Of a stretch of 32,000 nucleotides of DNA, positions 1-32,000 are shown piece after piece. Numbering within the stretch: the first letter of the stretch is position 1; every line of letters starts with the position of its first letter. Made by a program: the position numbers and the translations under genes. Source of the stretch: Corynebacterium amycolatum (GTDB taxonomy: Bacteria > Actinomycetota > Actinomycetes > Mycobacteriales > Mycobacteriaceae); NCBI RefSeq assembly GCF_049243625.1, contig NZ_CP046975.1; one strand, written 5' to 3'. The notes below the pieces were generated by a model that ran no database searches, was not told the DNA's origin, and saw nothing but the letters and a program-made list of their open reading frames with translations.

Positions 1-11
1 GCTGGTTGCAA

Positions 12-1403
<1,392 letters not shown>

Positions 1404-1405
1404 TC

Positions 1406-1411
1406 ATTGTA
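1406..1411 (-). promoter_or_regulatory. Candidate -10 box (TACAAT) for a leaderless or near-leaderless aroG transcript
   Basis: The minus strand reads cacTACAATgaacttctGTG. The hexamer ends 8 nt before the GTG start and no SD is present. The -35 is weak. Confidence 0.3.
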
Positions 1412-1465
1412 GTGCCCCTGCCAGAAGGGTGTTAGTCAGGTCACCAAATATTCGCATTCCGCTGC

Positions 1466-1957
1466 TTAATCAAGCGGCAACTTCTGGGCAATCTTTTGAA
1501 ACTTCAGCAGATTGTGCTGGGCATCTGCCAGCGCATCGTGCTTACCTGCAGTCTGTTTTGGTAACCGTGGCTTGCCCGCCATCTCCCAGTACTGCTTGAG
1601 TTCACGGGTATAGCGCGGCATGAACTGCGGCAGCTTGGTCATATCGCCCCAAAGCTGCACCAACGCAATATGGTCGTAGGCGCCTACCCAGGCCCACAGC
1701 TCTGGACTGCCCGTACCGGGTTCGGTGAAAAATGCCAGCAGTTCCTCGCGGATCGTGTCCCGGTTCTTCCACAGCGGAGATGAGGGATTGGGCAGCTGAT
1801 TGAGCACATTGGCCCGCACCCACGGCCCAGCCTTGCTCTCGTTGAACTCGGTAGACACCGCGTAGTACTCGCGGCCGTCCTCAGCTACGACACCGATGGA
1901 GACAAGATCAATAGTCTTGCCGTCTTCAATAAACTCGGTGTCATAAAAATAACGCAC
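1466..1957 (-). CDS. DEDD-family 3'-5' exoribonuclease (RNase AS / Rv2179c family)
   Basis: The 163-aa ORF starts MRYFYDTEFIEDGKTIDLVSIGVVAEDGREYYAVSTEF, almost identical to the Rv2179c N-terminus as I recall it. GTG start, with GGAGAGGA 9 nt upstream. Confidence 0.85.
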   Translation of the reverse strand: MRYFYDTEFIEDGKTIDLVSIGVVAEDGREYYAVSTEFNESKAGPWVRANVLNQLPNPSSPLWKNRDTIREELLAFFTEPGTGSPELWAWVGAYDHIALVQLWGDMTKLPQFMPRYTRELKQYWEMAGKPRLPKQTAGKHDALADAQHNLLKFQKIAQKLPLD

Positions 1958-2108
1958 GGTGTGGAATCCTCTCCAGCCTCGGCCTCGCGTCGGCTACCTC
2001 GCGACCAAAAGACCGCGGAGCCCTACCGAGCAAATCTTCCCCATGCACCGAATCGCCTTAGGAAGTGTGCAGCCCCACTGTCGCGAAAACTATCTGCGCC
2101 TTATTATT

Positions 2109-2900
2109 CTAGCGAGCGCGTCGGAACCAGCGACGAGGGGTCGGCTTCGGCCCCGGAGCCGGAAAAGTCAGCTCTCCCCCCGGCTCGGTTCCCGCTGGAT
2201 AGCCGTTGCCGGCCTCCAAGGACTTCTTCACATCAGTCGCATAGGCATCGACATATTCCTGACCCGAAAGCTTCTGAATTTCCTTAATCAGGTCATCCGT
2301 CAGTGCCCTGGCCGCTTCATACTCATCGCTGTACTTGGCTTTGTACTCCGACGGATCAATCGGATCGCCGATAATCGTGCCCACCTTCACCGGACGAGGA
2401 ATCCACGAGCCAATCGGGTTGGCCTTCTCCGTATCAATCATCGCCATTGGGAACACCGGCACACCGGCCTCCAGTGCTACACGTGCCGCACCGGTTTTCC
2501 CGCGGTACAGTCGACCATCCGGACTACGAGTGCCCTCCAAAGAAATGCCCAGCAGATCACCGCGTGACAGCACCTTCAAGCCTGCATTCAGCGCATCGCG
2601 GGCTGCATCACCAGAGGTACGGTCAATCGGCACCTGCCCCACCGAGGAGAAGAAGAACTTCTGAATACCGCCGACAAAGCCCGGCGTGGTGAAGTACTCT
2701 GCCTTCGCCAGGAACGTCAGCTGACGGCGGCAGACCAGTGGGAAGAAAAAGTGATCCATCACAGCAAGGTGGTTCGACGCCATCAGCGCTGGACCTTCCT
2801 GAGGAATCTTCTCACCACCGATGTAATACGGGCGATTATAGATCCGCAGCCAAGGGCCAATGAGGATGTACTTAAAGAACTTGTACCAGCGATTATTCAC
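2109..2900 (-). CDS. plsC: 1-acyl-sn-glycerol-3-phosphate acyltransferase family protein
   Basis: It has the HX4D acyltransferase motif (NHLAVMD) and an EGTR-type motif (SLEGTRSPDG). 263 aa, GTG start. Confidence 0.85.
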   Translation of the reverse strand: MNNRWYKFFKYILIGPWLRIYNRPYYIGGEKIPQEGPALMASNHLAVMDHFFFPLVCRRQLTFLAKAEYFTTPGFVGGIQKFFFSSVGQVPIDRTSGDAARDALNAGLKVLSRGDLLGISLEGTRSPDGRLYRGKTGAARVALEAGVPVFPMAMIDTEKANPIGSWIPRPVKVGTIIGDPIDPSEYKAKYSDEYEAARALTDDLIKEIQKLSGQEYVDAYATDVKKSLEAGNGYPAGTEPGGELTFPAPGPKPTPRRWFRRAR

Positions 2901-3001
2901 AGTTTAAAACTATACAGGTTCACGTGGCCCGGCGATCCATCTCCGCAGCCATTCCCCACCTTTTCGCGGGCGAATTCCCCTACAATCCCCCAATTGACGC
3001 T

Positions 3002-4015
3002 TTACGACGATGCCGCACCCTCGGCAGCCACGACGCTGCGCGCAATATCCGCTGCACCAATCAACCCGGCATCGGCACCCAGTTCAGCGACCCGCACATC
3101 CGCTACCGGACGATAGCCAGCACCGGTGAGATTGCGGGCAAACTCGGCCTTGGCCTTGTCCAGGTATAAATCAGACGCCGAGGCAACACCGCCACCGATG
3201 ACAATCAATTCCGGATCAAAGACATCGCCCACCATCGACAAACCACGCCCGAGCCAGGTAGCAAAGTCATCAATCGCAGCCAGAGCCAATTCATCCCCCT
3301 GCCTAGCAGCCGAGACGACATCGGTACCAGTTACCGAGCCGGCCACGAGCCCGTCGGTAAGCCGCGAGAAGTAGCGGCCGGATTCAGAGAGCTCCTGAGC
3401 TGTGGTAACCAGCGCCGTACCCGAGCAGTAACGCTCCAAGCAACCACGCTTTCCGCAGGAGCAGGGACGACCCTCCGGCACAACGGTGAGGTGGCCGAAT
3501 TCCGGCGCCGTGCCGTACGCGCCCCGGTAAATCTCACCACCCCGCATCATCGCGCCACCGATTCCCGTACCCAGCGCAAACAGCACCCAATTATCCGCAC
3601 CGCGAGCCGCACCAAAGCGATACTCGCCCCAGGCGGCCGAGTTGGCATCGTGCTCAAGCTGCAGAGGGCACGGGAGAAGCAAGGATAAACGCTTGACGAC
3701 ATTCGCATCGCGCCACGGCAGATGCGGGGCGAACCGAACCGTCTGGCGGTCAGAATCCAAAAAACCAGCTACAGCTAAACCGATGGCGCTGACATCTGGA
3801 AAACGTTCAACCAAGCGCTCGGATGTCTGAACAATGCCACGTTCAATGGCATCCACACTGCCGTCAGAACTAGTCTGAACTCGATACAACACCTGCCCAT
3901 CAGCGCTGATAACTGCAGCGCGCAGGTTTGTTCCACCAATATCAAAACCGATAGCCGGGCAATCAGCGGCGGCGGACTCGTCTGAGCTCGGATGAATCGG
4001 AATATCGGTGGACAT
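3002..4015 (-). CDS. glk: ROK-family glucokinase
   Basis: It has an N-terminal ATP-binding motif (GFDIGGTNLRAA) and the ROK zinc motif (CSCGKRGCLERY). 337 aa. Confidence 0.85.
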   Translation of the reverse strand: MSTDIPIHPSSDESAAADCPAIGFDIGGTNLRAAVISADGQVLYRVQTSSDGSVDAIERGIVQTSERLVERFPDVSAIGLAVAGFLDSDRQTVRFAPHLPWRDANVVKRLSLLLPCPLQLEHDANSAAWGEYRFGAARGADNWVLFALGTGIGGAMMRGGEIYRGAYGTAPEFGHLTVVPEGRPCSCGKRGCLERYCSGTALVTTAQELSESGRYFSRLTDGLVAGSVTGTDVVSAARQGDELALAAIDDFATWLGRGLSMVGDVFDPELIVIGGGVASASDLYLDKAKAEFARNLTGAGYRPVADVRVAELGADAGLIGAADIARSVVAAEGAASS

Positions 4016-4024
4016 AACAGTTGA

Positions 4025-5179
4025 TTATAAAGGGATTGCGCAGGTTCGGAGAATTCGGCGAGCCCGAGCAGCCATGACCTCCCAGGTCCACGACTGCACA
4101 ACATGCTCCCGACCACAGGCTCCCATCGCCGCCGCGCGCTCCGGATCATCCAAAATTTCAACCAGTCCGGTGGCGACGCTGCGCTGCGAGACCCCGTCGA
4201 CAACGATGCCAGTTTCACCATCGATAACTGTCTCCGGGGCGCCACCAGACTTGCCAGCTATGACAGGGACACCGCAGGCCTGTGCTTCCAAGTAGACAAT
4301 GCCGAGGCCTTCTACATCGAGGCCACGGCCTCGGGTTCGGGCGGGCATGGCGAAAACGCTGGCTGCATTGTAATAGGCGGGGAGATCATCATAGGAGACC
4401 TTGCCGACAAAAATGACCTGCTCGGAGACCCCAAGCTTTGCTGCCAGCTTTTCCAACTCTCGATTCAACGGACCGACGCCCACAATCAGCAATCTGGCAC
4501 CTGGGTGCTGCTCAAGAACCTTAGGCATGCTGCGAATCAGCATATCTTGCCCTTTGCGGCGCACTAGCCGAGAAATACAGACGATAAGCGGCTGGGACTC
4601 ACCAATTCCGTGGTGCTGCCGGATCTTCTGTCCCGCCTCGGGGTCCGGGGAAAACCTCTCGATATCGACACCAGAAGGCAGGTGTTCAAACGCTGTTTGC
4701 GGGCCAAAGGCTGTCGCAAAACGACCACGGGTGTAGCGGGAAATATAGGTCACAACATCGGAGTTCTTACCAATTCGCCCCAGCATCTGGCGAGCCAATG
4801 GCAGCATCGACCAGCCCACTTCATGTCCGTGAGTGGTAGCAACGATGCGGGTAGCACCTGCGCGACGACATGCGTCGGCAAGCAAACCAAGTGGCGCGGC
4901 GGCACCAAACCAGACGGTGTCAATGCGTTCGGCGCGAATGATCTGAGCGGCGCGACGAGCTACGTGCGGCAGTGGCAGCAGCACGGAATCACGCATGCGG
5001 TAAACACGGTACGGTAGCGACTCGTCGTAGGCGCGGAGCTTTTCTTTGGAAGCTCGCGAGGATGCGAGGACTACGAGGTTCTCTGGATCCAAACGAGCAC
5101 AGAAATCGCGCAGGTAGGACTCGATTCCACCATCGCGAGGCGGGAAGTCATTCGTAATGAGCAGTACGCGCGCAGACAT
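4025..5179 (-). CDS. pimB: GT4 glycosyltransferase, PimB'/MgtA-type alpha-mannosyltransferase
   Basis: GT-B/GT4 features are present (LLITNDFPP N-terminus, EGLGIVYLEAQACGVPVIAGKSGGAPE E-x7-E region). It occupies the position of Rv2188c/cg2400. Only 9 bp separate it from glk. Confidence 0.8.
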   Translation of the reverse strand: MSARVLLITNDFPPRDGGIESYLRDFCARLDPENLVVLASSRASKEKLRAYDESLPYRVYRMRDSVLLPLPHVARRAAQIIRAERIDTVWFGAAAPLGLLADACRRAGATRIVATTHGHEVGWSMLPLARQMLGRIGKNSDVVTYISRYTRGRFATAFGPQTAFEHLPSGVDIERFSPDPEAGQKIRQHHGIGESQPLIVCISRLVRRKGQDMLIRSMPKVLEQHPGARLLIVGVGPLNRELEKLAAKLGVSEQVIFVGKVSYDDLPAYYNAASVFAMPARTRGRGLDVEGLGIVYLEAQACGVPVIAGKSGGAPETVIDGETGIVVDGVSQRSVATGLVEILDDPERAAAMGACGREHVVQSWTWEVMAARARRILRTCAIPL

Positions 5180-5232
5180 GGAGTCGAGTTTATCTACCTT
5201 GACTAAAAAGACGCGAAGTCACCTGCCGCTAG

Positions 5233-6333
5233 TTAGAAGCGGACAGCGCCTTGGTACGGGCCGCCCTGGTCGATGGAAACGACCTGGACCGGAATGCCGT
5301 AGTCGGAAGCATGGACAATCTGACCATTGCCGATGTACATGCCTACGTGGGTAATGCCCGGGTAGTAACCGATGATGTCACCTGGCTGCAGCTGGTCACG
5401 GCTTACCGGGGTGCCACCGGCGAGCTGTGCCTGCGAAGTACGCGGAATGGACTTACCAATCTGCTGGTACGCCCAGTACATCAGACCGGAACAGTCGAAT
5501 GCGGAGGGACCAGCAGCTCCCCACGAGTACGGGGAACCCAGCTTCGACATCGCGGCATCAACTGCGGCGGAAGATCCGAGCAGTTTATCCAGCCCTTCGG
5601 TAATTGGGTTGTTCTTGGAAATCCAGATTTCCCGCTGTTCGGGGCTCAGCGCATCAACCATGGACTTGACATGCTCGGCGCGCTCATCAAATTCAGCGCT
5701 GCGCTTGTCCAAATCATCGCGACGCTTAGCCAGACCATCGAGCTGCTTGCGGATATCTCCCTGCAGACGCAGCGCATTGACCTTACCCTCCTCGGCATCC
5801 TTACGGGCTTGCACCGCACGGCTGACGACTTCATCGTTGTCGCGGAACATCTTATTGATGTAACCGGTACGGTCGATAGCGTCCTGAGCACTGGCAGATC
5901 CCAGTGCGGCCGACAACGGGTCGACGATTTCACCACGCATCCGCTTCTTCGCGAAGTAGGAAATCTCGCCAGAGAGCGCCTTGAGGTCATCCTGTGCTCG
6001 GAGAACCTGATCCTCAGAGCGCTTCAGCTCCCCCTCGGCGTGCCGGAGTTCCTCTTCCTTGGCCTGAACCTGAGAATCCAGCTCGGTAACTTCCTCCGAA
6101 ATCGCTTCGGTATCCCGAGAAATCTTCTCCAGCTCTGCAATAATGCCGTCTGCAGTAGCCAGATCCGGGGCTGGCTGTTCATCCTGCGCAGACGCAATCG
6201 GCGCCAAACCTACGGAGCCAAAGGTTAGCCCAGCCACGACCGTCAGCCCGACTACACCGCGACGAGAGTTGTGGCGACGGCGAGAGGCACGGTGACGCGA
6301 CAAATCCAAACCCTTTTCAAATTGTGTATTCAA
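5233..6333 (-). CDS. Secreted NlpC/P60 peptidoglycan endopeptidase with long N-terminal coiled-coil (RipA/RipC-like)
   Basis: It has an Arg-rich signal peptide and about 200 aa of heptad-like E/K/L/D-rich sequence. The C-terminal NlpC/P60 domain shows the FDCSGL catalytic Cys and ITHVGMYIGNGQIVHA His. The only in-frame start is TTG at 6333. Confidence 0.85.
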   Translation of the reverse strand: MNTQFEKGLDLSRHRASRRRHNSRRGVVGLTVVAGLTFGSVGLAPIASAQDEQPAPDLATADGIIAELEKISRDTEAISEEVTELDSQVQAKEEELRHAEGELKRSEDQVLRAQDDLKALSGEISYFAKKRMRGEIVDPLSAALGSASAQDAIDRTGYINKMFRDNDEVVSRAVQARKDAEEGKVNALRLQGDIRKQLDGLAKRRDDLDKRSAEFDERAEHVKSMVDALSPEQREIWISKNNPITEGLDKLLGSSAAVDAAMSKLGSPYSWGAAGPSAFDCSGLMYWAYQQIGKSIPRTSQAQLAGGTPVSRDQLQPGDIIGYYPGITHVGMYIGNGQIVHASDYGIPVQVVSIDQGGPYQGAVRF

Positions 6334-6383
6334 ATTTCTTCCCCGAAAAACAAAACATCAAACCACTTGACGCATTCGAGCAA

Positions 6384-6392
6384 ATTGTAGCA
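6384..6392 (-). promoter_or_regulatory. Candidate extended -10 promoter (TGcTACAAT) for the RipA-like gene
   Basis: The minus strand reads gacTGCTACAATttg, about 50 nt upstream of the TTG start. The -35 is poor. Confidence 0.35.
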
Positions 6393-6496
6393 GTCTTGCC
6401 GCGGAACAACACACCGACAAACCGCCAGCACAAAGGGGTATCCAAAGGGAGTAATCAGGATAGCCCTTCGACTCCACGCATTGCGTAACCACAGGG

Positions 6497-6572
6497 CAAA
6501 AACAAAAATGAGGCGAGCGCCCCCCATAGTGCTTTACGACGCACATAGCGTCAGCACCCGGGCGCTCGCCTC
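6497..6572 (-). terminator. Rho-independent terminator with a 13-bp stem and a large structured loop
   Basis: On the minus strand GAGGCGAGCGCCC (6572-6560) pairs perfectly with GGGCGCUCGCCUC (6522-6510), followed by AUUUUUGUUUUUG. The 37-nt loop holds nested GUGCU/AGCAC and GACGC/GCGUC pairs. Confidence 0.65.
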
Positions 6573-6585
6573 AGTGCCCCCCTCA

Positions 6586-6606
6586 TTAAAAAAGAGCCAA
6601 GGCTCT
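6586..6606 (-). terminator. Small hairpin plus U-tract directly after the 192-aa NlpC/P60 gene
   Basis: The minus strand reads AGAGCCUUGGCUCUUUUUUAAUGA. The GC-poor stem is 5-6 bp with a tight loop and is followed by 6 U. Confidence 0.4.
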
Positions 6607-6649
6607 GCTGGGCATCTAAGCCCCGCAGTTTGTCATCCGTTCAAACAGA

Positions 6650-7228
6650 TTAGAAGCGGACGAAGTTGTGAACCGGCATGTAGTTCATCGGAGCTTCCTT
6701 GACGACATCGCCGGACTGCGGAGCGTGAATCACATTGCCGTTACCGGAGAAGATGCCGACGTGGGTAGCGCCAGAGTAGAAGGAAACGATGTCACCCAGT
6801 GCCGGGCTGGAGACCGCGGTGCCCTGGGAAGCCTGCGCCTGGGAGGTGCGCGGGATCGACTTACCGACCTGCTGGTATGCCCAGGAGGTCAGACCGGAGC
6901 AGTCGAAAGAGTTCGGACCGGTGGCACCCCACACGTACGGGGAACCGATCTTGGAACGTGCGGCGGAGACGATAGCCGAACCAGTGGACGGTGCTGCAAC
7001 GTTTGCAACGCTGCCGGAGGTAACCTCACCTGCGACATCATTGAACTTGCCAACAACATCCTGCAGACCTGCAACCTGCGGGGTATCGAAGCCGTTCAGT
7101 GCGCCCTGGATGTCGTTCAGCGGGTTAGCGTTAGCGGTCGGAACTGCGAGAGCGGTAACGCCGGCGACGGTTGCGCCAAATGCGACTGCGTTGCGTGCAA
7201 AGTTAGAACGGCGGTGGTGCTTGCCCAT
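6650..7228 (-). CDS. Secreted NlpC/P60 peptidoglycan hydrolase (small paralog)
   Basis: 192 aa with a signal peptide (AVPTANA). The NlpC/P60 core (FDCSGLTSWAYQQVGKSIPRTSQAQ ... ATHVGIFSGNGNVIHA) closely parallels the downstream paralog. Confidence 0.9.
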   Translation of the reverse strand: MGKHHRRSNFARNAVAFGATVAGVTALAVPTANANPLNDIQGALNGFDTPQVAGLQDVVGKFNDVAGEVTSGSVANVAAPSTGSAIVSAARSKIGSPYVWGATGPNSFDCSGLTSWAYQQVGKSIPRTSQAQASQGTAVSSPALGDIVSFYSGATHVGIFSGNGNVIHAPQSGDVVKEAPMNYMPVHNFVRF

Positions 7229-7257
7229 TGTTTTGAAACTCCAAAATCTTCCTGTTT

Positions 7258-7421
7258 AGCCGACCGGGTTAGCTGACGGGTTCGGAAGAATGGAAGACTT
7301 CCTACCCTCCGGGATTTCCCTTTGGGATTCACCCCATGGTTCGAGGTGGGTCCCCGGCTCGAATCCCCTGAGGTTCTCACTACCTAGCCCCTCAGGACCT
7401 TCGATAAGGCTCTGTGTTTTC
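7258..7421 (-). promoter_or_regulatory. ydaO/yuaA-type cyclic-di-AMP riboswitch aptamer
   Basis: The minus strand contains CCUGAGG-N16-CCUCAGG, GGAUUCGAGCCGGGGACCCACCUCGAACC, AUGGGGUGAAUCC and CCGAACCCGUCAGCUAACCCGGUCGGCU. These match the conserved ydaO blocks in order and spacing. It ends about 29 nt before the NlpC/P60 ATG. Confidence 0.85.
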
Positions 7422-7741
7422 TTATCAATGACCGGCACCAACTCAGTGGCCCCGTTTCAATGTCTCGATAAGGTTACGAAATGGCATCAAGTTTTGTCTA
7501 GCCACTTGCCAAGAAAACCGCTCAAGGCCCGGTTGTTACCATCGATAGAACTAAACCGTTACCAAGCTGTTACAACTAGACACTCCCCCTATTGCGGAAT
7601 AATAACAGTTTGATAAACGTGTCACTACCTGGCATTTTGAAGTCCGCCGAGAACTTTACACTTAACGCCTTAAGGTCGGAACATTTTTATCGCGAACTCA
7701 AAACGTGTTTTATGTCACACTCCAGCTTGTAGCAGCTCAAT

Positions 7742-9388
7742 TTGCTCAAGTTTCACAGTTTTAACACTACTAGGAGCGCTCAGAATAGGATTATTGACGT
7801 GAATTCAGGACAACAGCACTTCCCTCTCGAAGGCTCCGTCGATGATTCTCTTTTCAACACCACCTTTGTCGTCGTAGACCTAGAAACGACTGGACTAAAG
7901 GCCAAGAACGACCACATCATTGAAATTGGGGCCATCAAAACCCGTGGCGGCAAGACAATTGGCACCTTTTCCAGCTTCATCGACCCCGGCATGGAGATTC
8001 CCGACCACATCACATCTCTCACCGGCATCACTACCGCCGATGTTGAAACTGCCCCACAGCTCGGCACAGTTATTACTCAGTTCCTCGAATTTGCTCGGGG
8101 AAGCGTCTGGGTTGCGCATAATGCCAAGTTCGATATTGGATTCCTCCGCCAGGCTTGCACAGATTTGGGCCTAGATTGGCCAAGCCCCAGCGTCGTAGAC
8201 ACTCTCACGTTGGCGCGTCGCGTCCTTGACCGCTCACAAGTTGGCAGTTTCAAGCTCTCACAGCTCGCACGGTACGTCGGTTCTCCGAATCGCCCCACCC
8301 ACCGGGCGCTTGACGACGCAATCGCAACCGTCGACGTCCTTCACTACCTCATGGAGAGACTAGTCGGCGATGAAGTACAAACAGCGTCCGAGCTAGTGCA
8401 TTACTCGCCGACCGTCGCTCCGGAGGTTCGTGCTAAACGGCATCTTGCCGATCGAGCTCCGCACACCCCTGGTGTCTATGTTTTTCGGTCAAGAAATGAC
8501 GACCCCTTATATATAGGTACAGCTCTCGATTTGCGACGTAGACTTCTGCAGTATTTCAACGGCACTGATTCTCGTCGCAAGATTACGGAAATGGTCTCTC
8601 TAGCCGAACGCGTCGAGATCATCGAATGCCTGCACGGCTTCGCAGCAGAAATCCGCGAGGCTCGTCTGATCTCTGCACTCCGTCCGCCCTACAACCGACA
8701 ACGTACCGAACCGACCCGCGGCTGGTACATCATCCCCGCTAGCCCCGGTCGGCCTGCCAAGATTAGCCGAACAGTCACCGACGCCCGCAGCCTAGGTCCT
8801 TTCCGCACGCGCGACACCGCTACTGCCATCCGCGACAGGTTCTCCGCACTTAACGACGACTTTGCGATAACAACCGCCCAGATCTCCACCACCGGCGCAG
8901 ACGAGATCGCAGACATGATTGCTGAGATATCAGCACTTGCCAAAGCACACCGCTTCCAACGCACGGCAGTGCAGCGTGACCGCACTGCGGAGTTCATTAT
9001 CAGCTTGGATAAGCAGCAGCGCCTGAGCATGCTTGCCGCCATCCCATCTCTGCAAGCCGCTTTCCCCGATGGCAATGGTGGCTGGCACCTAGCGGAAATT
9101 CGCTATGGCAGGCTGGCCGGCGCCAGCACCGCACCGCGTGGCGCGGATATGAGCTACATCATCGACCTCATGGAGAGTTCAGCCCAAACAGTCACTCCAG
9201 ATGACTCCTTATATAAAGGAGCATCAATTGATGAACTCAGTATTGTCTGGAAATGGCTGCAGCGCCCGGAGGTACGAATAAAGCCCACCGGAGGCGAGTT
9301 TTCCTACCCCAGGTTGGGCGCAGGAAAATACCTTCAGTGGGCAATTGACGCGCAGCAAGCACGTCGTGAAGCGCGACGCGAACCTTAA
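7742..9388 (+). CDS. DnaQ-like DEDDh 3'-5' exonuclease fused to a GIY-YIG (Cho/UvrC-N-like) nuclease domain, with an uncharacterised C-terminal region (Rv2191 family)
   Basis: Exo motifs are VVDLETTGL, AHNAKFDIGFL and HRALDDAIATVDV. The GIY-YIG motif is PGVYVFRS...LYIGTALDLRRRLLQYF. The start is uncertain: the ORF track begins at TTG 7742, and GTG 7799 is an alternative. Confidence 0.8.
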   Translation: MLKFHSFNTTRSAQNRIIDVNSGQQHFPLEGSVDDSLFNTTFVVVDLETTGLKAKNDHIIEIGAIKTRGGKTIGTFSSFIDPGMEIPDHITSLTGITTADVETAPQLGTVITQFLEFARGSVWVAHNAKFDIGFLRQACTDLGLDWPSPSVVDTLTLARRVLDRSQVGSFKLSQLARYVGSPNRPTHRALDDAIATVDVLHYLMERLVGDEVQTASELVHYSPTVAPEVRAKRHLADRAPHTPGVYVFRSRNDDPLYIGTALDLRRRLLQYFNGTDSRRKITEMVSLAERVEIIECLHGFAAEIREARLISALRPPYNRQRTEPTRGWYIIPASPGRPAKISRTVTDARSLGPFRTRDTATAIRDRFSALNDDFAITTAQISTTGADEIADMIAEISALAKAHRFQRTAVQRDRTAEFIISLDKQQRLSMLAAIPSLQAAFPDGNGGWHLAEIRYGRLAGASTAPRGADMSYIIDLMESSAQTVTPDDSLYKGASIDELSIVWKWLQRPEVRIKPTGGEFSYPRLGAGKYLQWAIDAQQARREARREP

Positions 9389-10452
9389 CCCTTCATCGCC
9401 GCGGTAACGATGTCCAGGCACAGCCCCGACTGGAGCGTTTCCTTGACCTCTTCAATGGAGTCGGCCATAGCTTCCTTTAGCGGACGGCCACCCAGACCAC
9501 GCGAAATGGCGATTGCGGCGGCGGAGTTAAGGATGACTGCATCGCGAATCGAACCTTCGAGTTCGCCAGCCCAAATGCGACGTGCAACATCAGCGTTGTA
9601 CGCGGGGTCACCGCCACGCAGCGCGTCAATTTCGGAGTACTCCATGCCATAGTCATGTGGATCGATGACATCTTCGGCAACTTCACCGTTTTCCACAATA
9701 AAGACCTTGGTGGGGCCAGTAACAGTAATCTCGTCGAGACCATCGCTTCCGCGTACCACCAACGCGCGCTGACCACGGCGGGCGAAGGTGTCCGCCATCG
9801 TCTCCATCTGATCTTCGAAGGCACAGCCAATCAAGCTTGCCTGCGGGCGTGCTGGATTCGTCAGCGGCCCCAACAGGTTGAAGACTGTCGGAACCGCTAG
9901 CTCCTTACGCACCGGTCCAGCGAAGCGCATGGCCGGATGAAAGCGAGCGGCAAAGAGGAAGCGCACGTAGAAGTCCGGATGTTCCGGAGAAGTAACGAGA
10001 CCGTTCTCAATGTCGATGCCAAAGGCCTCTAGCATGTCAGCTCCGCCCGACTTCGAGGAAGCCGCGCGGTTACCGTGCTTGAGCACCGGCACACCACTGG
10101 CCGCGATAACAATCATGGACATCGTGGAGATGTTGACGGTATTTGCGCCATCACCACCGGTGCCGACGATATCGACTGCACCGCGCTCAATAACACCGGC
10201 GAGCTGTGGATCATGAACTGGGCGGGCAAACGAAAGCATGCCCTCAGCCGCAGCATCGAGCTCGGCAGCCGTAATCCCCTTGGCGAGGAGACCGAAAGCA
10301 AACGTTGCGGTCTGGATGTCTCCGGAAGCACCTGACATGATCTGATCCATGGCGAATCGAATGCCCTCACCGGAAACTTCGCGGCCAGCGCCAATCGTGG
10401 AAAGAACATGGCGCCAGTTTTCGACCGCCCTCTTATCGCCGATCTCGCTCAT
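9385..10452 (-). CDS. trpD: Anthranilate phosphoribosyltransferase
   Basis: It has GTGGDGANTVNISTM and KHGNRAASSKSGGADMLEAFG motifs. I prefer ATG 10452, which has GGAAGGGAG 5 nt upstream, over the ORF-track GTG 10458, which abuts the SD. Confidence 0.85.
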   Translation of the reverse strand: MSEIGDKRAVENWRHVLSTIGAGREVSGEGIRFAMDQIMSGASGDIQTATFAFGLLAKGITAAELDAAAEGMLSFARPVHDPQLAGVIERGAVDIVGTGGDGANTVNISTMSMIVIAASGVPVLKHGNRAASSKSGGADMLEAFGIDIENGLVTSPEHPDFYVRFLFAARFHPAMRFAGPVRKELAVPTVFNLLGPLTNPARPQASLIGCAFEDQMETMADTFARRGQRALVVRGSDGLDEITVTGPTKVFIVENGEVAEDVIDPHDYGMEYSEIDALRGGDPAYNADVARRIWAGELEGSIRDAVILNSAAAIAISRGLGGRPLKEAMADSIEEVKETLQSGLCLDIVTAAMKG

Positions 10453-10508
10453 CGCCACTCCCTTCCACTAGATAGTCAAGTCTGTACTCGTACTTTATTA
10501 ATACAAAT

Positions 10509-10586
10509 GCACCTAGGTGCTGCTGGTTATTCCGCCCACCAGATGCACCACATCACGGGGCTTTCTGGAAAATCCCACCGTGATGT
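10509..10586 (-). promoter_or_regulatory. Set of overlapping alternative hairpins around the mini-ORF (candidate attenuator)
   Basis: P1: 10586-10574 pairs with 10560-10550 (11 bp, 1 bulge) and covers the mini-ORF start. P2: 10549-10539 GGUGCAUCUGG pairs with 10526-10516 CCAGCAGCACC (9/11). P3: the perfect 12-nt palindrome GCACCUAGGUGC (10520-10509) is followed by AUUUGUAUUAAUAAA. Confidence 0.4.
10527..10553 (-). CDS. Candidate Trp-rich leader peptide MWCIWWAE (8 codons plus stop)
   Basis: The minus strand reads ATG TGG TGC ATC TGG TGG GCG GAA TAA. AGAAAG lies 7 nt upstream of the ATG, and an in-frame GTG sits one codon upstream (10556). The stop is 74 nt upstream of the trpD ATG on the same strand. 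Confidence 0.5.
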   Translation of the reverse strand: MWCIWWAE

Positions 10587-10753
10587 ACGTAATAAGACAA
10601 GATACCTCCCCCATATATCCAGCGCATCACCAGGTCCGCCTTTTGCGTTCGCCGAAAATCTCACCCCCATTGGGGCAACTGGAAAAATACGATATTAAAT
10701 AGAGCCGAACCTGCGATAAACTAACCGACAGCCGATGCCGCAGTATCGCTAAC

Positions 10754-10810
10754 CCAGGTTCGCCGAAGGTGAACCTGGCAGTCCAGGGGGATGGACTCCG
10801 CGCACCGCGG
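10754..10810. other. Three back-to-back short hairpins in the trpD/ctaE spacer
   Basis: The pairs are CCAGGTTC-N9-GAACCTGG (10754-10778), AGTCCA-N6-TGGACT (10780-10797) and CCGCG-cac-CGCGG (10798-10810). No flanking U-tract on the plus strand. Function unknown. Confidence 0.3.
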
Positions 10811-10904
10811 CACAACAAAACCCTCGAATTCACCCGCGTCGGATAAAGACACTGGAAAGTTCCCAACAGGGGGAAAAATTAGTGAAATTCTCAGAAACCT
10901 TTCC

Positions 10905-10934
10905 TTGCGACCTGGGATTTTAGGAATTTATATA
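10905..10934 (+). promoter_or_regulatory. Candidate promoter of ctaE-qcrCAB (TTGCGA-N18-TATATA)
   Basis: The two hexamers were read directly. The -10 lies about 55 nt upstream of the ctaE GTG in an AT-rich patch. Confidence 0.3.
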
Positions 10935-10969
10935 CAAAAATGGGGGTTGCAACGTGACTACTCCTTAAG

Positions 10970-10985
10970 AACAGTACATACTGTT
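10970..10985. promoter_or_regulatory. Perfect inverted repeat AACAGTA-ca-TACTGTT, 4 nt upstream of the ctaE start codon
   Basis: The 7-bp arms are perfectly complementary. The repeat sits where an SD would be expected. It could be an operator or an RBS-occluding hairpin. Confidence 0.35.
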
Positions 10986-10989
10986 AGAT

Positions 10990-11604
10990 GTGACGAGCGC
11001 AGTTGAAAATCAAGGTATGACAGCACCACGTCGTGCTGCGACACTGAACCGACCGAATATGGTCAGTGTCGGCACGATTGTGTTCCTGTCTCAGGAATTA
11101 ATGTTCTTCGCCGGTCTGTTCGCGATGTACTTCGTGTCACGCGCGAACGGCCAGGGCGATTCGTGGGATTGGGGTACCGGCCACCTCAACGTCCCGTACG
11201 CACTAGTGATCACCGTGATCCTAGTGTCGTCTTCGTTCACTGCCCAGTGGGGCGTGTTCGCGGCCGAGCGTGGCGACGTTTTCGCACTCCGTAAGTGGTA
11301 CGCACTGTCTACCGCCCTGGGTGCAATCTTCCTCGTTGGCCAGGCTTACGAGTACTTCACCCTGGTTAGCCACGGTCTGACCATTCAGAACTCCATTTAC
11401 GGTTCGGTCTTCTTCATCACCACCGGATTCCACGCAGCCCACGTTCTCGCGGGTGTGCTGGCTTTCGTTGTGGTGCTTATCCGTACCTCCAAGGCGAAGT
11501 TCACCCCGGCACAGGCCACTGCTGCCATTGTGGTCTCGTACTACTGGCACTTCGTCGACGTCGTGTGGATTGGCCTGTTCATCACCATCTACTTCATCCA
11601 GTAG
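10990..11604 (+). CDS. ctaE: Cytochrome aa3 oxidase subunit III
   Basis: The 204-aa membrane protein has an N-terminus ([48 protein letters not shown]) nearly identical to C. glutamicum CtaE as I recall it. GTG start. Confidence 0.9.
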
Positions 11605-11637
11605 GCCGTATTGGCCGTTCTTTGTTTAGTACGGCCT
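11603..11637 (+). other. Intercistronic stem-loop between ctaE and qcrC
   Basis: AGGCCGTA (11603-11610) pairs with TACGGCCT (11630-11637), an 8-bp perfect stem with a 19-nt loop. There is no U-tract, so it is not a terminator. It overlaps the ctaE stop codon. Confidence 0.4.
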
Positions 11638-11679
11638 ACAGCCCATCCACTTTCCACGAACAGTCTTAAAGGGAAAAAG

Positions 11680-12570
11680 ATGGAAAACACTACCTCCGAA
11701 ACCAAGGACACCACGTCCTTGGCTGCGGCCCCGAAGTCAAAGGGCCGCCGCAAGATGCGCCGTACTGCCTCCGGTATTATGGCTATGGCTCTCGCCCTCA
11801 CCGGCGCGGGCTTCCTCGCTAATGCTCTGACCCCTGATGCACAGACGGCTACTGCTCAGCAGGATGAAGCCGCAATCATTCAGCAGGGTAAGGAGCTTTA
11901 TGACGTTGCTTGTATTACTTGCCACGGCGCCAACCTCCAGGGCGTTAAGGACCGCGGTAAGTCACTGATTGGCGTCGGCGAGGGTTCGGTTTACTTCCAG
12001 GTTCACTCCGGTCGTATGCCGATGCTTCGCAATGAGGCTCAGGCAGCACGTAAGACCCCGCGTTACTCCGAAGAGCAGACGCTGGCTATCGCAGCCTACG
12101 TCCGGGCTAATGGTGGCGGCGCAGGCATTGTCCGCGACGAAGACGGCTCCATTGCTATGGAGTCGCTGCGCGGTAAGAACGCCGGCCCGAACGGTGAGCT
12201 TGACCAGGCTGACGTTGCTCGCGGTTCCGAACTGTTCCGCCTGAACTGTGCATCCTGCCACAACTTCACCGGTCGTGGCGGTGCACTGTCCAGCGGTAAG
12301 TACGCACCAGTCCTGGATCCTGCAAATGAGCAGGAAATTTACCAGGCCATGCTGACCGGCCCGCAGAACATGCCGAAGTTCTCTGACCGCCAGCTATCTG
12401 CTGACGAGAAGAAGGACATCATCGCCTACATCAAGAACTCCAAGGAAACTCCGACCCAGGGTGGTTGGGGTATTGGTGGCATCGGCCCGGTTGCTGAAGG
12501 CCTTGTCATGTGGATTGTAGGCATCGTCGCTCTCGTAGCGGCCGCTCTTTGGATTGGATCCCGCCGATGA
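11680..12570 (+). CDS. qcrC: Cytochrome bc1 complex dihaem cytochrome c1 subunit
   Basis: It has two CxxCH haem motifs (CITCH, CASCH) and a C-terminal TM helix. I chose ATG 11680, which has aaagggaaaaag upstream, over the ORF-track start 11611. Confidence 0.9.
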
Positions 12571-13778
12571 GTAATAACGAAAACAAGAAGTACAGCTCCG
12601 AAGAGCTGTCAAAGATGAGCAATGCGGATCTCGCTCGTCTGGGCGCTGAACTCGACGACGTGACCATTGCCTACCGCAAGGAACGCTTCCCGATTGCCAA
12701 CGACCCGGCTGAAAAGCGCGCGGCCCGTGGCGTCGCCATCTGGCTGGCTCTGTCGGTCATTCTTGGCCTGGCATTCATCGCCATCTACCTGTTCTACCCG
12801 TGGCACTACAAGGGTCACGGCGAAGAGGGGCTGTGGCTGTACACCATGTACACCCCGCTGCTGGGTATCACCATCGGTGGCTGTATCGTCACCCTGGGTA
12901 TTGGTGCAGTTAAGTTCACCAAGCGCTTCATCCCGGAAGAGATTTCGGTTCAGCGCCGCCACGATGGTCCGTCCGAAGAGGTCGACCAGAAGACCATCGT
13001 TGCCCTGCTGAACGATTCTTGGCAGACTTCCACCCTGGGCCGTCGCTCCGCCATCAAGGGTCTCCTTGGTACCGGTGCCGTCCTGGCTGGTATCGGCATG
13101 ATTCTTCCGCTTGGCGGCATGATTAAGAACCCGTGGAAGCCACGCCACGACGTTGACGTCACTGGTGACGGAACTCTGTGGACCACCGGTTGGACTCTTG
13201 TCGAGCAGGGCCACAAGGTTTACCTCGGCCGCGACACCGGTGCTATCGCTGAAGAGGGTGCACACGGCTACACCACCAAGGGCGTTTCCCGCCTGGTTCG
13301 CCTCCGCCCAGAGGATCTGTCCGCAGGTTCTATGGAGACTGTCTTCCCGCTTCCGGAAGAGGACGTCAACGACGGCGACAAGTACTCCAAGGATGCCGAT
13401 GTCTACGAGGCACACATGCACTCGATTCACGGCTCCCGCAACTCGGTCATGCTGATTCGTCTGCGTTCCCAGGACGCTGAAAAGGCAATCCTGCGCAAGG
13501 ATCAGGAAGACTTCCACTACGGCGACTACTTCGCCTACTCGAAGATTTGTACACACATTGGTTGCCCGACTTCTCTGTACGAACAGCAGACGAACCGTAT
13601 TCTCTGCCCATGCCACCAGTCGCAGTTCGATGCACTGCACTACGGCAAGCCGGTCTTCGGTCCAGCTGCTCGCGCTCTTCCGCAGCTGCCGATCAGCGTT
13701 GATGAAGAAGGCTACATGTACGCAGAGGGCAACTTCGTTGAGCCCGTCGGTCCGGCATTCTGGGAGCGTCAATCATGA
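12567..13778 (+). CDS. qcrA: Cytochrome bc1 complex Rieske iron-sulfur subunit
   Basis: Rieske motifs CTHIGCP and CPCHQSQF are present, with N-terminal TM helices. ATG 12567 overlaps the qcrC stop (ATGA), which suggests translational coupling. Confidence 0.9.
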
Positions 13779-15403
13779 GTAATCCAACGAAACTAGCAAC
13801 CGCTGCTAAGAATATGGATGACCGCTACACCCTGTCTGGCGGCATGCGTAAGCAGCTCAATAAGGTATTCCCTACCCACTGGTCCTTCCTGCTGGGTGAG
13901 ATTGCACTCTACTCCTTCGTAGTCCTGCTCTTCTCGGGTGTTTACCTGACTCTGTTCTTCGACCCGTCGATGTCGAAGGTCATTTACGACGGTGCCTACG
14001 CGCCACTCAACGGTGTCGAGATGTCTCGCGCCTACGAGACCGCCCTGCAGATCTCCTTCGAGGTTCGCGGTGGTCTGTTCATTCGCCAGATCCACCACTG
14101 GGGTGCTCTTCTGTTCGCCGTGTCCATCATGGCGCACATGTTCCGCATCTTCTTCACCGGCGCATTCCGCAAGCCGCGTGAAGCTAACTGGGTCATCGGT
14201 TCCATCCTCCTGCTGCTGTCCGTGGCAGAGGGCTTCATGGGTTACTCCCTGCCGGACGACCTGCTTTCCGGCGTTGGTCTGCGTATTATGTCCGCAATCA
14301 TCATCGGTCTGCCGATTATCGGCACCTGGCTGCACTGGATGATGTTCAACGGCGACTTCCCGGGTGACATGATCATCCCACGCCTGTACATTGCACACGT
14401 GCTGATTCTCCCTGCTCTGCTGCTGGGCCTGATCGCCGCTCACCTGGCTCTGGTCTGGTACCAGAAGCACACCCAGTTCCCCGGCGCAGGTCGTACCGAG
14501 AACAACGTCGTCGGCGTTCGTATCCTCCCGATCTTCGCGGTCAAGTCCGTTTCCTTCGGTCTGATTACCTTCGGCTTCCTGGCGCTGTTCGCTGGTATCT
14601 TCCAGATCAACGCAATTTGGAACCTTGGACCGTACAACCCAGCGCAGGTTTCCGCCGGTTCCCAGCCGGATATCTACATGCTGTGGACTGACGGTGCTGC
14701 CCGTGTCATGCCGCCGTGGGAGCTCTACCTGGGCTCCTACACGATCCCGGCAGTCTTCTGGGTCGCCCTGCTCTGTGGTATTTTGGTCGTCCTGCTCTTC
14801 GCCTACCCGTTCATCGAGGCGAAGATCACCGGCGACAACGCCCACCACAACCTGCTGCAGCGTCCGCGCGACGTGCCGGTTCGCTCCGGCCTTGGTGCCA
14901 TGGCTCTGGTCTTCTACACCCTGCTGACTCTGTCCGGTGGTAACGACCTGATTGCATACCACTTCCAGATCTCGCTGAACGTGATGACCTGGGTTGGTCG
15001 TATCGGTCTGATTATCCTGCCGCCGATCGCTTACTTCGTCACTTACCGAATCTGCATCGGCCTGCAGCGCTCTGACCGCGCTGTCCTGGAGCACGGCATT
15101 GAGACGGGCATCATCAACCAGCTGCCTGATGGTTCCTTCATCGAGGTCCACCAGCCGCTAGGCCCGGTCGACGAGCACGGCCACGCCGTTCCGCTCGAGT
15201 ACCAGGGAGCTTACGTCCCGAAGACCATGAACGAACTGGGCGCCGCTGGTAACCCGGGTCGCGGTAGCTTCTTCAGCCCGGACTCCCCGGAGATCGCCGA
15301 AGAGGCAGCTCGCATCGAGCACGAGAACCACGAGCAGCAGGCTCAGATGTTCCGTGACCTCGAAGCTCAGAACGCTGAAGAGCGTCGCCAGCTCGAGCAC
15401 TAA
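13775..15403 (+). CDS. qcrB: Cytochrome bc1 complex cytochrome b subunit
   Basis: This 542-aa polytopic protein has cytochrome b haem-ligand regions ([21 protein letters not shown]). Its ATGA start overlaps the qcrA stop. Confidence 0.92.
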
Positions 15404-15440
15404 AACTCCGCGGTAGATTTTCTACTGCGCTCAAATAAGA

Positions 15441-15487
15441 CCATCCCGGTCCGCATCCACTTCGGATGTCGACCGGGGTGGTTTTTT
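15441..15487 (+). terminator. Rho-independent terminator of ctaE-qcrCAB
   Basis: CCATCCCGGTC pairs with GACCGGGGTGG, with an inner CATCC/GGATG extension, followed by TTTTTTG. Confidence 0.75.
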
Positions 15488-15559
15488 GTTCCCCAGATTC
15501 TTTCGAGCTCGCCTTGACTCCCACATATGTCAGATACCAAATCTGCTGTTTACCAGTAC

Positions 15560-15565
15560 TAAAAT
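15560..15565 (+). promoter_or_regulatory. Candidate -10 box (TAAAAT) for a leaderless ABC-F transcript
   Basis: The sequence reads gtacTAAAATggacatATG. The hexamer ends 6 nt before the ATG and no SD is present. Confidence 0.3.
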
Positions 15566-15571
15566 GGACAT

Positions 15572-17299
15572 ATGTCTACCAGTCACTCCCCCACCACCGA
15601 CCTTTCGAACAACGCCACACAGCTTGTCGCCAACGGTGTCAACTTCGACTACGAGGCCACGCCTGTTCTGCGCGATGTCTCGCTCACGCTTTCCGACGGC
15701 GATGTCCTCGGATTGGTCGGAGACAACGGAGCCGGCAAATCCACTCTTCTTTGGCTGCTGTCGGGTCGTCGTCGACCCACGAGCGGTACGGTGACTCATA
15801 TTGGCACGCGTGTGCTCGGCTCTCAGGAGTTAGAAGCGCCTTTCGACTCCACGGTGCAAATGCTTATCGATGAGGCTCTCGGCCCCTCGAAACGTCGTCT
15901 AGCGGAGTTGGAAGAGGCAGCTGAGGCGATGTCCTTAGCAGAGACCCCAGATGAGTCTGAGGCGGCAGAGAAAGCGTATTCGAAGGTCTTCTCGGATGTC
16001 ATGGCTCACGATGACTGGAACGCCGAACATAACGCGGAAATTGTACTCGACCATCTCGGCCTGACCGGCACTGCTCCCGACGGCGCTCCCCTGGTAGAGC
16101 AACTAACCACGGAGATTTCCGGCGGGCAGCGGGCGCGGCTGGGGCTCGCGATTACGCTCATTCGAAAGCCAGAGATTTTGCTTCTCGACGAGCCCACCAA
16201 CCATCTCGATGAACGCGGTCGCCAGCTCGTGATTGACACCATTCAGAACCACCCTGGAGTGGTTGTGGTGGCAACGCATGACCGCGACTTCCTGGATGCC
16301 GTTTGTACTGTAATTGGAGACTTGGTGCCGGGGCGCCCTGGTATTGGGCTGTTCCGTGGCAATTACTCCGACTACGCGAAGCACCGTCGCCACCAGCGTG
16401 AGCTATGGGAGCACCAGTGGCGCTCCGAGGAGCATGAACGCAATCGGTTGGAAGACACCATCGACAATGGCGCCCGTGAGGTCTCACCGGGCCGAGCAAT
16501 GACGGACAACAACAAGATGGCTTATGACCGCCGTGGCGGTCGTGTAGAGCGGCAAATCGCGCGCCGCGTGCGTTCGGCTAAGCAGCGACTGGATGAGCTC
16601 ATTGAGGAAGGTGTGGAGCGTCCGCCGGCTCTGCTGGGCTTTGATGCCCCGCTGACCGCACCCCTACCGACCAAGCGCGCTGCATCGGGAAGCGATGAGG
16701 ATTTTCACATCAAGATGCGCGGTGTGGTCGTCCCAGATCGAATTCGGGTTGGTTCACTGACTATTCGTCCCGGAGACAAGGTCGTTATCACAGGCCCTAA
16801 TGGGGCCGGAAAATCTACTTTGTTCAAGGCCATCATGGGGCAAGTTGAGACGCAGGCTGGCGAGGTGCGTATCGGCGAGAACTGTCGAGTAGCCATGCTG
16901 GCTCAGGAACAAGACTGGGAAACCCCAAAGAAGTCCGCCCGTGAGTTGTACGACCTTGCTCCCAATGCCCGCGTGCCTCTCGACGACTTTGGGTTGCTTA
17001 GCCTCGAGGACGCCAATCGACCTGTAGGTGACCTGTCCATCGGACAGCAGCGTCGAGTGGCATTGGCGCTCGTTGTGGCCAATCCACCAGAGATTTTGCT
17101 TCTCGACGAACCTACTAACCATCTGAGTGTGGATCTAATCGAGCAGGTCCAGGACGCTATTGCATCTGCTGAAGGCACAATTATTGTAATTACCCACGAT
17201 CATCGCATGATCAACTCGCTCGAGGCGCGTCATTTGCAGGTGACCGACGGCGAAGTCGTCGAGTTACCTAAGGGGCAAAAACCTGTCGAGTTCGCTTAA
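15572..17299 (+). CDS. ABC-F family ATPase (two tandem ABC domains, no transmembrane domain)
   Basis: NBD1 has GDNGAGKST, ISGGQRARL and LLLDEPTNHLD. NBD2 has GPNGAGKST, LSIGQQRRV and LLLDEPTNHLS. A roughly 100-aa charged linker (RHQRELWEHQWRSEEHERNRLED...) joins them. Confidence 0.9.
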   Translation: MSTSHSPTTDLSNNATQLVANGVNFDYEATPVLRDVSLTLSDGDVLGLVGDNGAGKSTLLWLLSGRRRPTSGTVTHIGTRVLGSQELEAPFDSTVQMLIDEALGPSKRRLAELEEAAEAMSLAETPDESEAAEKAYSKVFSDVMAHDDWNAEHNAEIVLDHLGLTGTAPDGAPLVEQLTTEISGGQRARLGLAITLIRKPEILLLDEPTNHLDERGRQLVIDTIQNHPGVVVVATHDRDFLDAVCTVIGDLVPGRPGIGLFRGNYSDYAKHRRHQRELWEHQWRSEEHERNRLEDTIDNGAREVSPGRAMTDNNKMAYDRRGGRVERQIARRVRSAKQRLDELIEEGVERPPALLGFDAPLTAPLPTKRAASGSDEDFHIKMRGVVVPDRIRVGSLTIRPGDKVVITGPNGAGKSTLFKAIMGQVETQAGEVRIGENCRVAMLAQEQDWETPKKSARELYDLAPNARVPLDDFGLLSLEDANRPVGDLSIGQQRRVALALVVANPPEILLLDEPTNHLSVDLIEQVQDAIASAEGTIIVITHDHRMINSLEARHLQVTDGEVVELPKGQKPVEFA

Positions 17300-17314
17300 T
17301 GCCGAATCGCAAAA

Positions 17315-17362
17315 CAAAAAAGTCTCTCCCACTAACGCCCTTGTTAGTGGGAGAGACTTTTC
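17315..17362. terminator. Bidirectional rho-independent terminator (ABC-F / ctaF)
   Basis: A perfect 16-bp stem (AGTCTCTCCCACTAAC / GTTAGTGGGAGAGACT) with a 6-nt loop is flanked by an A-run upstream and TTTT downstream. It therefore has a U-tract on both strands. Confidence 0.8.
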
Positions 17363-17401
17363 GGTTATCTACGACTGTGGTTCAGTCGGCTTGCACTCGG
17401 A

Positions 17402-17848
17402 CTAGTGCTTCTCCGGCGGAGTGATGTACTGAGTGTTGAGCTTGGTGCCGGCGACGATCAGGATTACCGCGCCAAGAACAATCAGCCAGTAGGCCATGAA
17501 TGCGATGCCGTAGCCCATGAGCAGGATGCCCATGGTCATCACGAACGGCCAAATCGAGCTAGCGGAGAAGAAACCGAGGGTTCCAGCACCGTCGGCAACC
17601 TCTGCCTCTTCGAAGTCGGCCGGGGTGATGTCGGAACGGCGCTCAGTGAAGTGGAAGTATCCACCGAGCATCAGGGTCATCAGAGCTGCGAGGACCAGGC
17701 CGGTTGCGCCGGCCCACTCGAGGCGACCCTGGCTTTCGTTGATGACGTTACCGGTGTCCTGGAGGTACTGAGTGCCGAAGATGTAGACGACAGCCATGAA
17801 CCCCAGGAACACGGTAAGTCCGTAGAAGAGCTTTGCTGCAGACTTCAT
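17402..17848 (-). CDS. ctaF: Cytochrome aa3 oxidase subunit IV
   Basis: This 148-aa protein has four TM helices. Its position directly downstream of ctaC and its actinobacterial CtaF-like sequence (MKSAAKLFYGLTVFLGFMAVVY...) support the call. Confidence 0.85.
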   Translation of the reverse strand: MKSAAKLFYGLTVFLGFMAVVYIFGTQYLQDTGNVINESQGRLEWAGATGLVLAALMTLMLGGYFHFTERRSDITPADFEEAEVADGAGTLGFFSASSIWPFVMTMGILLMGYGIAFMAYWLIVLGAVILIVAGTKLNTQYITPPEKH

Positions 17849-17883
17849 TTGAGAACTTCCTTTAGGTAAGAATCTTGCTGGGT

Positions 17884-19059
17884 TTACTTGGCGGTCGCGT
17901 TCAGGTCAATGGTGTTAGCACCACGATCACCCATGTCGCGGGTGTCGACACGACCGGAGTTGAACGGCGAAGTGGAGACTGCGAATGCCGGCTCACCGAT
18001 GTGCTTCAGAGCATCAGCGTTAGTAGCTTCTGGGTTCTCCTGGCGGAACTTGATGTACTCGGTGAATGCCTCACGGGGGACAGCACGAATCTCGAAGTTC
18101 ATCATTGCGTGGTAGGTACCACACATCTCGGCACAACGGCCAACGAATGCGTTCTTGACCTTGTCGCTCGGGTTGTCCTCTGGTCGGTTGGCAATCTTGT
18201 CCGAGTCAATCTTTTCGATCTGGAAGACACGGTTGGACTTGTTAGCCTCCGGGTGCGGGAACACGTCGCGCTTGAAGAGGAACTCCGGAACCCAGAAGGA
18301 GTGAATCACGTCAGCGGACGCGAGGTCGAACTGAATTGCAGTGTCTTCCGGAACAACGAGGACCGGAACCTCTTCGGTGGTACCGAGGGTCTCAATCTCG
18401 TCGTAGTGCAGGTAGTCGAGGCTCTCCTTGGAGCGACCGTGAACCGGGTACTCCTTCTGCTTTGCGCGATCTTCGTCGGACGGAACCTCGTGGCCACCCT
18501 CGGTGAAGAACTGCTCATCAGCCGGCTTCTCAATACGACCGTTGTACTCCTGGCCGCCCATCAGGTCAGCGGAGATGTTGGCGTAACCGAACTTCCAGTT
18601 CCACTGGAAACCGGTGACGTCGACGGTGACCTCTGGATCCTTATCCAGAGCAGTGACCTCGTCCTGAGTCTGAACCGTGAAGAAGAACAGAGTCATCACA
18701 ATCAGAATCGGGAGAATGGTCAGAGACAACTCAACCGGAACGTTGTATGCAGTCTGGCGCGGGAACTCGCCCTTGCCCTTCTTCTCAGCCTTCTTAGCTG
18801 TGAAGTTTGTCATCGAGTAAAGGGTAACGCCCCAAACGATGATGCCGATAATCCAAGCTGCAACCCAGGTCCAAACCCAGAAGTTACCCATGGACTGTGC
18901 TTCCGGGGTCACACCTTCCGGCCAACCAAAGCGGAGCAGCTTGAAGAAGCCGTTCTCCGGAGGATTAACATCGCAGCCGGCAAGCAAGGCTGCGCTACCG
19001 GTGGCAACGCCGAGGACGCCGAGCTTACGGGCGACTCCGAACTTTCTACGCTGATTCAC
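17884..19059 (-). CDS. ctaC: Cytochrome aa3 oxidase subunit II (lipoprotein, CuA centre)
   Basis: It has the CuA motif CAEMCGTYHAMM and the lipobox LLAGC. I prefer GTG 19059, which has GGAAGG 9 nt upstream. The ORF track extends to TTG 19086. Confidence 0.9.
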   Translation of the reverse strand: MNQRRKFGVARKLGVLGVATGSAALLAGCDVNPPENGFFKLLRFGWPEGVTPEAQSMGNFWVWTWVAAWIIGIIVWGVTLYSMTNFTAKKAEKKGKGEFPRQTAYNVPVELSLTILPILIVMTLFFFTVQTQDEVTALDKDPEVTVDVTGFQWNWKFGYANISADLMGGQEYNGRIEKPADEQFFTEGGHEVPSDEDRAKQKEYPVHGRSKESLDYLHYDEIETLGTTEEVPVLVVPEDTAIQFDLASADVIHSFWVPEFLFKRDVFPHPEANKSNRVFQIEKIDSDKIANRPEDNPSDKVKNAFVGRCAEMCGTYHAMMNFEIRAVPREAFTEYIKFRQENPEATNADALKHIGEPAFAVSTSPFNSGRVDTRDMGDRGANTIDLNATAK

Positions 19060-19559
19060 GTGTGTCTGCCTTCCTGATCCACACAATTTTCGATAACCGA
19101 TTAAGGTTTCGTCCTACCCAAGCAGAGTAGTCGATTCTTAAGCTTTCTCCACAATAAATATGGCTGTGGGGTGCCTTTGAGTATATCTGCCCTAATAAAA
19201 TACTGAGAAAGACCCGCCTATCGGGGGTGGCATTCTCACCAGTTACACCCTGTTGACGCTCCCAAGTCTATGAATTTTTTAGTGTTTGCGCCACGCGCTG
19301 ACGCACACACCGTCCCGCACAACCTTGCCCCGAGCCCTAGACACGGCAAACTCAGACATTCTCGCTTTTCCCCAAAAGGCATTAAAGTAGGTGCAGCATT
19401 TCTATGTGGTGCCAATCTGGGGTTCAACCCAGCTACTCAGCCACGCGGCGGTCCTTCACGGCCACCGGTTCAGGCGACAGCCAGTCGCACTGAGCCCCTA
19501 GCTACGAAGCCGTCGAAAATCCACTAAGTGACACTAAGCGAAAGGTGCGCGCACGAAGC

Positions 19560-21485
19560 ATGTGTGGTCTTCTCGGAATCCTGACTGCAAATTCTGACGC
19601 AGCGGAGCTCGTTCCCGTTGTCGAAAGGGCCCTGCCCTGCATGCGGCACCGCGGCCCTGACGATGCAGGCACGTGGCACGATGAGGACGCAGTTTTCGGC
19701 TTCAACCGCCTATCCATTATTGATATTGCCCACAGCCACCAACCGCTGCAGTGGGGACCGGAGAATCAGCCGAATCGTTACTCCATGACCTTCAACGGCG
19801 AAATCTACAATTTCGTCGAACTCCGCGAGCAGCTGCAGAAGGAAGGCTATGCCTTTAATACCTCCGGCGATGGTGAACCCATCGTCGTTGGGTTCCACCA
19901 CTGGGGAGCGGACGTCGTAAAGCACCTGCGCGGCATGTTCGGCATTGCTATCTGGGACAGCGTCGAACGCAAGCTTTTCCTGGCGCGCGATCCGTTCGGC
20001 ATTAAGCCGCTCTACTACGCCACCACAGAGCGCGGCACGATTTTCGGTTCTGAGAAGAAGTCCCTGCTCGAAGCTGCGCCGGAGATGGGCATCGATGCGA
20101 AGAAGCTGAATAAGCGCGCACTGGAGCACTACGTCGATCTGCAGTATGTGCCGGAACCGGAGTCGCTGCACACCGAAATTGTCCGCTTGGAGTCGGGCTG
20201 CACAGCCGTCGTTACGCCTGGCGGCGAAGTTAAGCAGACCCGCTACTTCAAGCCGAGTTTCCCGATTCAGCCAGTAGCTAAGGGCGCTGAGCAGGATGTT
20301 TTTGACCGCATTGCCCGCGCACTGGAGGACAGCGTCGAGAAGCATATGCGTGCCGACGTCACGGTGGGCTCGTTCCTGTCGGGCGGTATCGACTCCACGG
20401 CGATTGCAACTTTGGCTAAGCGCCACAACCCGAACCTGCTGACGTTTACCACCGGCTTCGAGCGCGAGGGCTTCTCCGAGGTCGATGTGGCTGCGGAGTC
20501 CGCCGCTGCCATCGGTGTCGAGCACATCGTGAAGGTCGTCTCGCCGGAGGAGTTCGCCGGTGCGATTCCGAAGATTATGTGGTACCTCGATGACCCGGTA
20601 GCTGACCCTGCACTGGTACCGCTGTACTTCGTGGCCGCAGAGGCTCGTAAGCACGTTAAGGTCGTACTGTCCGGTGAGGGCGCAGACGAGCTCTTTGGTG
20701 GTTACACCATTTATAAGGAGCCGCTGTCGCTGAAACCGTTCGACAAGGTTCCCTCTCCCCTGCTGCGCGGCCTGGCTAAGGTCGGCGAAGCTCTGCCAGA
20801 AGGCATGCGCGGCAAGTCACTGCTGCAGCGAGGCACTACTCCGCTGGAGCAGCGCTACTACGGCAATGCTCGTTCCTTTAACTTCGAGCAGCTGCAGGAA
20901 GTCCTGCCATGGGCAAAGAAGGAATGGGACCACAGCGATGTCACGGCACCGATTTACGCGCAGTCTGAAGGCTGGGACCCGGTGACTCGGATGCAGCACT
21001 TGGATCTGTTCACCTGGTTGCGTGGCGACATTCTGGTCAAGGCCGACAAAATCACCATGGCCAACTCCCTGGAGCTGCGCGTGCCGTTCCTCGACCGTGT
21101 GGTCTTCGACGTTGCACAGACGCTGCCGGTGGACATGCGGGTTTCTCACGGCACCACTAAGTACGCACTGCGTCGCGCCATGGAGCAGATTGTTCCGGAG
21201 CACGTTCTCAACCGCCGCAAACTGGGCTTCCCGGTGCCGATTCGCCACTGGCTGGCGGGCGACGAACTGCACGGCTGGGCCGAGGACATCATCCGCGAGT
21301 CCCAGACTGATGAGTTCATTAATAAGGACGCCGTGCTCAAGATGCTCGCCGAGCACCACCCAACCGAGCGCGACCACTCTCGCCGCCTCTGGACCATCCT
21401 GGCCTTCATGGTCTGGCACGGCATCTTCATCGAAGACCGCATCACTCCGGACATCGAGCAGCGCGACTACCCCGTCGAGCTCTAG
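19560..21485 (+). CDS. ltsA: Glutamine-dependent asparagine-synthase-family amidotransferase (AsnB/LtsA)
   Basis: The N-terminal nucleophile Met-Cys (MCGLLGIL) fixes the start at ATG 19560. It has the PP-loop FLSGGIDST. It occupies the position of cg2410/Rv2201. Confidence 0.9.
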   Translation: MCGLLGILTANSDAAELVPVVERALPCMRHRGPDDAGTWHDEDAVFGFNRLSIIDIAHSHQPLQWGPENQPNRYSMTFNGEIYNFVELREQLQKEGYAFNTSGDGEPIVVGFHHWGADVVKHLRGMFGIAIWDSVERKLFLARDPFGIKPLYYATTERGTIFGSEKKSLLEAAPEMGIDAKKLNKRALEHYVDLQYVPEPESLHTEIVRLESGCTAVVTPGGEVKQTRYFKPSFPIQPVAKGAEQDVFDRIARALEDSVEKHMRADVTVGSFLSGGIDSTAIATLAKRHNPNLLTFTTGFEREGFSEVDVAAESAAAIGVEHIVKVVSPEEFAGAIPKIMWYLDDPVADPALVPLYFVAAEARKHVKVVLSGEGADELFGGYTIYKEPLSLKPFDKVPSPLLRGLAKVGEALPEGMRGKSLLQRGTTPLEQRYYGNARSFNFEQLQEVLPWAKKEWDHSDVTAPIYAQSEGWDPVTRMQHLDLFTWLRGDILVKADKITMANSLELRVPFLDRVVFDVAQTLPVDMRVSHGTTKYALRRAMEQIVPEHVLNRRKLGFPVPIRHWLAGDELHGWAEDIIRESQTDEFINKDAVLKMLAEHHPTERDHSRRLWTILAFMVWHGIFIEDRITPDIEQRDYPVEL

Positions 21486-21569
21486 TTCGCTAGTTCGCTT
21501 TACGACGGTCCCCGCGCTGCCATCCTGCCCCGGCAGGCTGCCACCATAGCCGGCGCAACCAAAAGAAAA

Positions 21570-21610
21570 GGCTCGGACCTCACTCAATTAACAAGAGTGA
21601 GGTCCGAGCC
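21570..21610. terminator. Bidirectional terminator (erpA on the minus strand, asnB on the plus strand)
   Basis: A perfect 16-bp stem (GGCTCGGACCTCACTC / GAGTGAGGTCCGAGCC) has a 9-nt loop. The U-tract is good on the minus strand (UUUUCUUUUGG) and weaker on the plus strand (UUGUACUAU). Confidence 0.75.
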
Positions 21611-21666
21611 TTGTACTATCCGACGCTTTTCACAGCGTCTGCTGACAGCTCTGCTCAGCTAATGAC

Positions 21667-22008
21667 TTAGTTGAAGGAGTCACCGCAAGCACAGGAGCCG
21701 GTGGCATTCGGGTTATCGATGGTGAAGCCCTGCTGCTCAATAGTGTCCGCGAAGTCGATAGTGGCGCCGGACAGGTACGGAACCGACTGGCGATCAACAA
21801 CCAGCTTGACACCACCGAAAACCTCGGCGACATCGCCGTCGAGGCTGCGATCATCGAAGTAGAGCTGGTAGCGCAGGCCGGCGCAGCCGCCCGGAGCCAC
21901 GGAAATACGCAGTGCCAGGTCGGTGGCACCTTCTTGATCCAGAAGTGCCTTTGCCTTGGCAGCCGCAGCTTCGGTCAGGGTAACGCCAGTGCTCTGAGCA
22001 GTAGTCAT
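21667..22008 (-). CDS. erpA: HesB/IscA-family iron-sulfur cluster insertion protein (ErpA-like)
   Basis: 113 aa with a conserved Cys in GGCAGL and the C-terminal CACGDSF motif. Confidence 0.85.
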   Translation of the reverse strand: MTTAQSTGVTLTEAAAAKAKALLDQEGATDLALRISVAPGGCAGLRYQLYFDDRSLDGDVAEVFGGVKLVVDRQSVPYLSGATIDFADTIEQQGFTIDNPNATGSCACGDSFN

Positions 22009-22308
22009 AGCGCGTGTCCTCCTTGTTGAAGTGTTTAAGTATGCGAGTCGACCCCAAGGTCGGCTACGTCATTATTTATCACAACCATACCGACCAGTCT
22101 TTAATTCCCAATTCTGGGCTCTCTTTTTCTTTCTCTTTTTCTGAAGTCTCTTCTTGCCGCCACCTCGCAACCGCACCACGGCCTCCGACGCCCCAACGGC
22201 GCTCTCTCCGCCTCCGACCCCACGCGGCGGCCACGCCAAAAACCACGCCCCTTGCCCAGCCCCTGGCCCTCAACCTGCAACCAAATTAGGGAAGCACCTT
22301 GAAGACCT

Positions 22309-22314
22309 TATAAT
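22309..22314 (+). promoter_or_regulatory. Candidate -10 box (TATAAT) for a leaderless or near-leaderless DUF3043 transcript
   Basis: This is a perfect TATAAT within GC-rich DNA, ending 8 nt before GTG 22323. No SD is present. Confidence 0.35.
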
Positions 22315-22322
22315 CTGGGGTC

Positions 22323-23087
22323 GTGAATCTACCGTGGAAAAAGAATGACAAAAAGTCCAAGGCAGCTGACGCAACTAAAGCTGACGCAACCAACGCCGGA
22401 GACGTAACCACCGACGCGACCGCATCCAGCGGAGCCAAGGACACCGCTTCGGAGTCTCAGCAGCCCGAGAAGAAGCACAGCGGTGCCTTTACTCCCAAGA
22501 AGGGGCGCCCCACCCCGAAGCGCAACGAGGTTGAGCGCGCACGCGGCATCCGCCGTGGCCCGGTCGAGGCACCGCTAACCGCTAAGGAAGCTCGCCAGCG
22601 CCGCAAGGAGCTCAAGGCCTCCATGTCCAAGGAAGAGCTCAAGGCCGCCAAGGCACGCGAGCGAGCAGAGCGACGTGAGCAGCGCCGCATTGCCGACGAG
22701 CGCATGGCCGCCGGCGATCCGCGCTACATGCTGCCGCGTGACCAGGGCGCTGAGCGCAAGTTTGTCCGCGACTGGGTTGATTCCCGTCGCTTCCTCGCTA
22801 ACGTGTTCCTCCCGTTCGCGCTGATTCTGCTGCTGATTATGATGATTGGCACTTCCCTGCCAAAGCTGGCCAACATCGCATCTCTCATCGCGATGGTTCT
22901 CATCATCGCCCTGATTATCGAAGGTATCTACATCGGCCGCCGTGCCATCAAGCTGACGCGCGAACGCTTCCCGAAGACCACCGAGGGAGCCTGGGGGCTG
23001 GGCTTCTACGCTTACTCCCGCGCTTCTCAGCCGCGTCGTCTGCGTACTCCGCGTCCGCAGGTCAACATCGGCGACGAGATCAAGTAG
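22323..23087 (+). CDS. DUF3043-family membrane protein (Rv2206 homolog)
   Basis: The basic N-terminal half carries KKGRPTPKRNE, followed by YMLPRDQG and two TM helices. This matches the Rv2206 layout as I recall it. Confidence 0.8.
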   Translation: MNLPWKKNDKKSKAADATKADATNAGDVTTDATASSGAKDTASESQQPEKKHSGAFTPKKGRPTPKRNEVERARGIRRGPVEAPLTAKEARQRRKELKASMSKEELKAAKARERAERREQRRIADERMAAGDPRYMLPRDQGAERKFVRDWVDSRRFLANVFLPFALILLLIMMIGTSLPKLANIASLIAMVLIIALIIEGIYIGRRAIKLTRERFPKTTEGAWGLGFYAYSRASQPRRLRTPRPQVNIGDEIK

Positions 23088-23099
23088 CCTCCATCTGCC

Positions 23100-23693
23100 A
23101 TGCGCACTCTGGTTCTCGGTGGCGCCCGCTCAGGCAAGTCCTCATGGGCTGAGCACGAGCTGCTGGCCACCGCCGCAGCCTCAACCGACTGTGCCTCAGA
23201 TGCCGCAGCCTCAGCGGTGTTGCACTACATCGCAACTGCACGGCCCTGGCCCGGTGATAGTGACTTTCACTCCAGGGTCAAGGAGCACCGCATTCGTCGT
23301 CAAGCCCAGGCACAAGAGCACGGAGTGGTCTGGTACACGGTTGATGACGTCGATGCGGTGGATGCTCTCGCGTCGCCGAAGCGGCGCATGTTGCTCGACG
23401 ATGTCGGCACCTGGCTGACGCACATCCTCGACGCGCAGGGGCTGTGGGAGGCGCCGAGGGGCAGCGTCGCGCCGTGGACACACTCGCTTGTCGACGCCGT
23501 GCGCAACTTCCCCGCAGATTCCGACCTGTTCATTGTGTCGCCCGAAGTGGGCTTCGGTGTCATTCCCGAGCACCGCTCAGGGCGGCTTTTCCGTGATGAA
23601 ATTGGCCTTCTCAACCAGCAGCTCGCAGCTGTCTGTGATCGTGTTGTCTTAGTTGTGGCGGGCTGCCCTATGGAAGTCAAGGCGGCGAGCTAG
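23100..23693 (+). CDS. cobU: Bifunctional adenosylcobinamide kinase / adenosylcobinamide-phosphate guanylyltransferase
   Basis: It has the N-terminal P-loop LVLGGARSGKSSWAE. Its size and its position upstream of cobT-cobS fit the call. Confidence 0.85.
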   Translation: MRTLVLGGARSGKSSWAEHELLATAAASTDCASDAAASAVLHYIATARPWPGDSDFHSRVKEHRIRRQAQAQEHGVVWYTVDDVDAVDALASPKRRMLLDDVGTWLTHILDAQGLWEAPRGSVAPWTHSLVDAVRNFPADSDLFIVSPEVGFGVIPEHRSGRLFRDEIGLLNQQLAAVCDRVVLVVAGCPMEVKAAS

Positions 23694-23746
23694 ATTCACT
23701 CCACGCCTCTCCTCCTATGACGGTCTTCCTAGCAATGCGAATAACT

Positions 23747-23767
23747 GTGTACCAATGGTCGGTACAC
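23747..23767 (+). other. Stem-loop between cobU and cobT
   Basis: GTGTACC-aatggtc-GGTACAC forms a perfect 7-bp stem, followed by AAATCGTTTTCGG. It may be a weak terminator or a processing or regulatory hairpin. Confidence 0.3.
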
Positions 23768-23795
23768 AAATCGTTTTCGGGTAGCGTTTGAGAGT

Positions 23796-24833
23796 ATGAA
23801 CGCGGATTATTTTGGACCGGTAGCACGCCCTGACGAAGAGACTGAACAAGCCGCCCGCGTGCGCCATGAGCAGTTGACTAAACCCGCAGGCTCACTCGGC
23901 CGGTTGGAAGAACTCGGCATTTGGATTTCGGCGTGCCAGGGAGAATGCCCTCCGCGTGACCTAGACGATTGTCGTGTTTATGTCTTCGCTGGTGACCACG
24001 GTGTTGCCCAGGGCGGGGTGTCCGCGTACCCGTCCGAGGTGTCTATCCAGATGCTTGCCAACATCGAGGCAAAGGGCGCCGGCGTGAACGCTATCGCTGA
24101 CATCGCGGGAGCCACAGTTACCGGTGTGGACATTTCCCTCGACCACGATGCCGAAGGGCCATACCGTATCCGTCGCAGCTGCGGTTCTATCGACCGCGAG
24201 GATGCGATGAGCGAGGAGGAGGTCGATAAGGCCATCCGCACGGGTATCGCGATTGCCGACGCCGCCGTTGATGAAGGCGCTGACCTGCTCATTGCCGGCG
24301 ACCTGGGCATCGGAAACACCACTCCAGCCGCAGCGCTGATCGGTGCCGTGACCAACTCCGAACCAGTTGTCGTCGTCGGCCGAGGCACTGGCATTGATGA
24401 CGAGGGCTGGAAGCTCAAGGTCGCTGCCGTGCGCGATGCCATGTTCCGCGTGCGTCGCCTGCGCAATGACCCGGTTGAGGTGCTCCGTCGTATTTCCTCG
24501 CCGGATATGACTGTGATGGCCGCATTCTTGGCTCAGGCAGCGGTGCGTCGCACTCCTGTGATTTTGGACGGAGTGGTTGTCACATCCGCAGCTCTGCTAG
24601 CTGACCAGCTCGCGCCGGGCGCGCGCGATTGGTGGGTCGCCGGCCACAAGTCGGCAGAGCCCGCGCACGCGCTTGCCCTTCGACACCTGGATAAGGAACC
24701 ACTTCTCGAATACGGGATGCGTCTTGGCGAAGGCTCCGGCGCCGTCGCTGCCCTACCGCTGGTCAAGTCCGGCGTATCCGTCCTGCGCAACATGGCTACC
24801 TTCGCCGACGCAGGCGTAAGCACCAAGGACTAA
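23796..24833 (+). CDS. cobT: Nicotinate-nucleotide--dimethylbenzimidazole phosphoribosyltransferase
   Basis: 345 aa with the conserved GDLGIGNTTPAAAL and MRLGEGSGA motifs. Confidence 0.9.
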   Translation: MNADYFGPVARPDEETEQAARVRHEQLTKPAGSLGRLEELGIWISACQGECPPRDLDDCRVYVFAGDHGVAQGGVSAYPSEVSIQMLANIEAKGAGVNAIADIAGATVTGVDISLDHDAEGPYRIRRSCGSIDREDAMSEEEVDKAIRTGIAIADAAVDEGADLLIAGDLGIGNTTPAAALIGAVTNSEPVVVVGRGTGIDDEGWKLKVAAVRDAMFRVRRLRNDPVEVLRRISSPDMTVMAAFLAQAAVRRTPVILDGVVVTSAALLADQLAPGARDWWVAGHKSAEPAHALALRHLDKEPLLEYGMRLGEGSGAVAALPLVKSGVSVLRNMATFADAGVSTKD

Positions 24834-24838
24834 TCGAC

Positions 24839-25711
24839 TTGTCCGACAAAGCCGGCCCGTCTCACCAGGACAACCTCGACGGTGATCCCTCCGCTCACGG
24901 CAATGCCGTCGCTGAGGCCATCACCACTGCCCTGTCCTGGCTCACTGTCCTGCCTTTCAAAGGCGCGAGCGTGTTCGACCGCATTACCGGCCGCCGCGCC
25001 ATCGCTGCACTGCCAGTAGCTGGGCTCGTTCCTGCCGCGGGTGCAGTTCTCATCACGGCGGGGCTGTTCGCAACGTCGTCGTCACGCACGCCCACGCTTT
25101 ACGACGTCACCCCGATCCTCGGCGGCGCCCTGATTATGGTGGCGGCACAGATGTTGACCCGCGCCATGCACCTGGATGGGCTGGCGGATGTGGCAGATGC
25201 CCTCGGCTCGTATAAACCGCCGGAGGGGGCGCGCGAGGTGCTGCGCGATCCGAGCACCGGCCCAATGGGCGTGGGCTCCATCGTGCTGACGATGTTGACG
25301 ACGACGACTGCTTTTGCCGTGATTGTGGCTAGTGTGCTGTCACATTGGTCTGCTGGTCAGATGTGGCCGAGCGTGGTTGTGCTGTGCTTGCCTTTTGTGG
25401 CCTCTCGCGCGGCGGCAACGACTGCCTGCTGGCGTGGCTTTCCGCCTTTTTCGAACAGCGGCTTCGGCTCCCTGACGGCTGGTACACAGTCCACCGTGAC
25501 GGTGGCCTGCTGGTGGACACTGCTGCTAGCTGTGTCGGGCGGGTTGATTGGGCTCGTGGGCGTAGCCGCTTGTGTGCTGAGCTTCGGCGTTACACTGCTG
25601 CTGACACAGCACTGCGTGAAGAGGTTTGGAGGAGTCAACGGCGACGTGTTTGGTGCGGTCATTGAGGTAACATGCGCTGTCTGTGCCGTGGTACTTGCCA
25701 TAGGGTTCTAG
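24839..25711 (+). CDS. cobS: Adenosylcobinamide-GDP ribazoletransferase (cobalamin synthase)
   Basis: This polytopic membrane protein has the ALSWLTVLP and HLDGLADVADALGS motifs. It starts at TTG with about 25 aa of N-terminal extension, so the start is uncertain. Confidence 0.85.
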   Translation: MSDKAGPSHQDNLDGDPSAHGNAVAEAITTALSWLTVLPFKGASVFDRITGRRAIAALPVAGLVPAAGAVLITAGLFATSSSRTPTLYDVTPILGGALIMVAAQMLTRAMHLDGLADVADALGSYKPPEGAREVLRDPSTGPMGVGSIVLTMLTTTTAFAVIVASVLSHWSAGQMWPSVVVLCLPFVASRAAATTACWRGFPPFSNSGFGSLTAGTQSTVTVACWWTLLLAVSGGLIGLVGVAACVLSFGVTLLLTQHCVKRFGGVNGDVFGAVIEVTCAVCAVVLAIGF

Positions 25712-25731
25712 CAGGGAAAATGCACGCATTG

Positions 25732-25751
25732 CCCCCGTTGGGGTTTTCTTT
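25732..25751 (+). terminator. Weak candidate cobS terminator
   Basis: The sequence CCCCCGTTGGGGTTTTCTTT gives only a 4-bp G/C stem followed by a U-rich tail. Confidence 0.3.
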
Positions 25752-25762
25752 AAAAAGAACTA

Positions 25763-25792
25763 TTGACGGTCACTTTGACGCGGACGTATTCT
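25763..25792 (+). promoter_or_regulatory. Candidate sigma-A-type promoter TTGACG-N18-TATTCT with no downstream plus-strand CDS
   Basis: The hexamers were read directly at 25763-25768 and 25787-25792. A second TTGACG copy lies at 25775-25780. Confidence 0.35.
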
Positions 25793-25798
25793 GAGGGC

Positions 25799-25960
25799 AC
25801 ACCGCCGGGAAGGCGGAGTACAGGAGGCTCGTTTCGGGGCTCGCCCAAATTATTTTGCGCCGACCGTTTGCCGGGGCGCCAAGAACGAGCACACCTTCTA
25901 GCCTCCCAGCTAATTAAAAAAAGCGCGTCCCGTCGCAGCAATGCACGGGATGTGCTTTTC
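25799..25960 (+). ncRNA. Candidate ~160-nt structured small RNA (promoter to intrinsic terminator)
   Basis: It is bounded by the promoter above and the terminator at 25923-25960. Internal pairs are CCGCC/GGCGG (25803-25817), GGAGG (25823-25827) with CCUCC (25902-25906), CUCGUU (25828-25833) with AACGAG (25884-25889), and GCGCC/GGCGC (25856-25879). No start codon follows the AGGAGG. Confidence 0.3.
25923..25960 (+). terminator. Rho-independent terminator, best on the plus strand and possibly bidirectional
   Basis: GCGCGUCCCGU pairs with ACGGGAUGUGC over 11 bp, including 2 G-U pairs that exist only on the plus strand, followed by UUUUC. The minus-strand version has 2 A-C mismatches but a 7-U tail. 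Confidence 0.6.
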
Positions 25961-25983
25961 TATGTTGGGGTAATACTCCCAGG

Positions 25984-26015
25984 TTTGGGTTCTGTGGGGT
26001 TTGGGTTCTGCGGGG
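25984..26015. repeat. Tandem 16-nt direct repeat TTTGGGTTCTG(T/C)GGGG x2
   Basis: The two adjacent copies (25984-25999 and 26000-26015) differ at one position. Confidence 0.8.
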
Positions 26016-26021
26016 GGCTAG

Positions 26022-26077
26022 TGACTGCGGTTATGTTAGCGACGGCGGACCGATGCGAGTTACTGACTGCGTTTATG
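26022..26077. repeat. Dispersed direct repeat TGACTGCG(G/T)TTATG x2
   Basis: The copies at 26022-26035 and 26064-26077 share 13 of 14 positions and start 42 nt apart. Confidence 0.7.
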
Positions 26078-26122
26078 GCGAAAATGGTCCGAAAAATGGC
26101 CTGAAAGTGTCATAAACTCGCA
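26054..26122. repeat. 14-nt imperfect inverted repeat enclosing a GAAAAATGG(T/C)C duplication
   Basis: TGCGAGTTACTGAC (26054-26067) pairs with GTCATAAACTCGCA (26109-26122) at 12 of 14 positions. The 41-nt interior contains aaaatggtccgaaaaatggcctgaaa. Confidence 0.65.
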
Positions 26123-26148
26123 CAGCTTCACATCTGCAGCCCATCGTT

Positions 26149-26182
26149 CTTGGCCTGTAAGTATCATGCTTGGCCTGTCAGT
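26149..26182. repeat. Direct repeat CTTGGCCTGT(A/C)AGT x2 with 20-nt period
   Basis: The copies at 26149-26162 and 26169-26182 share 13 of 14 positions. Confidence 0.75.
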
Positions 26183-26194
26183 TTTGGGGTTAAG

Positions 26195-26236
26195 CAGAAA
26201 AAGTGTGCCCACCCGGCGATATGCCGAGCGGACACA
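26195..26236 (-). terminator. Rho-independent terminator of the VWA gene
   Basis: On the minus strand UGUGUCCGCUCGGC pairs with GCCGGGUGGGCACA. This is a 14-bp stem with 3 G-U pairs that form only on this strand and a 5-nt loop, followed by CUUUUUCUGCUU. Confidence 0.7.
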
Positions 26237-26289
26237 TTCTTGCGGGTTAGCCCCTCCTGCTCAGGAGCTTCCTGAGCTTACGGTTTGTC

Positions 26290-28392
26290 TTACTCCTTGC
26301 GCTTCTTGTTCTGGTAGACGATTGCGCCTGCGATGCCGATAAACACGGCGACCACTGCCACAATGGTGCCAATGACCAGCGGGCTCATACCCTCGTCCTC
26401 CATGTCCGACGAGGATGCGGATGCCTGAGAATCCGTATCCGGGGAGTCAGATTCCTTCGACGCATCTTCCGAAGATTCCTTCGACGAATCCTTTTCCGAC
26501 TCTCCCTTGGCCAGAATCGGCTTATCGGATGAAGTCGGGCCGTTCTTGTCGGTCGGTCGCCAGTCAGGCCCCTTAGTTGGCTTGTTGTCCAGGAGGAATG
26601 CGAGCTGGAACGGCTGATCGATACCACTGACCTCTTCATCCGGGCGATAGTTAGCCATTCGGACAGTCGCGTAGTAATAGCCGGCGTTGGCTATAGATTG
26701 TCCGCCAACATTGGTACTTCGGTTGTTGTATTCGACCGGACGATCTGTTGACAAATTCAGATCCTCGGAATCCTGATAAAAGTGCATTGTTCCATCCGCC
26801 ACGGAAACCTCGAATGGATTCAACAGAGCAACTCCCATGGAATCGGCATTATCGCGCTCCGAATTTCCAGTACGGGCAGCAATCACTGGTCGCTGACCCC
26901 ACTCGACGGGGATCTTGTAGAACTTCTGCTCACCGGGAACGATTGTGTCGGAGATAGTGTCCCCAGACTTGACTTCCGGGGCTTGAGCTGCGTTATTGCC
27001 ACCGCTTACAGGCTTGGCTTCCCCAAAAGTGGCCTTCTTGTAGGCTTTGTCGCCGGAGGAAGACCGCCCTTCATTTAGCTTGTCAGCATCCTGCTTCTTC
27101 AGCACTGGCTCAAACTGAACGCTAACCTCGACCTTCACGGGTTCATCACGATAATCTGCTACTGATTCACTGTCATAGACCCACACGTTGTTTGCGACGA
27201 GCCACTTGGTTTGATCACAACTGGATTCTATGCGGTCGCTATCCCATTCAAGAATGCTTGCATCAGCCGAAGTTGGAGTCCACGAATCGGCACTAGCTTC
27301 GGCGCCTGTCAGCGACCTCATGCGACCGTCGTCCTGGCATTTTCCGCCGGTTTCATTGATGATTTCGTCAACTTCAGTTCGGACATCCTGCTGCCCCTTA
27401 CCCTCAGCATCGATATTCGCCAACACCTTTGAGGTAACAATCGCGTTGTGCCCCTTCGGCACTGCGATTCGGTAGTAGAGCGGGGTGCGATCGTGCTGGG
27501 CGACCTCTGGCACCAGCGTCGTTTGGTACTTGCCCTCGCCGAGCCACTTCGCGCCTTCTTTAGTCTCGGAGAACTCGAACGGAGTGCCCGTGGTTTCGTA
27601 GCCCTGCACTGACCGCTGAGCCAAGAACTTCATGTGGTCTGCCAGCTGGGTGGCATCATCAGCAGTCATGCTTTGACCGCCAGTTGCCTGCGCAACACAC
27701 TCAAGCTCAGCGCGAGCTTCTTCATCAACCTTGAAGCCCACGGTGTGAATGGTCAGGCCAACGCCCTGCCCCGCCAGTTCTTTCGCAACCTCACACACCG
27801 GTGGCGGTGCGCAGGTGTCAATTCCATCGGAAACCAAGATGATTGATCGCTCACCGTCTGAACCAAGCTCATCAGCCGCCTTACGCAGTGCATTGCCAAT
27901 CGGCGTGTAGCCCTGAGCTTTCAACCCGGCAATCCTGCTCTTCAGGCCTTCTTTGTCGACCTTTTGAACCGGCGACAGCACCTCGATGTCCTGGCAACCT
28001 CGCTCGCGGTTGGATTCATCGCTGGATTCGCGCTGGCCATAAACCAGCATGCCAAGTAGCGCATCATCCGGGAGGGAGTCAATCAGCTCCGTGGATGCGC
28101 GCTTTGCCGCATCGAGGCGGGTGCCTCCGGCATCGTCGGCAAGCATCGAGCCTGACAGATCCATGATTAGCTCTGCTTTTGCTTCGCCCGTGCCCCCTTC
28201 GCCCGTAGGAGCGGGCTGTTCCACCCCGGACGGTGGCGGCGTATCTTGAGCTGCCGCCACAGGAGCCGGGATTGCGCTAAACCCGATCGTCCACGCCGCC
28301 AACAACAGCGTGACGACGATGGCTACCCTTAGGCGCTTTGAACTACTTGACGAAAAACTATCTTTAAAAAAGTCTTGAACTACCACCATCAC
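26290..28392 (-). CDS. Secreted, C-terminally membrane-anchored von Willebrand factor A (VWA) domain protein
   Basis: It has a signal peptide (...APVAAAQD) and a VWA domain with MIDAS DLSGSM, GYTPIGNAL and ILVSDGIDT. Two similar beta-sandwich-like segments follow, then a Ser/Asp/Glu/Lys-rich linker, one TM helix and a KKRKE tail. It has 6 Cys. The start is ATG 28389 (GAGG 7 nt upstream) or GTG 28392. Confidence 0.85.
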   Translation of the reverse strand: MMVVVQDFFKDSFSSSSSKRLRVAIVVTLLLAAWTIGFSAIPAPVAAAQDTPPPSGVEQPAPTGEGGTGEAKAELIMDLSGSMLADDAGGTRLDAAKRASTELIDSLPDDALLGMLVYGQRESSDESNRERGCQDIEVLSPVQKVDKEGLKSRIAGLKAQGYTPIGNALRKAADELGSDGERSIILVSDGIDTCAPPPVCEVAKELAGQGVGLTIHTVGFKVDEEARAELECVAQATGGQSMTADDATQLADHMKFLAQRSVQGYETTGTPFEFSETKEGAKWLGEGKYQTTLVPEVAQHDRTPLYYRIAVPKGHNAIVTSKVLANIDAEGKGQQDVRTEVDEIINETGGKCQDDGRMRSLTGAEASADSWTPTSADASILEWDSDRIESSCDQTKWLVANNVWVYDSESVADYRDEPVKVEVSVQFEPVLKKQDADKLNEGRSSSGDKAYKKATFGEAKPVSGGNNAAQAPEVKSGDTISDTIVPGEQKFYKIPVEWGQRPVIAARTGNSERDNADSMGVALLNPFEVSVADGTMHFYQDSEDLNLSTDRPVEYNNRSTNVGGQSIANAGYYYATVRMANYRPDEEVSGIDQPFQLAFLLDNKPTKGPDWRPTDKNGPTSSDKPILAKGESEKDSSKESSEDASKESDSPDTDSQASASSSDMEDEGMSPLVIGTIVAVVAVFIGIAGAIVYQNKKRKE

Positions 28393-28449
28393 AGCACCTC
28401 AAACTGTTTTCCCAACTACAAAAACCAATCGTGTTGGTAGTTTTTCACA

Positions 28450-28463
28450 GTGACCCCGGTCAC
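28450..28463. promoter_or_regulatory. Inverted repeat GTGACC-cc-GGTCAC upstream of the VWA gene (candidate operator)
   Basis: The perfect 6-bp arms lie about 60 nt upstream of the VWA start, between the ilvE terminator and the VWA SD. Confidence 0.25.
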
Positions 28464-28552
28464 GCTAGAGGTATTTTTAATGGCTAAACAAATGCCCTCT
28501 GAACAATTCATGAACCATGAGAAAACCGCACAGCTGTTGGGGAACCAGCGAA

Positions 28553-28596
28553 GCAAAAACGCAGCCCCTGACCAGCAAATACTAATCAGGGGCTGC
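28553..28596 (-). terminator. Rho-independent terminator of ilvE
   Basis: On the minus strand GCAGCCCCUGA pairs with UCAGGGGCUGC, a perfect 11-bp stem with a 14-nt loop, followed by GUUUUUGCUU. Confidence 0.8.
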
Positions 28597-28653
28597 GAAA
28601 GTACTAATTCTCGTAACAACTATTAAATTATCTTTTCCGACTTACGCCGAAAC

Positions 28654-29769
28654 TTAAGCCTCAACGAGCTTGTGAATCCAACCGTGGGTGTCCTCAACCT
28701 CACCGTGCTGAATACCAGTCAGACGCTCGCGCAGCTTCATAGTCCACTCACCAGTGTTGCCGTTATTAATCTCAAACTCACCCTCAGCGGACTTCACAAA
28801 ACCGACCGGGGTGATGACGGCAGCGGTACCACAGGCGAATGCCTCGCTCATGACACCGGAAGTGGCATCATTCTTCCACTCCTCGGTGGAAATGCGACGC
28901 TCCTCGACATTCATGCCCAGATCCTGAGCAGCCTGCAGCAACGATGCCCGGGTAATGCCCGGCAGTAGCGAACCGGACAGCTCTGGAGTCACCAGGCGAA
29001 CACCAGCGTCAGCGGTCTTATCCGGGTAGATGAACGCCAGGTTCATGCCGCCCATCTCCTCGATGTACCTACGCTCGACAGCATCCAGCCACACAACCTG
29101 GTCGCAGCCCTTTTCCTCTGCCTGCTGCTGAGCCGCCAGCGAAGCTGCGTAGTTACCTGCGAACTTCGCAGCACCGGTGCCTCCCGGCGCGGCACGCACG
29201 TACTCGTGGGAGATCCACACGGTCACCGGGTTAATACCACCGGAGAAGTACGCGCCAGCAGGTGAAGCGATGAGCAGGAAGGTGTAAGAGTTCGACGGGT
29301 GCACACCCAGGGTGCTCTCAGTGGAGAACATGATTGGACGCAGGTACAGGGATTCTTCGCCACCAGCTGGCGGCACCCATGCCGCATCGGCCTCAACCAG
29401 CAGACGGATTGCCTCGAGAAAGGTCTCCTCCGGCAGCTGCGGCATCGCAATGCGGTCAGCGGAGCGCTGGAAACGACGAGCGTTCTGCTCCGGGCGGAAA
29501 GTAACAATGGAACCATCCGGCATGCGATACGCCTTCAGCCCCTCAAAAATCGACTGCCCGTAATGCAGGACCGAAGAAGACGGCTGCATTTCAATCGAAC
29601 CATATGCCTGCAGCTTGGCGTCGTGCCAGCCCTTGTCTGCAGTCCAGTCAATTCGGACCATGTGGTCGGTGAAGTGCTTACCAAAACCGGGGTTGGCCAG
29701 AATCTCCTCGCGCTCGACATCAGAGAGTGGATTCGGGTTACGTTCGATTGCAAATTCCAAAGCAGACAT
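28654..29769 (-). CDS. ilvE: Branched-chain amino acid aminotransferase
   Basis: It is collinear with C. glutamicum IlvE as I recall it ([14 protein letters not shown]..., [23 protein letters not shown]). I chose ATG 29769, which has AGGA 8 nt upstream, over the ORF-track start 29808. Confidence 0.9.
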
Positions 29770-29990
29770 GTCTTTCATCCTAAACCGTCGAGGATCGAGT
29801 CGTATCAATACTCGCCCCGAAAGACCGTGTTAGTCAGGCTAATGTCAGCGTCGCGGGCACTAGGCGCGGGTACATTCCAATAGTCGTGGCGCTGTCTCGT
29901 CGGTCCGCTGTCCAGGGGTGAAGGACACGAACCGGCAAATAGGGATACGGTGGTGTACCACATAGTACGACTACAAGGAGATGCAACTAC

Positions 29991-31529
29991 ATGCCAGTCC
30001 CCGCTAACAATGATTCGACGCAGTTCGGCGCCTCTCGCAACGCCGCAATTTTGTCCAATTACCTGCCGGCTATCGGCACTCGCGTGGTCATCGCTGCCGA
30101 CAAGTCTCTGCCCGCGGACGCCGACGCGGTTCTCGTCGCGCTTATCGACGGCGAGGATGGCGTCGAGCTGGTCGCACCCGAGGCCATCGGTTCGGTTGCA
30201 GAGCAGCTGCTCGCCTCCTTTGAGGCAGTCTCCGCCAGTGCTAAGGCCGAGTCCGTGACCACCATTCCGGCCCCCGCTGGCCTGGATGTCGACAGTGTCA
30301 CGGGCGTTGGCGTGGGTTCTGAGGACCTGGATGCAGAGGATATCCGCCGTGCCTGCGGTGCCGCTGCCCGCCGTATGTCCAAGGCCAAGGTGGTCTTTAA
30401 CACTCTCGGCGCCATCGATCCGCAGGCTGCAGCCGAGGGCTTTGCACTGGGCGCTTACGCTTACTCCGGCCAGAAAAGCGCCGAAGAAAGCAACGAGGAC
30501 ACCCAGAAGGTGGTCGTGTTGGGCGCTGATGACGACGTCGTAAAGCGCGTTGCGGCGATTGTGGATGCCGTTGCCACCGCGCGTGACTTCGTCAATACAG
30601 CATCGTCGCACCTCTACCCCGAGACGTTTGCTGACGCTGCTGCAGCGCTGGGCCGTGACGCAGGGCTCGAGGTCGAGGTGCTTGACGACGACGCTCTGCG
30701 CGCCGGCGGTTTCGGAGGCCTCAATGCCGTGGGTGGCGGATCCTCGCGCGGGCCGCGCCTGGTGCGTCTGGTCTGGAAGGGCGATGAGTCGGCAGAGAAA
30801 TCGCTGGGGCTGGTCGGTAAGGGCATCACCTTTGATACCGGCGGTATTTCGCTGAAGCCGGGCGCCAGCATGGAGAACATGATTTCCGATATGGGCGGCG
30901 CTGCGGCAGTTATTGCCACAGTCGTCCTGGCTGCCCGTTTGGGTGTTTCCACCCCGGTGACCGCAACCGTTCCGATGGCAGAGAACATGCCGGGCGGTAA
31001 GGCGTACCGTCCGGGCGATGTCATTACGCAGTACGGCGGTAAGACCATTGAGATTCTGAACACCGACGCAGAGGGCCGTCTCGTACTCGCGGACGCCATT
31101 GTCCGCGCCTGCGAAGACAAGCCGACTCACCTGATTGACACCGCCACCCTGACCGGTGCGCAGCTGGTCGCTCTTGGCGAGCGCACCCCGGGTGTCCTGG
31201 GTAATGACGAGTTCCGTGACCGTGTTGCAGAGCTGTCTCAGAGCATTGGTGAAAATGGTTGGGCAATGCCGATTCCAGTTGAGCTAGCAGAGGCCTTGAA
31301 TTCTCCGGTCGCTGACCTGCGGAATGTCACGAACTCTCGCTTTGGCGGTATGAGCGTTGCAGCTGCATACCTGCGCGAATTCGTTGGTGAGGATGTTGAA
31401 TGGGTTCACATCGACGTTGCCGGTCCGGCCTTCAACACCACCGGGGAGTATGGTTATACCCCGAAGCGGGGCACTGGCGTTCCGGTTCGGACGATGTTCT
31501 CTGTGATTGAGGATTTGGCAACGAAGTAG
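29991..31529 (+). CDS. pepB: M17 leucyl aminopeptidase
   Basis: It has [16 protein letters not shown] and the [13 protein letters not shown] metal-site motifs. AAGGAG lies 12 nt upstream of the ATG. Confidence 0.9.
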
Positions 31530-31702
31530 CCGGTCATCCGACTGCGCCCCACCCGGCTGGAATCCTGGCTGAAATGAGCTATTCCACGCACCAGTCGAAA
31601 GCGGGCGCAGCCCACGGGGCAAGCAGAGTTTTCAACCTGTAAGCTAATTTGTAATAACCGTCTTAAAACGAGATTTCTTAACTTTTCGAGGAGTGCACAA
31701 AC

Positions 31703-32000
31703 ATGGCGACCTCTATTGAGATGCCGGAGCTCGGTGAATCAGTTACCGAAGGCACCATTACCACCTGGCTGAAGAAGGTCGGCGACACCGTCGAGGTCGA
31801 CGAGCCGTTGCTCGAGGTTTCCACCGACAAGGTCGACACCGAAATTCCATCTCCGGTCGCCGGTGTTCTCACCGAGATTCTCTTTGAAGAAGACGACACC
31901 GTCGATGTTGGCGAGGTCATCGCAAAGGTCGGCGAGCCGGGCGAAGAGCCGGAAGGCGCTGACGATTCCGCAGAGGAGACTGAGGAAGAGGCTCCGAAGG
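31703..32000 (+). CDS. sucB: Dihydrolipoamide acyltransferase E2 component, 5' partial (first lipoyl domain)
   Basis: My own translation from ATG 31703 is [56 protein letters not shown]..., which includes the lipoyl-lysine motif STDKV. GAGGAG lies upstream. The ORF runs off the window end, which is why it is missing from the ORF track. Confidence 0.85.

Follow-up and report, generated by a model that had tools for sequence, protein, structure and literature searches.

Tryptophan sensor or fortuitous frame? A tryptophan-codon-rich mini-ORF in the hairpins upstream of the stand-alone trpD of Corynebacterium amycolatum

Introduction

Does a reading frame of eight codons, three of which encode tryptophan, sense tryptophan when it lies upstream of a tryptophan biosynthesis gene, or is it a by-product of the RNA hairpins in which it is embedded? 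The question is raised by a 32-kb window (the whole stretch of DNA analysed here) from Corynebacterium amycolatum, in which trpD is a stand-alone gene, divergent from ctaE-qcrCAB. A first-pass annotation of this DNA had described the mini-ORF as a candidate attenuator with the general layout of ribosome-mediated trp attenuation and three mutually exclusive pairings, named P1, P2 and P3. We compared the mini-ORF and its hairpins with their counterparts in relatives, and weighed a coding function against base pairing as the source of the conservation that is seen.

Results

The region is framed by two divergent genes:

trpD, positions 9385 to 10452, minus strand: anthranilate phosphoribosyltransferase, by Pfam PF02885 and PF00591 (E = 5e-72).
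ctaE, positions 10990 to 11604, plus strand: divergent from trpD.

The gene order is class-II DAHP synthase, Rv2179c-like exonuclease, acyltransferase, ROK kinase, GT4 glycosyltransferase, two NlpC/P60 genes, an RNase_T + GIY-YIG protein and then trpD on the minus strand, followed on the plus strand by ctaE-qcrC-qcrA-qcrB and further by asnB, cobU/T/S, ilvE-like and pepA-like genes. We take this to be the same arrangement as Rv2178c-Rv2213 of M. tuberculosis, where trpD (Rv2192c) is alone. The neighbours of trpD are unchanged in all relatives compared. Database entries of C. amycolatum include proteins identical to this TrpD, and the nearest genome loci are those of C. amycolatum SK46 (98%) and of a strain labelled 1285_CVIT (97%). 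A c-di-AMP riboswitch at 7243-7385 is the sole Rfam gathering-level match in the window. A genome paper on C. amycolatum lists a complete tryptophan pathway with a single anthranilate phosphoribosyltransferase, together with an Mtb-like ‘tryptophan-associated membrane protein’, a listing that is suggestive only (PMC8878833).

The feature in question lies upstream of trpD on the same strand:

Mini-ORF MWCIWWAE* (ATG, three TGG, TAA), positions 10527 to 10553, minus strand: read directly from the sequence.

Its 27 nt read ATG TGG TGC ATC TGG TGG GCG GAA TAA and comprise eight codons, with the ATG at 10553-10551, the three TGG codons at 10550-10548, 10541-10539 and 10538-10536, and the TAA at 10529-10527; the stop is separated from the trpD start by 74 nt. 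The placement, the strand and the three Trp codons upstream of a stand-alone trpD are as the first-pass annotation had stated, and the AGAAAG that it had noticed 7 nt 5′ of the ATG is present in the window sequence. A short co-oriented leader ORF with at least two Trp codons upstream of a trp gene, a hallmark of the trpL type, is found here.

How easily could such a frame arise by chance? On both strands of the window, the mini-ORF is the only ATG ORF of at most 15 codons with at least three Trp codons. When the 537-nt spacer between trpD and ctaE was shuffled 20,000 times with its dinucleotides preserved, an ORF of this kind was present in 0.39% of the shuffles. The rate rises to 1.3% when any start codon is allowed, and to 3.3% if ORFs of up to 30 codons are admitted. 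The mini-ORF is uncommon by chance, and less extreme once the class of “Trp-rich leaders” is defined generously. The earlier claim that this Trp density is unlikely to be accidental holds at 0.39% for the tight definition and is softened at 3.3% for the looser one.

For comparison, regions upstream of trpD were collected from 23 species-representative genomes, five metagenome contigs and about 50 contigs reached through exact-protein look-ups; a 16-mer scan of metagenomes gave 67 loci, five of them true relatives. The C. amycolatum complex is represented by 45 loci. Over 920 nt these fall into 21 haplotypes with 94.5-100% identity, and the leader itself has eight haplotypes; the strains of CP120206.1 and CP068168.1 share precisely the haplotype of the window. 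Alignments of these regions delimit two conserved blocks on either side of the mini-ORF:

Conserved block (c), GGGGGAGGTATCTTGTCTTATTACGTACATCAC, positions 10580 to 10612, minus strand: contains TATCTT at 10604-10599; defined by alignments.
Conserved block (d), AAGTACGAGTACAGACTTGACTATCTAGTGGAAGGGAGTGGCGATG, positions 10450 to 10495, minus strand: proximal trpD leader with Shine-Dalgarno (SD) sequence and start codon; defined by alignments.

Block (d) holds the trpD SD GGAAGGGAG at 10466-10458 and the trpD ATG at 10452-10450. It is nearly invariant from the window through locus L003 (TrpD 87% identical) and largely so in L091, and positions 10469-10450 contain zero variable sites among the 21 haplotypes. 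In block (c), positions 10609-10590 are likewise without a variable site in these haplotypes, and TATCTT is the only TANNNT on the trpD strand that is conserved in 12 of 12 haplotypes and in five or more species. From this conservation we infer that TATCTT is the -10 element of trpD, with a transcription start near 10593-10590; the mini-ORF and the two hairpins described below, H1 and H2, would therefore lie within a 5′ UTR of about 140 nt. A scan of either strand for a consensus sigma-70-type promoter gave no match.

Block (c) can also be read as a GGAGG followed by a TTG start (10600-10598), which opens a 15-codon frame, uORF1 (MSYYVHHGGIFQKAP, 10600-10553). Its TGA at 10555-10553 overlaps the ATG of the mini-ORF as UGAUG in the window and in L004, L034 and L120. 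Depending on the haplotype, the two frames are overlapping, fused or out of frame with each other owing to indels of 1-2 nt. We rejected the idea that uORF1 is a coupling device or encodes a conserved small protein: L091 has TTA at the start, the conservation, where present, extends to all three codon positions, and the frame shifts relative to the mini-ORF. Two ORFs on the plus strand (10408-10698 and 10517-10702) were rejected as coding sequences because indels of 1-2 nt at 10572 and 10561-10560 shift their frames among haplotypes.

Between the two blocks, the following elements were found on the trpD strand:

Hairpin H1 (the P1 pairing), positions 10550 to 10586, minus strand: AUG of the mini-ORF in the 3′ arm, AGAAAG in the loop; from the inverted repeat and folding.
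Hairpin H2, positions 10507 to 10548, minus strand: 5′ arm 10548-10537, which is formed by ORF codons 2-6, and 3′ arm 10519-10507; from MFE and partition function.
Palindrome GCACCTAGGTGC (P3), positions 10509 to 10520, minus strand: 3′ half of H2; exact palindrome.
AU-rich tail UUGUAUUAAUAA, positions 10495 to 10506, minus strand: follows H2, no clean U-tract; read from the sequence.

The arms of H1 are 9-nt perfect complements (10550-10558 with 10578-10586). With its extension the hairpin reaches -16.2 kcal/mol at a pair probability of 1.0 (z = -3.5 against shuffles), and the AUG of the mini-ORF is paired in its stem, which bears out the earlier proposal that P1 buries this codon. H2 has an energy of -19.7 kcal/mol and pair probabilities of 0.95-0.97; it includes a small inner helix (10535-10532 with 10526-10522), and the stop codon of the mini-ORF lies inside its loop. 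P2 forms 9 of 11 standard pairs and attains -13.0 kcal/mol at a probability of 0.026. P3 alone is a stem of 4 bp with -5.5 kcal/mol and a probability of about 0; it appears only when the 5′ arm of H2 is masked, and haplotypes differ at its position 10519, with C, T or A.

All three pairings traced in the first-pass annotation do exist (P1 with its 9-nt arms, P2 with 9 of 11 pairs, P3 as a perfect palindrome). Their mutual exclusion, on the other hand, does not hold: H1 and H2 coexist at pair probabilities of at least 0.95, with P2 at 0.026 and P3 at about 0. With P1 reaching to 10550 and P2 beginning at 10549, the two share no nucleotide and are therefore not mutually exclusive. Thermodynamically, the ORF segment pairs above all within H2, a longer hairpin that the annotation had not included, and not in P2 or P3. 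A REP- or MITE-like repeat or mobile element was rejected as an identity for the segment, the palindrome and the arms not being repeated in the window beyond chance; no repeat family was found in the trpD-ctaE spacer.

The two hairpins differ in their evolutionary behaviour. Within the complex, H1 is retained mainly by G-C to G-U changes, and in L001, the nearest sister species (TrpD 97% identical), it is lost, with 9 of 22 arm positions altered. Across nine haplotypes, L001 among them, 98 of the 99 cells formed by the 11 stem pairs of H2 are paired. The differences include a single compensatory change, from G-C to A-U, and three wobble transitions; in L001 all 11 pairs are kept. The compensatory change is the codon-5 TGG of the mini-ORF, which is TAG in L001, with ACC changed to ACU opposite in the 3′ arm. 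L001 carries changes at 2 of 22 positions of the H2 stem, compared to 20 of 55 in H1 and the loops (H1 arms 9/22, H1 loop 7/16, H2 interior 4/17; Fisher p = 0.024). Shuffle controls of covariation were not significant for H1/H2 and P2 because the compared sequences are too close, and covariation support for H2 is thin, with two compensatory events. The H1-H2 segment of the window haplotype is more stable than its shuffles (z = -3.4 to -3.8); no extra stability over shuffles was seen for this segment in L027, L095, L120, L001, L002, L003 and L091.

Does the hairpin segment belong to the trpD mRNA at all? If it did not, the mini-ORF would be irrelevant, and the hairpins could be repeats or operator-like sites at the DNA level or a separate sRNA. 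In a first variant, the trpD promoter would lie downstream of H2, and H1 and H2 would be inverted repeats in the DNA; the AT-rich GTATTAATAAAGT past H2 offers a TAAAGT (TANNNT, 10497-10492), found in L001 and in most haplotypes of the complex. L004 has TAAAGC instead, and the motif is missing from L002, L003 and L091 despite the conserved block (d). In a second variant, block (c) would drive an RNA of about 95 nt consisting of the 5′ hairpin H1, a terminal H2 and the U-rich tail, an outline that resembles an sRNA, although the tail has no proper U-tract and a match to an Rfam family is lacking. Protein-binding sites could be provided by the conserved GTAC motifs within blocks (c) and (d), but an operator would not usually have the arms of its inverted repeat separated by about 27 nt, as they are here, and a consensus promoter is found on neither strand. 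The precedent of an attenuator-derived sRNA acting on trpDC in Sinorhizobium (PMC6614838) speaks for an RNA of this kind. On the whole, we regard a position of the segment outside the trpD mRNA as quite improbable.

Could the hairpins work as a classical attenuator? No intrinsic terminator (GC-rich stem plus U-tract) was called in 10450-10600. The tail 3′ of H2 is (A/G)UUGUAUUAAU in the complex and GCCGUAUU in L001; directly beside the H2 stem, the complex has UU where L001 has CC. Folding revealed no antiterminator that would be exclusive with a terminator; when a ribosome footprint on the Trp codons was masked, only the 4-bp P3 was left. A search of Rfam 15, which includes the Trp_leader and T-box families, in the window in gathering mode and in 10350-11100 by E-value, gave nothing relevant; the sole match with E of at most 10 in 10350-11100 was a chance miRNA match on H1 (16.5 bits, with the threshold at 101). 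A Trp leader, T-box or other riboswitch family was rejected for lack of a relevant Rfam match. As to initiation, AGAAAG is present in 6 of the 21 haplotypes, the other 15 having CAACAG or CAAAAG, and the AUG is paired within H1 (-16.2 kcal/mol).

The ribosome logic was examined by masking a 30-nt footprint. Placed at codon 2, 5 or 6, the footprint abolishes H2, and it does the same at the stop codon, so that H2 is opened by any translation. Since H2 is blocked with the ribosome at the Trp codons and at the stop, the layout itself provides no obvious Trp-dependent switch, and the doubt voiced earlier, that footprint reasoning did not lead to readthrough upon starvation, proves well founded. So does the reservation that P3 is short and its U-tract interrupted, given its 4 bp, its -5.5 kcal/mol and a tail with no clean U-tract. 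P3 was rejected as a terminator: with 4 bp it is populated only if H2 is blocked, and the logic would be inverted, with starvation leading to termination. Classical ribosome-mediated attenuation is not supported. The locus has neither terminator nor antiterminator, the main hairpins are compatible, and the AUG is buried. Because the tests for a terminator and an antiterminator failed, we do not file the element as a member of the trpL type.

A different kind of tryptophan control can be formulated: the mini-ORF would be a recently evolved, minimal Trp-sensing leader, found only in the C. amycolatum complex, which is translated and occludes H2 directly. Upon starvation, ribosomes would stall at codons 2, 5 and 6 on the 5′ arm of H2, and trpD expression would go up; H2, together with the U-rich tail, would be a weak terminator or a structure that lowers expression. 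With ample tryptophan, the ribosome would quit the UAA in the H2 loop fast and H2 would re-form, with no antiterminator involved. Several observations agree with this proposal. The ORF is rare by chance (0.39% of shuffles), lies on the correct strand inside the predicted 5′ UTR of a Trp gene, and places its Trp codons right in the 5′ arm of H2, the most stable hairpin, which is abolished when they are masked. UU adjoins the H2 stem in the complex and CC in the ORF-less L001, and in the window, L004, L034 and L120 uORF1, with its GGAGG and its end in UGAUG, could bring ribosomes to the buried start. Leaders with Trp codons are also precedented in Corynebacterium (PMC1262725). However, the leader is missing a GC-rich terminator with poly-U, its SD-like element is not conserved and its AUG is paired, and the frame relation to uORF1 is not conserved among haplotypes. 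Moreover, a ribosome at the stop codon blocks H2 too, and discrimination would need special kinetics. Including the comparative evidence that follows, we hold such a leader to be a tentative possibility.

Conservation of the mini-ORF in relatives, a check that the first-pass annotation had named beforehand, turned out favourable within the complex and unfavourable beyond it. The start codon, the three TGG codons and the stop are intact in 45 of 45 complex loci (eight leader haplotypes), which is in favour of a Trp-sensing leader, as the other codons vary (TGC/TGT, I/T/A, A/T, E/G and TAA/TAG). The encoded peptides are MWCIWWAE, MWCTWWAG, MWCAWWAG and MWCTWWTG, giving the pattern MWC(I/T/A)WW(A/T)(E/G), and the non-Trp codons appear to vary as they would in a free leader peptide. 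No other 40-nt stretch of the 920-nt region is as polymorphic as the one that contains the mini-ORF (17 of 40 sites variable, compared to 12% overall), and yet none of the eight sites that vary in the ORF touches the ATG or a TGG codon (hypergeometric p = 0.003; complex only).

Outside the complex the picture is reversed. In L001 the homologous positions read GCG, TAG, TGC, ACC, TAG and TGA; the ATG is replaced by GCG and the three TGG codons by TAG, TAG and TGA, although the flanking blocks (c) and (d) are conserved. Sought at the same layout, a Trp-dense uORF was absent from L002, L003, L091, L093 and L094, whose TrpD proteins are 95%, 87%, 89%, 84% and 78% identical to that of the window, respectively. 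None was found in C. lactis, C. xerosis, C. freneyi, C. sphenisci, C. nuruki, several MAGs and Dietzia, with the same ctaE/trpD layout. Beyond L001, the species without the ORF number fifteen, namely the five loci just listed and ten more distant ones. The loss of the Trp codons in relatives, which the first-pass annotation had named as an outcome that would refute its proposal, is seen in every relative beyond the complex. The absence of the ORF from all species outside the complex, including one with a 97% identical TrpD, and the persistence of H2 without the ORF in L001 are the comparative arguments against a Trp-sensing leader. L003 has a GTG ORF with a WW pair 311 nt upstream, 5′ of the conserved blocks; by a rough, uncomputed estimate, one such match among 16 spacers is about the chance expectation.

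Is the constancy of the Trp codons within the complex due to coding or to pairing? At the variable ORF bases in the H2 stem (10545, 10544 and 10543), a transition leaves a wobble pair. At the invariant bases 10541-10538, which make up most of codons 5 and 6, a transition would break a pair of H2. From this pattern of transition tolerance it follows that base pairing explains much of the apparent codon conservation, and the visible selection may be explained by pairing in H2 at least as well as by coding. Five of the 12 ATG and TGG bases are invariant without protection by pairing: 10549, 10548 and 10536 are unpaired, and 10553 and 10537 have partners that vary, breaking the pair. Given about 47% variable sites among unpaired positions, the joint invariance of these five bases has a p of roughly 0.04-0.15. 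Such invariance in Trp and start codons is a suggestive hint of coding constraint, albeit a weak one that was noticed post hoc.

Discussion

What, then, is the mini-ORF? The reading that we prefer, and to which we give an even chance, is that it is a fortuitous frame in fast-evolving, lineage-specific leader hairpins of trpD and probably no tryptophan sensor. The segment between block (c) (10612-10580) and block (d) (10495-10450) would fold into H1 and H2, which are compatible with each other. In the latter, the G/U-rich 5′ arm, GUGCAUCUGGUG, which pairs with CACC.AGGUGCAU, would by chance read UGG UGG in one frame, and the 3′ arm of H1, CCGUGAUGU, would contribute the in-frame AUG. Transcription of trpD would start from TATCTT (10604-10599) and place H1 and H2 in the 5′ UTR of about 140 nt, where they may be constitutive structural elements that protect the 5′ end of the mRNA and/or form a leaky pause or termination site. 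The buried AUG, having no SD, would be translated rarely.

The behaviour of H2 in L001 favours such an incidental frame: the hairpin appears to outlive the ORF, as its stem is kept there by a compensatory change and the ORF is destroyed. Against the incidental frame stand its rarity by chance (0.39% / 3.3%), the invariance of ATG and TGG within a hypervariable stretch, the thin covariation of H2 and the precedent of Trp-codon leaders in Corynebacterium (PMC1262725). The history of L001 could also be read the other way round, with a newborn eight-codon Trp leader exapting an older hairpin, H2, and controlling the solitary trpD by ribosome occlusion. Point changes (TAG or TGA to TGG, GCG to ATG) would then have made the pre-existing 5′ arm of H2 Trp-sensing. 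We consider this scenario unlikely.

A leader for a stand-alone trpD was not found in the literature searched. A functional uORF would be the first leader to be described for a stand-alone trpD in actinobacteria, and an unusually small, antiterminator-less case of amino-acid attenuation beside a sister species with the hairpin and no ORF. It would then offer a natural snapshot of the origin of an attenuator, and the pairing with the sister species would be useful for studying that origin. On the present evidence the locus is mainly a caution. G/U-rich hairpin arms of the GGUG/CACC kind readily yield runs of UGG, and therefore pairing can mimic cognate-codon richness and even complex-wide conservation.

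Which known systems does the element resemble? In E. coli pyrBI, the ribosome occludes a leader hairpin directly, without a separate antiterminator; the signal is UTP, sensed by RNA polymerase pausing, and the leader ORF passes through a canonical terminator. The mini-ORF differs from pyrBI in that it stops in the hairpin loop and its tail has no U-tract. If functional, the mini-ORF would resemble pyrBI in this respect; direct occlusion is the only logic under which the present layout could work.

The trpL-type leaders of E. coli and of C. glutamicum, C. diphtheriae and Streptomyces (PMC1262725) have, as here, two or three UGG codons on the same strand. The likeness extends to RNA hairpins that overlap the ORF, and two of the UGG codons of the mini-ORF are in tandem. 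The differences are considerable. The trpL-type leaders precede trpE- or trpB-led operons (PMC1262725), whereas the gene here is a solitary trpD, and they combine a terminator with poly-U and an overlapping antiterminator, conserved across genera (PMC1262725); all described trp attenuators of Corynebacterium and Streptomyces have GC-rich terminators with poly-U (PMC1262725). In contrast, the present element has eight codons, a buried AUG and non-competing hairpins, and is confined to one species complex. Another precedent is rnTrpL/trpL of Sinorhizobium meliloti (PMC6614838), where a trpD unit separate from trpE is under Trp-dependent RNA control. There, however, control is exerted in trans by an sRNA from the trpE attenuator, and trpDC has no leader ORF of its own (PMC6614838).

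The cys leader peptides of Mycobacterium (PMC1262725) share with the mini-ORF a run of cognate codons, a short upstream ORF and the lack of a recognisable intrinsic terminator. For these leaders, Rho-dependent or translational control has been suggested (PMC1262725); the sequence 3′ of the mini-ORF is not C-rich, unlike a rut site. They are alignable across species (PMC1262725), whereas the mini-ORF is lost in the nearest sister species. Judged by these analogies, the element of C. amycolatum appears closer in spirit to the terminator-less mycobacterial cys leader peptides (PMC1262725) than to the trpL type.

Conserved blocks and turnover in the trpD-ctaE spacer

Within the spacer that separates trpD from the divergent ctaE, two blocks on the (-) strand are conserved far above the hairpin segment that lies between them, and additional conserved sequence is found farther upstream:

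10612-10580 (-), conserved block (c), GGGGGAGGTATCTTGTCTTATTACGTACATCAC
10495-10450 (-), conserved block (d), AAGTACGNGTACAGACTTGACTATCTAGTGGAAGGGAG
about 10680-10625, additional conserved sequence, GCCCCAATGGGGGTGAG ... GGACCTGGTGATGC

The blocks are still present in relatives whose TrpD is 87-89% identical. Block (c) contains the motif CGTAC and block (d) the motif GTACG; these could pair as a candidate 5-bp helix closing around the variable segment. Alternatively, the two motifs could be candidate protein-binding sites.

At the position equivalent to the leader hairpins H1 and H2, the trpD locus of a relative with 84% TrpD identity carries 4.4 tandem copies of the 15-nt unit ACGCACTAAGTGGTT (L093:145-210), which we read as a further sign of rapid turnover in this part of the trpD leader. 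The spacer also holds a further strong hairpin, which falls inside a second polymorphic stretch (10809-10750) and has 11-nt arms (91% complementary) and a 3-nt loop:

10754-10778, strong hairpin, CCAGGTTCGCC-GAA-GGTGAACCTGG

Compared with C. amycolatum, the trpD locus L001 shows 87% identity across the spacer and 97% at the level of TrpD, and the genome is recorded as ‘Corynebacterium vitaeruminis strain 1285_CVIT’. By these identities, L001 appears to belong to the C. amycolatum group and not to C. vitaeruminis, and therefore the record may be mislabelled.

Other Trp- or aromatic-codon uORFs

Among the 16 other species examined, the sole other Trp-containing uORF before a trpD is a GTG-started ORF of 23 codons with tandem Trp codons (MLSAWWHLRLRLSPITSGYFWQV) in the spacer of L003, the locus of another relative. 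This ORF lies 5' of the conserved blocks, 311 nt ahead of the trpD ATG, and by a rough estimate is probably a chance occurrence.

The window that contains trpD also encodes the enzyme that catalyses the first step in the aromatic amino-acid pathway:

12-1397 (-), class-II DAHP synthase gene

No aromatic-codon-rich uORF was found in the 68-nt spacer upstream of this gene (1398-1465).

A c-di-AMP riboswitch

Two NlpC/P60 genes are present in the window, and a riboswitch aptamer, scoring 68.4 bits against a gathering score of 38, is located immediately 5' of the cell-wall hydrolase gene at 6650-7228:

7243-7385 (-), c-di-AMP (ydaO/yuaA) riboswitch aptamer
6650-7228 (-), NlpC/P60 cell-wall hydrolase gene
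5233-6333 (-), second NlpC/P60 gene

The association of a c-di-AMP riboswitch with a downstream cell-wall hydrolase gene is already known in Actinobacteria.
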